This document shows, one piece after another, positions 1 through 64,000 of a DNA stretch of 64,000 nucleotides (the stretch's first letter is position 1; each line of letters opens with the position of its first letter). The DNA is from an uncultured Verrucomicrobiae bacterium (GTDB lineage Bacteria > Verrucomicrobiota > Verrucomicrobiia > Limisphaerales > Palsa-1400). The DNA is taken from contig CAVPOM010000003.1 in assembly GCA_963707025.1 (NCBI GenBank), forward strand, positions 128,001-192,000, given 5' to 3'. The position numbers and the translations under genes were made by a program. Under the pieces are notes generated by a model, which did no database searches, had not been told where the DNA came from, and saw nothing but the letters and a program-made list of their open reading frames with translations.

Positions 1-3000
1 GGCACGGCGACCGTCAGGTCCGGACCGGCGGCGCCGGTGTTTGACACCGTGAAGGTGGTCTGGCCCGTGGCGGCGTTAATCCCCAGATTAAGGCCCGCGT
101 TGGTCACATCCAGGGTGTTGGTGATGACGGAGGGGAAGGTGCCGCCAACGGTCACCGAACTGCCCAACTCGAAAGGCTCGTACTCCACCGTGGTCCCGGC
201 CGGAGCAGGATAACAGAGCAGTTCGCCGCCCATGAGAGTGAGGGCGCCGATGCCCGCGTTGCCGACAGTAATTTGCATCACGCCGCCCTGGTTAATGATG
301 AAAGCCAGTGCCGGAGTCGTGGTGCCATTGCCGAACTCATTGCCCTGAGGGGCGGCCGCGCCATCGAGAGAAAGAACGCCGTTGCTGTTGATCGTGACGG
401 TGCGGCCGGCAGTTTGCGGATTGCCCAAGCCGCTCGCCGTCGGATTGGCCGCGTTCTCCTGGTTAAGGTCCGACACATAACTGTTGGTTATGGTGATATT
501 GCCGGTGAAGGTATTGGCCGCGCTGAGGGTCAGGATGGCGCCGCTATTCGTTCCGCCTCCGTTGACGTTGAGCGCGCCGGCCCCGGAAATAACTCCCGAT
601 AACGTCTGAGGCGCCCCGCTGTTGTAGTTGAACGTGCCGCTGTTGGCGATGGTGCCCGCATAAGCGCCGCTGCTCAATTGTCCGCCAGCCCCGATCGTCA
701 GCGTGCCGCTGCTGACGGTGGTGTTGCCGCCGTAAGTATTGACGCCCGACAGCGTGGCGGTGCCGGTGCCCGCCATGGTCAATCCCCCGGTGTCCTGGAT
801 GACCGCAGGGATGGTCGTATTGGATGGGCCGGTCATGGAGAGCACATAGCCGCCGTTGTCTATCAGTTGCTCAAAGACAAGGTTGCCGGCGGCCGCGTTA
901 ATGGTCGCCGGTGCGAAAAGGGCGACCGCCAGGTTGAACGTTTCCGTCTGGGCCGAGTTGTTGGTGATGCCGCCGGTGATCCCCAGGTTGTTGCCACTGG
1001 AGCCGAGGGTGAAACTCCCGGCCGTACTGTCGAACAACAGTCCCACGACGGTGTAGCCCAGATCCATCAGCGGCGACGGCCGTGTCAGGCCGGCAAAAGT
1101 GACCGTGTCCCCGGTTTGAGCAGGCGCCAGGTTCCCAAGCCAGTTGGCATTGTCGCTCCAATTGTTGTCGGTGGAGGACAGGCCGGTCCAGTAGCGGCCG
1201 GGCAGAACGGTGAACGAAATGGTGGCCACACCCACCTCGCCGGCGGCGTCCGTAATCAGCGCTGTCAAGGTCTGGGCGCCTGGAGTGAAGCCGTTGAGGA
1301 TGGTGATGGTGTTGGTGTAAACATTGGGCGTGCCCGTTGCCGTCATGGGCACGGCCGACAACCCGCCTATCGCGCTTTCATTCAAAACCACGCTGGAGAT
1401 GGCCGGGTTGCCGCCGGGAGTGACGGTGACGGTGACCAGCGCGCTTCCGTTCTCATACAGGTTGGTCGGGCTGATGGAACCGACGCCGATGGGCGGCAAG
1501 CTTGAGGCGAGGTAAGAATGGAGCAAAACTTGCGTGGCGTTGGTAATAATGTTGAAGTTGGCTGCATTGGCCGGTTTGACATCCCAAACCGGCGTGCTGC
1601 CGGGGTTGCCGGTGATGCCGCCGGTCACGCTGAAGAGCACGTAATCGGCCGAGGTGTCCAAATTCGCCGCGGCGCTTGGGGCGGAGATATGAATGGGGTT
1701 GCCATTGAGCGCCAAGCCGCCGCCGACAGTGAACAGACCGTTGCTTTGATTGTGGGCGGTGCCCAGACACATGTAGGCCGCGACGCCCGAGCCCAAGGTC
1801 AGGGCATTGTTAAAGGTGTTGGTGGCATAGTTGGTGGGATAGGCGGCGGCCAAGCCGGCATAAACCTTGCAACCCGGGCCGGCGGTAAAGGGGCCGTTGT
1901 TGGTGCCGCTGCCAAACTCGGTCTGGCCGCTCAGAGTGTAGGCGGTGGCCGACAAGTCCAAGGTCGCTCCGGCGGCCACGGTAATGGTGGGGCTGGTCAA
2001 CCGTGCAGGGTTCAGGCTGTCGTTCAGCGCCAGTGTGCCGTTGCTGATGGTCGTCGTGCCCGACCAACTGTTGGTTCCGCTCAAAGTAAGCGTGCCGCCG
2101 CCGGTCTTGACCAAGCTGCCGACGCCGCCGATGCCGCCGCTCAGCCCAATGTTATACGGCACACCATTGGGATCAGCCGCCTGGATGGTGAAGGTGGTGG
2201 CCGTGGGCAGGAGGAAGCCAGTGCCCGAGCCGTTGGCCGTGACCGAACTGGACCAATTGCTGAGCGCGCCCAAAAGCCCGCTTTCCAGGGAGATCGTGGG
2301 CAAATAAGTCCCGGTCAGGCTGGCTGGATTGATGCCGCCGCCGCCCACATACAACGTGGAATTGGTAATGAACATGAATCCCTGTCCGGCGGCGGTATCG
2401 CCACTGGTGCCAAAGTTGATCAACTGCACATAATTGCTGCCGCCCGAAAAAACCACTTCGGCGTCGTTCGCCACAGCGGCGCTATTGGCGATGACCAGGC
2501 CGTTGACCGTGTCCAGATTGGTGAAGTGGCCTCCGTTGAGCTGCAGGATGGTCCAGCGCCCGGTTGTCCCCTGGCTCCCCACCAACACCTCATTGGTCAC
2601 CGTCATGCTGCCCGCATCCATCCGAAGGGAGGTGGAAGAATTGGCCCCGTTTGCGCCGCCCACCGACAACTGGCCCAAATAGACTTGGGCCGGAGAGAGG
2701 GTGTTGGTTGAATTAATATAAAGGCCGACGGTGGTCAATGCCGCCGTGGGCGTCGTCGCGGTCGGTCCCGCGTAGTTATTATCGCGCCCCAGGAGAATCT
2801 CGGACGAGGTGAAGCTGCCGCCGGTGATCTCGATCAGCATGCCATCATTGTTGGCTTGTGTTATTTCACCAACATTGACCGTGCCGGCGGTTTGCAGAAA
2901 GGCGTTGGCGACCTGGCCCAGTATGTTGACTGTAGTGGAGGCGTTGGTCAGCAACCCGCCGTTGACCAGATAGCCCTGGCCCGCCAGCGTGCCGACGTTG

Positions 3001-6000
3001 AGGACGCCGCCATTGGAAATGGCCAGCGTGCCGGCGTTCACCGTGGTCAGGCCCGTCCAGTAATTGGAGCCGGTCAAGGTCAGCGTGCCGGATCCGTTCT
3101 TGATGAAGGGAGCGCCCAAGCCGGTGTCCGTCATGCCGCCGGAGTAGATGGCGTTTTGGTTGTTGCCGCCCACGCTCAAGGTGACCGGCAGGCTGCTCGC
3201 GTTGAGCAAGGGGAGGTTCGCCGAGCCGCTCAGTTGGCCAATCGAGGCCGTGGTCATGCTGGTGTCGAAGACCAGGACCCCTCCGCCGGTGTTGTAAACC
3301 AAAGTGCTGCCGGCCAGGGATTCGTTGTCCGTCGTAGTCGCCGAGTTGGCATTGCCCAAAAGCTGCAGAATGCCGTTGGCAACGGCCGTGGTGCCGTTAA
3401 AAGTTCCAGGGCCTTCCAGGAACACCGTGCCGGTGCTGCCCGGGAAGCTGTTCACGATGAGATTGTTTTGGCCCAAGTTGCCAGCGGAGGCGATGAGACC
3501 TTGCACGGTCAGGGACGACGCGCTGATGGCGTCCAGATAGGCATTGGTGCCGACACTTCCCGATGGCAACCCGATGGAGAAGTTGCGGTTGAGGGCGGTG
3601 ACCACGGTGCCGCTGCCCTGCAAATCGCCGCCGTTCAAGACCAGCGGCGCTACCGCGCCGAGATTATTGTCCGCGATAATGCTGATGGCGCCCGCTTTGA
3701 TGGTGGTGCCGCCGGTGTAAGTGTTGACCTCGAGCAAACCCAGGGTGCCGCTGCCCACCTTTGTCAATGTGCCGCCGTCACTAATGACACCACTGAGCGA
3801 CAGACCGTTGGCCTGGGTGTCCACCGTGCCGGTCACGCCTGGTGCAATATCAAAGTTGTTGAGCAAGTTCGCCGACGCCCCCACCTGGAGGGTGCTGTTG
3901 GCCGCAAAGCTCACATCCCCCGCTCCCAGCGCGGTGTCACTGCCGACCTGCAAGATGGCGCCGTTGCCCAATATGGTGCCGAAGGTGCCCGCTGCGGGAC
4001 CGTAGGTGTTGACGCCCGACAACGCCAGGGTGCCTCCCCCGGTCAAGGCCAGCGCCTCGGGGGTGCTGGCGGCGTTGGCAATGCCGCCGGAAATGGCGAG
4101 CAAATTGCCGGTGCTGATCGTCGCGGTCAGGTTGTCGCTCAGCGATATTGGCGCTTGAACCGTGTTGGCGCTGCCGCCGCTCACATTCACCCTGGCTCCG
4201 CCGCCCTCGTTATCCAGCGTCAAAGTGTGCCCGCCGTCGGCAATGACAAAGGAGCTGTTGTTGGTGAACGCCAGGACACCGATGGTTTCGGGCGCATCCA
4301 AAGTAACGGTTCGTTGCGCCGTTTCGATCCCAAAGATGGCCTCGCTGCCGCGAGTATCAGGGACGGCGCTATTGAACCAGTTGGCGGAACCCGACCAGTT
4401 GCCACTGGCGTCCACGTCCCAGAGTCCCACCGTCACGGCCGGATCAATCGCTATCGTCAAGGTTAAATAGCCGCCGCTGGCGCCAAACGAATACTCGGCG
4501 CCCGCTTGTTGATTGCCGATATGGGGGTTAAAGGCGCTGACCGTCGTCCAGGTGCTGTCCAAGCCCGTGCCGCCGATGGCGCCGCTGTATTGGACGAGGT
4601 TGTAGGTGCCGGGCGTGCTGTAGCCGAACGGGCTGCCCGCCTGGAAAAGGTTGAAGGCCCCGCCACTGAGGGTCAAGCCGCCCGAGGAGGTGACGGTGAT
4701 TTGAGTGTTGGCCGCGCCGTTGAATTCAAGATTGAAGTTGGCCCCCGGGTTGATGAAAGTCCCGCTTGGACCGATCGTCACCGCTCCTACGGCCAGCGTG
4801 CCCGTGCCGCTGGGGTTGCCGGGGTTGACATTGCCGCCGGCGCTGACCGCCAGGCTGCCGGCCAACGATCCAGGGCCGGACAAATTGGCGCCGTTCTGCA
4901 CCGCCACCGGTCCCGAACCCGTGGCGGAACCGCTGGTATTGTTGACGACTAAAGTGGCGCCGCTGCCAATGATCGTGCCGCCCGCGTAGGTGCTGGCCGC
5001 CGACAAAGTCAACGTCCCGTTGGTCACCGTCAATGTCCCGCTGCCGCCAATCGGACTGGCCAGGGTCACGTTGTTCCGATTCAAGTCCAAAGTGCCGCCG
5101 CCCGGACCCACCACCAGCCCCTGGGCGGAAACATCCAGGGTGTTGCCGGAAGCCCACTGCAGCGTGCCGCCGTTCAAGGTAACGGGCCCCGTGCCCAAGG
5201 TGCCGGGGGCGAAGTTTAAGATGCCGCTATAGAGCACCGTGCCGCCAGAGTAAGAATTGGCGCCGGTCAGGACCACCGTGCCAATGGCGTTGGTCGCCGG
5301 GTTTGGGGTGTTGGCGCCCGTGCCGGGAACCAGCCCCAAAACATTCCCGTTGGCCGTGGAGGCCGGGATGCCGATGAACAACGGGCCTGTCCCCGCGCTG
5401 CCGCTGATGACGCCGTCCACCGTGAATGTCTTGTTGCTGACGGCCGCCAAGCCGCCCCCGTTGAACCCGAGGGCAAAGGGGCGCTTGTTCGCACCGGCGT
5501 TATCCATCGCAAAGGTGGCTCCGGCCAGCACGGTGCCGCCATTCAAATTGATCGTGGCAGCGCCGGAGGCGGCCCCAAAAACCGAAGAGTTGATGATATC
5601 CGATACTCCACCGTTCAAGTAGGTCTGTCCGGTGTAAGAGGTGGCCAGATTGTATATGACCGTGCCGGGACCTGACTGCACGAATTGATCCGGCGCCGTG
5701 CTGGTATCGGTAATCGTCTCATTGAAGATCAACAATCCGTTGGTGTTATTCTGCCAAAAGACCAGCGCGCGATTGGCCCCATTGCGGTTGGCCTCCATGC
5801 TGTTGTTGCCCGTAATGATGATATTATTGCTGCTCACGTCCGGAGTGACCAGAACGCCCGCCCCATCCACGATGCTGGTCAAGGTGTAGGTAATGGCGGC
5901 GGCGGTGTTGAAGCGCAGGCTCATTTGTGAGGCCGTATTATGCGAACTGGCGTTGCCGGTGATGTCGAGGTTTAAGCCGGTTTGAGTTACACCGCCGGCA

Positions 6001-8057
6001 GCGAAGGGCGTGTAGAACCCTGTAATCTGGCTGCCGCCCACGATCGTGGCAGGACCGCCGCCGGTTGTGGCCGCCCAATCGTACGCGCCGACGGTGGCGA
6101 AACCGCTGGAGGTTGTCGGGCCATTCAGCAGACCACCCCCAAATCCGTTTTGTCCTCCCGCCGTGAGCGTTGTAATGGTGCCCGTCGCGGCCACGGGATT
6201 ACCGCCCGCGCCGATGGTGGCAGGGCCATTGAAGACCACTGTTCCGCCCAGACTTTCAGTCATGTTGTTAAGATCCAGCTCCGGGGATTGGGGACCGGAA
6301 ACCGTGATTGTGGAATTGCCGGCGTTAAACACAGTGCTGGCGACGGCCTGGTCGTTAAACGCAGCGGCGTTGCCAATGACATTCAACGTGCCGCCCCCCA
6401 GGGTCAGAGCCGAACTGGAGGAAATGATATTATCGGCCGCGCCGCCCGTGTAATCCAGGTTCACCGTCCCGGCGTTGACGACGGTGGCGCCGGTGTAAGT
6501 TTGATTATTGGTGAGGGTCAGACTGGCGGCGCCTTCCTTGGTCAGACCGGTGGCGCCTCCGATGACCCCACTGCCGCCAATCGCATAACTGGTCACGTTG
6601 TTGTTGACCAGGACATTAGTCGGGTTGACCGTCGCGCTCACCGTCACGGTGATGGCGGTGGCGCCGTTGGCGGCGTCCGCAAAAACCGCGAATTCACCGT
6701 TCGCATACGTGGCGGCCGCTCCATCGAACCAGTTGGGGGTGGTGGTGTCCCAGATGCCCGAACCGGTTGCCCACGTCACTTGGTTGCCTTTGCCGGTAGC
6801 CAACAGCAGGTCAATGGAATTGTTGGCTGTGTTGTTCAAGATGGTGCCGGTCACCCCCAAGGTGGTTATGGTCAAGTTGGCCGTGGTCGGCGCCGCGCCC
6901 GAAAGTGCCCCGGTATATTTGATGAGCGGGTAATCGCCGGCGGGAATCGCCACGTTGCCGGAAATGATGACGTTGGGTGTGCCGGTAAAAGGCAGGGGGC
7001 CGTTGACCTGGAGCGGAGCGGCCGTGGTGCTGGGGCTTTGGGAGAAATTGAAAATCGTGTAAGCCGTGCCCGAAATGTAGGTCAAGCCGGCACAAGTCCA
7101 CTGCCCGCCTGTGGTGGTCACATTGACGGCGTTGGTCGCTCCGGCCGCCACCGTGACGGCGCCCACACTGGAACTGCCGGTGGCCACGATGAGTTCGCCG
7201 GCATTGACGGCAGTTGGCCCGGTGTAGGTATCGTTTCCCGAAACCGTCAGCGTGCCTGTGCCATTTTGGTTCAGCGCGCCCGTCCCGGAAACCGCACCCG
7301 AAATGGTCGCGGCGGCTGCGCTGTTGACCGTGATCGTGCCATTGTTGGTCACTGTTCCCAACAAGGTCTGCGCGGCCAGGCCATTGAGGTTGATGGCTGC
7401 GCCGACCGCGTTGGTAATCGCGCCCAACAAGGTCTGTGCGTTGGCGCCGGTGAAATTGAAGATGCCGCTATTGGTAATGGCGCCGGCGTAGGCCCCGGAG
7501 TTCAACTCGCCGGTGGGGCCGATGGTCAGCGTGCCGGCGATGCCCTGGATGGCGCCGGTGAAAGTGTTGGTGCCGTTGAGCGTGAGCGTGCCCAGGCCGG
7601 TCTGGGAGATGGCTTGCGCCCCGGAAATGGGATAATTGATGACCAGGTTGCCGGCGGCCAGGCTGACATTGAAACTGTGGGTGGCGCCCAGGGCGATGGG
7701 CAGATTGATCGTTTCCACCGATGTGGCGTTGTCCGTCAGCCCGGACCCCGGGGTGATCCCGACGCCATAGAGCACGAACGGCCCGGCGCCGGTGCTGAAG
7801 GTGATGCCGTTGAAAATGAGTTGCGCCACGGTGTTGGTGTAGTTGTTGGTGGTGTTGAGCTGGGTCGAGCCGGAAAAGGTGAGCGTGGCGTTGGTGGCCG
7901 GCGTAGCCACCGGCGACCAGTTGTTGGCGTTGGTCCAATTGCCGTCACCGCTCCCCAACCCGGTCCAGGTTTGGGCAAAGGCGGCGCTGCCGGCCAGCAA
8001 CACGCAGAAGGCGACAAAGATGTGAAGGCGACGCAGAGTATGGACGATGATTTTCAT
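1..8057 (-). CDS. Giant secreted autotransporter-associated beta-strand repeat protein (>2,680 aa, C-terminus beyond window edge)
   Basis: Read manually from ATG 8057: signal peptide MKIIVHTLRRLHIFVAFCVLLAGSAAFA, then QTWTGLGSGDGNWTNANNW and many G-x-G-T-L-T-L-x-G-x-N-T-Y-x-G-x-T-x-I/V-x-x-G-T-L repeats. Very Gly/Thr/Asn rich. Absent from the ORF track, consistent with no stop before position 1. Confidence 0.9.
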   Translation of the reverse strand, partial: MKIIVHTLRRLHIFVAFCVLLAGSAAFAQTWTGLGSGDGNWTNANNWSPVATPATNATLTFSGSTQLNTTNNYTNTVAQLIFNGITFSTGAGPFVLYGVGITPGSGLTDNATSVETINLPIALGATHSFNVSLAAGNLVINYPISGAQAISQTGLGTLTLNGTNTFTGAIQGIAGTLTIGPTGELNSGAYAGAITNSGIFNFTGANAQTLLGAITNAVGAAINLNGLAAQTLLGTVTNNGTITVNSAAAATISGAVSGTGALNQNGTGTLTVSGNDTYTGPTAVNAGELIVATGSSSVGAVTVAAGATNAVNVTTTGGQWTCAGLTYISGTAYTIFNFSQSPSTTAAPLQVNGPLPFTGTPNVIISGNVAIPAGDYPLIKYTGALSGAAPTTANLTITTLGVTGTILNNTANNSIDLLLATGKGNQVTWATGSGIWDTTTPNWFDGAAATYANGEFAVFADAANGATAITVTVSATVNPTNVLVNNNVTSYAIGGSGVIGGATGLTKEGAASLTLTNNQTYTGATVVNAGTVNLDYTGGAADNIISSSSALTLGGGTLNVIGNAAAFNDQAVASTVFNAGNSTITVSGPQSPELDLNNMTESLGGTVVFNGPATIGAGGNPVAATGTITTLTAGGQNGFGGGLLNGPTTSSGFATVGAYDWAATTGGGPATIVGGSQITGFYTPFAAGGVTQTGLNLDITGNASSHNTASQMSLRFNTAAAITYTLTSIVDGAGVLVTPDVSSNNIIITGNNSMEANRNGANRALVFWQNNTNGLLIFNETITDTSTAPDQFVQSGPGTVIYNLATSYTGQTYLNGGVSDIINSSVFGAASGAATINLNGGTVLAGATFAMDNAGANKRPFALGFNGGGLAAVSNKTFTVDGVISGSAGTGPLFIGIPASTANGNVLGLVPGTGANTPNPATNAIGTVVLTGANSYSGGTVLYSGILNFAPGTLGTGPVTLNGGTLQWASGNTLDVSAQGLVVGPGGGTLDLNRNNVTLASPIGGSGTLTVTNGTLTLSAASTYAGGTIIGSGATLVVNNTSGSATGSGPVAVQNGANLSGPGSLAGSLAVSAGGNVNPGNPSGTGTLAVGAVTIGPSGTFINPGANFNLEFNGAANTQITVTSSGGLTLSGGAFNLFQAGSPFGYSTPGTYNLVQYSGAIGGTGLDSTWTTVSAFNPHIGNQQAGAEYSFGASGGYLTLTIAIDPAVTVGLWDVDASGNWSGSANWFNSAVPDTRGSEAIFGIETAQRTVTLDAPETIGVLAFTNNSSFVIADGGHTLTLDNEGGGARVNVSGGSANTVQAPISLSDNLTATISTGNLLAISGGIANAASTPEALALTGGGTLALSGVNTYGPAAGTFGTILGNGAILQVGSDTALGAGDVSFAANSTLQVGASANLLNNFDIAPGVTGTVDTQANGLSLSGVISDGGTLTKVGSGTLGLLEVNTYTGGTTIKAGAISIIADNNLGAVAPLVLNGGDLQGSGTVVTALNRNFSIGLPSGSVGTNAYLDAISASSLTVQGLIASAGNLGQNNLIVNSFPGSTGTVFLEGPGTFNGTTAVANGILQLLGNANSATTTDNESLAGSTLVYNTGGGVLVFDTSMTTASIGQLSGSANLPLLNASSLPVTLSVGGNNQNAIYSGGMTDTGLGAPFIKNGSGTLTLTGSNYWTGLTTVNAGTLAISNGGVLNVGTLAGQGYLVNGGLLTNASTTVNILGQVANAFLQTAGTVNVGEITQANNDGMLIEITGGSFTSSEILLGRDNNYAGPTATTPTAALTTVGLYINSTNTLSPAQVYLGQLSVGGANGANSSTSLRMDAGSMTVTNEVLVGSQGTTGRWTILQLNGGHFTNLDTVNGLVIANSAAVANDAEVVFSGGSNYVQLINFGTSGDTAAGQGFMFITNSTLYVGGGGINPASLTGTYLPTISLESGLLGALSNWSSSVTANGSGTGFLLPTATTFTIQAADPNGVPYNIGLSGGIGGVGSLVKTGGGTLTLSGTNSWSGTTTISNGTLALNDSLNPARLTSPTITVAAGATLDLSATAYTLSGQTEFGSGTNNGPFTAGPGCKVYAGLAAAYPTNYATNTFNNALTLGSGVAAYMCLGTAHNQSNGLFTVGGGLALNGNPIHISAPSAAANLDTSADYVLFSVTGGITGNPGSTPVWDVKPANAANFNIITNATQVLLHSYLASSLPPIGVGSISPTNLYENGSALVTVTVTPGGNPAISSVVLNESAIGGLSAVPMTATGTPNVYTNTITILNGFTPGAQTLTALITDAAGEVGVATISFTVLPGRYWTGLSSTDNNWSDNANWLGNLAPAQTGDTVTFAGLTRPSPLMDLGYTVVGLLFDSTAGSFTLGSSGNNLGITGGITNNSAQTETFNLAVALFAPATINAAAGNLVFEQLIDNGGYVLSMTGPSNTTIPAVIQDTGGLTMAGTGTATLSGVNTYGGNTTVSSGTLTIGAGGQLSSGAYAGTIANSGTFNYNSGAPQTLSGVISGAGALNVNGGGTNSGAILTLSAANTFTGNITITNSYVSDLNQENAANPTASGLGNPQTAGRTVTINSNGVLSLDGAAAPQGNEFGNGTTTPALAFIINQGGVMQITVGNAGIGALTLMGGELLCYPAPAGTTVEYEPFELGSSVTVGGTFPSVITNTLDVTNAGLNLGINAATGQTTFTVSNTGAAGPDLTVAV

Positions 8058-8316
8058 GGCTGGTTTATGGCTGTTTCTGGGTTTTCGGGCAAGAACCGGC
8101 GGCTGGCTTCGAGTGGCGGGAATGTGCCGGCTTTTCATAATACTGCTTTCGTTCGGTTTGCCACGCTCCGGCATGTCCCCGTTAGGCGACACAGACACAA
8201 CCGGCGGAATGATACATTCCGGCGCGTGGGCAAGAGTTATAGCCGGGATTATCCCCTAAATGACCGGGCTTGGCTATCGCCAATTCTGGCGACGCCAGAA
8301 TGAGCGGCACTAATCG

Positions 8317-8985
8317 TCAATTCAACCCGGCAGGAGGCGCGGCTGCGGCCGGCCGCCGACTTTGCCCCAGGTGCTTGGCCACCGCCTCCGTGCGCGAGCG
8401 GACGTGGAGTTTCTCGTAGATGTGCCGGATATGGGTGTGGACCGTGGCGTAAGTCAGCCGCATGAGGTCGGCGATTTCCTTGTAAAGGTAGCCCTTGGCC
8501 AGCAAATCCAGGACTTGCGCCTCGCGGGGGGACAAATTCTGGCCTTCCGACTCGTCCGCCCCCGGCTGCTGAAAGGATTGGACGATCTTGCGCGCAATGT
8601 GGCTGCTCATGGGCGAGCCTCCCTCATGCGCGTTGCGGATGGCCGCGAGCAACTCCGCCGGCGGCGTCTGCTTGAGCATGTATCCAGTGGCCCCGGCGGC
8701 CAGGGCGTTAAAGATGTTTTCGGTGTTCTGATAGACCGTGAGCATAATCACCTGGGTGGCCGCCGCCAGCGGCTTGAGTCGCCGCACGCATTCCACCCCG
8801 TTCAGACCCGGCAGGTTGATGTCCATCAGGGTCACATCCGGGCAGATCCGGGGAATCTCCTGCAAAGCGTTCTCGGCGGTGGCGTGCTGGCTGACACAAC
8901 AGTAGCCCGGCGAACTGTCAATCAACCGGGCCAGCGTTCCCCGCACCTCGGCGTCGTCCTCAACTATCGAAACAGAAATGCTCAT
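8317..8985 (-). CDS. NarL/LuxR-family two-component response regulator
   Basis: REC domain (IVEDD, LMDINLPG, GYMLK) plus LuxR HTH (LSPREAQVL...TVHTHIRHIYEKLHVRSRTEAV). Confidence 0.95.
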   Translation of the reverse strand: MSISVSIVEDDAEVRGTLARLIDSSPGYCCVSQHATAENALQEIPRICPDVTLMDINLPGLNGVECVRRLKPLAAATQVIMLTVYQNTENIFNALAAGATGYMLKQTPPAELLAAIRNAHEGGSPMSSHIARKIVQSFQQPGADESEGQNLSPREAQVLDLLAKGYLYKEIADLMRLTYATVHTHIRHIYEKLHVRSRTEAVAKHLGQSRRPAAAAPPAGLN

Positions 8986-9000
8986 GGAGTGCCGGCCACT

Positions 9001-12000
9001 TTACTTCCCCGCCGCCGGCCCGCCAATCGCCACAATTGGCGATGCGGCTCCATTGTTCCGGCCCGCCTGCGGCCGGATGGGCAGATGCAGTTCGACTCGC
9101 GTTCCGCAGCCCGGATTGCTGATCACCACGCAACGGCCGCCGATGGCCGCCAGGCGATTTTCCAAATTCAACAGCCCCGAGCCGGAAGCCAGGCGCAGGC
9201 CCCCGGCGGCCGCCAGCCCGCCGGGCTGGCGGGCGTCAAACCGTGGCCGTTGTCCTCCACCACCAAGATCAATCCATCCGGCTGAAGGAGCAGGCGCAGC
9301 CAGACTTCGCTGGCATTGGAATGCTTGACGATGTTGTTGAGCGTTTCCTTCAGCGCCAGGAATAAATGGTAACGCAACTCGGTGTCCACCCGCGCCTCCG
9401 GCAGCGCGCCGGGCATGTCCATGCGGCAGCGCATGCCCGCCGTGCGCAGAAAATCCTCCGCATAGGCCGAGGCGTAGTCCATGAACCCGCTGAAGGTGTC
9501 GTGCTGCGGATCCACCGCCCAGACGATTTCATCCATCGCCCGCGTCAATTGCCGGGCGGATTGGGAAATGCGGTCCAGGTGGGCGGCGGAGTGTTCCGGT
9601 TCGCGGCGCGCCAATTCGCTCAAGAGGGTGATCTGGGTCAGGCCCGCGCCGATATCGTCATGGATGTCCTTGGCGATGCGGGCACGGTCCCGCTCGATGG
9701 CATGTTGCTGCTCCAACCGGGCCAATTGGCGCCGGTATTTCCGGGCCGAGGCGGCCCGCACGCCCGCGCCCACTCCGGCCAGCGCCACCGCCCCGCTGAA
9801 CGCCAGAAACCACCCCGCTTCATACCAATAAGGTTCCACCCGAAACGCCACCGCGGCCCCCGTCCGGTTCCAAATCCCGTCACCATTGCAGGCCGTCACC
9901 TGGAAGACATAATTATTGGGCGGCAGATGCCAATACTGGGCCGTGGGCCGCTTCGGGTCGGTTTCCGCCCAGGCGGTGTCCAGTCCCTCGATGCGAAAGC
10001 GAAAGCGCGTCTTGTCCGGCGCGTCGAAATTCAGGGCCGTGAAGCGGAATTCAAACTGGTTGTGCCCCGGACCCACCAGCAGCTTGCCCGCTCCCAGCGC
10101 CTGCGCTTCGTTATCCACCCGCATCTCTTCGATCACCACCGGAGGGGGGACGGAATTGGCCGTCAGTTCCGCCGGATTAACCGAGACGACCCCGGCGGTG
10201 GTGGTGAACCAGAGGCGGCCGTCGCGCCCCCGCCAGCACGCCGGCTGATAACGGTCCGAGCATTCCAGGGTTGGCAGCCCGTCAAAGGTTCCGTAAGCCG
10301 CGCAATCCACCACACTTTTGGCGTGGCTGGCCACCGCGTCCAACTCCGTCTTGTCCACCCGGTAAATGCCTTGATGGGTCCCCAGCCAGAGCCGGCGGCG
10401 GTCGTCTTCCAAAATCTGGGAAATGACATCCACCGGCAGCCCTTCCTGGGCGGTGAAACGTGTGAACTTGCCCTCCTTGAACCGGAGCAGCCCGCCCCGG
10501 AACGTCCCCGCCCAGACCACCCCGTTCTTGTCCGCCAGCAACGACCAAATCGGCTGGTCCGCCAGCGCGTCGTTCGGTCGAAACCCCTTCAACTTGTCCC
10601 CGTCGCTCCGATAAAGCGTCCCATTATCAGCCCCGCACCACACTGTTCCGTCGGCCCCTTCCGCCAAGGCCCGCACCGCCGGCAGGGCCGCGCCGTCCTC
10701 CGTTTCAATGGCGTGCCGCCCCGCCGGCGACCACCAGGAAACGCCCGCCTTGGTGCCCGCCCAGAGACGGCCGGCGCAATCGCTTAAAATAGATTTGACT
10801 CCATGCACCTCCCACGGCGCCCGTTCCACCCGCCCGTCGCGAAAGTCGAACAAATCCTCCCCCTCCCCCGCGCTCAGCCATAAGCCCCCTCGGGCCGCGG
10901 GTACATGGAAAACACAAAATTCGCCGCCGCGCTGTTCCCCACCGAAAAGGCCGTGATCTTTTCCCCCTCCCTCCGGCACAAACCTCCCTCCGCCGTCCCT
11001 ATCCACACCGCCCCGTCCCGGTCTTCGCAGACGGACATGGCGGCCCGCGCCGTCAGGCCTTCCGCCCTGCCGATCACCTGAAACCGCCGGTCATGCAGCC
11101 GCGCCAGCCCGCCCTGGTCAATCCCCAGCCAGATGCCCCCGTCATGCCCTTCCAGCCAGGCTCCAATCCGGTTCCCCAGCAGCCCGTCCCGCGTGGTCAG
11201 CCGCTCATGCCGCCCTTCCGGGGTGATGTGAAAGACGCCATTGCCATAATGATTAAACCACACGCCCCCCGACCGGTCCTCGTGCGCCCCCATGGCCCGG
11301 CCCGAAGCCGGCCCCAGCAATCCGCGCCACTCCGTCACTTCCTCCACCCACTGCCGCCCCGTCTGTTTGCGCAACCGGTCCCCGTCCAAAACCCACAGCG
11401 CCCCGGACCGGGTGGGAAAAAGCATCGGCCGGCTGCAAATTGGCCTCCCCGTTCGTCGGCGTCATCGTCTCGAACCGGCTCCCGTTCCAGCGGCCAATCT
11501 CATTCTCCGCGCCGGCCCAGACCGCCCCGCGCGCATCCGCCACCAGCGTCAGCACCCGTTTGCTGCCCAGGCCGCCGTTCTCCGGCAAGGCGGTGAATTC
11601 CTTGTCCACCACCCGGATGATGTTTCCTTCCCGCGACAGAAACCACAAAATGCCGTTCCGGTCCACACACTGGAACAGCGGCCGCATCTCGCCCGGCGGT
11701 GTCAGCGTGTTCCAACTGCTTTGCCGCGGCGGGCCATGACCGCCGCGGGCGGGCTCCTCGCCAGGACCGTCCAGCTTGTGCTCAAACACCGTCCCGAACT
11801 GGGTGACAAACACCACCGCATTGGACGACGAGGAAACCAGCCTCGTGTGCAGATCAAACACCGCCTGATCCGGCAACTCCCGGCGAAACACCCCGTTCTT
11901 CAAGGCCGTCAGCCCCCCGCGGAACGTGTTGATCCAGAGCGTGCCCGTCACGTCCACATCCAACTCCTGAATGCGCGCGTGGTTCAGGTGATCAAAGGTG

Positions 12001-12254
12001 ACAAAGCGCGACCCGTCAAAGCGCGCCAGCCCGTCGTAGGTTCCCAGCCAAAGATAGCCATCGGGCGTTTGCGCGATGCTGGTGACAGTGCTATTCGGCA
12101 GGTTTTTCTCCGTGCCCCACACATCCACCAGATAAGCCGCCGGGGCAGCGGACGCCAGACGCGCTCCCCCGGCGACGAACAGCAGGGCCATTCCCGCCGA
12201 AGCCAGGCGGCGCCGCGCCGGGCGGGCAGATGGGCAACAGACCGGCAAGGGCAT
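9001..12254 (-). CDS. Sensor histidine kinase with beta-propeller (Reg_prop) ligand-binding region, Y_Y_Y domain, HisKA_3 and HATPase; three apparent frameshifts
   Basis: Joined from ORFs 11253-12290, 10874-11425, 9168-11006 and a C-terminal frame (GLLNLENRLAAIGG...GTRVELHLP, stop 9001). Motifs: QTPDGYLWLGTYDGLARFDG, RIAKDIHDDIGAGLTQI, EDNGHG. Shifts at ~11428 (+1), ~10887 (G run) and ~9239 (T run). Start uncertain (12254 or 12191). Confidence 0.88.
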
Positions 12255-12321
12255 GCCCTCCACTATGGAAAAATTGCCCCGGCAAAGCAAGCCGCGTCTG
12301 GCGAGCTGTCGGAACGCGCGG

Positions 12322-12618
12322 CTAAAAGGCGGCCATCAGCCCCTTGCGATACTCGTCAAACGCGGCGCGGCCCGCGCGCGTCAGCCGCAGCAGCGTCATG
12401 GGCACTTTGCCGCGATAGGTCTTCTCAATCTCCACGTAGCCGGCCTCCTCCAAACGGGCCAGATGGCTGGACAGGTTGCCCTTGTTCATCTCCGTCTCGT
12501 GCAGCAGGTAAAGGAAGTCGCATTCCTTCACCAGGGCGAGCAGGGATACAATCATCAGCCGCCCGGGTTCATGAATGACCCGGTCCAGTCCGGCAATGGC
12601 TTGCAGTTGCTCGTTCAT
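12322..12618 (-). CDS. Winged-helix transcriptional regulator (HTH_34/MarR-ArsR-like)
   Basis: LDRVIHEPGRLMIVSLL...GNLSSHLARLEEAGYVEIEK...LTRAGRAAF. ATG 12618 overlaps the upstream stop (ATGA). Confidence 0.88.
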   Translation of the reverse strand: MNEQLQAIAGLDRVIHEPGRLMIVSLLALVKECDFLYLLHETEMNKGNLSSHLARLEEAGYVEIEKTYRGKVPMTLLRLTRAGRAAFDEYRKGLMAAF

Positions 12619-13415
12619 TCGGTTTCCGGGGCGGGCGGCGGGGTGCGCTGAAGATACGAATAAAGGGTGGCCCCGCCGGAGACGAGCCACACCAGCCCCA
12701 TGAACAACATCACCGGCCGCGACAGCTCGATAAAATTGCCGGGCACGAGCAGATTAATTTCAAGAGGTCCCAGCACGATGAGGGCCAGGAGGAGCAACTT
12801 CCACGGTTGTTTCCTGATCGTGGCGGCGACCATCATCAAGTATAAACACCCGCTCGGCACCACCAGCAAGGCCAGCAGGGTTCTTCGGGCAAGACCGATC
12901 GGGCCGGGGCTGATCGGGCTGGGGTTGATGGTGCCGGGGCTGATCGCGCCCGTGTGCCGCATCTCGGACATCAAAAAGAATGCCAAACCGAGACTGATTA
13001 CCACCGAAACGACCACGCCGGCCACCATCCCTATCCGGAAGGATTTTGTATCCCGCTGGTAGGCGACATAGCCGGTGCGCGGCCAGGTGAGGTATTTCTT
13101 GATGGCCTTGTGGATGCAGTACAGCCCGAAGGCCCCGACGCCGAACAGCAGCCAGGCGATTAAATGGGTCCACGCCGAAGTCCCTGGCAGGAGGAGATAC
13201 GTGTAGCTCGACAGGGCAAAGCCCAGCCACATCGTCGCACAGGCAATCTCTCCGGCCCCGTCTATCGCCTCATAGCGCATGGGCCGCAGCATGGTCTTTT
13301 GAATCCGTGCGTTTTCTTTCGCCGCGCGGATGAATTCGTCGGTGCGCCCCTCCCGCTGGGCGCGTCGGATGGCCCGGGCCATCTGGAGGTATTCTCGAAG
13401 AGGATTGTTCATCAC
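12615..13415 (-). CDS. Hypothetical multi-pass membrane protein
   Basis: About six hydrophobic segments, TWPRTGYV motif, translationally coupled to the wHTH gene. Confidence 0.75.
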   Translation of the reverse strand: MMNNPLREYLQMARAIRRAQREGRTDEFIRAAKENARIQKTMLRPMRYEAIDGAGEIACATMWLGFALSSYTYLLLPGTSAWTHLIAWLLFGVGAFGLYCIHKAIKKYLTWPRTGYVAYQRDTKSFRIGMVAGVVVSVVISLGLAFFLMSEMRHTGAISPGTINPSPISPGPIGLARRTLLALLVVPSGCLYLMMVAATIRKQPWKLLLLALIVLGPLEINLLVPGNFIELSRPVMLFMGLVWLVSGGATLYSYLQRTPPPAPETE

Positions 13416-13689
13416 AGACCAGTTTGCAACACAAACCGATTTGTGGCAAGAACTATTTTCAACTTTTTTTCTCAGGGCCGCCCGCTCGCGCCTTTCTTGG
13501 GAAATGGCATCGCCTTAGTCGTGCGTGGCAGCGCGGGCGGAGGGATGAGAAACCAAACCACGCAAAGGGCCAGCGCTTTCATCACCCCAACGGCATGGCA
13601 CTAATCCGCCGCCCTGGCAATCATTGAGATTTGCATATATCATTTAGCATTTTGCATTTTCCATTCCCGCCGTTACCCTGCATCTACGA

Positions 13690-15036
13690 ATGAAGATTGC
13701 CGTTTTTGGAACAGGCTACGTCGGCTTGGTCTCGGGCGTTTGCCTGGCGGCCAAGGGCCACGAGGTCGTTTGCCTGGATCTCCGCGCCGAGGTCGTCGAA
13801 AAGCTCAACCGCGCCCAGCCCCACATCCACGAACCGGGCCTGCCGGAACTGCTCCGCAACGTCCTTGCCGAAAAGCGTTTCCGCGCCACCTTGTCCCGCG
13901 ACGACGCCCTCCAGGACGCCGCCCTCATTCTCATCGCCGTCGGCACCCCGACGGCCGACGGCAGGATTGACCTCCAGCACATCGCCGCGGCGGCGCGGCA
14001 AATCGGGGCCTGGTTAAAATCCGCCGGGCGCTTCGTCGCCGTGGTGGTCAAAAGCACCGTGGTGCCGGGGACCACCGACGGGCCGGTGCGAAACATCCTG
14101 GAGGAATCCTCCGGCAAAAAACTCGGCCAGTTCGGCCTGGGCATGAATCCTGAATTCCTCCGCGAAGGCAATGCCGTGGCCGATTTCATCAACCCCGACC
14201 GCATCGTTCTGGGGCACGAAGACGAGGAAACCCGCCGCCTGCTGGGCGAGTTGTACCGCCCCTGGTCGTGCGAAAAGCTGGAGGTCAACACCCGCACCGC
14301 GGAAATGATCAAATACGCCAACAACTGCCTCCTCGCCACCCAGATCTCCGCCGTCAACGAACTGGCCAACCTCTGCTCCCGAATCGGCAACTTGGATGTC
14401 CTGCAAGTCATGGCCGGCGTGCATCTCGACAGAAGATGGAACCCGCTGGACGCCGCAGGCAGGCGCGTCAACCCCCCCATTCTGAGTTATCTGTTGCCCG
14501 GCTGCGGTTTCGGCGGCAGTTGCTTTCCCAAGGATCTGCAGGCCCTGCGCACCCTGGGCCGCGACCGCGGCCTGCCCATGTCCCTGGTGCAGGCCGTGCT
14601 CGACATCAACGAACGCCAGCCCTCCCAAGTGGTCGCTTTGCTTGACACAAAACTCAAGCCGCTGGCCGGCAAGAAAATTCTCCTCCTCGGCCTGGCCTTC
14701 AAGCCGGACACCGATGACGTGCGCGAATCCGCCTCCCTGGCCATCCTGCGCGAGCTGATCGCGCAAGGCTGCGCCGTGACCGCCCATGATCCTGTGGCCG
14801 GCGAAAAGGCGCGCCAGGAATTGCCCGGCACGCCCTTCCTGCTGACGCAGGATTGGCAGGGCGCCGTCGGCGGCGCCGACGCGGTGGTGGTGGCGACGCA
14901 ATGGCCGGAATACGCCGGACTGAAAATGCCGGCCCTGGCCGGGGCCCTGGCGGGGAAGGTGGTGCTCGACGCCCGGCGCATGTTTCGCCCGGGGGATTTC
15001 CCGAATTATCTGGCCATCGGACGGCGCATGTTATAA
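13690..15036 (+). CDS. ugd: UDP-glucose/GDP-mannose dehydrogenase family protein
   Basis: GTGYVGL Rossmann motif, KSTVVPG, NPEFLREG, KYANN, GFGGSCFPKD catalytic Cys, GLAFKPDTDDVRES. Confidence 0.93.
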   Translation: MKIAVFGTGYVGLVSGVCLAAKGHEVVCLDLRAEVVEKLNRAQPHIHEPGLPELLRNVLAEKRFRATLSRDDALQDAALILIAVGTPTADGRIDLQHIAAAARQIGAWLKSAGRFVAVVVKSTVVPGTTDGPVRNILEESSGKKLGQFGLGMNPEFLREGNAVADFINPDRIVLGHEDEETRRLLGELYRPWSCEKLEVNTRTAEMIKYANNCLLATQISAVNELANLCSRIGNLDVLQVMAGVHLDRRWNPLDAAGRRVNPPILSYLLPGCGFGGSCFPKDLQALRTLGRDRGLPMSLVQAVLDINERQPSQVVALLDTKLKPLAGKKILLLGLAFKPDTDDVRESASLAILRELIAQGCAVTAHDPVAGEKARQELPGTPFLLTQDWQGAVGGADAVVVATQWPEYAGLKMPALAGALAGKVVLDARRMFRPGDFPNYLAIGRRML

Positions 15037-15059
15037 TCCATGCCGCTCGAAATCATCCT

Positions 15060-16328
15060 ATGTATCCGGCACATCACAGCGTCAAAGCGGGTCATCAATC
15101 CCGCTGCCAGGTTTGCCATTCGGATAAAATCCGCCTGGTTCTGGACCTCGGCCACCAGCCGCTGTGCGACACCCTGCTCACCCAGGAAATGCTCGACCAG
15201 GCCGAGGCCACCTATCCCCTGCGCATGTGCTGGTGCCCGGATTGCACGCTGGTGCAGATTGATTATTGCGTGGACGGCTCGCTGGTTTACCACCCGGATT
15301 ACCCCTACCGCAGCGGCATCACCAAGGAACTTTCCGAATACCAGGTCAACATCAGCAAGTCTCTCATTGCCCAGTACGGCCTGCGCCCCGCCAACCTGGT
15401 CATAGACATCGGCTCCAACGACGGCACCCTCCTGAGCGGTTTCCAGCGCGACGGCATCCGCGCCCTCGGCGTCGAGCCGACCAACATCGCCCGGATCGCC
15501 CGCGAAAACGGCATTGATACCGTCCAGGAATTTTTCACCGTCAAGACCGCCCGCGCCATCAAGAAAAAATACGGCCCCGCCGCCCTCATCACCTCCACCA
15601 ACATGTTCGCCCACATGGCCACCATCGGCGAGGTGGTCACCGGCATTGAACTCCTGCTCCAGGACGGCGGCGTGTTTGTTTCCGAGACGCATTATCTTCT
15701 GGACGTCCTCCAGGGCGGCCAGTTCGACACCATTTATCACGAGCATCTGCGGACTTACTCGCTCCGATCGCTCATCCGGCTCTTCGACTATTACAATTTT
15801 ACCATCACCGGCGCCGAACGGGGCAGCCGCTACGGCGGCAATCTCCGCATCCATGCCACCAAGGGCAAAAACCTGCCGGCCGGGCAAAACGTCGCCGACC
15901 TGCTCGCGCTGGAGGAAGAGGCCGGCCTGGGCAAATTGGAGACCTACCAAACTTTCGCCCGGCGCGTGCAAAGGGCCAAAAAGGAATTCACCAGCTTCAT
16001 TTTCCAGGCCGCGCAACAGGGAAAATCCGTCGTGGGCAATTCCTGCCCGGCCCGCTCGGCCACGCTCCTGAACTATTACGGCATGGACCCGGATTGGATT
16101 CCCTACATCGCCGAACAACCCACCTCGCTCAAGCTCTGGAAATTCCTGCCCGGCAAACACATTCCCGTCGTCAACAATGAAATCCTGATCAAAGAGCAGC
16201 CCGATTACGTCATTTTGCTCGCCTGGCATTACGCCGAACCGATCCGCAAACAACTGGAAGCCCGCGGGCTGAAATCCGATTTCATCGTGCCGCTGCCCGA
16301 CTTCCACATTGTCAGGAACGGCTCATGA
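15060..16328 (+). CDS. NDP-hexose C-methyltransferase family (Zn-binding N-terminus, SAM-dependent)
   Basis: CQVC...CPDC Zn motif, DIGSNDG SAM motif, FDTIYHEH, KFLPGKHIPV, LLAWHY. Start taken at ATG 15060. Confidence 0.9.
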   Translation: MYPAHHSVKAGHQSRCQVCHSDKIRLVLDLGHQPLCDTLLTQEMLDQAEATYPLRMCWCPDCTLVQIDYCVDGSLVYHPDYPYRSGITKELSEYQVNISKSLIAQYGLRPANLVIDIGSNDGTLLSGFQRDGIRALGVEPTNIARIARENGIDTVQEFFTVKTARAIKKKYGPAALITSTNMFAHMATIGEVVTGIELLLQDGGVFVSETHYLLDVLQGGQFDTIYHEHLRTYSLRSLIRLFDYYNFTITGAERGSRYGGNLRIHATKGKNLPAGQNVADLLALEEEAGLGKLETYQTFARRVQRAKKEFTSFIFQAAQQGKSVVGNSCPARSATLLNYYGMDPDWIPYIAEQPTSLKLWKFLPGKHIPVVNNEILIKEQPDYVILLAWHYAEPIRKQLEARGLKSDFIVPLPDFHIVRNGS

Positions 16329-16344
16329 AAGGCACGGTACGAAT

Positions 16345-16396
16345 TTGTAGCGTCGAGCCTGCGGCTCGAAATCGGCGCGCAGCGCCGACACTACAA
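16345..16396. repeat. REP-like palindrome with GTAG/CTAC ends
   Basis: TTGTAGCGTCG...CGACACTACAA enclosing an internal hairpin, in the intergenic gap. Confidence 0.6.
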
Positions 16397-16419
16397 CCAT
16401 CAAGCAAGCACACGACCCC

Positions 16420-17451
16420 ATGAAAACTCGGGTTGCAGTTGTGGGATCGGGCTTTGGTTTGTACGGCCTCCTGCCCGCCTTCCAGCAAATCCCCGACTGC
16501 GCCGCCGTCGGCATCTTTGGCGAAAGCAGCGACCGTTTGCTCAATTATTGCCGGCAAACCGCCGTCCCCTTTTTCCGCGACTGGCGCGGCATGCTCGAGC
16601 AATGCCGGCCCGACGCCATCGCCGTCGCCGTCATCCCCCGCCACCAGCACGAGATCATCGCTCATGCCCTGGCACGCGGCATTTCCGTCTTTGCCGAAAA
16701 ACCCCTTGCCGTGGACCTCGCACAAGCCAAAGCGTTGCTCGAACAAGCCCGCGCCAAAAAAGTGGCCCACATGGTGGATTTCCTTTTTCCCGAAATTCCC
16801 GAATGGCGTCGCGCCAGGGAACTTCTCGAACAAGGCGCGATTGGCCGGCCGCTCCATTGTCAAATGAACTGGCGCTTTCTCAGCCACGACATCAAACACA
16901 AGACGCAAGGCTGGAAAACCCGCCCGGAGGAAGGCGGCGGCGCTCTCTCCTTTTACTTTTCCCATGCCTTTTACAACCTGGAGTTTTTCCTGGGAAAAAT
17001 GCAAAGCCTGCGCTGCGGGCTGCCGGGCGCCCCGGACACTCCCGGCGCCGGCGAAACCGGGGTCAGCCTGGCCGCCTCCTTTCAAAACGGCTGCTCTGGA
17101 AACGTTATATTTGACTGCGCCTTCCCCGGCCGCCCTGAACATGCCTGGGATTTTCAAGGGGAGGCCGGCGCCCTCCTTCTGGAAAATACCGCCGCCTCCT
17201 TCACCGGTGGTTTCCAACTCACCCGCCGTCCCAAAAACGGCCCGGCGGAAAAAGTCCCCGTTCCCCCGCTCCCCTCCGATCCGTCCCTGGACGAGAGAGT
17301 CGTCCTGGTAAAATCCCTGGCCGAACGTTTCCTCTGTTGGCAGCGCGACTCCGTCCCGGCCCGCCCGGATTTTGCCGACGGCCTCCGCGTCCAGCAACTC
17401 ATCGAACTTGCCCGCCAATCCGCGCAATGCCGGCAAACCGTCCTGTGCTGA
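16420..17451 (+). CDS. Gfo/Idh/MocA-family oxidoreductase
   Basis: VAVVGSGFG Rossmann motif, VFAEKPLA, EEGGGAL. Confidence 0.88.
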   Translation: MKTRVAVVGSGFGLYGLLPAFQQIPDCAAVGIFGESSDRLLNYCRQTAVPFFRDWRGMLEQCRPDAIAVAVIPRHQHEIIAHALARGISVFAEKPLAVDLAQAKALLEQARAKKVAHMVDFLFPEIPEWRRARELLEQGAIGRPLHCQMNWRFLSHDIKHKTQGWKTRPEEGGGALSFYFSHAFYNLEFFLGKMQSLRCGLPGAPDTPGAGETGVSLAASFQNGCSGNVIFDCAFPGRPEHAWDFQGEAGALLLENTAASFTGGFQLTRRPKNGPAEKVPVPPLPSDPSLDERVVLVKSLAERFLCWQRDSVPARPDFADGLRVQQLIELARQSAQCRQTVLC

Positions 17452-17731
17452 GTCTCATTTGAGGCGCGCCACAGTCTGGCGCGCCGCGGCGGACAGCGGA
17501 GCGCCCTTCCTGTGCCCGGGACGGAAGCGCCGCGACAGGGGCATGCGTCATGGAATATAAACAGCTTAACGCCGCCATGAAATCAAGTGCCTCAATGAAT
17601 TTGCCGGCAGGATCAAAACTGGCGGCTATTACTTATATTAAGATCTTCCCCAAACAGAGGGGCTTAAGTTGCCAGCCGTGGCTTCCAGCCACGGCAAATC
17701 CTGCGGGAATGAGCCTGACTCGCGCTGGCCG

Positions 17732-18523
17732 TCAGCGCCGGGCGGTGGAGTAACCGTGGATGACAAACTTGTGGCCGGCCCAGGCGTAGCCTCCCAGGTC
17801 ATCGAATGAGACGTTATAGAGGCCGGTGATTTCCTGCCAGGCCTTGCGCTCGCCGTGGTTATTGGACGCCCGGTTGCAATCCCAGTCGTCGAAATAGACC
17901 AGGGCGCCCTCCGTGAGCGCATTTGTTTTGAACATGAACTCAAGCACCTCATAGGCCGAGGCATACAGATCGGAGTCAATATGAATCATCGCAAAACGCT
18001 GTCCCGCCGGAATCTTCGGGAGAGTGTCCGAAAACCAGCCTGCGTAGATTTTTATGGAGTCCGCGCGGATGCGTTTGCCGCACCAGGCGCGCAATTGCGC
18101 CGGCGAGGCTCCTTTCAACTGCCCCTTGGCCCATACCCCCAGCTTGACATGCTCATTGTCCAGGTCGGCCGGATGGCGGGCTTCCGGCATTCCTTCAAAA
18201 CTGTCAAACAGGTGCAGGGACTTGTCCGCCCGGTAGAGCTGCATGGCGGTGGCAATGACCTTGGCCGTGCGCCCCGTCTGCGTTCCAAATTCCGCAATGT
18301 CCCCCTCCACGGCCGAGTGGACGGTGTATTGCACTCCCATGATCAAACTTTCCGCGATCAAGCGGAAGCCCAGGGCATCGTACCCATACTTGATGCTTTC
18401 CCGGGTGCTCGTCATGGACCGGGTCTCCGGCAGGCTGGCCAAAGGGCTGCACAATCGGCAGATCACCTTTTCCCAAAAGCCCGCCGGTCTCATCGGGTTT
18501 TGATTTTTTAACGGTTCCGTCAT
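17732..18523 (-). CDS. TylF/MycF/NovP-family O-methyltransferase
   Basis: VEGDIAEFG, LFDSFEGMP, GWFSDTLP, IHIDSDLYAS, YFDDW. Confidence 0.9.
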   Translation of the reverse strand: MTEPLKNQNPMRPAGFWEKVICRLCSPLASLPETRSMTSTRESIKYGYDALGFRLIAESLIMGVQYTVHSAVEGDIAEFGTQTGRTAKVIATAMQLYRADKSLHLFDSFEGMPEARHPADLDNEHVKLGVWAKGQLKGASPAQLRAWCGKRIRADSIKIYAGWFSDTLPKIPAGQRFAMIHIDSDLYASAYEVLEFMFKTNALTEGALVYFDDWDCNRASNNHGERKAWQEITGLYNVSFDDLGGYAWAGHKFVIHGYSTARR

Positions 18524-18797
18524 TTTACGTTGCCGCTAGGCTCAAGGAACGGCCCCCGCCAAGTCAAGCTAATCTTCCGCCAGAGCCGGCCCGGCGCTCC
18601 GGACCACCTCTGCGGGCGCGTTCCGACAGCCTGGCGCAATTGAAAAAACAATGCCTGGCCGTCGCCAGCAGATCCACGGTGACAGCAACCTGGTTCCAAC
18701 GCCAGCAACACAGGCTCCAGAGGGATTATATAGCCGGCCTCAATCGCGCAAGAAACGGCTCTTCCCATGAGCTTTGACGCTCGCGGCCAGGCCACCC

Positions 18798-19559
18798 TCA
18801 CAGCCCCGTCGGATGATCCAAAAAAACCCACGGAACACGGAATTTTTTTGACAGCTCCGCCGCCAGGGCTTTGACGCCAAAAGTCTCCGTCGCGTAGTGG
18901 CCTCCGTAAAAAACATTGACCCCCAGCTCTTCCGCCAGCGCGCAGGTCCAGTGCGGCCCTTCCCCGGTGATGAACGTGTCCACTCCTTCCGCCGCCGCCG
19001 CCTGCAAATGGCTCCCCGCCCCGCCCGTCACCACGCCGATGCGCCGGCACCACGCCGGTCCGCCCGGCACGACCGTGGGCGCCCGGCCCAGCGCCCGCCC
19101 CAGCCTGTCCGCCAGAACTTCGCGCGCCACCCGGGCGCGCGTCTGCCATCCGATGGCCCGCCCTTTTTCCACAAAAAACGGCCGGAGATTCTTAAAACCC
19201 AGCGCCGCGCACAATTGCGCGTTGTTGCCCAATTGCGGATGCGCGTCCAGCGGCAAATGCGAACTGTAAACCGCCAGGTCCTTCTCGATCAGCCATTGCA
19301 GCAGCGCGCGCCGCGGCCCGGTCCACGGCGTCACCGGCCTCCAGAACAACCCGTGATGCACGATCAGCAAGTCGGCTTGCGCCGCCGCCGCCATTTTCAC
19401 CGTGGCCAGCGAGCCGTCCACCGCCGCCGCGATTTTCCTCACCGCGCCGGAGTTTTCCACCTGCAATCCGTTGGCCGCGCCTGCCTCGTCGTTAAACGTT
19501 GCGGGCCGCAGCCGTTTTTGGCAATGTCGGACTATGGCGGACAAGAATGCTTTGGACAT
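18798..19559 (-). CDS. Nif3-like dinuclear metal center protein
   Basis: NGLQVE, IVHHGLFW, SHLPLDAHPQLGNN, FITGE, GGHYATETFGV. Confidence 0.93.
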   Translation of the reverse strand: MSKAFLSAIVRHCQKRLRPATFNDEAGAANGLQVENSGAVRKIAAAVDGSLATVKMAAAAQADLLIVHHGLFWRPVTPWTGPRRALLQWLIEKDLAVYSSHLPLDAHPQLGNNAQLCAALGFKNLRPFFVEKGRAIGWQTRARVAREVLADRLGRALGRAPTVVPGGPAWCRRIGVVTGGAGSHLQAAAAEGVDTFITGEGPHWTCALAEELGVNVFYGGHYATETFGVKALAAELSKKFRVPWVFLDHPTGL

Positions 19560-19675
19560 GAGGGCATGAAAACAGAGACGGCGGGAATTTTCAAACGCGC
19601 AACCGGAAAATTTTTGCAACGCCTTGTTGAAATTTGCGCGCCGCTTCTTATATTGCGCAACAGCTTGAAATCAAA

Positions 19676-21613
19676 ATGAGCCAGCCAGCCGCCCCGCCCC
19701 CTCCCTGGGACATCCAGGCCGCCCGCGCCCTTTACAACATCGCGCGCTGGGGCGCGCGCTATTTTGACATCAACGAGGCCGGCCACGTCGTCGCCATGCC
19801 GCTGCGCGAATCCGGCACGGTGGTGGACATCACCGACGTCATCGAGGAGGCCAAGGGGCGCGGCCTGCAATGTCCGGTCTTGATTCGATTTCAGGACATT
19901 CTCCGCCACCGCGTCGAGGCCATCAGCCAGGCCTTCGCCGCCTCCATTGCCGAATTCAATTATCAAAACACCTACCGCGGCGTCTTTCCCATCAAGGTCA
20001 ATCAACTGCGCGAAGTGGTGGAGGAAATTCTGGACGCGGGCAAGCCGTTCCACTTCGGCCTGGAAGTCGGCAGCAAGCCCGAACTGTTCGCCGGCCTGGC
20101 CCTGCAAAACCAGGTGGGCAGCCTGATTATTTGCAACGGTTACAAGGACACCCAGTTCATCCGCATGGCCCTGATGGGCGTCAAGCTGGGCAAGACCGTC
20201 ATCCTCGTGGTGGAAAAGCTGGAGGAACTCAAGCAGATCATCGCCGTCTCCCGCCAGTTCGGCGTCGAGCCGCGCCTGGGCATCCGCATCCGCCTGACTT
20301 GCAAGGGCGCGGGCAAATGGGCCGAAAGCGGCGGCGACAACGCCAAGTTCGGCCTCAGCACCGCCGAACTGCTCATGGCCACCGAGTTGTTGCGCGCCGA
20401 AAAAATGGAGCACTGCTTCAAACTCCTCCATTTCCACATCGGCTCCCAGGTCCCCGACATCCTCACCATCAAAAAGGCCGCGCAGGAGGCCGCCCGCTTT
20501 TATGCCAAACTTTTCAAAATGGGCTTCGCCATCGAATCCCTCGATGTCGGCGGCGGCCTGGGCGTGGATTACGACGGCAGCCGCTCCGCCTCCGACAGCT
20601 CCACCAATTATACCTTGCGCGAATACACCAACGACATGGTCTTTTACATCGCCGAGGTTTGCAACCAGGAGAAAGTCCCCCACCCCCAGATCGTCAGCGA
20701 AAGCGGCCGCGCCATCGTCGCCCATCACAGCGTCTTGATCGTCGAGATTATTGGCGCCATCGAAAAAACCCGCGCCGGCTCCGAAGTGCCCGACGGCGAA
20801 AACCAGCACGCCCTGGTGCGCGATCTGTTGGACATCCGCAAAAACCTCTCCCAACTCAACAAACTGGAGGCCTGCCACGACGCCTTGGATCGCCGCGAGG
20901 AAGCCCAACTCATGTTCGCCCTCGGCCTGCTCGAATTGCCCGACAAGGCCAGGATCGAGTCCCTCTACTGGGAAATTGGCCGCCAAGTCGTGCAAAGCTT
21001 CCACGGCCAGCCCCATGTCCCCGAGGAAATCCGCAAGCTGGAGGAAAGTTTGGGCGACCAGTTCCTCTGCAACTTCTCCGTCTTCCAATCCCTCCTCGAT
21101 CACTGGGCCTTGGGCCAGCTTTTCCCCATCATGCCCCTCAGCCGCCTCAACGAAGCCCCCTCCCGCGAAGGCACCCTGGTGGACATCACCTGCGATTCCG
21201 ACGGCCAGGTCAACAAGTTTATTGACATCGCCGACGTCCGCGACACCCTCCCCTTGCACGGCCTCCGCGCCAACGGCAACGGGCCGGAGCCGTATTACCT
21301 GGGCTTTTTTTTGATGGGCGCCTACCAGGACATCATGGGCGATTTGCACAATCTCTTCGGCCGCGTCAACGAGGTTCATGTCTTTCTCGATCCCGACGAA
21401 CCCTCCGGCTACTACGTCGAAGACATCATCGAAGGCTCCACCATTGTGCAGACGCTGACCTCCGTGCAATACGACGAGCACGAATTGCAGCGCCAGATGA
21501 AAATGCAGGTGGACGAGGCCATCAAGTCCGACCGCCTCAAGCCCTCCGAAGGCATGCGTCTGCTCGACGATTTCGAGCGCGGCCTCAAGGATTACACCTA
21601 CCTGACCAGTTGA
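19676..21613 (+). CDS. speA: Biosynthetic arginine decarboxylase
   Basis: VFPIKVNQ (PLP Lys), GLEVGSKPEL, CNGYKD, HFHIGSQ, DVGGGLGVDYDG, SESGRA, DITCDSDG, GAYQDIMGDLHNLFG. Confidence 0.97.
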   Translation: MSQPAAPPPPWDIQAARALYNIARWGARYFDINEAGHVVAMPLRESGTVVDITDVIEEAKGRGLQCPVLIRFQDILRHRVEAISQAFAASIAEFNYQNTYRGVFPIKVNQLREVVEEILDAGKPFHFGLEVGSKPELFAGLALQNQVGSLIICNGYKDTQFIRMALMGVKLGKTVILVVEKLEELKQIIAVSRQFGVEPRLGIRIRLTCKGAGKWAESGGDNAKFGLSTAELLMATELLRAEKMEHCFKLLHFHIGSQVPDILTIKKAAQEAARFYAKLFKMGFAIESLDVGGGLGVDYDGSRSASDSSTNYTLREYTNDMVFYIAEVCNQEKVPHPQIVSESGRAIVAHHSVLIVEIIGAIEKTRAGSEVPDGENQHALVRDLLDIRKNLSQLNKLEACHDALDRREEAQLMFALGLLELPDKARIESLYWEIGRQVVQSFHGQPHVPEEIRKLEESLGDQFLCNFSVFQSLLDHWALGQLFPIMPLSRLNEAPSREGTLVDITCDSDGQVNKFIDIADVRDTLPLHGLRANGNGPEPYYLGFFLMGAYQDIMGDLHNLFGRVNEVHVFLDPDEPSGYYVEDIIEGSTIVQTLTSVQYDEHELQRQMKMQVDEAIKSDRLKPSEGMRLLDDFERGLKDYTYLTS

Positions 21614-21738
21614 GATGACTGCGCGGACCGAAAACCCACTCCGTCCGTGCCTGTCCTTTTCGTCCTTTTCGTCCCTTCTGTCCTTTCCCTTCTGCCTGCT
21701 GCCTTCTGCCTGCTGCCTTCCGTCCCCTCTCCCCCGCC

Positions 21739-22443
21739 ATGCTTGATGCCGCGAAAGCCGAACTGCTTCGCGCCCTGGGCCGCTTGGTGCGCGGCCTCTC
21801 CACCCTCTTCTGGGGCCTGGCCTTGACCGGCTTGGTTTGCCTGGAGATGGTTTACCTGGAAACGGCGCCAGCCGTCTGGCGGGAGACGTTCAGCCCGCTC
21901 CCCTTTCTTCCCGCCTTCCTCCTGGGCCCGCTGCTCTGGCACGGCCTGAACCAGTTGCGCGCTTTTCAGGTGCAGGAACGCATCTGGCAGCGCGCCTTGA
22001 GCCGCGCCGGGATTTTCGCCGTGCTCCAGGCCGGCCTGGCCCCGTTCTTGTATTGGTGGCACAAATTCCCCTCCGTTCCTCTTTACGCCGCCTGCGTCGG
22101 CCTGTTCTTCCTCTCCAGCCTGTTCCTCCTGGTCCAGATCAACTGCGTGCTGCAACGGCTCTGCGCCATGCTGCCGGACGAAACCTTGCGGGCGGAGACC
22201 AAACTTTTCACCGCCTTCAACATCTCCCTCCTCCTCGCCTTTTTGGCCGGCCTCTCGATTTATTTCCTCTTGACACGCCTCCCCCTCCTGCCCGTCTGGC
22301 TCGACCGCTGGATGGAGGCCGCCGCCGCCGCGGGCGTCTGGCTGGCCCTGTTCCTCATCCTCATGCCTCTGGCCATGACCATGGCCCTCCTCTGGAAAAT
22401 CAAGGAAGTCATCTTCTCCAGCCTCACCAACGCCGGCCCTTAG
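21739..22443 (+). CDS. Hypothetical membrane protein
   Basis: 234-aa ORF with about six hydrophobic helices. Confidence 0.7.
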   Translation: MLDAAKAELLRALGRLVRGLSTLFWGLALTGLVCLEMVYLETAPAVWRETFSPLPFLPAFLLGPLLWHGLNQLRAFQVQERIWQRALSRAGIFAVLQAGLAPFLYWWHKFPSVPLYAACVGLFFLSSLFLLVQINCVLQRLCAMLPDETLRAETKLFTAFNISLLLAFLAGLSIYFLLTRLPLLPVWLDRWMEAAAAAGVWLALFLILMPLAMTMALLWKIKEVIFSSLTNAGP

Positions 22444-22493
22444 CCCGTTCTCCTCCTCCTCCTCCTCCTGAGCCCGCTCCGGATCCTAATACT

Positions 22494-23264
22494 TCATTTT
22501 GCATTCTGCATTCTGCATTCTTCCTTCCCCTCCGTCCTCTCCGCCACCTCAAACCGGAACATCCGCCCTTTCATCCACCGCACCGCCAGCAAATCATAAA
22601 ACGACGCAAACAGCCGGTTCCACACCCCATAATGGCTCTGCCCCGCAAACCGCGGATTGGTCGTCACCTCGATTTCCGTCACCGTGTGCCCTTCGATCTT
22701 GAAGAGCGTGGGCATAAACCGGTGCATCCCCTTGAAAAACTTCAAATTCCCGATGCACTCCCGTTTGAAGGCCCGATACCCGCAGCCCGAGTCGGCAATC
22801 TGTTCCCCGGACAACTTGTTCCGCACCCAGTTGGCGATGCGCGAGGAGGCCACCCGCACCCAATTATCCCCCGCCCGGCGCCCCTTGACCCGCGACCCGC
22901 ACACGCAGTCATAGTGCTTAAGCGCCTCCAAAAACTTCGGCAAATCCTTCGGATCATTCTGCAAATCCGCGTCCAGCGTCACGATATATTGCCCGCGCGC
23001 CGCCTTCATCCCGGCCCAGTTCGCCGCGCTTTCCCCGCAATTAAACGCCAGCTTTTGCCCCCGCACCCGCCGGTCTGCCGCCGCCAATTCCTTGAGGATC
23101 TCCCAGGATTTGTCCCGGCTGCCATCATCGGTGATGATGACCTCGTAAGCCAGTTGCAGCGGCTCCACCGCCGCGCGGATCGCCGCCAGCAGGGCCCGCA
23201 AATTGTCCTGCTCATTGTAGCAGGGAATGACCAGGCTCAGTATGGGAGTTTCGTGGGCTGACAT
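22494..23264 (-). CDS. Glycosyltransferase family 2 (polyprenol-phosphate glycosyltransferase, DPM/ArnC-like)
   Basis: IPCYNE, DDGSRD, TLDADLQNDP, DSGCGYRAF, MHRFMP. Confidence 0.92.
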   Translation of the reverse strand: MSAHETPILSLVIPCYNEQDNLRALLAAIRAAVEPLQLAYEVIITDDGSRDKSWEILKELAAADRRVRGQKLAFNCGESAANWAGMKAARGQYIVTLDADLQNDPKDLPKFLEALKHYDCVCGSRVKGRRAGDNWVRVASSRIANWVRNKLSGEQIADSGCGYRAFKRECIGNLKFFKGMHRFMPTLFKIEGHTVTEIEVTTNPRFAGQSHYGVWNRLFASFYDLLAVRWMKGRMFRFEVAERTEGKEECRMQNAK

Positions 23265-23434
23265 TCAAATTCGTCCGGCAGCGTCACCGCGCGATTTTGT
23301 TTCCTCGTGGCAATCATTCAGATGCCCCGATTCTGCCCGGAATTGCCGCCAAAAGAAAGCCAATTCCACCCTCAGTAAAGTGTCAGGGCACAACCCAAAG
23401 TTGTTCACGTCATCCGTCCCATTCCTCCCATTCT

Positions 23435-23650
23435 TCAAAAATCGAAACCAAACTCCTTTTTGACCGTCTCCCAATCCGTGCCGGCTTTTCCGGCGTTTCG
23501 CTTCCTGGCGCGGGCCAGTGCGCGGCGGTCATCCAAGTCCTCCAAAGCATCCCGCAAATCACGCAGCACCACTTTGGCATCGCGAATCTGGCGATCCAGA
23601 TCCGAACTTTTGGCCCGGCGGTTCTTGCATTTTATGGCGGTCGCGTTCAT
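23435..23650 (-). CDS. Putative antitoxin
   Basis: 71 aa, LEDLDDRRAL...DWETVKKEFG C-terminus of RelB-like type. ATGA-coupled to the toxin. Confidence 0.7.
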   Translation of the reverse strand: MNATAIKCKNRRAKSSDLDRQIRDAKVVLRDLRDALEDLDDRRALARARKRNAGKAGTDWETVKKEFGFDF

Positions 23651-23895
23651 CGGTAGATGTCTTTCCGTTGTCCAAGATCATAAACCACAATTCGGTTGCC
23701 AACAAGTTCAAACAACACACGCCAATTCCCGACCCGCAAGCGATATTCGTTCTTGCTTCCCCTGAGCTTTTTCACGTCGCCGGAAAATTCCTGCTGCAAA
23801 AGATGCAGGCGATAACCAATCTCACGCCGAATCTCCTCAGGCGCTTTTCTTAGCGCCCTTTTGGCATCGTCTTTGATTTCAATTTCGTGCCTCAT
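23647..23895 (-). CDS. RelE/ParE-family toxin
   Basis: 82 aa, basic, DVKKLRG..EYRLRVGNWRVLF...QRKDIY. Confidence 0.9.
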   Translation of the reverse strand: MRHEIEIKDDAKRALRKAPEEIRREIGYRLHLLQQEFSGDVKKLRGSKNEYRLRVGNWRVLFELVGNRIVVYDLGQRKDIYR

Positions 23896-23933
23896 CCCCT
23901 AATGTTTTCCTTGTTTGATTTGTTTGCGCGTCA

Positions 23934-25022
23934 TCATTTCTTCCCGTAAAACGCCCCAATCGCCTCGCACACCTGGTCCGCCGCGTCCAGCCCCATTTCG
24001 CCGTGAATCGGCAGCGACAAAATCTCCTTGACCGCCTGCTCCGTCTTCGGCAGGCGCGGCAGGTCGCTGAACCGGCCCGTGATGGCCGGCTGCTGATGGT
24101 TGGCCACCGGATAATGAATGCCCGTCTCCACCCCGTTCTCCCTGAGAAATTTCTGCAATTCGTCGCGCCGCTCCGCCCGCACCACATACATGTGATAGAC
24201 CGCCCTGGCCCAGGGCCGTTCCGGCGGCGTCCGCACCAGCCCCGCCAGGCGCTCGTGGTAGCGCGCGGCGATGCGGCGGCGGTTTTCGTTGAACCCGTCC
24301 AGGTGCTGCAGCATCACCCGCCCAATGGCGGCTTTAATTTCATCGAAGCGCACATTGAATCCGGCGAATTGGTGCAGGTACTTGTCCTTGCGCCCGTGGT
24401 TGCGCAGCATCCGCACCCGCTCCGCCAGCCCCGCGTCATTGGTGCAAAGGCAGCCGCCGTCCCCGAGCACCGTCAAATTCTTCGACGGGAAAAACGAGTA
24501 GCCCCCGGCCAGTCCCATCGAGCCGGCCCGTTTGCCCTTGTAAAGCGCCCCGTGCGCCTGCGCGCAATCCTCCAGCACCCAAAGTTGGCGCCGCGCGGCA
24601 ATGTCAATTATACGATCCAGGTCCGCCGGATGCCCGTAAAGATGGACCGGAATAATCCCCACCGTGCGGGACGTCACCGCCGCCTCAACCTGTCCGGCCT
24701 CCAGGCAAAACGTCTCGTCAATATCCACAAACACCGGTTTGGCCCCGCAATGGATCAGCGGTTCCATCGTGGGAAACGCCGTGTGCGACGGCACGATCAC
24801 CTCGTCCCCCGCCTTGAGTCCCTGCGTCAGGTGCATCATATACACGATCATCGTCCACGACGAACCCAGCACGCAGTGTTGCGTGCCGGCGTGCGCGGCC
24901 AGCTCCGCTTCAAACGCCTGGCATTCCTTGCCCAGGATGTATTGGCCGGAGCGCAGCGCCCGCAGCGCCGCCTCCTCCACTTCCCCGTTCACAAAACATT
25001 TCGACAGTGGAATTTTTTGCAT
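23934..25022 (-). CDS. DegT/DnrJ/EryC1/StrS PLP-dependent sugar aminotransferase
   Basis: PVHLYGHP, LEDCAQAHGA, SFFPSKNL (PLP Lys), GDGG, VYHMYV, GIHYP, LSLPI. Confidence 0.95.
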   Translation of the reverse strand: MQKIPLSKCFVNGEVEEAALRALRSGQYILGKECQAFEAELAAHAGTQHCVLGSSWTMIVYMMHLTQGLKAGDEVIVPSHTAFPTMEPLIHCGAKPVFVDIDETFCLEAGQVEAAVTSRTVGIIPVHLYGHPADLDRIIDIAARRQLWVLEDCAQAHGALYKGKRAGSMGLAGGYSFFPSKNLTVLGDGGCLCTNDAGLAERVRMLRNHGRKDKYLHQFAGFNVRFDEIKAAIGRVMLQHLDGFNENRRRIAARYHERLAGLVRTPPERPWARAVYHMYVVRAERRDELQKFLRENGVETGIHYPVANHQQPAITGRFSDLPRLPKTEQAVKEILSLPIHGEMGLDAADQVCEAIGAFYGKK

Positions 25023-25027
25023 AAATT

Positions 25028-26011
25028 TTATTTCAACTTCACGGCCTTTCCAGTCTGCGCGGATTGCAGGGCCGCGCCCAGCACCCGCACCGCCTCGTGT
25101 CCCGCCCAGCCGTCCGCCTGCGGCTTCTCCCGGCTCTGCGCCGATTTGACAAACGCCCGCAACTCCGCCAGCAACGGCTCCTCCGGCGCGCACTCGATCT
25201 GCCGCACCACTCCTTCCACCGCTTTGAATTCGTTGCCCTCGCGCGCGTGCCGGTTTTCATGCACCTTGATCTTATATTGGGCCGCGTTGTAATCACAAAC
25301 CGCGCTGCATTTCTCCCCCGCCACGATCACCTCGCGGAATTTTCCCGGATAAAAATAATCATTCTCCACCGTCGCCCAGGTCCGTCCCGCCGCCGTCTGG
25401 TATTCCAGCGACAAAAGCGAAACATCCTCCATGCCCCGCCCCAGGAAATCATGATGAATGGCCAGCACGCTCCGCGGCGTCGCCCCGAGGATATAATTGA
25501 ACAAATCAACAAAATGAATGCCGTCGGCGAACATCACCCCGCTGTCCTGGCGCGGCCGTTTGAACCCGCCGAAATGCCCGCGCAAGATGCGGACCCGCCC
25601 AAAAGTCCCCTCCCGCACCGCCTGGCGCAGCCATTGCGTCGCCGGATCAAATCGAAAAATATGGCCCACCTGCAGGATGCGCCCCGTTTGATCCGCCAGT
25701 TCCGCCAGTTGCCTCGATTCCTCCGGCAACAGAGCGAGCGGCTTTTCCACAAACACGTCCTTGCCCGCCTCCAGAAATTCACGGCACAGCGCAAAGTGGC
25801 TCGGCGCCGGCGTGGCGATCACCACCCCGTCCGCCTGCCCCGCCAACTTCTTGTAGTCGGTGCTCAGATGCGATTCGGCCATCCCCATTTGCCGCGCGCT
25901 TTCCAGCCTCTTCACGTCCAATTCGCTCACAAAAAGCTCCACCGGCAGCGCTTGCAGCACGCGCAAATGGTTCGCCCCCCACCGCCCGATCCCAATCAAC
26001 AATATTTTCAT
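25028..26011 (-). CDS. Gfo/Idh/MocA-family NAD-dependent sugar dehydrogenase (WbpB/GnnA-like context)
   Basis: IGIGRWG, VFVEKPLA, VGHIFRFDP, GIHFVD. Lies 5 bp upstream of the aminotransferase. Confidence 0.9.
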   Translation of the reverse strand: MKILLIGIGRWGANHLRVLQALPVELFVSELDVKRLESARQMGMAESHLSTDYKKLAGQADGVVIATPAPSHFALCREFLEAGKDVFVEKPLALLPEESRQLAELADQTGRILQVGHIFRFDPATQWLRQAVREGTFGRVRILRGHFGGFKRPRQDSGVMFADGIHFVDLFNYILGATPRSVLAIHHDFLGRGMEDVSLLSLEYQTAAGRTWATVENDYFYPGKFREVIVAGEKCSAVCDYNAAQYKIKVHENRHAREGNEFKAVEGVVRQIECAPEEPLLAELRAFVKSAQSREKPQADGWAGHEAVRVLGAALQSAQTGKAVKLK

Positions 26012-26027
26012 TTTTCGCCATTCATCA

Positions 26028-26230
26028 TTCACCATTCACCATTCACCATTCACCATTCACCATTCACCATTCACCATTCACCATTCACCATTCACCATTC
26101 ACCATTCACCATTCACCATTCACCATTCACCATTCACCATTCACCATTCACCATTCACCATTCACCATTCACCATTCACCATTCACCATTCACCATTCAC
26201 CATTCACCATTCACCATTCACCATTCACCA
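26028..26230. repeat. Perfect heptamer tandem repeat (TTCACCA)x29
   Basis: 203 bp = 29 identical units, preceded by one variant unit TTCATCA. Confidence 0.97.
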
Positions 26231-26240
26231 TTCCTGATGC

Positions 26241-27929
26241 TCACGGCTTGGCCGGCAGCATCGCGTCCCGGCGCGCCTTGAATTCCGACCCCGCCTTCCA
26301 TTGCGGCCATTCTCCGCCCAGGGCCAGCGCGTTTCCCTCCTCGAAAAGCAACCGGATGTCCTCCACCGCCCCCGACAAATCCCAATCCGCTTTGATCTTG
26401 TCGCTCGGTTTGTGGTAATCGTTGGCTATGTAATAATCCCGCTTCTGCATCCCGTAACCGAAGGGCCGGCCGATGAAATCCACGCCGGCTTCAATGTAAA
26501 GCGCCGGCACACCCGCTTTGGCGAACTCAAAATGGTCCGACCGGAAATAGAAGCCTTTCTCCGGCGTGGCCTCCGGGACCAGCCGCCGGCCCTGCCCCTC
26601 CGCCAGCCCTTGCAGCGTGTCCTCCAGCGTGGACTGGCCCACCCCGACCACCTCGACATCGCGCGTGCGGCCCCAGACGTTAATGCCGTCAATATTAAAA
26701 TTCGCCAGCGTCCGCTCCAGCGGATAAAGCGGGTGCTCCGCGTAATACTTCGACCCCAGCAGCCCCTTCTCCTCCGCCGTCACGGAGAGAAACAGCACCG
26801 TCCGTTTCGGTTTCGGCTCCGCGCGCCTGAATGCCCCGGCCAGCTCCAGCAGCGCCGCGCTCCCGGACGCGTTGTCCACCGCGCCGCTGTAAACCTGCTC
26901 CCCTGCCAGTTTGGGGTCCCGCCCGAGATGGTCCCAGTGCGCCGTGTACACAATATATTCGTTCTTCAGCCGCGGGTCCGCCCCTTCCACCTTGGCGATG
27001 ACGTTGCGCGAGTCAATTTCCCGCAGCGTGTTCGTCACACCCAGGGCCACCTGGCAGGCCAGGGTCACCGGGCGGAAATCGCGCCGCGCCGCCGCCGCTT
27101 TCAACTCCTCGAATTTCTGGCCGCAGGCCGCGCACAGCTTCCGCGTGGCCTCGGCCGTGAGCCATCCCTCAATCGGAACGCGCCCGGCGTTTTTGTCCGG
27201 CGTTTGCAGGTCGAAATTCTCCCGGCTGAAGCTCCCCAGAATCACCACCCACGGATAACCCGCCGGCCCGGTTTCATGCACGATAATCGCCGCTTTGGCC
27301 CCCTTCTGCGTGGCGATTTCGTACTTGTAAGTCCAGCGCCCGTAATACGTCATCGCCTTGCCCTTGAACATTTTCTCGTCCAGCTTCGACGGGTCGTTTG
27401 GATCCGGCACCTGCGGATCGTTGATCAGCATGAGTATGGTCTTGCCCCGCACATCCACGTCCTTGTAATCGTCCCAGCCATACTCCGGCGCGACCACCCC
27501 GTAGCCGACAAACACCAGCTCCGAACTCTCCGTGCGCACCTCGGGCACATAGCGCCGCGAAGAAATCACGCAATCCCGCGGAAACACAAAATCCAGCGTC
27601 TGCCCGCCCGCGGAAAACGAAACACCCGCCCGCGCCTGGATGCCGGCCAGCGGCACGTTCTGCAGATAAGTCCCGTCCGGGTTGCCCGGTGCCAGCCCCA
27701 GTTTCTTGTACTCGTTCTGGAGATAATCCACCGTCAGCCTTTCCCCCTCCGTCCCCGGCGCGCGCCCCTCGAACTGCTCCGACGCCAGCACGCGGATGTG
27801 CTGGAGGATTCCGTTGGTTGTGATGCTTGACAGCGCCGCCTCCTGGGCGCGCGGTGCGAACCCGCCCGCCAAAAGGCAGCAAGCGACCCCCGCCGCGCGC
27901 AGTTTGGACCCGGCACATCGAATGTTCAT
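26241..27929 (-). CDS. Secreted M28-family metallopeptidase with PA domain
   Basis: Signal peptide, [58 protein letters not shown]. Confidence 0.94.
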
Positions 27930-28134
27930 GCGCCCGAATCTATCCAAACCCTCCGCCTCAACAAAGCCAATTCACTCTACGCCGTGAGCCATTGAACAGC
28001 GACCCCCTACCCATCCCTCTCCTCCACACCCTTGTGGAAGGCCGGGGAGAGGAGGCTTGGTGAACATGCCGTGCTCGTCGCTAATGCTCTCGTGCTCAAT
28101 TTGCCGCCCGATTCGTTCACGACAAGACTAATCC

Positions 28135-28389
28135 TCACTTGATCAAGCCTTCATATTCGTCGTGAGAACCGATCCAGAACCATTCAATCTTGTCTCCGCT
28201 CCAAGTGGCCAAAGCGCGATGGGTGCTGCCGACGCGGGCAGACCAAAAATCGTTCACCTTCTTAAAATGCAGCGATGGATGGGCGGGGTCATGAAGCCAG
28301 AGCTTGAAATTTTTCCGGGCGAGCCGCTGAGTTTCGGGAGGAAGACTCCTGAAGCGGTTACGAAAGCTTTTCGTTGTCGAGGAATTCAT
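28135..28389 (-). CDS. ParE/RelE-like toxin
   Basis: 84 aa, DPAHPSLHFKKV...WSARVG..HRALA...WFWIGSHDEY. Confidence 0.85.
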   Translation of the reverse strand: MNSSTTKSFRNRFRSLPPETQRLARKNFKLWLHDPAHPSLHFKKVNDFWSARVGSTHRALATWSGDKIEWFWIGSHDEYEGLIK

Positions 28390-28588
28390 CGAGCGGGACA
28401 TTGGACTGGCCCTGGTTTTCTGCTTGCAGCCGCTCGTACAGTTCGCGCAACTTGCCGCTTTGGGCATCTTCCTCGATCTGCCGGTCCCACTGGCGGTTTC
28501 GTTCGGCGTCGAACCAACGCTCCAATTCTACAAACTCCCCAGGGGGAAGTTTGGCAATGGCCTGTTCGATTTCGGCAACGGAACTCAT
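28358..28588 (-). CDS. Putative antitoxin
   Basis: 76 aa, acidic, MSSVAEIEQAIAKLP...WDRQIEEDAQSGKL. Overlaps the toxin gene. Confidence 0.8.
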   Translation of the reverse strand: MSSVAEIEQAIAKLPPGEFVELERWFDAERNRQWDRQIEEDAQSGKLRELYERLQAENQGQSNVPLDEFLDNEKLS

Positions 28589-28650
28589 GGGTAAAGTATA
28601 ACTCAGCACACGCGGCCAATGCAAGCCGGCTCAACGGGCTTTTTGATTTC

Positions 28651-28992
28651 CTACCCAAAAAACTTCTCAATCACTGCTTGGATTCCCATGAAAGGAAGCA
28701 CGACGGCGAAATACCGAATCAGCAGAGGAAACCTGCCAACGAACCGGAAAAAGGCAATCCGCGATTCGTTCCCGGTCCGTGGTAAGAGAACGAGCAAAGC
28801 CAAAACAAAAAGGATGACCGGCAATGCGGTTTCGAGTGAGGCGATCGTCCTATGACCTGCCATCCGCAACTGAGCGCCGCGTGGCAAGGCCTCATCGGCT
28901 AAAACGAAGGTCATAACGAAGGACAGCAGGGGAGCGCAGAGGTTGTGTTCCCTTGCTGTTAATCTTCGCAGTCGGAAGGCCATAGTGGTCAA
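28651..28992 (-). CDS. Small hypothetical membrane protein
   Basis: 113 aa with three hydrophobic stretches; no recognisable motif. Confidence 0.45.
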   Translation of the reverse strand: MTTMAFRLRRLTAREHNLCAPLLSFVMTFVLADEALPRGAQLRMAGHRTIASLETALPVILFVLALLVLLPRTGNESRIAFFRFVGRFPLLIRYFAVVLPFMGIQAVIEKFFG

Positions 28993-29079
28993 CCTTTATC
29001 AAACTACAGCATTGCCAATTGGTTACGCTTTCCCGTGTGCCTCAAATCTTCACATTTCACCATTCAAAATTCACCATTC

Positions 29080-30162
29080 TCAATTCAGCAGCCGGTACCA
29101 ATTGTCCCGCTGATGCGGCTCGTAGCCCGCGTCCCGGATCAGCCGCTGCATGTCCGCCACGCTCATGCGATGCGTCGTCCCCGCCTGCGACACCACATTC
29201 TCCTCGATCATGATGCTGCCCAGGTCGTTGGCCCCGAATTTGAGCGCCACCTGCCCGATCTCCGGCCCTTGCGTCACCCACGAGCTTTGGATGTTGGCAA
29301 TGTTATCCAGATAAATCCGGTTCACCGCCTGCGTGCGCAAATAATCATGCCCTCCCAACGTCGGCGCCTTCAACCGCGTGTGCTCCGCCTGAAACGTCCA
29401 CGCGATAAACGCCGTGAACCCCTTGGTTTTGTCCTGCTGCGCCCGCACCCGTTCCAGATGTTCGATCCGGTCCTCCAGCGTTTCCACATGCCCGAACATC
29501 ATCGTCGCCGTGGTCGCCAGCCCCAGCCGGTGCGCCGCGTCCATCACCCCCAGCCAGTCGTCGCTCATCGCCTTCAGCGGCGAAATCCGCTGCCGCACCC
29601 GGTCCACCAAAATCTCCCCGCCCCCGCCCGGAATCGAGCCTAGCCCGGCCTTGACGAACTGCGCCATAATCTCCTCCACCGGCATTTGGAAAACTTCTCT
29701 GAAATGAATAAACTCGCTCGGACTGAACCCGTGGATGTTCACCTGCGGGAACTTCGCTTTGATGTGCGCCAGCAAGTCCAGGTACCATTGCAGCGAAAGC
29801 TTGGGGTGATGCCCCCCCTGCATCAGAATCTGCGTTCCTCCCAGCGCCAGCGTCTCCTCGATCTTCCGGTCCATTTCCTCCAAGGTGATGACATAGGCGT
29901 CGGCCTCCCTTTCCGTGCGGTAGAAAGCGCAGAATTTGCAATACACGTTGCAGACATTCGTATAATTGACGTTCCGGTCCACGATATAAGTCACGATGTC
30001 GTTGCCCCGGCCCTCGTGCCTTTGGGCCTGGGCCAGTTGCCGCCGCCGGTCGGCCAGCGCCCCCAGTTCCTCCAGCGGCAGGCCATAAAGCCGCCGGGCC
30101 TCCGCCTGGTCAATCCGTTCCCCCGCCCAGACCTTCTGCAACAAATCTGCGTCATCACTCAT
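29080..30162 (-). CDS. mqnC: Cyclic dehypoxanthinyl futalosine synthase (radical SAM)
   Basis: YIVDRNVNYTNVCNVYCKFCAFYR, ILMQGGHHP, SIPGGGGEIL, IQSSWVTQG, GSIMIEENVV. Confidence 0.95.
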   Translation of the reverse strand: MSDDADLLQKVWAGERIDQAEARRLYGLPLEELGALADRRRQLAQAQRHEGRGNDIVTYIVDRNVNYTNVCNVYCKFCAFYRTEREADAYVITLEEMDRKIEETLALGGTQILMQGGHHPKLSLQWYLDLLAHIKAKFPQVNIHGFSPSEFIHFREVFQMPVEEIMAQFVKAGLGSIPGGGGEILVDRVRQRISPLKAMSDDWLGVMDAAHRLGLATTATMMFGHVETLEDRIEHLERVRAQQDKTKGFTAFIAWTFQAEHTRLKAPTLGGHDYLRTQAVNRIYLDNIANIQSSWVTQGPEIGQVALKFGANDLGSIMIEENVVSQAGTTHRMSVADMQRLIRDAGYEPHQRDNWYRLLN

Positions 30163-30231
30163 GCTCCATCAGTCTAAAGCCAACCCCCGAAACTTCAACC
30201 CTCCATCGCTCCCCCACATTACCCATGCGGC

Positions 30232-31017
30232 TTACTTGATCCACTGCGGCCGGCCCAGAATTGCGGCGAAATCTTTGTCCCAAAGGTAGTCCCACAGGGC
30301 GGCAGGCCCATCCAGGGAATGGGCGCGTTGAAAACGGAGCAACATCCAGGCGCCGCCGCGATAGCGGTCGTCGGGGTGAGCCTCTTGCAGCGACTGACTC
30401 CAGCGCCGCGCCGCCTCCGGCATGCCCATGTTCAAAAGCAGGCAATAGCGCTCGTAATCGCACATGCCTTCGCCCCAAACCTGTTTGACGCGCTGAAATG
30501 CCGGATGCTCATGCCAGAAGTCGTGGCTTAATTCGTGGGCCAGCCAGCCGAACCAATCCTCGCTGCCGGCGGGTGGGTTTTTCAGGTCTCTCAGGCCGAT
30601 GCTGGGCCGCTTGCCGCCAAAGTCAAAATCGCCAGACCCGTTGTGGATGAAGATGAGCCGGATGTTCTCGCCATTGCGCCGGGCATAATGTTCGTTTGGG
30701 TCGAAGCGCGTCCAGCGCGCGCTAAAGCGGAAGGCCGTCTCCAGCCAGTCCGCCATTTCCTCCGGGTTGTGGACCTGCGACTCCGCGTACCACTGAGGTT
30801 TGAGATTATCGGGCCAGACCAGAACGATGTGCTCCCGCATAATGACCGCGGCCGGTTCGCGCGCCGTCGCCGCCACGGCTTGCTCCCTGGGGCCAAGCCG
30901 GTCGCTGGCGGGGCTGGCTGCGGCCGAACAGGACAGGACGGCGAATCCGAGCCATGCGACAACCCGAAGCGGGGCCTGCCAAATCGGTTCTGGTGCGAGG
31001 GTGCCGGTCATGATCAA
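30232..31017 (-). CDS. Putative secreted zinc metallopeptidase-like protein
   Basis: Hydrophobic N-terminus; HELSH (HExxH) followed by WGEGMCDY. Confidence 0.6.
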   Translation of the reverse strand: MIMTGTLAPEPIWQAPLRVVAWLGFAVLSCSAAASPASDRLGPREQAVAATAREPAAVIMREHIVLVWPDNLKPQWYAESQVHNPEEMADWLETAFRFSARWTRFDPNEHYARRNGENIRLIFIHNGSGDFDFGGKRPSIGLRDLKNPPAGSEDWFGWLAHELSHDFWHEHPAFQRVKQVWGEGMCDYERYCLLLNMGMPEAARRWSQSLQEAHPDDRYRGGAWMLLRFQRAHSLDGPAALWDYLWDKDFAAILGRPQWIK

Positions 31018-31114
31018 TAAAACTTGCCCTTAAATTACAACCGCCGGTTCACCTGCTGAAACACAAAAATCCAATCCCGCCGGGCGGCCTTCGTCCCATC
31101 CATCTGCATTTTCA

Positions 31115-31195
31115 AACCGGCCACTCCGGGGTGCTTTATTCACATCAGGCTTCTTGATGCAAGCAAGGGGCTTTTCAATTTCTTCATCTCTGCTG
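31115..31195. repeat. ~80-bp direct repeat, copy A (truncated IS21-like end/MITE-like)
   Basis: Aligns by eye with 32521-32601: AACCGGCCACTC...TTTATTCA.ATCAGG...GCAAGGGGCTTTTCAA...TCTGCTG. Confidence 0.75.
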
Positions 31196-31323
31196 CCGCA
31201 GCATAATCTCCTTCGGTTTCAATGGCTCGATGCGGCTCCACCAAACTGCTCAGCGACGCGCCTGCGATGGCTCCTCATTGGCCCGTTGTCAGAAACTCGA
31301 CCATCAAGTTCTGACAAACGCGG

Positions 31324-31764
31324 CTACAGCAAATCGGGATGATGCTTTTTCAGCCACGCATCAACTTCAAGGGAAAGACCTGTGGCGTGAAAAAGAAGTT
31401 CCTCCGCCTCGGTATTGCTGACGACATTGGCCTGCTCGTAAAGAAAATGGTTCCGCTTTCTGCGACAGGCATCAAAATAAACAGCCTTTTTGGCGAAGGC
31501 CGGATCAGCCGCTTTCAGGGCTAAAAAAGTATTGTAATGCCCGCCACCGTCGCTTTTGACCCGGTATCCGCTGGCGCGAACAACGATGTTGGCGAGGATT
31601 CTGGCGGCGTCATAGGCGTGGCCAAAGCGCCCATCGTCGGACAGTTTCCTGATTTGCGCGTCGGCGAGATTTCGGTGGACGACCGCCCGCAAGTCCTTAA
31701 TCTCGGCGCGGCTTGCCGGCTCCGCCGTCACGCGATTCTCGGCCAGCAATTGTTTCCAAGTCAC
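31324..31764 (-). CDS. HEPN-domain protein (putative toxin of an MNT-HEPN pair)
   Basis: Helical, with AYDAA, GYRVK..GGHY and RRKRNHFLYE. Downstream of and overlapping the MNT gene. Confidence 0.75.
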   Translation of the reverse strand: MTWKQLLAENRVTAEPASRAEIKDLRAVVHRNLADAQIRKLSDDGRFGHAYDAARILANIVVRASGYRVKSDGGGHYNTFLALKAADPAFAKKAVYFDACRRKRNHFLYEQANVVSNTEAEELLFHATGLSLEVDAWLKKHHPDLL

Positions 31765-32335
31765 TCTTCATTCCTAAAACAAAAAGCAGCGGCTTGCCAA
31801 TCACAGACTGCAGAAAATGGCTGGTGCGGGCTTTTTGCGAGAATTCCCCCGGGGTGTAGAGGGTCGGGTTTATCTGCCGCCGCAATTTCCCTGTGGCCTC
31901 TTGCAGCAGGGGAACCAATTCGATCATGGTGACGGAACCGATGATGAGCAAATCAATGTCGCTGCCGGACGTTTCCGTGCCGCTGGCAATCGAGCCATAA
32001 ACCACCGCCACTTTGATTTTGGAGGCGAGCGGGGCGAGTTCGCCCTGCAGGACATCAACCAAACCCGACGTTTTGATCAACAGGGCGCGCAGTTCGGGGA
32101 AAACTGGGCATTCCTCGTTCGCTTGAAAATAGGCGCGGTTTCCACTTCGGGACATTTTAAGGATGCCAGCCTCCGTATATTTTGCCAGATCCCGTTGCAA
32201 GCTGGATGGCCTCACGCCAAAACGGTTCGCCAGTTCCGTCGCATAAACCGGCTGATGCGAATTCAAAAGCAGGGCGGACAGCAGCCTTTGCTGGGTGCTG
32301 GAAAAAAGAGCGCTGGCGATGGAAGATTTACGCAT
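31697..32335 (-). CDS. HTH-fused minimal nucleotidyltransferase (MNT antitoxin)
   Basis: N-terminal wHTH (ELANRFGVRPSSLQRDL); YGSIASG...SDIDLLIIG nucleotidyltransferase motif. Confidence 0.9.
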   Translation of the reverse strand: MRKSSIASALFSSTQQRLLSALLLNSHQPVYATELANRFGVRPSSLQRDLAKYTEAGILKMSRSGNRAYFQANEECPVFPELRALLIKTSGLVDVLQGELAPLASKIKVAVVYGSIASGTETSGSDIDLLIIGSVTMIELVPLLQEATGKLRRQINPTLYTPGEFSQKARTSHFLQSVIGKPLLFVLGMKSDLETIAGRESRDGGAGKPRRD

Positions 32336-32372
32336 TATGCGTATAATAAAACGCAAAATGCGTAAGTGTCAA
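32329..32372 (-). promoter_or_regulatory. Sigma70-type promoter with two palindromic operator boxes
   Basis: TTGACA (32372-32367), then TATTAT after ~18 bp. Palindromes TACGCAT-T-ATGCGTA (32329-32343) and ACGCA-AAA-TGCGT (32351-32363). Confidence 0.65.
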
Positions 32373-32479
32373 GCCTCCTTGCGGTTTTCTTTTGTATCCT
32401 AGTGACACTCCCGACTGGGCAACTTCATCGAAACGAGGTCGGTTAATGGTATTGTAATATATTCTGGCCTCGACATCCC

Positions 32480-32601
32480 TGTCACCGGTCACTTCAAAAC
32501 CAGCCAGCCGCGGTCGAATCAACCGGCCACTCTGAAGTGGTTTATTCATATCAGGTTCGTTGATCCATGCAAGGGGCTTTTCAAGCACTTCCTATCTGCT
32601 G
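32480..32601. repeat. Direct repeat copy B, with an IS21-like terminus (TGTCACCGG..., repeated AACCRGCCA motifs)
   Basis: TGTCACCGGTCACTTCAAAACCAGCCA...AACCGGCCA; no transposase adjacent. Confidence 0.65.
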
Positions 32602-33071
32602 ACTCCATTGAGTTCTCTAACCGCTCCTCCGGGGTCTGTCCGGCCAACTATTGGTGCGTAGCGACCATCAGCTTCCCGAAGGAGGAACAGAATGAATGTC
32701 CGCGGAGGAATTGTCGGGTTGGCAACGGGGGCGAAGGAGACAAAAGTTGGGCCATTAGGAACGTTGGCAATATTTAGGCCATCCGTGGTGCGGTAGTGGT
32801 GAAAGACAAAATCCCTTAGCGCCTTTTCGCCCTTCAGGACGGCGGATACGGTAAATCTAGTTTCGACGCCGATGACGGCCTGGCCAACGAAGCCTGGGAG
32901 GTCAATGTGCTCTTTGGTGTCGTGAGTGACTGTGGGCGTGGCAATGACCACCAAGTCAGACTTCTCAAGAAGCTCTTGATACGGCCAAATCCGAACGGCG
33001 CGTGCGGTGACGATGCCGATGAAGCCGAGGAGGAAGGCAGTTGTAAGCACGAGCAGACGGATAGTTTTCAT
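32592..33071 (-). CDS. Hypothetical secreted protein
   Basis: Signal peptide MKTIRLLVLTTAFLLGFIGIVTARA; ELLEKSDLVVIA...FILFL..DGRYAP. Confidence 0.75.
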   Translation of the reverse strand: MKTIRLLVLTTAFLLGFIGIVTARAVRIWPYQELLEKSDLVVIATPTVTHDTKEHIDLPGFVGQAVIGVETRFTVSAVLKGEKALRDFVFHHYRTTDGLNIANVPNGPTFVSFAPVANPTIPPRTFILFLLREADGRYAPIVGRTDPGGAVRELNGVSR

Positions 33072-33287
33072 ATTGTCCATTTGACGGAATCGGCCGCAAA
33101 ATGCTCCCACGCTGCCGCACCACGAAGTTCAGCAACAGCATGGGCGCGAGCGTGCGACCGTAATCCCATGCGCGCAGAATGGCCGGTTCGTGTCGAAAAG
33201 CGAGCCTCCTCCATAATCCGTCAGCAGCAAAGTAGAACGGGCAAAACCGGATAGCGAGCCATTGGTTGAATATCGCTTGATGCCTCT

Positions 33288-34256
33288 TCAAACCACATAC
33301 CGCGGCTCGTAAACCGGCCCCAGCCCGTGCTTGCGCAGCAGCTCCATGAACTTCCCGATCCCGCGCCGTTCATCCGATCCCAGATGATAATGAATGTGCC
33401 ACCCCAGATAATCCTTCCGAAAATTGTAATCAAATTCCGTCCGGCTCGAAATGATGTAATCCAGCGTGTCCATTCCGAAAGCCTTGGCCTCGCGCAACCG
33501 CCGCCGCAGCCCCGCGTTCGGAATCCGCCGCAGCGCCCACACCGCGTACACAAACGGCAGCCCCGTCATTTCATGCCACGCCGTCCCCAAATCCAGAATC
33601 TCGTGCGGGTGCGGCGCGCGGCTGAATTCAATCGCCCGGTCGCCAATCATAAAAACCGCCTCCAGCCCCGCCGCGCTTTCGTAGTCCGGCAGCGGCTTGA
33701 GCTGCGGCTTCAAGCCGCGCTCCGCCAAAACCACTTTGAGCAGGTTCAGGCTGGCCAGGGAAGCGCGGTCGCAATAAATTTCCCGCGCCTTTTCCAGCGG
33801 ACCGCGGTGCGCCAGAAAAACGCTTTGCACCTCCCCCAGCGACGCCACCGCGATGCCGTCAAGTATATCGTAACGGTCGTTGAACAAAACCTCCGTCACG
33901 CTCACCAGCGCCGCGTCCAGCTCATCCTGGCGCAGCCGCCGCGCCAGCTCCGCCGGCGGCACAAAAACAATCTGCTCCTCCAGTCCCCGCGTCAGCGGCG
34001 CCGCGTTCAGATAGGGCACCGAACCGACCCGGAAGGGCGCCAGCGCATCCTCCAGGGCCGCCTCCCGTTGCCGCAAGCCCGGCCGCCTTTCCCGCTCAAA
34101 GCGGTGGGCCAGTTCCTCCGCGGTTTCCTCCCGCGCCAACTGCGGCGCATCTGGTTCATGGAGGGAAACCTGCTGCTTCTTCTCCCTCTCCTCCGCACTC
34201 TTGTGGAGGAGAGGGTCGGGGTGAGGAGGTTTTCCCCCTCTCCTCCGGGCCTTCAT
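33288..34256 (-). CDS. mqnA: Chorismate dehydratase (futalosine pathway) with N-terminal extension
   Basis: RVGSVPYLNAAPL, GEVQSVFL, MIGDRAI, DLGTAWHEMTGLPFVYAVW. Start uncertain (see findings). Confidence 0.92.
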   Translation of the reverse strand: MKARRRGGKPPHPDPLLHKSAEEREKKQQVSLHEPDAPQLAREETAEELAHRFERERRPGLRQREAALEDALAPFRVGSVPYLNAAPLTRGLEEQIVFVPPAELARRLRQDELDAALVSVTEVLFNDRYDILDGIAVASLGEVQSVFLAHRGPLEKAREIYCDRASLASLNLLKVVLAERGLKPQLKPLPDYESAAGLEAVFMIGDRAIEFSRAPHPHEILDLGTAWHEMTGLPFVYAVWALRRIPNAGLRRRLREAKAFGMDTLDYIISSRTEFDYNFRKDYLGWHIHYHLGSDERRGIGKFMELLRKHGLGPVYEPRYVV

Positions 34257-34258
34257 GA
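34154..34258. repeat. REP/MITE-like palindromic insertion in the mqnA 5' region
   Basis: CCCTCTCCTCC...GGAGGAGAGGG hairpin bracketed by TTCATG motifs. Related hairpins at ~28014-28055 and ~47451-47490. Confidence 0.6.
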
Positions 34259-34342
34259 GCAGACCTGTAGCGATGGTTTGCCCGTGCCTTCGTCCTTTTC
34301 GTCCGTTCCGTCCTTTGGCTCCTTTTCCTGGTTCATAATTCC

Positions 34343-35512
34343 TCAGGCCGAGGCCAGATTTTCCTGCAAAATGGCGGACGCCCCGCTCTCCCTCGAAGCT
34401 TCCCGCTCCGGCGCCGTCTCCCACACCTTGATCGGCTGGTAAAAAGTATTGCGCTGCACCGCCGTGCGCCCCGTTTCCCGGATGGCCCTGACCATGTCCG
34501 TTTCCGTTTGCAACTGCGGCGTCCGCGCCCCCGCCATGTGAAAAATATTCTCCTCCAAAATGGTCCCGTGCAAATCATCCGCCCCGTAACTCAGCGCCAC
34601 CTGCGCCAGCTTCAATCCCATCCCCACCCAATAGGCCGTGATGTGGTCGAAATTATCCAGGTAAATCCGGCTCACCGCAATCGTGCGCAAGGCATCCAGA
34701 CCCGTCGGCGCCGTCTTCACCGCCATCCGGTTGTTGTCAGGCTGGTAGGGCAGGGGCACAAAACCGGTGAACCCGCCGGTCTCATCCTGCAACGCCCGCA
34801 GTTGGCGCAAATGATCCACCCGGTCCCCCGGCGACTCCACATGCCCATAGAGCATGGTGCAGGTGCTCCGGCCGCCCAGCCCGTGCCAAGTCCGGTGGAC
34901 GTCCAGATATTCCTCCGCCGATTCCTTCCCCCGCGCGATTTCTGAGCGCACCTCCTTGCGAAAAATCTCCGCCCCGCCGCCGGTCAGCGATCCCAGCCCG
35001 GCCTCCTTCAATTCCAGCAGCGTCTCTTTCACCGATTTTTTCGCCAGCCACGCCAGGTGCAAAATCTCAATCGCCGTGAAACATTTCAACTCCAGCCGCC
35101 CGTCCACCTCCCGCAGCGCCCGCAGCATCTCCGTGTAATAACCGAACGGGAGCGAGGGATGCAGCCCCCCCACAATATGCAACTCCGTCACCCCGGCCTT
35201 CAGCGCCGTCCGCGCCTTCTCCACCATCTCCTCCGTCGAAAGCTGGAACCCGTCCGCGTCCCGTTTCTTGCGCGCGAACGCGCAAAACTGGCAGCTCAAT
35301 ATGCAGTAATTGGAATAATTGATGTAGCAATTGACGATGTAACTGGCCCGGTTCCCGTTCTTGCGCGCCCGGGCCAGATCCGCGATGGCCCCCACCGCGT
35401 TCAGGTCACGGCTCTCAAAAAGGCGCAGCGCCTCCTCCTCCGTTATGCGCCCGCCCGCCGCGACTTTCTCATAAATGTCGCGCAGGCCGCTTTGTTGCAA
35501 AAAAAATTTCAC
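34343..35512 (-). CDS. mqnE: Aminofutalosine synthase (radical SAM)
   Basis: NYSNYCILSCQFCAF, ELHIVGGLHP, LTGGGAEIF, HITAYWVGMG, GTILEENIFHMAGA. GTG start. Confidence 0.93.
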   Translation of the reverse strand: MKFFLQQSGLRDIYEKVAAGGRITEEEALRLFESRDLNAVGAIADLARARKNGNRASYIVNCYINYSNYCILSCQFCAFARKKRDADGFQLSTEEMVEKARTALKAGVTELHIVGGLHPSLPFGYYTEMLRALREVDGRLELKCFTAIEILHLAWLAKKSVKETLLELKEAGLGSLTGGGAEIFRKEVRSEIARGKESAEEYLDVHRTWHGLGGRSTCTMLYGHVESPGDRVDHLRQLRALQDETGGFTGFVPLPYQPDNNRMAVKTAPTGLDALRTIAVSRIYLDNFDHITAYWVGMGLKLAQVALSYGADDLHGTILEENIFHMAGARTPQLQTETDMVRAIRETGRTAVQRNTFYQPIKVWETAPEREASRESGASAILQENLASA

Positions 35513-35517
35513 CTCTC

Positions 35518-35559
35518 AATCCTAATCTTAATCCTAATCTTAATCCTAATCTTAATCTC
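35518..35559. repeat. Hexamer tandem repeat (AATCYT)x7
   Basis: aatcct/aatctt units directly upstream of the mqnE start. Confidence 0.9.
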
Positions 35560-35677
35560 ATTCCCAGCCAAAGATATTTGAAATTTTGCCGCCAGCGCTC
35601 CCGCGATGACAACCGATGGGCCTGGGCCTTAACCAAAACAAACCACCGCCCGCGGCTCCGTGGCGGTTTAAGAAATT

Positions 35678-35773
35678 GTGTAGCCATAAATGAGGGTGGT
35701 AGGGCGCGCACTCCGTGCGCGCCGCGGCGGGCAATCCCGGCCTGCCGGGACCCTACCGTTTAATGCGGCTACA
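35678..35773. repeat. Nested REP-like palindrome
   Basis: Outer TGTAGCC...GGCTACA, inner GGTAGGG...CCCTACC with two hairpins. Confidence 0.6.
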
Positions 35774-35989
35774 GTATTTGTGAAACTGCTCCGGGCGCCT
35801 CCGGCCGCGCGCAAGGATAATCGGGTCCGTCCCGCGCCGAAACGGCGCCGTGCCCGTCCACCGTTGGAGGCGAAATGAAGAAGGGGGTTCGATTGCCTGC
35901 GCGCCCCGGCCTCAAAAAAGCCCCGGCAAAGTTGCGGCCGATCGGATTTTGGCCTTGCATCATCCGCCAGGCGTGTGCCAGGGTGAGGC

Positions 35990-36844
35990 ATGTCAAAGCC
36001 TGTTTCCCTGCTCGCGGCGGGATTGCTCAGTTGGGCGTTCAGCCTCAACCTGGCCCTCGCGGCGGAGGTAAAGCCGTTGCGCGCGCTTTTAATCACCGGC
36101 GGTTGCTGTCATGATTACGCCGCCCAAAAAGACCTCCTCAAAAAAGGGCTGGAAGCGCGGGCCAACGTCGTCGTGGATATCATTTATACAAACATTCCCG
36201 AAGGCGCTTCCGCGACCAAACCGCCCCTGCCCATTTATGGCAACTCCAATTATGCCAGCGGTTACAACGTGGTCATCCATGACGAATGCGCCGCCGATAT
36301 CAGCGATCCCGTCATCATCAAAGGCGTCCTGGCGCCGCATCGCGCCGGGATTCCAGGCGTGAATCTGCACTGCGCCATTCACTGCTATCGCATCGGCAAC
36401 CCCGGCCAGGCCGCCGCGGCCGGGTCGGAGCGCGCCGGGTGGTTTGAGTATCTGGGCATCCAATCCAGCGGCCACGGCGCGCAACTGCCCATCGCCATCA
36501 GTTACACCCCGGCCTATCACCCGATCACCCAAGGTCTGGCCGGCTGGACCACGACCAATGAAGAGCTTTACAACAACATTCAGATTTTTCCCACCGCCAC
36601 GCCACTGGCCCACGGCAAACAAAGCGTCAAGGACAGAAACGGCGCCGCCAGGGAGGATGATTACGTCGTCACCTGGGTCAACGACTTTCACGGCGCGCGC
36701 GTGTTCAACACGACCATTGGCCACAACAACAGCACGGTGGACGATCCCCGCTATCTGGATTTGGTCACGCGCGGTCTGCTCTGGGCTTGCGGAAAATTGG
36801 ATGAGAAGGGCGACATCCTGCCCGGTTACGGCCCAAAGAAATAA
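35990..36844 (+). CDS. Secreted ThuA-like (class I glutamine amidotransferase-like) domain protein
   Basis: Signal peptide, ALLITGGCCHDY, HPIT, EELY, RVFNTTIGH, LVTRGLLWA. Confidence 0.85.
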   Translation: MSKPVSLLAAGLLSWAFSLNLALAAEVKPLRALLITGGCCHDYAAQKDLLKKGLEARANVVVDIIYTNIPEGASATKPPLPIYGNSNYASGYNVVIHDECAADISDPVIIKGVLAPHRAGIPGVNLHCAIHCYRIGNPGQAAAAGSERAGWFEYLGIQSSGHGAQLPIAISYTPAYHPITQGLAGWTTTNEELYNNIQIFPTATPLAHGKQSVKDRNGAAREDDYVVTWVNDFHGARVFNTTIGHNNSTVDDPRYLDLVTRGLLWACGKLDEKGDILPGYGPKK

Positions 36845-36868
36845 CCCAACACCGCCGTCTTTGCACCC

Positions 36869-37714
36869 ATGCGCTTTGGCATCAACACCTTTCTCTTCAC
36901 CTCGCCTTTTACCAACCGCAGCGTCCGGCTCTTCCCGCAATTCAAGCGCTGGGGATTTGGCAGCGTGGAAATCGCCATCGAAGACCCCAGCCACATTGAT
37001 CCCGCCCGGGTGAAGCGGGAATTGGACCGGCACGGTTTGGTCTGCGGTTCCGTCAGCGCCTGCTTTGGGCCGGATCGCGATTTGCGGGGCGCGCCGAAGC
37101 AACAACAGGCCACCATGAACTACATGATGGGCGTGCTGGATCAGATGGCGGTCCTGAATTGTTCCACGGTGATCGGCCCGGTTTATTCTTCGGTCGGTCG
37201 CGCCGACGCCGTGCCGCCGACCGAATATCGCCGCCAATGGCGCACGGTGGTGAGAAACTTGAAAAGGCTCTGCCGGGAAGCCGAGGGCCGGGGCATACAA
37301 ATCTGCCTGGAGCCGTTGAACCGCTTTGAAACCGATTTCATCAACACCTGCGACCAGGCCTTGCAGATGGTGAACAACGTCGGCAGTCCGGCCTTGAGAA
37401 TCCTGCTGGACACCTTCCACATGAACATCGAAGAGAAGTTTCCGGCGGACGCCATTCGCAAGGCGGGCCGGCATCTGGGCCACCTGCATGCTTGCGGTAG
37501 CGATCGCGGCACGCCCGGCAACGACCACACCGACTGGAGTTCCATCGCGCAAGCCCTCCGCGACATCCGCTACCATGGCGACGTGGTGATCGAGTCCTTC
37601 ACGCCGGACGTAAAAGTCATCGCCCGCGCCGCCGCGATTTGGCGGCGCATCGAGCCGACGCGCGAAGAAATCGCCGTCAAAGGGCTGAAGTTTTTGCGGA
37701 AGGCGTTGCCTTAA
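36869..37714 (+). CDS. D-tagatose/D-psicose 3-epimerase-family TIM-barrel sugar epimerase
   Basis: LEPLNRFET, LDTFHMNIEE, HLH...DRGTPG, VIESF. Confidence 0.9.
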   Translation: MRFGINTFLFTSPFTNRSVRLFPQFKRWGFGSVEIAIEDPSHIDPARVKRELDRHGLVCGSVSACFGPDRDLRGAPKQQQATMNYMMGVLDQMAVLNCSTVIGPVYSSVGRADAVPPTEYRRQWRTVVRNLKRLCREAEGRGIQICLEPLNRFETDFINTCDQALQMVNNVGSPALRILLDTFHMNIEEKFPADAIRKAGRHLGHLHACGSDRGTPGNDHTDWSSIAQALRDIRYHGDVVIESFTPDVKVIARAAAIWRRIEPTREEIAVKGLKFLRKALP

Positions 37715-37769
37715 CCCATGGTTTGCCGCTGAGAAACATGAAAAGCGCCAGCCAGATCAAACCGAGCGT

Positions 37770-38648
37770 GTGAAGAAAACTATTTTGAGCCTCGCCTTGG
37801 GCGTCGCGGCCCTGACTACTTTGGGCGCCGACAAAAAGATCGTGTTCATCGCCGGCGCGCCCAGCCACGGGCCGGGCGAGCATGAACATCGCGCGGGCTG
37901 CCTCCTGCTCAAATCGTGCCTGGATAATTTGCCGGGGCTGACCACGGTTCTCTACAGCAACGGCTGGCCGGCCGCGCCCAACGCCTTGCAGGGCGCCGAC
38001 ACCATTGTGGTTTACAGCGACGGCGCCGGCGGACACCCGCTCTTGCAGCCCGGCCGGCTCAAGACCATGGGCGCGCTGATGGACCAGGGAGCGGGCCTGG
38101 TCTGCCTGCACTTCGCCGTCGAGCCGACCATTGAAAACGGCGAGAAAGAATTTCTGAACTGGATCGGCGGCGCCTTCGAAATCAACTGGTCGGTGAATCC
38201 CCTCTGGACGGCCAATTTCAAATCGTTGCCCGACCATCCCATCACCCGCGGCGTCAAGCCCTTCAAACTCCGGGATGAATGGTATTTTCACATGCGCTTC
38301 CGCGACGGCATGAAAGACGTGACGCCCATCCTGACCGCCGTTCCCGATCCGAGCACCACCAACCGCAACGATGGTCCGCACGAGGGCAACCCGGTCGTGC
38401 GCGAACTGGTCGCCCGCGGCGAACCGCAAGCCCTGGCCTGGGCGGTGGTGCGCGCCGATGGCGGACGGGGCTTTGCTTTGACCGGGGGCCATTATCACCG
38501 CAACTGGGGCGACGACAATCTCCGCAAGCTCGTGCTCAACGCCATCTTGTGGACGGCGAAAATCGAGGTCCCCCGGGACGGGGTCGCCTCGATGGTCGCC
38601 CCCGGCCAGCTCACTGAAAATCTCGACCCGAAGGCAAGGGGCCGTTAG
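37770..38648 (+). CDS. Secreted ThuA-like domain protein
   Basis: Signal peptide, GAPSHGPGEHEHRAG, LVCLHFAV, HPITRGV, DEWY, TGGHYH.NW. Confidence 0.85.
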   Translation: MKKTILSLALGVAALTTLGADKKIVFIAGAPSHGPGEHEHRAGCLLLKSCLDNLPGLTTVLYSNGWPAAPNALQGADTIVVYSDGAGGHPLLQPGRLKTMGALMDQGAGLVCLHFAVEPTIENGEKEFLNWIGGAFEINWSVNPLWTANFKSLPDHPITRGVKPFKLRDEWYFHMRFRDGMKDVTPILTAVPDPSTTNRNDGPHEGNPVVRELVARGEPQALAWAVVRADGGRGFALTGGHYHRNWGDDNLRKLVLNAILWTAKIEVPRDGVASMVAPGQLTENLDPKARGR

Positions 38649-38721
38649 CCGGAGGCAAAACGCACAGCCGGTTCCGGCCAGGTTCGGCATCGGATTAACC
38701 CATTAACAAACTGACAAAATT

Positions 38722-39996
38722 ATGAGCGAACAAGACAAAAGCAATTCTCCGTCTGCGGTCAACCGCCGCAGTTTCATCAAAAGCGCCTCCGCGGCCGCGG
38801 CCGGTTCGGCGGTCCTGGCCAACTTCCCCTTCGTCCTGACTTCCCACGCCGCGCCGGATGATCCCATCCGCATGGGTCTGATTGGTTGCGGCGGCCGGGG
38901 CACGGATGCCGTCGGCAACGCCATCGCCGCCGCCTCGAACGTGAAAATCGTCGCCGTGGCCGATGTCTTCGAGGACGTGGCTGGCAAGGCGGCCGCCAAG
39001 TTCACGGTGGATCCGGATCATTGTTTCTCCGGATTTGACGCCTACCAAAAACTGCTGGCCTTGCCCGACGTCAATTACGTCATCCTCGCCACGCCCCCCG
39101 GATTCCGGCCCATCCATTTTGAAGCCGCCGTCCAGGCCGGCAAGCACATCTTCTGCGAAAAACCCGTCGCCGTGGATGCCCCCGGCATCCGCCAGTTCAT
39201 CGCCGCCGGCGAACTGGCGCGCGAGAAAAAACTGTGTGTCGTGGCGGGAACGCAGCGCCGCCATCAAGCCAGCTACATGGAAACCATCCAGAAGATTCAC
39301 GACGGCGCCATCGGCGAGGTGCTGTGCCTTCGCGCCTACTGGAACGGAGGCGCCATCTGGCATCGGGGCGACAAATGGAACACCGAAATGGAACGGCAAG
39401 TCCACAATTGGTACCACTATGTCTGGCTCTGCGGCGACCATATCGTCGAACAACACGTCCATAACCTGGATGTCTGCAACTGGATCATGAACGGCCATCC
39501 CGTGCGGGCCTACGGCCAGGGCGGCCGCCAGGCCCTCGGCTCCAAGTCCGGCCACATCTTCGATCACTTCGCCATTGAGTACGAATACGCCAACGGCGTG
39601 CGCATGTTCAGCCAATGCCGGCAAATTGACCACACCGACAGCAACGTCAGCGAAGCCGTCGTCGGCTCGGCCGGCCGGTGCAACAATGTGGGGGACGGCA
39701 CCATCCAGGCCGCCAGCGTGATCCGGTTTGCCGGGCCAAAACCGAATTCCCAGATCGTCGAACACACCGACCTGATCGCCGCGGTGCGCGGGGTCAATCC
39801 TTACATCAACGAGGCCACCACGGTCGCGCACAGCACCATGACCGCCATCATGGGCCGGGAGTCGGCTTATAGCGGCGCCAAGATCTCTTGGGACGAAGCG
39901 ATGGGCTGGCAGACGTCCCTTATGCCCAAGCCGTTGGAATGGGGGCCGGCTTCGAAATTCGAAGTGGCCATTCCGGGCAAACACCAGATGACCTGA
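38722..39996 (+). CDS. Tat-exported Gfo/Idh/MocA oxidoreductase
   Basis: NRRSFIK twin-arginine motif, IGCGGRG, ATPPGFRP, CEKPVAVD, GTQRRH, EQHVHNLD. Confidence 0.92.
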   Translation: MSEQDKSNSPSAVNRRSFIKSASAAAAGSAVLANFPFVLTSHAAPDDPIRMGLIGCGGRGTDAVGNAIAAASNVKIVAVADVFEDVAGKAAAKFTVDPDHCFSGFDAYQKLLALPDVNYVILATPPGFRPIHFEAAVQAGKHIFCEKPVAVDAPGIRQFIAAGELAREKKLCVVAGTQRRHQASYMETIQKIHDGAIGEVLCLRAYWNGGAIWHRGDKWNTEMERQVHNWYHYVWLCGDHIVEQHVHNLDVCNWIMNGHPVRAYGQGGRQALGSKSGHIFDHFAIEYEYANGVRMFSQCRQIDHTDSNVSEAVVGSAGRCNNVGDGTIQAASVIRFAGPKPNSQIVEHTDLIAAVRGVNPYINEATTVAHSTMTAIMGRESAYSGAKISWDEAMGWQTSLMPKPLEWGPASKFEVAIPGKHQMT

Positions 39997-40068
39997 CCAA
40001 AACAGCGGCGATCATCGCTCCCGTGTGACTCATCGGCTTGGGAATGCCCTGTCGAAACTTTCCCGGCC

Positions 40069-43000
40069 CTACAACACGGCCGCGCGTTGTTCCCCCGCCC
40101 GCCGGCCCAGGTTGCCGTAGCGATGGTAATCAATGCTCAGGCTCTGCTCTTGCAGATACCAGAGCAACTCGGCCCGGCCTTCCGTCAGCACCGGGCGGCC
40201 CGCCACACAAACACCGCTTTGCCCGGCTGCTTCCAACACGGCCGCCGGCACCCGCTCCGTGGCGGCGTAGCGCACGCGCTCGGTCTGGCGCTGACGCATC
40301 ACCTCCGCCAACTCCTCGTCCGTCTCCTCGACAAACTCGATGGCCCCCGCCCAGGATTCGGTAATCTCCTCCAGCAATTTCAGCGCGGGCGGCGCGAAAT
40401 CCGGCGGCGCGCTGACCGTCACCCGGCTGCCGGCCACCTGCGCCGCGCAAACGCGCGCAAACAGATCGAAGGGAGAATCGTCCGCATGCACCCGCACCCG
40501 CACCTCACGGAACGGCCGGTACCGGCGGAAGTTGTCCTGGCCGACCAACAGGAAATGATCGTGCTCCTGGCCGAACTCCTCCAGAAAACTGCGTTCATAA
40601 CTCACTGCGGCCGCCGCAATGCGGTCCGCCAGGCCGGCGCCCACGGGACCCACTTCGCCCGCGCGCCTGGCCAGCCCTTCGCACAATCCGGCCAGCCCGG
40701 CATTTTGCGGCGCGCGCACCGGCTTGGCCGCCGCCGCGTCTGCCATCTCCATGAATTGCGCCGCGTAATTCGGACCGCCCGCCTTCAGGCCGGGGCCGAA
40801 ACTGGACTTGCCGCTCCCGCCAAAGGGCTGGCGCAGCACCACCGCGCCGGTGGTGCCCCGGTTAATGTAGAGATTGCCCGCCCGCACGTGCTCCTTCCAA
40901 TAGTCCCATTCCCGTTCATCCAGGCTTTCCAGGCCCGAGGTCAGTCCGTAGCCGGTTTGATTGACCAGGGCGACGCCTTCGCTCAGTTTGTCAAAACGCA
41001 TCACGGCCAGGAGCGGTCCGAAAAATTCCGTCAGGTGCGTGTAACTGCCGGGTTGCACGCCGTATTTGACTCCGGGCGACCAGAGCCGGGGATTGCCCCC
41101 GGCATTCTGCGGCATCACCGCCCATTCCTCCCCTGGCTCCAGCACCTTGAGCGCGTTTTCCAAATCGCCCGTCGGCGGGCGGATGAGCGGCCCCATCTTC
41201 GTCTCCAGTTTCCAAGCCGAACCGACCGGGATGCTTTGCACCGCCTCGCACAGCGTGCGCCGAAAAGCCGGGTCCCGGTACACTTCCGCTTCCAGCAGCA
41301 ACAACGACGTGGCCGAACATTTCTGCCCGGCATGGCTGAAGGCCGAATGCAAAATATGTTTGATGGCCTGGTCGCGGTCGGCCAGCGCCGTCACTATGGT
41401 CGCGTTCTTCCCGCCCGTTTCCGCGAACAGGTTCAGACGCGGATTGTCCCGCAACATCCCGCGCGCCGTCTCCGTCCCGCCCGTGAGAATCACGGCCTTG
41501 ACCCTGGCATGATTGACCAGGTTCCGGCCTGCGCCGCCGCCGGGGCACGCCACCAATTGCAGCGCCTTCTTTGACACCCCCGCCCGCCAGAAGCATTGGC
41601 ACAGCTCCCAGGCGCTGAGCACCGCGGCGGAGGCCGGCTTGAGAATGACCGTGTTGCCGGCGGCCAGCGCCGCCGCCAGGCCGCCGCACGGAATGGCGAT
41701 CGGAAAATTCCACGGCGCCACCACCACCACCACTCCGGCCCCGCGCGTTTTCAGCGTCGGCATTTCCCCCCACCACCGCGCCGTGCTCCGATAAAACTCC
41801 AGAAAATCCACCGCCTCCGACACTTCGGGGTCGGACTCCAGAAAGGTTTTGCCGCCCTCGGCCAGGGCGGCGCCCATCAGATCGCCCCGCGCCGCCCGCA
41901 ACTCCTGCGCGACCCGGCCCAGTATGGCAAACCGTTCCTCCACCGGCGCGCGGCCCCAGCCGTCCGGGTCCGCCGCCGCGCACTCCACGGCGCGGGCTAT
42001 GTCCTCCTCGGACGCCTGCCGGCAGCGGCCCACCACCACGCCGGGCCGGGACGGGTCGGCACAATCCAGCACCGCGCCCCCTTCAAAAATTTCGCTGCCC
42101 TCAATCACCAGCGGAATTTGCGCCGCCCTGGCATCACAGCGCGGCTCCCATTTGGCCAGCAGCCCCTGAGCCCACTCCCCGTTTTGCCCAAGGGCAAAAT
42201 CCGTGTCCGGCTCATTGACCAGATTCTGCCAGCCGTGGGCGATGGCGGCGGGCGCGGCCGGCGGCCGGCGGCGGTCCTGCGTGCGGCGGGGCGCGTCGCT
42301 GGTCGTGGCCATGGCCGCGAAGGACTCCAGGAAACCTTGTTCGAGCTTTTGCCACTCGGGATTGCCCACGCTGATCTTGAAGGCGTGGCGCAGAAAATTC
42401 TCCGGCCCGGTGTTTTCGTCCAGGCGGCGGATGAGGTAGCCGATGGCGTTGATGAAGTTTTCCTTTTTGCAGGCCGGCGCGTAGAGCAGCAGGTGCCGGC
42501 TCAATTCAAACAGCGCGCGGCGCTGGTTGTTGGCCATGCCCTCCAGCATCTCGAATTGCACCTGCTCAAACGCCTTCCGTTCGTGCGCCAGCACCAGGCC
42601 GTAAGCCAGGTCGAACAGATTGTGCGACGCGATCCCCACGTCCATCGCGGCCAGGTTTTCCGGCTTCATCGTTTCATGCACCATGCGCTTGTAGTTGGCA
42701 TCGGTTTCCCGTTTGGACCGGTAGGGCGCCTGCGGCCATCCCCGTACCGACGACTCGGCGCGTTCGCTTTCCAGGTTGGCCCCCTTGACCAGGCGGATGG
42801 TGACGCGCCCGCCGCCCGCCTCCGCCCGCCGGCGCGCCCATTGCTGAATTCGCAGCAGGGTCTGGAAGGAATCCGGGATGTAGCTTTGCAGCGCGATGCC
42901 CGCCCGCGCCTGCTCCAGCCCCGGGCGTTCCAGGGCGCGCATGAAGGCCTCCGCCGTCAGTTCCTTGTCGCGATATTCTTCCATGTCCAGATAGACGAAC

Positions 43001-43724
43001 TTGGGCGCCACCTGGCCGTCCGGCCGGGTAAACTGCATCCGCGCCGCAGTGCGCACCAGCCGGTCAATCCGGTCGCACAGCACGGCCACCGTGTGCTCCC
43101 GGGCCAGCGGGGAAATCTGCGAATAAAGCGTCGAAATCTTGATGGACACCACCTCGATTTCCGGCCACTGCAAGCCTTGCAAGTATTGCTGCAGACGCCG
43201 TTCGGCTTCCGCTTCGCTTAGAATGGCTTCCCCGAGGAAATTCACGTTCATGCGAACCCCTTCCCGCTTCCGTTCCCGCAAATGCCCGGTCAGCATTTCC
43301 CGCTCGCCGGGCAGAATCACGTTGGCCGTCTCTTTCTGCATCTGCCCTTTGACCAGGGGCAGCGCCACCCCGGGGGCGTAACCGCCGAAGGACTGGAATC
43401 CCTTCATCAGCGTCCGGTCCATCGCGCTGAAGAATCGCGGCACCCCTTGCACGTCCAGGATGTGAACCAGATGCTCCACGGCCCGGGCGGGTCCTGCGTG
43501 CGAAAGGCCTGGTCGGTCATCTGCGCCAGCGTCGCCTTGTCTGAGGGCGTTTGCAGCATCCGGTCCAACTCGGCCTGTTGCCGCCGCTCCGCCCCGCTCT
43601 GCAATTGCCCGGCCCGTTCCTGCAGCCGGCGCGCCAGGAAGATCGCCTTCTGCGCGGAAGGCGAACTGGAGGATTTCGGGTCGGGGCTGAAGTTCTGGAA
43701 CAAAGAATCCAACTGGTCCTTCAT
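40069..43724 (-). CDS. putA: Bifunctional proline dehydrogenase / P5C (glutamate-semialdehyde) dehydrogenase; one apparent frameshift near 43488
   Basis: N-terminus in ORF 43407-43724 (...MTDQAFR); adding one G gives DPARAVEH and joins ORF 40069-43983. PRODH motifs LDMEE, RLVKGAN, YLIRRLDEN; ALDH motifs PWNFP, ETGGKN, GQKCSATS, EFFGP, QPFGG. Confidence 0.93.
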
Positions 43725-43769
43725 AATGCGCGGCTTGGGGTGGGAGGTTGGGCCGGACGGCGCCGCGCC

Positions 43770-46181
43770 CTAAAAGCTTTCGTGTTCGGTCCGGGCGATG
43801 ATTTCTTCCTGCAATTCGGTCGAGAGATCGCAAAAGTAATCGCTGTAGCCCGCCACGCGAATAATCAAATCGCGATGCTGCTCCGGGTGTTGTTGCGCCT
43901 GGCGCAGTTGCTCGGCCCGCACCACGTTGAATTGCACATGGTGGCCGTCCATCTTGAAATAGCTGCGCACCAGGTGGGCCCATTGCTCCAGGCCTTCTTC
44001 GGCGGCGACCAGCCCCGGCGTCAATTTCATGTTCAACAACGTGCCGCCCGCTTTGAGATGATCCATCTTGGCCGCGCTCTTGAAGACGGCGGTCGGCCCG
44101 TGCCGGTCGGCCCCCTGCGCCGGCGAAATGCCTTCCGAGAGCGGCCGGCGCGCCCGGCGGCCATCGGGCGTCGCCCCGATCATGCTCCCGAAATAGACAT
44201 GGCAGGTCGTCGGCAGCATCTCGATCCGGTAATGGCCTCCCTTGGTATTGGGCCGCCCGTCCAGTTCTGCAAAGCAGGTGTTGAAAATCTCCACCGTGAT
44301 GTCATCGGCCGCGTCATCGTCGTTGCCGTATTTGTGGGTGCGGTTGAGCAGGCGCTGGCGCAGCACCTCCTGCTCCGCGAAATCCGCGTCCAGGATCGCC
44401 GCCATTTCACCCAGCCCCAGCCGTTTGCCGGCCGGGGCGCCCTTTGCCTTCCGCCCCGCCGCCCCCTGGCCGTTGCGATTGTCAAAACAAAATTGTCGCA
44501 GCGCGCTGAAGCTGTCCGTCAGGCTCCCCAGCCCCACGAACTGCACGTAGGAGTTGTTGTAACGCGCCCCGCCCGCGTTGTAGTCCAGCCCGCGCTGGAC
44601 GCAATCGTCGGTCAGCACGCTCAGGAAGGGCGCCGGCATCAGTTGGGCGAACATCCGCTCGATCAACTGGTTGCCGCGCACCTTGATCTCCAGGAAATGG
44701 CGCAATTGCCGCCGCCAGGCCGCAAAGAGCGCGGGGTAGGTTTGGAACGTGTCCGGCTCTCCGGTGCGCAGCCCGATCTGCCGGCCCGTCATCGGATCCA
44801 CCCCGTTGTGCAGGGTGATCTCCAGCACTTTGACCAGGTTAAAATAGCCGGTCAGGATGTAGGCCTCCTTGCCAAACGCGCCCACCTCCACGCACCCGCT
44901 GCAGCCCCCGGCCCGCGCGTCTTCCAGCGTCTTGCCCTGGCGAAGCTGCTCCAGCACCACCGCGTCTGCATTAAAAATGGAGGGAAAACCATACCCATGC
45001 CGGATCACCCGCAAGGCATGCGTGAGAAAGGCCTCCGGGCTTTTTCGCGAAAGCTGCAGATTGCTGCTCGGTTGCAGCAGGTGCATCTCCTCCACGATGT
45101 CCAGCAGGATGTGCGACACCTCATTGGAGCCTTCCGAGCCGTCCGCCAGCAGACCGCCCAAATTCAGGTTGGCAAAGTCGGTGTAAGTCCCGCTTTCCGC
45201 CAGCGTCACCCCCACCTTGGGCGGCGCCGGATGGTTGTTGAACTTGATGAAAAAGCACTCCAGCAACTCCCGCGCCTTCTCCCGGCTCAACGTGCCCTCC
45301 GCCAGCCCTTTCTCGTAAAAGGGCAGCAGGTGCTGGTCCAGATGCCCGGGGCTGAACGAATCCCACCCGTTCAACTCCGTGATCACCGCCAGGTGGCAGA
45401 ACCAGTAATATTGCAGCGCCTCCTGGAAATCCCGTGGCGCCTGCGCCGGCACCCGCCCGCAAACCTCCGCGATCTTCTCCAACTCCGCCCGCCGCGCCGC
45501 CTTCTTTTCCGCCGCCGCCATTTCCCGCGCCAGCGCGCCGTGCCGCTCCGCCAGCCGCAGGACCGCGTCGCAGGCGATGTCAAACGACCTCAGCGCCTCG
45601 CGCTTGTTGTAGGCGTCGGCGTCCTGCAGGAAATCCAGCCCGGCCATCGCCCCGGCAATGTCCCGTTTGAAATCCAGCATTCCCTTCCCGTAAATCTTTC
45701 CGTCCAGCACCGTGTGCCCCGGCGCGCGCTGCTCCATAAACTCGGTGAACAGGCCGGCCTGGTAAGCCTCGTGCCATTCCGCCGGCAATTGCGCGAACAT
45801 CTTCTCCCGCATCGAGCGGCCCCGCCAGTAGGGGATGACCTTCTCTGCATAGACCCGCCGCGTTTCCGGCGTCACCTCGTAATGCGTCTTGGCCCGCGAG
45901 TTCAAAATCTCCAGGTCCTCCACGCTGTGGCAGGTCAGCTCCGGAAACGTCGGCGTCTGTTTCGGGCCCGGCCCGCGCTCGCCCACGATCAGTTCGCCTT
46001 CCCCGAGGTAAAGGGCCTTGTGCTCGCACAGATGCAGAAACGATTTCGCCCGCATCACCGGCGCCGAGTGCCGCCCCTCGTTGGCCTGATAAAATTCCGT
46101 CATCAGCACCGCCCGCTCGGGCGAGATCGAAGGGCGCGCGGCCAGGCTTTCCTGCCGCAGTTTCTCAGTGCGTGGCGTCAT
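43770..46181 (-). CDS. hypD: trans-4-hydroxy-L-proline dehydratase (glycyl radical enzyme)
   Basis: FTEFMEQRAPGH, WDSF, PAPPKVG..LAESGTYTDF, SGCVE (catalytic Cys), LTGY, MLPTTCH, RVAGYS (radical Gly). This is the motif set I recognise from characterised HypD. Confidence 0.93.
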   Translation of the reverse strand: MTPRTEKLRQESLAARPSISPERAVLMTEFYQANEGRHSAPVMRAKSFLHLCEHKALYLGEGELIVGERGPGPKQTPTFPELTCHSVEDLEILNSRAKTHYEVTPETRRVYAEKVIPYWRGRSMREKMFAQLPAEWHEAYQAGLFTEFMEQRAPGHTVLDGKIYGKGMLDFKRDIAGAMAGLDFLQDADAYNKREALRSFDIACDAVLRLAERHGALAREMAAAEKKAARRAELEKIAEVCGRVPAQAPRDFQEALQYYWFCHLAVITELNGWDSFSPGHLDQHLLPFYEKGLAEGTLSREKARELLECFFIKFNNHPAPPKVGVTLAESGTYTDFANLNLGGLLADGSEGSNEVSHILLDIVEEMHLLQPSSNLQLSRKSPEAFLTHALRVIRHGYGFPSIFNADAVVLEQLRQGKTLEDARAGGCSGCVEVGAFGKEAYILTGYFNLVKVLEITLHNGVDPMTGRQIGLRTGEPDTFQTYPALFAAWRRQLRHFLEIKVRGNQLIERMFAQLMPAPFLSVLTDDCVQRGLDYNAGGARYNNSYVQFVGLGSLTDSFSALRQFCFDNRNGQGAAGRKAKGAPAGKRLGLGEMAAILDADFAEQEVLRQRLLNRTHKYGNDDDAADDITVEIFNTCFAELDGRPNTKGGHYRIEMLPTTCHVYFGSMIGATPDGRRARRPLSEGISPAQGADRHGPTAVFKSAAKMDHLKAGGTLLNMKLTPGLVAAEEGLEQWAHLVRSYFKMDGHHVQFNVVRAEQLRQAQQHPEQHRDLIIRVAGYSDYFCDLSTELQEEIIARTEHESF

Positions 46182-46205
46182 GGGCTTTCACGATGACACG
46201 CGCGG

Positions 46206-47120
46206 TCAGCCGCCTATCTTCACCTCGAAGCCGCGCTGGCGGAATATTCCCGCGGCGCGCTCCATCCCCTCCGGGGAAGGCGGTTCCACGCTTGCCAACG
46301 CATAAGCATGGCTCATCTGGCGCGACTTGAAAAGCCCAAATTTGTGATAGGGCAAAAGATTCACCCGCCTCACCCCGGGCAATCCCGCGGCGAACCCTGC
46401 CGCCGCCTCCCAATCCTGGTCCCCGTCATTGATCCCGGGAATCACCGGCACCCGCAGCCAGATGTTCCCGTGGGCACGGGCCAGGGCGCGCAAGTTGGCC
46501 AGAATCGGCCCGTTGGAGACACCCGTGTACTGCCGGTGCCGCGCCTCGTCCATCAGCTTCAGATCATACAAAACCAGGTCGGTCATCCCGGCCACCTCCA
46601 GCAAAACGTCCGTGCAGGCGAATCCGCAGGTGTCCAGCGCCGTCCTCAGACCCTCCCGCCGGCAAGCCGCCAGCAGCCCCTTGAGAAAAACCGGCTGCGC
46701 CAGCGGTTCCCCGCCCGAAAAGGTCACGCCCCCGCCCGATTCCTCGTAAAAAACCCGGTCCTGCCGCACCGCTTCCATGATCTCCCCAATCGTCCTGCGT
46801 TCCCCTATCATCTGACGCGCCCCGGTCGGGCAGGCCTCGGCGCACTGCCCGCAAACCAGGCATTCGGCCGCGTCGGTTGGCATGGCCCCTTGGCCGGCCA
46901 CCACCTCCCCGAACGGGCACGCCCGGCGGCACTCGCCGCAGGCCGTGCAGCGCTTTTCAGCCACCACCAGCTCCGGCCGGGCCGACTGGCTTTCGGGATT
47001 ATGACACCAGGCGCAGCACAGCGGGCATCCCTTCAAGAAAACCGTCGTGCGAATTCCCGGCCCGTCGTGCAGGCAGTACTTCTGCACATTGAAAACCAGT
47101 CCCGACTCATTCATGCGCAT
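46206..47120 (-). CDS. Glycyl-radical enzyme activating protein (radical SAM with ferredoxin insert)
   Basis: HDGPGIRTTVFLKGCPLCCAWCHNPES, two CxxCxxCxxxCP motifs, GGVTFSGGEP, LLPYH. Confidence 0.96.
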   Translation of the reverse strand: MRMNESGLVFNVQKYCLHDGPGIRTTVFLKGCPLCCAWCHNPESQSARPELVVAEKRCTACGECRRACPFGEVVAGQGAMPTDAAECLVCGQCAEACPTGARQMIGERRTIGEIMEAVRQDRVFYEESGGGVTFSGGEPLAQPVFLKGLLAACRREGLRTALDTCGFACTDVLLEVAGMTDLVLYDLKLMDEARHRQYTGVSNGPILANLRALARAHGNIWLRVPVIPGINDGDQDWEAAAGFAAGLPGVRRVNLLPYHKFGLFKSRQMSHAYALASVEPPSPEGMERAAGIFRQRGFEVKIGG

Positions 47121-47226
47121 CTTATTTGCCGCCACATCCCCCATCATAACCCCCGCCCCAGAATGAGCAACCCCTGTCCACTCTTCCGGGAAGCGCATGG
47201 GTCCAGTTCAGATTTTTGGGTTCCCC

Positions 47227-47310
47227 TCTTAATCTTGCTCCTAATCTTAATCTTAATCGCATCGCCCTCCCGCATTCGGATTAAGAGCAAGATTAAGATT
47301 ACGATTAAGA
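47227..47310. repeat. Inverted pair of AATCTT-hexamer arrays (hairpin)
   Basis: TCTTAATCTTGCTCCTAATCTTAATCTTAATC facing GATTAAGAGCAAGATTAAGATTACGATTAAGA. Confidence 0.8.
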
Positions 47311-47885
47311 AAGAGGACCCAAACATGTGAAATGAACCCGGGAGCGCATGGGTGGAATCCCGATCCAATCGGGACCCGTCCCGCCGGGCCACTGGCCCGG
47401 CGGCAGATAGCGGACTGCCATTCTGTAAGAAAACCGCGTCCGGTGAAATTCCCTCCCCCCACGAAGTGTGGAGAGGGTTAGCCGAGGCACCATTTCGCGC
47501 AGGGCGTGAGCGAACCATAATTGAAAAACCCGCTTGTCCTGATTCCTCATACGTCATCCCGGCCTTGATTATCAAGGCTTTACATCGTTTTGCCTCATCC
47601 CGAATCATCCCGAATCTACCCGAAAAATGGCAAACAGTATTAGATTCCAGTATCAGATTTCCCCAAAACCATGCGCCTCGGCCCGGTCTGTGTTCCCGTC
47701 TCGCCTGTCCCGCCGTAGCTTTGGCGAACGCGGATCACTCGGCTTCCTGAAACCAGGAAGGGCCTAACGGGTTTTTCCATTGCCGGACGACCCAAACTGG
47801 CAGAACCTGCCGGCCTTGCACGACCCCGAGCTTCAGTCGAATTGGTTTGCAGATCGCGGCAAATCCCATATTATCAAAATCCGGT

Positions 47886-48842
47886 ATGATACTGGCCTCG
47901 ACATCCGCCATTGAAACGCCCGATAGGCCGGCTGCCGTCATTCGCCGGCGAAATGGCAAGCCGCCGTCGGTTTCCAGGCTCACCGAGAAGAAACTAATCC
48001 CCTTTGGCTGGTATGGGGGAAAATTCTCCCACCTCGCATGGCTTCTTCCGCTGCTCCCGCGATGCCACCATTATTGCGAGCCGTTTGCAGGTTCGGCTGC
48101 CGTGCTCCTTAACCGTTTGCCATCCCGCGTCGAAACCTACAATGATCTTGATGGCGAGGTATGTAATTTTTTCAAAATTCTCCGGGACCACAAATCGAAG
48201 TTGGTTGAGGCCATTGGTTTGACCCCTTTCTCCCGCGAGGAATTTGCTCTGGCCTGCGCTCTTGATCCCGAAGTTTCGGCACTCGAACGCGCCCGCCGTT
48301 TTTATATCCGTGCCCGACAAGTGCGCACGGGCCTCGCGCAAACCGCTACGGTTGGCCGCTGGGCCAATTGCAAAAATACCAGCCGCGCCGGCATGAGCGG
48401 CGTGATCAGCCGCTGGCTGGGCGGGGTTGAAATGCTGCCCGAAATCGCGGACCGCCTTCTGCGCGTGCAGATTGAGAACCGACCGGCCATTGACGTAATC
48501 AGGCTCTATGATTCCCCGGACACCCTCTTTTATTGCGATCCTCCCTATATCCACGAAACCAGAGGCGATTCAAAGGCATACGGTCACGAGATGACCGACC
48601 ACCAGCATTGCGAGTTGGCGAAAGTGCTTCACGCGGTCAAGGGCATGGTTGCGATTTCAAATTACCAATGTCCGCTGATGGACGGACTTTATCCCGCCCC
48701 CCGCTGGCACAAAATTGTCGGCCCGGCTCGCACCAATCACGCGACTAAGGGCACGCGAGTTGAGCTGCTTTGGGTCAATTACAAACCACAGAACAAACCC
48801 TTGAATGACCGAAACGGATACCTGTTTGAAGATTCTGAATGA
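47886..48842 (+). CDS. Dam-family (D12 class) DNA adenine methyltransferase
   Basis: WYGGK, YCEPFAGSAAV, YNDLD, FYCDPPY. Start uncertain. Confidence 0.93.
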   Translation: MILASTSAIETPDRPAAVIRRRNGKPPSVSRLTEKKLIPFGWYGGKFSHLAWLLPLLPRCHHYCEPFAGSAAVLLNRLPSRVETYNDLDGEVCNFFKILRDHKSKLVEAIGLTPFSREEFALACALDPEVSALERARRFYIRARQVRTGLAQTATVGRWANCKNTSRAGMSGVISRWLGGVEMLPEIADRLLRVQIENRPAIDVIRLYDSPDTLFYCDPPYIHETRGDSKAYGHEMTDHQHCELAKVLHAVKGMVAISNYQCPLMDGLYPAPRWHKIVGPARTNHATKGTRVELLWVNYKPQNKPLNDRNGYLFEDSE

Positions 48843-49842
48843 CGCTTATTCCCGAGCAGCTTCTCAGATCACCAAATCCTTCATAAACGACGCTGTCATC
48901 TTGCAGCGTGTTGAAATGGTCGCCCTGTGCCTCAGAAATAGGGCGGGCGTAAGGGCCTTGCTGGCTGGCGCCCTCGCCAAAGTGTACCAACCCAAACTCG
49001 ACATCCGCAAACCATACACGGACATCGCGGGCCGGGCGCGGAAAGGCTGTTTTTCGGGCCGCGCTTTTGATGAACACTACATCCAGACCCTAACTGCGAA
49101 GCCTTACAATTTGCCCATAAACGCGACGACCGCTTACCTGACTCCCGGATTTCGGACCAAGAACATCGTCCTTACGCCTGACGTGGAGCTGGAGGGCCGC
49201 CCACCGGAGATGTATAAAGCGGTGCTTCAGCTTTTCGATGACGTGCAGAAAAATCGGGTGTCGGCGCAGAATGTTCTCGATGAAGCGATGCGACTGCTCA
49301 TCATTGAGCGTGACAAGCGCGATTTGACTCTTCAGAACCTCCTCACCGACATCAAACGGACGACCGACAAAATGCCCCTCGCGGCAGAGGACATAATAAA
49401 TCTCATTAGCCAGCATTTGGCCTGCAAGAATTCCGCCCGACTGCCGGTTCTGGTGATCGCCGCCGCCTACAAGGTGGCCGCAGAGCGGCTGGGCGAGAGA
49501 ATTCTTCATCTACACTCGCACAACGCCGCCGACAAACAAACGGGGGCCGCTGGAGATATTGAAATCACCCTTTTGGGGGACGACAACGTCGTCACGGCTT
49601 ATGAAATGAAGATGAAACCTGTCGCCGTTGCCGACATCGACATTGCACTCGAAAAAATCAGGACCCACAAGGCCACAATACAGCACTATCTGTTCATCAC
49701 GACCGACAACGTTGACCAGGAGGTGCGTGAATACGCCGCAGCGCTTTACGACGAACTTGGCGGGTGAGCTGGACCCCTATTTTTAGACCACAGGTAAGTT
49801 TCGATTTTTGCCGGTTTGCTGTAGATAAGAAAGAGCAGACTT

Positions 49843-50133
49843 ATGAAAGCAAAACGGAAAAGACACAGTGCGGCCTTCAAGGCCAAAGTGGGATTCGAAG
49901 CCCTGGTGGGGCTGAAGACGGTCGCGCAATTGGCGCGAGAGTATGCGGTGCATCCGGCGCAGGTCACGCAGTGGCGGGCGACGATTCGGGATCACATGCC
50001 CGAATTGTTTGAGCCCGGGCAACCCCGCACGGAGGATCAGGAACAGTTGATTGCCCAACTGCATGAGAAGATTGGCCAACTGACGGTGGACTTGGACTGG
50101 CTTAAAAAAAAGTCCAGGCAACTGGGGCTTTAA
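49843..50133 (+). CDS. IS3 transposase OrfA (HTH)
   Basis: RKRHSAAFKAKV...VHPAQVTQW...LHEKIGQLTVDLDWLKKK; A8G slippery site at 50104-50112. Confidence 0.93.
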   Translation: MKAKRKRHSAAFKAKVGFEALVGLKTVAQLAREYAVHPAQVTQWRATIRDHMPELFEPGQPRTEDQEQLIAQLHEKIGQLTVDLDWLKKKSRQLGL

Positions 50134-51020
50134 CATGTTTAATCGCTCCCGATCCGCAGCTCAGCGTGCGGCGCCAGTGCGAGCTGCTGGCGGTGTGCCG
50201 TGGCAGTTATTATTACCAGTGCTGTCCGGAGACAGAGGAGAACCTGGCGCTGATGCGGCGGTTGGACCAGATGCATTTGGACCACCCGGTTTATGGCAGC
50301 CGCAAACTGACCGTGCTGTTGCGCCGGGAGGGTTTGACCATCAATCGCAAACGGGTGGTGCGGCTGCTGCGGTTGATGGGGATCGAGGCGATTTACGCCA
50401 AGCCCAAGACGAGTCTGCGGGAGATGGGGCACCAGATTTATCCGTATCTGTTACGCAATTTGGCAGTGACGGGACCGGATCAGGTTTGGTGTTCGGACAT
50501 TACGTATGTGCCTATGGCAACTGGGTTTATGTATTTGGTGGCGGTGATGGATTGGTGGAGTCGTTACGTGCTGGGATGGCGCTTGAGCAACACGTTGGAG
50601 GCGGACTTTTGTGTGGACGCTTGGGAGGCGGCGTTGCGGGCGGGGCGTCAGGCGCCGTTGATTTCCAATACCGACCAGGGATCGCAGTTCACCTCCCCGA
50701 TGTTTATCGATGCGGTGGAATCGGCGGGGGTGGACGTGAGCATGGACGGACGGGGTCGCTGGATGGACAACCGGTTTATCGAGCGGCTGTGGCGGAGCGC
50801 CAAGTATGAGGACATTTATTTGCAAGACTATGGCGACGGGTTGGCGGCAGGGCGCGGACTGGGCCGGTGGTTTGACGGCTACAACCGGGAACGACCGCAC
50901 CAGGCGTTGGGCTATGCGACGCCGGCGGACGCGTATTTTGATCCCGGCACGCATGGAGCCCAACCGGCCAAATGGGAAGCGATGCAACCTGCCAGAGGCA
51001 GGAGCGATCGCAGCACTTGA
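50106..51020 (+). CDS. IS3 transposase OrfB (DDE/rve), in the -1 frame relative to OrfA
   Basis: Frame open from the slippery site. YGSRK, WCSDITY, NTDQGSQFT, SMDGRG..DNRFIERLWRS.KYE, YNRERPHQAL. Confidence 0.95.
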   Translation, partial: KKVQATGALTCLIAPDPQLSVRRQCELLAVCRGSYYYQCCPETEENLALMRRLDQMHLDHPVYGSRKLTVLLRREGLTINRKRVVRLLRLMGIEAIYAKPKTSLREMGHQIYPYLLRNLAVTGPDQVWCSDITYVPMATGFMYLVAVMDWWSRYVLGWRLSNTLEADFCVDAWEAALRAGRQAPLISNTDQGSQFTSPMFIDAVESAGVDVSMDGRGRWMDNRFIERLWRSAKYEDIYLQDYGDGLAAGRGLGRWFDGYNRERPHQALGYATPADAYFDPGTHGAQPAKWEAMQPARGRSDRST

Positions 51021-51834
51021 CAGAGAGGCAGGCGGCAGGAAAAGGCTTGAAATCAGACCGCCTGCGGCGGTAGAGTTGAGAACCCTAAGAAAACGGAGAG
51101 GGAGGACGGGCAGTGCTCCGCATCGCTCGTTCTCTCTTTCGAAAGGGTTTTGAAACACGGAATGAACAGTAGTCAACTACAATTAGTAATGACAGCAATC
51201 GGCAAAAGTCGCGCTTATTTCATGCGCTCCGTGGTCTAAAGGATGGGGTCCACCTCAGGGATTGAAATTGCCGTTCTGGGCTGTATTGAGTTTCTGCGTC
51301 ATTTCCTGCACTTATTTCACCGGCTGCGAAACGACTACCTTGACGCATACCAGGAACTTCTCTTAGCGGAACCTGAAAGTGCTGTCAGCCATACGCTGAA
51401 GGAAACCTTTTTGGCCCTGAGAAAGACTGCCGAAGGTGCCGCCTAACACCGAAGACGCGCCCCCATAACGAAACCATGAGGCTTTCCCCGCTCCGTGTTC
51501 CCATGTCGTCATCCGGCTTGCTCAAGACCTGAAGGCCAAGCCAAATGCCAACACGCGAACGCTCCGCCCCGACAAGTGCCTGGTCGTGACGTCGCTGGAT
51601 TCCAGCTTGCGCCCTCTTTGCCGTTCGCAACATGGAGTCCACCGCCATCACCACCAGGGAGTTGAAGACAAGCACGGAGGACCGCTTTTAGGGTGTCAAT
51701 GTAGCTTTCCGCTGTCGCGGACGGGGAAAAATCAGACTGTGCAATCACTCACTCTCAGCCGACGCGAGGTGCGGCAACCTTCTTCTGCCGCTTGCCCGCC
51801 GACTGCCATATTGCTTCCGCCATCCCCGCCCTGA

Positions 51835-52496
51835 TTATCGCGCTTGGGCGTTTGCGCGCCAGCGACGCCAGGCGAACAACAACAAGCCGGGCACGACCAT
51901 CAAAACCAAAGTGTCTGGTTCGGGAACGGCAGTCGCGGTCAGAGAGAACTGCGGATCCTCAAAGTTGGCGGTCCACGAGGAGCCATCCCTCGAACTGAGA
52001 AGATAATCAGTGCCTCCCCATCCACCACTTTCAACCGGGGGGAATTATCAAAGCTCCAAGCATAAGCGCCGTTCGCGACGGACGTTGCAGCGTTGAGCAC
52101 AATAAAATATGGGGTATTAGGAGCAAGCATAAAGCTGGAAGCCGTATAGGTAAAAAACCCGCCAGTGACAGGATCGCTGGAACCAGTAAGAGTGCCGAGG
52201 CTGCTTTCAGGCAGGACTGATGCAAAAACGCTGGCGGAGTAAACCATGACGGTGAAGCCGTTGGGAGAACCTGACGCCGGCGTCATCGCCAACTGAACGG
52301 AATCGAGCTCATAACCGCCGGGATTGTTTCCCGTCCCAAACGGCGCGGCCAGCAATGAATCACTTCCCACGCTTGCACTGCCGGTTGACGGCTGGCCTAG
52401 ACTGGATACGAACACTGTACTTTGTGAGCGGGCTGTTTCCGGTGCTAGGAGCCCCAACACTAAAACAACGATGCCACCAAAAAGCTTCTTTTTCAT
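51835..52496 (-). CDS. PEP-CTERM sorting-domain protein; one apparent frameshift near 52040
   Basis: Signal peptide MKKKLFGGIVVLVLGLL. One extra C in the C6 run gives ...FEDPQFSLTATAVPEPDTLVLMVVPGLLLFAWRRWR, stop 51835. Confidence 0.85.
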
Positions 52497-52738
52497 ATAC
52501 ACTAACTAGTTGGAATTAATTCAATCCTATCAAAATTGTGCGACAAATTGGACATCCAGTCAACGTCCGGAACAGCGGTTGGTAACGCATATTCACAATT
52601 TCAAGCTCCATGAGGCGAGGGCTGAATTGGAGGCCGAGCAGCACGAGCGCCGCATGGCCGTCATCATGGAAACCGCAGCGCTGCAAGTGGTTGCCGATAA
52701 TATTGTGCAAAGCATGGGCGTTTTAACGCCTCCGAAGA

Positions 52739-52817
52739 TGTAACGGCATGTAACGGGGGTGTAACGGCTCTAAAATGCGTAAGTGCTTGTGGTGCAACAG
52801 GTGTAACGATGTAACGG
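52739..52817. repeat. Cluster of five TGTAACGR direct repeats
   Basis: Copies at 52739, 52749, 52760, 52802 and 52810. Confidence 0.8.
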
Positions 52818-53099
52818 CTGTTTCCGAGCAATGGTCGGGAGCGGACCCTGCGCTACTTCCAGCGGTTGTCCTGGCGGAAGAAATCCACCGAAACCAGGGA
52901 AGAACCCGAATTCCTAAGCGCCACTCAATTCCGTCCCCCTTCCCTGGAATTACCCCACAGCCGCATCCTCTTCATGTCAAAGAATCGTATCCGTCTGGCG
53001 TCTTGGCGCGCCTTGCTCTCACACTATAGGTAGAGCACGCTACCAAAGTGCCTATGGATGAGGCCCTTGCATAAATCCGCGCTTTCCCGCATTTTTCCT

Positions 53100-53127
53100 T
53101 TGACAACCTGCACTTAATTGATAAACT
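53100..53127 (+). promoter_or_regulatory. Candidate sigma70 promoter
   Basis: TTGACA-N16-TAAACT with an extended -10 TG, about 385 bp upstream of the activase ORF. Confidence 0.4.
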
Positions 53128-53240
53128 GTGACTGTGGATGCAAGACACGTAGAGCCGGACGGGGCGATGGGGGCGGAGGTTCCTCCTGTCTCAAAACCGC
53201 CGGCGCAACGGCGGCCGGGCCGCTCTGTCTTTCCAGGATC

Positions 53241-53300
53241 GTTTCACCTAGTTTCACTTGTTTTCACCTAATTTCACCTAATTTCACCTGGTTTCACTTC
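53241..53300. repeat. Decamer tandem repeat (nTTTCACYTn)x6
   Basis: gtttcaccta gtttcacttg ttttcaccta atttcaccta atttcacctg gtttcacttc. Confidence 0.9.
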
Positions 53301-53511
53301 CCGGCCCCAGGGGGGCATGCGCCGGACAGAATTTACCGCCAAAATCGTCAAAGCCGCCCCGTTGGCGGATTGCTGGCATTTTGCGGCATACAAGAATTGC
53401 TTGGTTATTGGCAAATTGTGGGGAGCGGAAAAGGCGGCGGGGGGTTATTTCTGATTCGCGAAATCAGTTTGTTTCGGCCGCAGCCTGGCCCTTGCAGGAA
53501 CGGATCAGGTC

Positions 53512-56500
53512 ATGTCTGGTGGCGTGCAGACGCCGGAGATTGAGATCATGTTTTGCGCGGGTGTGAACATCGGCGCCTTGTCGGTCAAGGCCGTGGCGCT
53601 GCATGACGGGCGGAGGGAGCCGCGGATTGCGCCACATTGCGGCCGTCCCCTGGAAACCCTCAAGGCGTTGCTGGCCCAACCGGAGTTTGCCGGCGCGGAG
53701 TTTTTCGGCGTTTCGGGACAACTGGGCCATCTGACCGAGGTCGCGGCCATTCGGCGCGCCTTGCGCGAATTGGGGGAAGATTTCGATGCCGTCGTCTCGC
53801 TGGGCGGAGAGGCCTTCCTGGTTTACTTTCTGACCCGCGGCACCATTACCAATGTCCTTTCCCACAACAAGTGCGCCGCCGGCAGCGGGGAATTCTTCGT
53901 CCAGCAAATCGGCCGGATGGGACTGGGGTTGGAAGACGCCATCCAGCTCTCCTTCCAAGGCAAGGTCGTCCCGCTGGCCTCCCGCTGCTCGGTCCACTGC
54001 AAGTCCGACATCACCCACAAGCTCAACCGCAATGAGGCGGCCCCGGCCGACATTCTGCACACCCTGCACGACAGCATGGCCGGCAAGGTGGTGGCGCTGC
54101 TGGAAAAAGGGCTGCGTTCGCGCCGGCGCGTGCTTTTGATCGGAGGCGTCAGCCGCAACGCCGCCATGCTCGCGGCCTTGCGCGCCAAGCTGCCCGGCAC
54201 CGAATTTGCCGTGCTGCCGGAAAGTCCCTGGTTCGAGGCCTGGGGCACTGCTTTGCTGACCCGGGACGAGCCTGTCCACCGCTCTCCCAAGCTGTCGGTC
54301 CAGCCGCGCCTTGGCCGGCTCCGCCGCTCCGGCGCGTCGCCGACCGGGTCCAGGTCATCCCGGCCCCGGCCCGCCAGTCGCCCCCGGATGGCCCGATGGT
54401 GCTGGGAGTGGATGCCGGCTCGACCACCACCAAGGCCGTGCTGCTCGATCCGGCCACCGGCGGCGTGGTCGCCTCCCACTACCTGCGCACGCAGGGCGAC
54501 CCGGTGGCCTCGTTGCGCGCCTGCCTGCGCGCACTGGCGGAGCAGGTGGGCAACCGCCCCATCGGCCTGATGGCCACCACCGGCTCGGCCCGGGAAATCG
54601 TCGGCGCCTACCTGGGCACCGAATATGTTTTCAACGAAATCTCCGCCCACGCCGCCGGCGCGGGCCATTTCGACCCGGAGGTGGACACGATTATGGAAAT
54701 CGGGGGGCAGGACTCCAAATACATCCATCTGCGCAATGGCGTTCCCATTGACTATGCCATGAACAACGCGTGTTCGGCCGGTACCGGCTCGTTTCTGGAA
54801 GAAAGCGCCAAAAGCGACCTGGGCGTGACGGTGTCCGCATTATCGGGCGTGGCCCTGGACGCTTCCGCGCCGGTGCATTTCAAGGCGACCTGCGCGGCGT
54901 TCATCAACTCGGATATTCGGGCCGCCCAACAACAGGGATATTCGCACGATGACATTGTCGCGGGCCTGGTCTATGCCATCGCCGCCAACTACCTGACCAA
55001 GGTCAAGGGGCCGCGTCCGGTCGGCCGGAAGGTGTTTCTCCAGGGCGGCGTGGCCCTGAACCGCGCGCTCGGCCATGCTTTTGCCCATCAGGTTGGCCGG
55101 CCGGTGGTGATTCCCCCCGACCCGGAGTTGCTGGGAGCCTTGGGCGTGGCGCTACTGGCCTTGCAACGGTCCAAGAGCCCGGCGGACACGGCTGCGGAAC
55201 TGGGCGCCCTGGCGGCCTTGGAACTGGAGCGCGTGGGCCGCTTCACCTGCCATGCCTGCAAACTGTATTGCAGCATAGACCGCTTTAAAGTCGGCGGCCG
55301 CGTCTTCCCATTCGGCGGGCGTTGCAGCCTGTATGAGAATGTGTGGAAGCGAAAGTCGCGCACCGCCGCCGCTCCGGACCTGGTGGAGGAACGGACCAGC
55401 CTGCTCTTTGACCGTCCCTCGGCTGGCCCGGCAAACGCGGACTTGCGCATCGGCATTCCCAAGGCGCTCCTGACCCATTCTCTCCATCCGCTTTTCGCCA
55501 CCTTCTTCCACGGTTTGGGAATCGAAACGGTCCTGTCGGGCGTGGATCCGCAGGGCGATCTGAAGTCCAACGCCGGCTTTTGTTTTCCCGTGCAAATCGC
55601 CCACGGCGCGGTGCTGGATCTGGCCCGGCGCGGCGTGAAGCTGGTCTTCCTGCCGCAGGTGATGCACATGCCCCAGCCCAACGCGTGCGGCGATTGTTAT
55701 TTGTGCCCGATCACCCAGGCCAGCCCCTCCTTCATGGCCAAGGCCTTTCCAGACCTGCAATTCCTCTCGCCGCTGCTGGATTTCTCCAAAAGCTACGCCG
55801 CTTCTGCCGCGATGGTCGAGATGGCGGTTGGCGAGTTGGAGTTCCCACACGACCTGGCCGCCAGCGCCTGGACCGCCGCCGTCGGCGCCCAGGTGGAAGC
55901 GGAACGCGCGCTGCGGGAACTGGGCCAAAAGGCGCTCGACCAGGCGGTGGCAGAAGGGAAGCTGGCGGTTCTGCTGGCCGGTCACAGCTATAGCGCCTTT
56001 GCGCCGGAAGCCTCCCAATCGGTGGGCCGAAAGCTCTCCAGCATGGGCGTGACTGTCATCCCCGGCGATTGTCTGACGCCGGTCGAGGCCGGCCCCACCG
56101 CCTGGCACTTCGCAAACCAGATCCTCAATGCCGCCGCCATTGCGAAAAAGCATCCCAATTTGTTCCTCCTTTGCGTGAGCAATTTCAGTTGCACCATGGA
56201 CGCCTTCACCCAGTCCATCCTGGCTTCGGAGATGGGATCCAAACCCCACCTGATCCTTGAGATTGACGCCCACACCGCCGACGCCGGCATCCAGACCCGC
56301 TTGGAAGCCTTTCTGGACATCGTGGCCAACTACCACTCCGTCCATAATCCTCATCCCAATCTCAATCCCAATCTTAATCTTAATCCTAATCTTAATCTTA
56401 ATCCTCCCATCCGTCCCTTCAACCCGTGCCAATTGCTGCCGGGTGGCCGCGTCCTCCGCAGCAATGGCGAGTCGGTTCGGCTCGACGACCCCCGCGTGAA

Positions 56501-57794
56501 GATCCGTTTCCCCAATTTCTCCCAATACCACTCCGAAAGCCTGGCCCAGGCCGCCCGCTGGCTGGGTCTGAATGTGGGCGATACAGTCCCGCTTGAGCGC
56601 AATCAATTGGAGCGGGGCCTGGAGCACACCTCGGGGCGCGAGTGCCTTCCCCTGCCCATCTGCATCGGCCAACTGCTCCAGATCAGTGAGCGCCGCCCGC
56701 CCGGGGAAATCACCGGCTTCTACATGGTGCGCGGAGGCGCCCCCTGCGTCTCGGACTGTTACATGGGCTATTTTCAAAGGTTCATCGCCGAACAACAGTT
56801 GCCCGATCTGTTCCTCCTCAATCCCACCCCGGAAAACGGCTGGTGCGGCCTGGACCGCACCGCCCTGGTCCAAAGCGTTTCCCCGGCCATCCAAATGGCG
56901 GACATCCTGGTGGAGATCGAGCAAGTTCTGGGCGCGGTGGGCTTGCCCGCCAGCGTGGATCAGCTCCGCGCGCAATGGCGGCGGTTCCTGGAGGAGGCCT
57001 CCTCCCTGGACCAGTTCAACACTAATCTCCCGGCCTTGGCCGATTGGCTGGCCGCGCTGCCGCTCACACGAGACCCTTCGGCCTGTCCCAAGGTCGTCAT
57101 CACCGGCGACTTCTTCACCCGCTTCAGTCCCTTCTTCATGGAAGGTGTCCACTCGCTCTACGCCGCCAGCGGCATCATCCTCAAGCCGGTGGACCTGGGG
57201 GATATGGTGCAATACGCCACCTATCACGATGTGGCCGGAGCGGCCAGCGGTTGGGGCATGAAGCCGGGTGTGCCGGCTTTGGCCAAAGCCTGCCTGAGAA
57301 TGTTTCAGCCCGACGGCAAACAATATCTGCGGCAGTGGATGAACTATCACGCCGAACGCTGGCTGGAAGGCCGCTACCGCCAGATCTTCCGCAAGACCGC
57401 CCTGCTGGTGGCCGGCCCTAACAACGTCTCCTCCCTGTTCGATAAAGCTTCCCGCCACATCTCCCCGGCCATTTTTGGAGAGGCCATTCCCAGCGTCGGC
57501 AAAGGTTTGGAGGCCGCCAACGAAGGCTACGACGGCATCTTCCTCATCGGCCCTTTCAACTGCCTGCCCTACCGCATCTCCGAAGCCATCCTCAAACCGC
57601 TCAGCCTTCAGACCGACATGCCGCTTTTGACCTACGAGAGTGACGGCTATGCCGTTTCACCTTCCTTCCTCCGCCAGGTCGAAGTCCACATCGAACAAGT
57701 TCTCCAGCGCTCCGCCCAGCGCCGCCTGAAAATGGCCCAAATCCATCCCCTCCTCCCGCCCTCCCGCTTCCGCAAAATCAAGACGCCGGTTTGA
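53512..57794 (+). CDS. Multidomain acyl-CoA dehydratase activase (two BadF/BadG/BcrA/BcrD ASKHA ATPase domains + DUF2229/HgdAB-like region); one apparent frameshift near 54321
   Basis: KCAAGSGEF/RCSVHCKSD and GVDAGSTTTK/EIGGQDSK/CSAGTGSF/CAAFINSD; CFPVQIAHG, EIDAHTADAG..TRLEAF, GRECLP, PFNCLP. One extra C restores RLPPLRRVAD...PMVLGVD. Confidence 0.9.
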
Positions 57795-57852
57795 ACAGGA
57801 AGCGATAAACATTGACGGCGACCTTCAGTAAAAATTATTCTAGGATTGGAGT

Positions 57853-58704
57853 GTGAGAACATTAAGAGCATACCAGGCGCCCCGTCGGGAAGCACCCATC
57901 ACCGCCCGGGCCTTCACCTTGATTGAACTGCTGGTGGTCATCGCCATCATCGCCATTCTGGCGGCTTTGCTCCTGCCGGCCCTGGCCAGCGCCAAGAAAA
58001 CCGCCCTGGCCGCCAGTTGCCTCAACAATTTGAAACAACTCACCCTGGCCGCTCAGTTGTATGCCGGTGATTATGCTGACGCCATCGTCCCGAACGCACC
58101 CGGTGGCCCGACGTCCTGGGTGACGGGCAGTGTCCAGGGATTGCCGGGGGCGGCTAATCTGCCCGACATCACCAATTCGCTGCTTTATCCCTATAACCGT
58201 TCCCCCAAGATTTACCAATGCCCGGGGGACTTCGTCATCGTGGCGGGTTCATCGGCGCAGCGCATCCGCAGTGTCTCGTTGAGTTGCATGATGGGAAACC
58301 AGGAAGGCACTGCCGGTGACGTTCATCCAGGCTTGCTGGAAAACCTCAAATTCTCGCGCATCCAAAGCCCCGGTCCGGCCCAGGCCTTGTTTTTCGTGGA
58401 TGAGCAGACATCTCCCAATCCGGCCATGACCAGCCTGGACGACTGCTACTTTGCCATTAATTACGCGCACGGAAACCCCCTCTACGGCGGATCCGCCGGC
58501 AACGATTATGTCTGGCGCAATGTTCCCTCCAGCCGCCACGGCGACTTCGGCCAAACCTCTTTCGCCGACGGCCATGTCGCAAAAATGAAGTGGCTTGAAC
58601 CAAAAACGCAGAACTTGCAGGGGCTCAACAGCACGGGAACAGCTCCCGTGGACCTGGATTTGAAGCAAATATGGCAGTCCATTTATCCTCCTGCGCAATG
58701 GTGA
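57853..58704 (+). CDS. Prepilin-type N-terminal cleavage/methylation protein with H-X9-DG C-terminal motif (DUF1559-like)
   Basis: [55 protein letters not shown]. Confidence 0.93.
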
Positions 58705-58814
58705 AGCCAGCGCGCTCGAGTCGCCGGGGCCGCCATGTCAGGCGGCGCCATGTCCTTTCACTTTGGCCGCCCGCAACGGTGCCGGAAAACTACCCGCCCG
58801 GCGCCTCATCAAAC

Positions 58815-59033
58815 CTACAAGGTCTCCCAGGCACCGTTCGCCTTGTTGTAGCGGAACGAACGGGATCGGTTTTCATCCTGAAAATGAAACCCCGTCTCAT
58901 CCTCGTAACCCAGCGGCGCCTCCGCTTCAATGGCCGCTCGCAGCCTGGCCGCCAGCCGGTTCCACCGCCGCCTGGCGACACCATTTCCGAGCAGAAAACC
59001 CTGGCCCTTTTTTGTGGTATGGCTGCCAATCAT
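58815..59033 (-). CDS. Small hypothetical protein with an APLGYEDETGFH motif
   Basis: 72 aa. The motif resembles small proteins I recall from Verrucomicrobia; not verified. Confidence 0.45.
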   Translation of the reverse strand: MIGSHTTKKGQGFLLGNGVARRRWNRLAARLRAAIEAEAPLGYEDETGFHFQDENRSRSFRYNKANGAWETL

Positions 59034-59295
59034 CTTGCTTTTGAATAAAACATGAGAGTGGCTCAACGGCTCCCCAATCCTTGGCATTTGTTGGACAAAA
59101 ATTGCGCGGCCTCCCGTCATGGACCCATTCCGATGGCCCATCACGCCACCGCCCGCGCAGCAATCGCGCCAGGCGGAATTTCTTCAAGGGTGACTTCGTG
59201 CCAAAGATAATCTTAAGTGAGGTTATGGTTCAACCAGCGGCAGATTGTTTTCCAGCTTCATCTTCCTTTAAGGTTGCACCGCGTAAAGTGATGCC

Positions 59296-60888
59296 ATGAA
59301 AAAACTAACGCAGATCCTGGTGGTTATGCTGGCCCTCGGCCCGGCAACCGCCTGCCTTCGCGCCGCCCAAACTTACACCATCGTCGCCACCGCCCAGGGC
59401 AAGTGTTACGACAACCGCGGCGAAATCGCCCCGCCCAAACCCGGCCAGCCTTTCTATGGCCAGGACGCCCAGTTCCAAAGCCATCCCCCCAGTTACACCC
59501 TCGGCGCTGATGGCCTGACCGTTCACGACAACAACACGGACCTGACCTGGCAGCGCAGCCCGGACACCGATGGCGATGGTTTGCTGACCTGGCGCGACAA
59601 GCTGACCCTGGCCCAGGCACAGGCCCTTCCCGCCAAGCTCAACGCCGCCAAGTTCGGCGGGTTCGACGACTGGCGCCTGCCGTCCATCAAGGAACTTTAT
59701 TCGCTCTTCGACGCCCGTGGCACCGATCCCAGCGGCCCGGGCACCGAAACTTCCGGCCTGAGGCCGTTCCTCGACACCAATTTCTTCAAGTTCGCCTACG
59801 GAGACACCAGCGCCGGCGAGCGCATCATTGATTCCCAATACGCCTCCGGCACCCTGTATGCCGGCCGGTCCGCTCGCGGCTTTGGCAAACTTTTCGGCGT
59901 CAACTTCGCCGATGGCCGGATCAAAGGCTATGACCTGCAAATGCCGGGCGGCGCGGAGAAAACCTTCTTCGTCCTGTGCGTGCGCGGCAACCCGAATTAC
60001 GGCAGGAACGACCTCCAGGACAACGCCGACGGCACCATCACCGATCGGGCCACGGGCCTGATCTGGTCCAAAGGTGACAGCCGCCAAGGCATGAACTGGC
60101 AGGACGCGCTGGCCTGGGCGCAGCAGCAGAACGCGGCGAAATTCCTCGGCCACGATGACTGGCGGCTGCCCAGCGTGAAGGAATTGCAAAGCATCGTGGA
60201 CTACTCGCGCTCACCCGACACGACTCAATCGCCCGCCATCGCTCCGGTCTTCCATTGCGCCACGATCACCAACGAGGCCGGCCAGGCCGACTTCCCATGC
60301 TACTGGTCGGCCACAACACACGCCGGGTTCCTTGGCGGTGGCGCCGCGATGTATCTCGCTTTCGGTCGCGCGGCGGGCTGGATGCCGCCACCAGGCTTTG
60401 CCGGCGGTGGAGGTGGAGGAGGCGGGAGACGCGGCGGTCCGGCCAATCAGGGCGGCTTTCACCTGATGCCCCCGCTGGCTCGGGAGCAACTGGATCTGAC
60501 GGCTGACCAGCAGAAACAACTGGCGGACCTGGAACTGGAAGCAAAGGCGAAGCTGGAAAAAATTCTGACATCCGAACAAATGCAGCAGTTGAGTCAATTC
60601 CAGCCACCACCGCGCCAACGCGGCCCGGGCATGGGCGGCCCCGGCATGGGTGGTCGCGCCAGGGGTGGCCCGGACAGAGGCGGCCCCGGCATGGAAGACC
60701 CGCAGGATATGGCGGCGAGAGGCGGCAACGCCAACAATTACCATTTTGAGGACGTCCACGGCGCCGGCGCACAACGGAGCGATCCCAAGGCCGGCGACCC
60801 GGCCATGTTCCCGCATGGCCGCGGGCCGCAGGGCGATGTCATCCGCATTTACAATTACGTCCGCCTCGTCCGCGGCGGACTGAACTGA
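59296..60888 (+). CDS. Secreted protein with two DUF1566 (Lcl C-terminal-like) domains and a Gly-rich insertion
   Basis: Signal peptide, GQDAQF, D..TDLTWQ, DDWRLPSIKEL and DDWRLPSVKEL, YWSAT, VRLVR. Confidence 0.9.
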   Translation: MKKLTQILVVMLALGPATACLRAAQTYTIVATAQGKCYDNRGEIAPPKPGQPFYGQDAQFQSHPPSYTLGADGLTVHDNNTDLTWQRSPDTDGDGLLTWRDKLTLAQAQALPAKLNAAKFGGFDDWRLPSIKELYSLFDARGTDPSGPGTETSGLRPFLDTNFFKFAYGDTSAGERIIDSQYASGTLYAGRSARGFGKLFGVNFADGRIKGYDLQMPGGAEKTFFVLCVRGNPNYGRNDLQDNADGTITDRATGLIWSKGDSRQGMNWQDALAWAQQQNAAKFLGHDDWRLPSVKELQSIVDYSRSPDTTQSPAIAPVFHCATITNEAGQADFPCYWSATTHAGFLGGGAAMYLAFGRAAGWMPPPGFAGGGGGGGGRRGGPANQGGFHLMPPLAREQLDLTADQQKQLADLELEAKAKLEKILTSEQMQQLSQFQPPPRQRGPGMGGPGMGGRARGGPDRGGPGMEDPQDMAARGGNANNYHFEDVHGAGAQRSDPKAGDPAMFPHGRGPQGDVIRIYNYVRLVRGGLN

Positions 60889-60992
60889 ACCAAGGCAAAG
60901 GATGACAAGCCGGGAACCGGGCCCCTTTGCCTTTATCTTTTGCCCAATTTCCTGCTGGCAGCGGAGCCGGAAACCGGCCAGGCTGTGCCCTT

Positions 60993-61889
60993 ATGAAATC
61001 CCAAATCTCCATTCAACAGGTCCTTCCGGCCCGCGCCCTCGCCTGCCTGGCGGTCCTGGCCATGACTTCCTATTCTTCCCCCGCCCAGAATCCACCGGCC
61101 GCGGGCGCCGCCAATCCGCCCGAACAAATCGAAGGCTTCAAAGAGCACTTGCTCCCCGGCGGCAAATGGTACCAGCATGACCCCGGCCGCCCCCAGCCGC
61201 CCATCGTCACCCCCGGCGCCAATTTTAGCGCGGGCGCTGCGCCGCCGTCGGACGCGGAAGTTCTTTTTGACGGCAAGGACCTTTCCAAATGGGAAAACAC
61301 CCGGGGTGAAGCCGCCAACTGGAAGGTTCAGGACGGTTATATGGAGGTGACGCCCCCCAACGGCAACGATATCCGCACCCGGGGCAAGTGGTCTGATTTC
61401 CAACTGCATGTGGAATGGGCGGAGCCAACCCAGACCGCCGGCCTGCACGGCCAGTCCCGCGGCAACAGCGGGATTCTTATCAACAATATGTACGAGGTCC
61501 AGGTGCTCGATTCCTACAACGATAAAACCTATGCCGACGGCCAGGCCGGCGCCATTTACGGCCAGATGCCCCCATTGGTCAACGCCTCCAAGCCGCCGGG
61601 CCAATGGCAGACCTACGACATCATCTGGGAATCCCCGCGCTGGAACCAGAACCGCGAACTGGTCCAGAAAGCCTGCATCACCGTCCTGCACAACGGCGTC
61701 GTCATCCAGCACAAGACCGAGTTCATCGGCAGCACCGACGGCATCGGCGGCGGCGTCCCCTGGCGGGGGACCTCAAAGTACACGCCGCATTCCCCGGAGG
61801 TCTTCGTGCAATTGCAGAACCACAACGCCAACCCGGTCCGTTTCCGCAACATCTGGATACGCGACCTCCATCTGGTGGAGCGGCAGTAG
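60993..61889 (+). CDS. Secreted DUF1080 (3-keto-disaccharide hydrolase-like) protein
   Basis: PPSDAEVLFDGKDLS, DFQLHVEW, GNSG, YEVQVLDS, AGAIYG, LQNH..PVRFRNIWIR. Confidence 0.92.
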   Translation: MKSQISIQQVLPARALACLAVLAMTSYSSPAQNPPAAGAANPPEQIEGFKEHLLPGGKWYQHDPGRPQPPIVTPGANFSAGAAPPSDAEVLFDGKDLSKWENTRGEAANWKVQDGYMEVTPPNGNDIRTRGKWSDFQLHVEWAEPTQTAGLHGQSRGNSGILINNMYEVQVLDSYNDKTYADGQAGAIYGQMPPLVNASKPPGQWQTYDIIWESPRWNQNRELVQKACITVLHNGVVIQHKTEFIGSTDGIGGGVPWRGTSKYTPHSPEVFVQLQNHNANPVRFRNIWIRDLHLVERQ

Positions 61890-61900
61890 TTACATTTTGA

Positions 61901-62017
61901 GACCTCTGCAAAACGCGCGTCCACGATTGTAGCGGCGGTCTATGCCCGCCGCAAACCAAGGGAAATAACGGCATGGCGACGGTCATAGACCGCCGCTACA
62001 GGCCTTTTGCAGAGGTC
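61901..62017. repeat. Nested REP-like inverted repeat between convergent genes (possible bidirectional terminator)
   Basis: Outer GACCTCTGCAAAA/TTTTGCAGAGGTC; inner TGTAGCGGCGGTCTATG/CATAGACCGCCGCTACA. Confidence 0.85.
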
Positions 62018-62026
62018 GCATTTTGA

Positions 62027-64000
62027 CTATTCCTTCGCGTCACCGACGGGCAGCGGCAGCTCCGCCGTGAACGCCAGGTTCGGATCGCCGCGCCGCAGCA
62101 AGGTCTCGCACAACGTCCGCAGCGCGGGCTGGACCTTGTGCTGCGTCACCTGCCCGTCGCAATCCAGGATCACCGGCTTTTTGAAATCCACCAGACGGCT
62201 GTCCAGCAAAATACTCCCCTGGGTCACATGCGTGGCGCTCACCGTCACCCGGTTGTCCCGGCAGGCCGCGTCAATTTCCTTCCCCTTCCCCGGCGCCTCC
62301 GTCCGCACCCAGAAAAAGTCCGTGATCACCTTGTCCGTCATCAGCCATGTGATTTCCCGCGGAACCGGATTGCGCGTCACCGGATACATCTCCAGAATCT
62401 TGTCCCGGTCCGGCAGCCCGGTGTGCGGGTTGTTGGGAATAAACTGGACGGTCACCGGATAAATGTCTGTCCGCTCTCCCCGCAGTTGGCGGATGGATTC
62501 CCGGAACTTTTGGTCCCGGTCGAACCGGCCGTAGTCTTTGTCCAATTCCCCCACCATCACGGTGAACACGGTGCTCCGCAGGGTCTTGCCCGTCGTTTCC
62601 CCGTCGGTCGGCGCGCCGGCGCTGGCGTGGATGGCGGCAAACAGGTCAGGCTCCTTCGGCCCGATGGCAAACGCCCCGTAACCCCCGTGCGAATAGCCCA
62701 TGATGAAGACCTTGTTGCAGTCCACGTCCCCGAACAGCATGCATTGCCGGACCAGGTTGTCAATCAATGGATAAACGTACACGTCATAAAAACCGTTCCA
62801 GGTGTCGTTGGGCGCCCGCAAGGCCAGATACTTGTAGCCGCCCGCTTCGGGGTGGTCCTTGTAGTAATGCTGCATCTGCACCCATTGGCTGTCGTTCACG
62901 CTCTTGGCCGTGCCGCCGCCGCCGTGCATGGCGATGAACAGCGGCCACCCCTTGGCCGGCCGCGTCCCCACCGTCCTCACCGTGTAGGGGCTGAGATACT
63001 TCTGAAAGGTCACTTGATTGGAGTCGAAATCGTTTTTGGCCGCCTGGTGGATCGGCGCCGCCTGGTAAGCTTCCCACGCGGCGCGCCGCGCGCCCGCTTC
63101 GTCGTTCCGAAGAAGTTTTTCCACGCCGCTGGAAAATTTCCACTTCGCCTGCTTGTCCGCCGGCGCGGTGAAGTAGCCGGCCAGTTCTTTCTTCAGTTTT
63201 TCCGCGTCCGCAGTCTTGAGCGGCCGGGCCATCGTGGGCGGCGCGTCGGCGGGCTGTGGCGGATGCCACGGAATCGTGCTGTCCGCCAGGGAAATGACCA
63301 CCGGCCCCGGCGCCGCCGCGTTGCGGCCGCTGCCGGTGTTCGCGCCCGGAGCGCTGTACATCCGCCCGGCCGTCTGCCCGTAAAGTTCGCAACGGATTTC
63401 GTAGGTCTGCCCGCGCGGAACTATAAATGACAGCGCTTCGTTTGTCCCGCCCTCTTCGTCTTTGCTCATCCCTTCAAAGTGGACATCGTGGTGGAGGATG
63501 TCGGTGACCGCGACTTTGGTCGCAACGGGCTTGCCGGCCAGGTGATCGAGCACCTTCACTTGCAGCCGCACATGGTCCTTGTCCGGTTCGTCCGCCGGAT
63601 CATGGAGCGCGACCACGGCGATCACCTCGTCATTCGTTCCCATCGTGAAGGCCTTCTCCACGACCTTCCCGTCCAATTCCGCCTTGATTTGGTAAACCTG
63701 TCCCCGCTTGACATTAAACGTCAGATACTCGTTCAGGTCCGCCTCCTCGTTCTTGCTCGTGCCGGCCAGGCAAACCGCATAATTGGTCGGGCCGCTGACC
63801 GTCACCTTTGCGGCGACCCGCCGCCCATCCGGCGCCTCCACCACCTTGACCTGCAACCGGCTCAGGTCCGCCTCCGCCTTGGCGGCGGCGGCGGTGTAAC
63901 GGTCCGTCACATTGACCACGTCCACCATCCACTCCATTCCCGGATACGACAGGCCCGTTTTCTTGAAACTGCTGGCGTAAATGGAATGAATCGGCACATC
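62027..64000 (-). CDS. Multidomain protein with C-terminal alpha/beta-hydrolase (N-terminus beyond window edge)
   Basis: LFIAMHGGGG, GYSHGGYG nucleophile motif, candidate Asp (GELD) and His (PHTG). Two similar beta-rich domains upstream. Confidence 0.85.
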   Translation of the reverse strand, partial: DVPIHSIYASSFKKTGLSYPGMEWMVDVVNVTDRYTAAAAKAEADLSRLQVKVVEAPDGRRVAAKVTVSGPTNYAVCLAGTSKNEEADLNEYLTFNVKRGQVYQIKAELDGKVVEKAFTMGTNDEVIAVVALHDPADEPDKDHVRLQVKVLDHLAGKPVATKVAVTDILHHDVHFEGMSKDEEGGTNEALSFIVPRGQTYEIRCELYGQTAGRMYSAPGANTGSGRNAAAPGPVVISLADSTIPWHPPQPADAPPTMARPLKTADAEKLKKELAGYFTAPADKQAKWKFSSGVEKLLRNDEAGARRAAWEAYQAAPIHQAAKNDFDSNQVTFQKYLSPYTVRTVGTRPAKGWPLFIAMHGGGGTAKSVNDSQWVQMQHYYKDHPEAGGYKYLALRAPNDTWNGFYDVYVYPLIDNLVRQCMLFGDVDCNKVFIMGYSHGGYGAFAIGPKEPDLFAAIHASAGAPTDGETTGKTLRSTVFTVMVGELDKDYGRFDRDQKFRESIRQLRGERTDIYPVTVQFIPNNPHTGLPDRDKILEMYPVTRNPVPREITWLMTDKVITDFFWVRTEAPGKGKEIDAACRDNRVTVSATHVTQGSILLDSRLVDFKKPVILDCDGQVTQHKVQPALRTLCETLLRRGDPNLAFTAELPLPVGDAKE

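Follow-up and report, generated by a model that had tools for sequence, protein, structure and literature searches.

A conserved activase-hypD-putA block in soil Verrucomicrobiota and its candidate route from hydroxyproline to glutamate

The genes for a glycyl-radical activating enzyme, the hydroxyproline dehydratase HypD and the bifunctional proline dehydrogenase/glutamate-semialdehyde dehydrogenase PutA form a block that comparison among relatives supports as a conserved unit within one clade, and not as an accident of one genome. The reading we favour, if with some reserve, is that Hyp (trans-4-hydroxy-L-proline) would be converted via P5C to glutamate through the aldehyde dehydrogenase (ALDH) of PutA, which would also take proline. 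The block lies in a 64,000-nucleotide stretch (the window) of a soil Verrucomicrobiota genome that is 88% complete; gene identities, catalytic residues, block conservation and purifying selection come from sequence, and the reactions are those established for homologues. What is new is PutA as the gene partner of hypD, the route itself having been proposed in 2018, with no test of it found.

Genes and enzymes of the block

All three genes lie on the minus strand of the window in the order activase, hypD, putA, and the gaps of 24 bp (46182-46205) between activase and hypD and of 45 bp (43725-43769) between hypD and putA agree exactly with the first-pass annotation. Because the gaps are short and the gene order is conserved, the genes are likely to form one operon and to be co-transcribed; the hypD-putA gap measures 45-59 bp across linked loci, and neither intergenic gap of the block holds a terminator-like site. 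The activase gene (minus strand) runs from 46206 to 47135, or to 47120 from an ATG, the GTG at 47135 being the more likely start. A predicted promoter, TTGCTS-N16-TATGAT (47143-47170, minus strand), sits 6-7 nt ahead of this GTG and would yield a leaderless or near-leaderless transcript. It scores under the threshold of the scan tool; its motif and spacing are present in all four linked loci that have upstream DNA (the window, L035, L218 and L209), and the motif is missing from the putA-less relative L018.

Best match and position point to the activating enzyme being the HypD activase. The best match is NF043069 (356.7 bits, under the cut-off of 425), the general model TIGR02494 is passed (343.6 against a cut-off of 174.35), and the protein, encoded next to hypD, contains Pfam Radical_SAM and Fer4 domains, the radical-SAM cluster motif, a ferredoxin insert and two extra 4Fe-4S motifs beside the radical SAM domain. 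The product of hypD (43770-46181, minus strand; 803 aa; single copy in the genome by tblastn) is HypD, as had been proposed: it exceeds the cut-off of the equivalog model NF043068 (1194.2 bits against 1100, with other families below 600), has 6VXC as its closest solved structure (E 8e-294), and is predicted to dehydrate Hyp to P5C once activated under anaerobic conditions. In the alignment with 6VXC, all 13 active-site residues are identical to those of Clostridioides difficile (F152, R156, H160, D278, K326, S334, D339, F340, C434, E436, Y450, T645 and G765, the last presumably numbered as in the C. difficile enzyme), so that the motifs are indeed intact. The C. difficile positions other than G765 were taken from portions of PMC7077986 and PMC6219649.

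The insert of about 17 residues singled out in the first-pass annotation is present (residues 568-584; 44430-44480, minus strand; a gap against 6VXC), but was rejected as a functional novelty because the loop that holds it varies freely in length across the order, spanning 57 to 310 residues between anchors and being up to ~250 residues longer in other relatives. The insert is of the same length and of different sequence in L035, L036 and L046, and is not a repeat of its own genome. In an AlphaFold model of HypD (mean pLDDT 77.7) it appears as coil with pLDDT <50, a low confidence that would not be specific to it, since the active-site loops are also of low pLDDT.

The third gene, putA (40069-43724, minus strand; ~1218 codons), is split by a frameshift in the assembly. 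It encodes Pfam Pro_dh and Aldedh domains and is the sole proline dehydrogenase (PRODH) gene of the genome; its best matches among NCBIfam models are those for PutA, at a score of 403 against a cut-off of 747. With the intact PutA of a relative as query, the closest solved structure is 5UX5 (E 1.9e-195), which we take to be the class 3B PutA of Corynebacterium freiburgense. PRODH, GSALDH and C-terminal domain follow in the same order as in this type, the KGAN motif and catalytic residues being shared, whereas neither a putP transporter nor a put regulator adjoins the window putA, which is placed behind a glycyl radical enzyme. Twelve catalytic motifs are present in the window and in five linked relatives, and both domains are under purifying selection (dN/dS 0.05-0.11 and 0.10-0.18 among 8 of 15 pairs listed). 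Decay of PRODH in the linked PutAs was therefore rejected; PRODH is in fact the more conserved half, and the substitutions that mark these proteins number only four, none in a catalytic motif. It is also unlikely that PutA acts as a hydroxyproline oxidase, since it retains the LLYAP tyrosine, which we take to be the equivalent of Tyr540 in E. coli PutA. The role of this tyrosine is treated in a part of PMC3718742.

Fate of P5C

According to the favoured reading, HypD would be armed by the activase when oxygen is absent or very scarce and would dehydrate trans-4-hydroxy-L-proline to P5C, which would be hydrolysed to glutamate semialdehyde and oxidised to glutamate by the ALDH half of PutA with NAD+. 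Free P5C would enter PutA directly and at its midpoint, skipping the flavin/quinone step, which would serve proline freed from the same proteins rich in proline and hydroxyproline, and glutamate would pass on via glutamate dehydrogenase to 2-oxoglutarate and ammonia. The coupling of the radical enzyme to a quinone-linked flavoenzyme, as first suggested, is not supported, because the conversion of P5C to glutamate uses NAD+ and bypasses the quinone half of PutA. Menaquinone genes do lie close by, as had been noted, with mqnE (34343-35512) ~4.6 kb and mqnC (29080-30162) ~9.9 kb away from the putA end, but never near the block in the relatives examined: eight loci of linked relatives contain no match to mqnE or mqnC, to the oxidoreductase downstream or to the methylase upstream. 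Since the neighbours are not conserved, the menaquinone genes were rejected as members of the unit. In favour of the reading, the genome encodes a glutamate dehydrogenase, oxidases of the aa3, cbb3-like and bd types and four POR_N-family matches; an [FeFe] hydrogenase was not found in this 88% complete genome.

That the ALDH of PutA oxidises P5C or glutamate semialdehyde is in keeping with its intact motifs and with a homologue that takes free P5C, the Bradyrhizobium japonicum enzyme oxidising added P5C in vitro (Km 2.4 mM, kcat 6.7/s, from a portion of PMC5786444). Against it stand this Km in the millimolar range and channelling, PutAs passing their own intermediate along a covered tunnel (same portion of PMC5786444). 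Both features would equally suit a loop through proline, in which ProC reduces P5C to proline and PutA then oxidises proline by its channelled two-step reaction, so that the end product would again be glutamate and electrons would go from NAD(P)H to quinone en route. We consider this possible but rather unlikely. It is consistent with the stronger conservation of PRODH relative to the ALDH domain, with PRODH-proC neighbours discussed as such in a part of PMC12899673, and with the presence of proC on the same contig, 130 kb from the block, and in all four hypD-carrying relatives checked; yet proC is a general biosynthetic gene that adjoins hypD in 0/80 related loci, and the added step needs a quinone sink just when oxygen is absent. 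The first-pass annotation was right that the window holds no proC, but the argument for an oxidative route drawn from this absence was rejected, given proC in the same genome and in 4/4 relatives.

It is nevertheless important to stress that ProC, or a stand-alone P5C dehydrogenase encoded beside proC (C3:34639-36279) and found in just 3 of 301 genomes, of which two belong to the same genus, could take P5C in place of PutA. The proposal that P5C is pulled oxidatively to glutamate keeps the support of the conserved block and the ALDH motifs, against the competition of proC and P5C dehydrogenase and the rarity of the link.

Conservation of the block and the putA frameshift

The activase-hypD-putA block occurs in L021/L035, L017/L046, L209, L218 and L220 and, with the window counted, has been retained by four lineages of a single clade, each with different genes on its flanks, both flanks having been replaced. 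These loci span synonymous distances of ~0.3-1.0, and the linked PutAs form one clade, as do the linked HypDs. Such persistence while both flanks changed speaks against the neighbourhood being incidental or regulatory, that is, against an activase-hypD cassette that landed once before a native putA, with P5C going mainly to ProC or to the stand-alone dehydrogenase, an explanation to which we give little credence. Also against it are a second join on one unrelated contig (L274), where the genes are arranged putA-activase-hypD, and joint decay in L020/L036, where hypD has a stop at codon 22 and putA is deleted down to a remnant; a chance neighbour working on HypD's own product would moreover be unlikely. 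The activase of L274 is excluded from the first clade (p-AU 0.008), and single-clade tests on its HypD (p-AU 0.22) and PutA pieces (0.10) give no rejection.

In favour of an incidental neighbourhood, no signal of co-occurrence between hypD and PRODH was found across 301 genomes of the order (PRODH in 11 of 41 hypD genomes and 54 of 260 others; Fisher p 0.41). This kind of putA commonly occurs without hypD, only 4 of 69 putA loci being linked to it. The link is interrupted in L220 by a 1.7-kb insertion that separates putA from hypD, and lost in L018, whose genome (G021) keeps activase-hypD and in which no PRODH was found. The majority of the order is without PutA: 30 of the 41 hypD genomes lack any PRODH, TIGR01236 or TIGR01237 match, so that HypD usually manages without them. 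The survey of hypD neighbourhoods for putA versus proC covered the order of the source genome and Bacteroidota loci: PRODH is adjacent in 3/41 hypD genomes of the order, and proC in none of the related loci. On the side of the favoured reading, hypD lies near P5C/proline oxidation genes in 3 of 15 Bacteroidota loci. L302 has a monofunctional PRODH 66 bp after hypD; the ALDH near hypD in L305, which sits with lysine 6-transaminase, was not taken for a P5C dehydrogenase.

In the source assembly, putA is split into an N-terminal ORF of 105 aa (43407-43724) and a remainder in another frame, one base being missing at 43487-43490 (minus strand), where the relatives L035 and L046 have one base more, as do all four contigs from relatives that bridge the site in run X2. 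A protein-level test finds frameshifts in 19 of the 129 genes tested in the source assembly against 1 of 127 in that of a relative, and at this background of ~1 frameshift per 11 kb the chance of one in a gene as long as putA is 28%; a nucleotide-level indel count (8 in 220 kb) was too strict and was replaced by this test. Because the background is high and the relatives are intact, an assembly error is the most likely reading. It is improbable, though somewhat in line with the decayed copy in the same genus (L036) and the rare stand-alone P5C dehydrogenase, that putA is a true pseudogene in the source strain whose task the stand-alone enzyme took over, which would be compatible with a working block in relatives. 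Own-strain contigs of run X1 match exactly but stop outside the site, which no own-strain read covers. Apart from the frameshift background, a pseudogene is opposed by the 1140 codons downstream, which show no second stop or shift and a normal dN/dS, and by a relative that has the stand-alone enzyme and keeps putA intact.

The PRODH half-reaction is reversible. A disproportionation in the absence of an external acceptor, in which one P5C would go to glutamate (yielding NADH) and another to proline by reverse PRODH on menaquinol, would amount to a redox-balanced and possibly energy-conserving hydroxyproline fermentation without ProC or proline reductase. It would explain why a complete PutA, its PRODH strongly conserved, is joined to an enzyme of anoxia, and the PRODH after hypD in L302 also speaks for it, but it is very improbable, as no paper on physiological reverse PRODH was found, ProC already performs P5C reduction, and high-affinity oxidases are a simpler sink.

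Relation to known systems and significance

When compared with the HypD/HypD-AE/ProC system of C. difficile (6VXC, 6VXE; portions of PMC7077986 and PMC6219649), the window shares the HypD family, the 13 active-site residues and an activase immediately upstream, and differs in its PutA partner in place of an adjacent proC, in the 17-residue loop insert and in a host with aerobic and microaerobic oxidases; the proC adjacency of the clostridial HypD-ProC-Prd (Stickland) arrangement is likewise absent, proC lying 130 kb away. Closer to the favoured route is the proposal of Huang et al. 2018 that HypD and a neighbouring dehydrogenase make glutamate, for example in Oscillibacter valericigenes, in a text which also states that most hypD genes have no neighbouring proC (PMC6219649). 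By analogy, route and end product would be the same in the window, whereas the partner here is a bifunctional channelling PutA and not a single dehydrogenase, and the host belongs to Verrucomicrobiota, a word that does not occur in the text of PMC6219649. The contrast between proC elsewhere and oxidation here had accordingly been published in 2018.

In Pseudomonas and Sinorhizobium, the aerobic pathway for hydroxyproline comprises an epimerase, D-hydroxyproline dehydrogenase, a deaminase and 2-oxoglutarate semialdehyde dehydrogenase (from a part of PMC6219649). A hydroxyproline-epimerase-like cluster with three-subunit flavo/Fe-S dehydrogenase-like genes resembles its first part and lies in a separate locus of the same genome (C6:63332-67055); the deaminase and the semialdehyde dehydrogenase were not identified in the genome, and neither role could be given to the C4 pair of an aldehyde dehydrogenase and a DHDPS-like gene. 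The C6 epimerase scores slightly under family cut-offs, and this epimerase is present in 5/5 hypD carriers of the family against 9/26 others. On the favoured reading, this cluster would have in the block its counterpart for low oxygen.

The fate of P5C is an open point for most HypD carriers according to a passage of PMC6219649, and a compact three-gene block with intact relatives bears both on the proposed oxidative branch and on the feeding of a channelling PutA from outside. The gain is incremental, the enzymes being known, the route suggested before and the trait confined to one small clade. If the reading is true, some soil and peat Verrucomicrobiota would mineralise the hydroxyproline nitrogen of plant-wall glycoproteins both with and without oxygen.

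Identity of the three genes and state of putA

Three co-oriented minus-strand genes make up the block: one for an activase of the radical-SAM type at 46206-47135, one for a glycyl radical enzyme of 803 aa at 43770-46181, and putA at 40069-43724. The gaps between them are the 24 bp (activase/hypD) and 45 bp (hypD/putA) reported in the first-pass annotation. Its naming of the second protein also stands, since at the sequence level the enzyme is a HypD: it scores 1194.2 bits against NF043068 (cut-off 1100), with remaining families below 600, its top solved-structure match is C. difficile HypD (6VXC, E 8e-294), and all 13 active-site positions of the latter, with roles as given in PMC7077986, are identical. 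The nearest HypD sequences are labelled as Verrucomicrobiota, some of them as Limisphaerales or subdivision 3. For the activase, the HypD activase model tops all others, yet its 356.7 bits fall below the cut-off of 425. PutA carries Pfam-type Pro_dh and Aldedh domains and 12 intact motifs, and its best solved match, searched with an intact relative, is 5UX5.

Compared with the related loci L035 and L046, putA lacks one base at 43487-43490. All four site-bridging contigs of relatives (run X2) hold the extra base, and the exact-match contigs of the source strain (run X1) stop short of it. Measured against 400 kb of a same-genus genome, this assembly shows frameshifts in 19/129 coding genes, versus 1/127 in the reverse direction; at this background of about one per 11 kb, a gene as long as putA would be hit with 28% probability. 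Beyond the shift, 1140 codons form an open frame that evolves under purifying selection. The frameshift is thus very probably an assembly error. That putA is dead in this strain, a reading that cuts across those on the fate of P5C given below, is improbable, even though a truly decayed block exists in the same genus (L020/L036; L036:75-3610): there, hypD has a stop at codon 22, putA is two fused ends with stops, and about 1 kb of other DNA lies behind hypD.

Conservation of the block

The same gene order recurs in L021/L035, L017/L046, L209 and L218, with a hypD-putA gap of 59 bp, and in L220, where 1.7 kb is inserted between hypD and putA. The linked HypDs form a clade (support 99) that also includes L018, from a genome with no PRODH match, and the linked PutAs form another, to which unlinked L261 is sister or nested. 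A predicted promoter-like TTGCTS-N16-TATGAT precedes a GTG by 6-7 nt in all four linked loci with upstream DNA, and neither intergenic gap of the block holds a terminator-like site. Upstream of this motif lies a TTAATC-type low-complexity palindromic repeat (47200-47330), with a similar run in L035. Two genes at 47847-49767, one for a methyltransferase of the Dam family and one with weak likeness to SacI, point away from the activase and were not found next to the block in relatives. Nor were the menaquinone genes mentioned earlier kept beside it.

A 2,082-bp contig (L274) has a different order, putA-activase-hypD, with a 22-bp gap. Since membership of the window clade is rejected for its activase (p-AU 0.008), and its HypD and PutA fragments, which are shorter, fall outside that clade in the trees without rejecting it (p-AU 0.22 and 0.10), the sequences give one well-supported hypD-putA join and a probable second one from this single short contig.

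The roughly 17-aa HypD insertion is present, but it occupies a tolerant loop and is ruled out as a pathway feature, as loop length between fixed anchors varies from 58 residues in most HypDs, through 75 of differing sequence (window, L035, L036, L046), to 297-310 in three lineages whose hypD genes carry an in-frame Y1/RAYT-like transposase domain in the same loop (L097:7001-10114, L095:6219-9320, L101:7001-10075). Repeat-like peptides flank this domain, detected as Pfam Y1_Tnp in two of the three; L107, L109 and L091 hold shorter repeat-like remnants.

Rarity of the link

Among the best 80 of 586 hypD loci, 56 of them flanked by no less than 1.5 kb on the upstream and 1 kb on the downstream side, three contain putA or its remnant and none contains proC. 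Upstream of activase-hypD, a GntR-like regulator, by appearance, occurs in 18 of these 80 loci (L057, L060, L062, L065 and 14 more), none in the window's clade. Conversely, 4/69 metagenome putA loci are linked to hypD, with usable flanking sequence to one side or both in 63. The five hypD loci recovered from 250 further Verrucomicrobiota all lack a PRODH or P5C dehydrogenase neighbour. In Bacteroidota, hypD occurs in 15/301 genomes, with a monofunctional PRODH within 4 kb in three of 15 loci (L302, L304, L307). These clusters include a DHDPS-family aldolase, and two add an Xaa-Pro peptidase, a glyoxylate-type aminotransferase and a P5C dehydrogenase, L307 also having a proline-racemase-family gene; they resemble anaerobic and mammal-type oxidative hydroxyproline routes joined.

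The likely route has been proposed before: Huang et al. (2018, PMC6219649) suggested that a dehydrogenase encoded beside hypD, as in Oscillibacter valericigenes, could turn P5C into glutamate, most hypD genes having no proC next to them. The sole literature match for hypD with putA leaves the two genes unconnected in its available text, and searches of the open literature, a 2026 review among it, yielded neither a hypD-putA operon nor a test of the oxidative branch.

Fate of P5C and the genomic setting

HypD forms P5C by an established reaction. This P5C would hydrolyse to glutamate semialdehyde, which the second site of PutA could oxidise with NAD+; we lean towards this direct route to glutamate through the aldehyde dehydrogenase half. 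It would need no quinone, and the quinone coupling previously attached to hydroxyproline applies to proline only. According to PMC5786444, PutAs pass their own intermediate through a covered tunnel, and B. japonicum PutA acts on added P5C (Km 2.4 mM, kcat 6.7/s).

Reduction of P5C to proline by ProC, followed by channelled oxidation in PutA, is the next reading in order of probability, though an unlikely one. The absence of proC noted before was a matter of the window: the gene lies about 130 kb from putA (C3:37184-37969) and occurs in all four other hypD carriers of the family. It points away from a stand-alone P5C dehydrogenase (C3:34639-36279; TIGR01236 800, cut-off 613.6; together locus L189, C3:34639-37978), a family found in only 3/301 genomes of the order and not adjoining proC in a same-genus relative. 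With PutA, the genome thus holds three enzymes able to take P5C. Of the two halves of PutA, PRODH is under the stronger constraint (dN/dS 0.05-0.11, against 0.10-0.18 for the aldehyde dehydrogenase; 8/15 pairs), which argues that proline oxidation is still needed. Four substitutions are all that set linked PutAs apart.

Somewhat less likely still is an incidental neighbourhood. Among 301 genomes of the order, HypD exceeds its cut-off in 41, PRODH occurs in 65 and both in 11, without significant co-occurrence (Fisher p 0.41, kinship ignored), and the two are adjacent in three, this one included. In 30 of the 41, there is no PRODH, TIGR01236 or TIGR01237 match, in genomes that are not complete and with no more than four candidates scored in each. 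The block itself stands in four unrelated contexts, the window's among them. PRODH running in reverse is very unlikely.

The genome (6.96 Mb, 18 contigs, 88% complete) also encodes glutamate dehydrogenase, aa3-type, cbb3-like and bd oxidases, and gives four POR_N hits, hits to NiFe hydrogenase families and 11 GH127 matches. Within the window, acyl-CoA dehydratase activase-like genes (TIGR00241 domain; 53512-57794), a further locus of anaerobic type, appear split over two frames. A second cluster (L278, C6:63332-68182) comprises an AraC regulator, a hydroxyproline-epimerase-like gene (394 bits, cut-off 450) and three dehydrogenase-subunit genes, the epimerase gene and, behind it, the FAD- and Fe-S-subunit genes of a D-hydroxyproline dehydrogenase-like enzyme spanning C6:63332-67055. 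It likely encodes an aerobic route for hydroxyproline, and some 6 kb further downstream there is a GH127 gene. Within the family, the epimerase occurs in 5/5 hypD carriers, 10/11 PRODH carriers and 14/31 genomes overall.

The block is real, conserved, limited to one clade and built of known enzymes, its novelty being the partner gene, and the gene content fits a facultative organism using proline and hydroxyproline as substrates.
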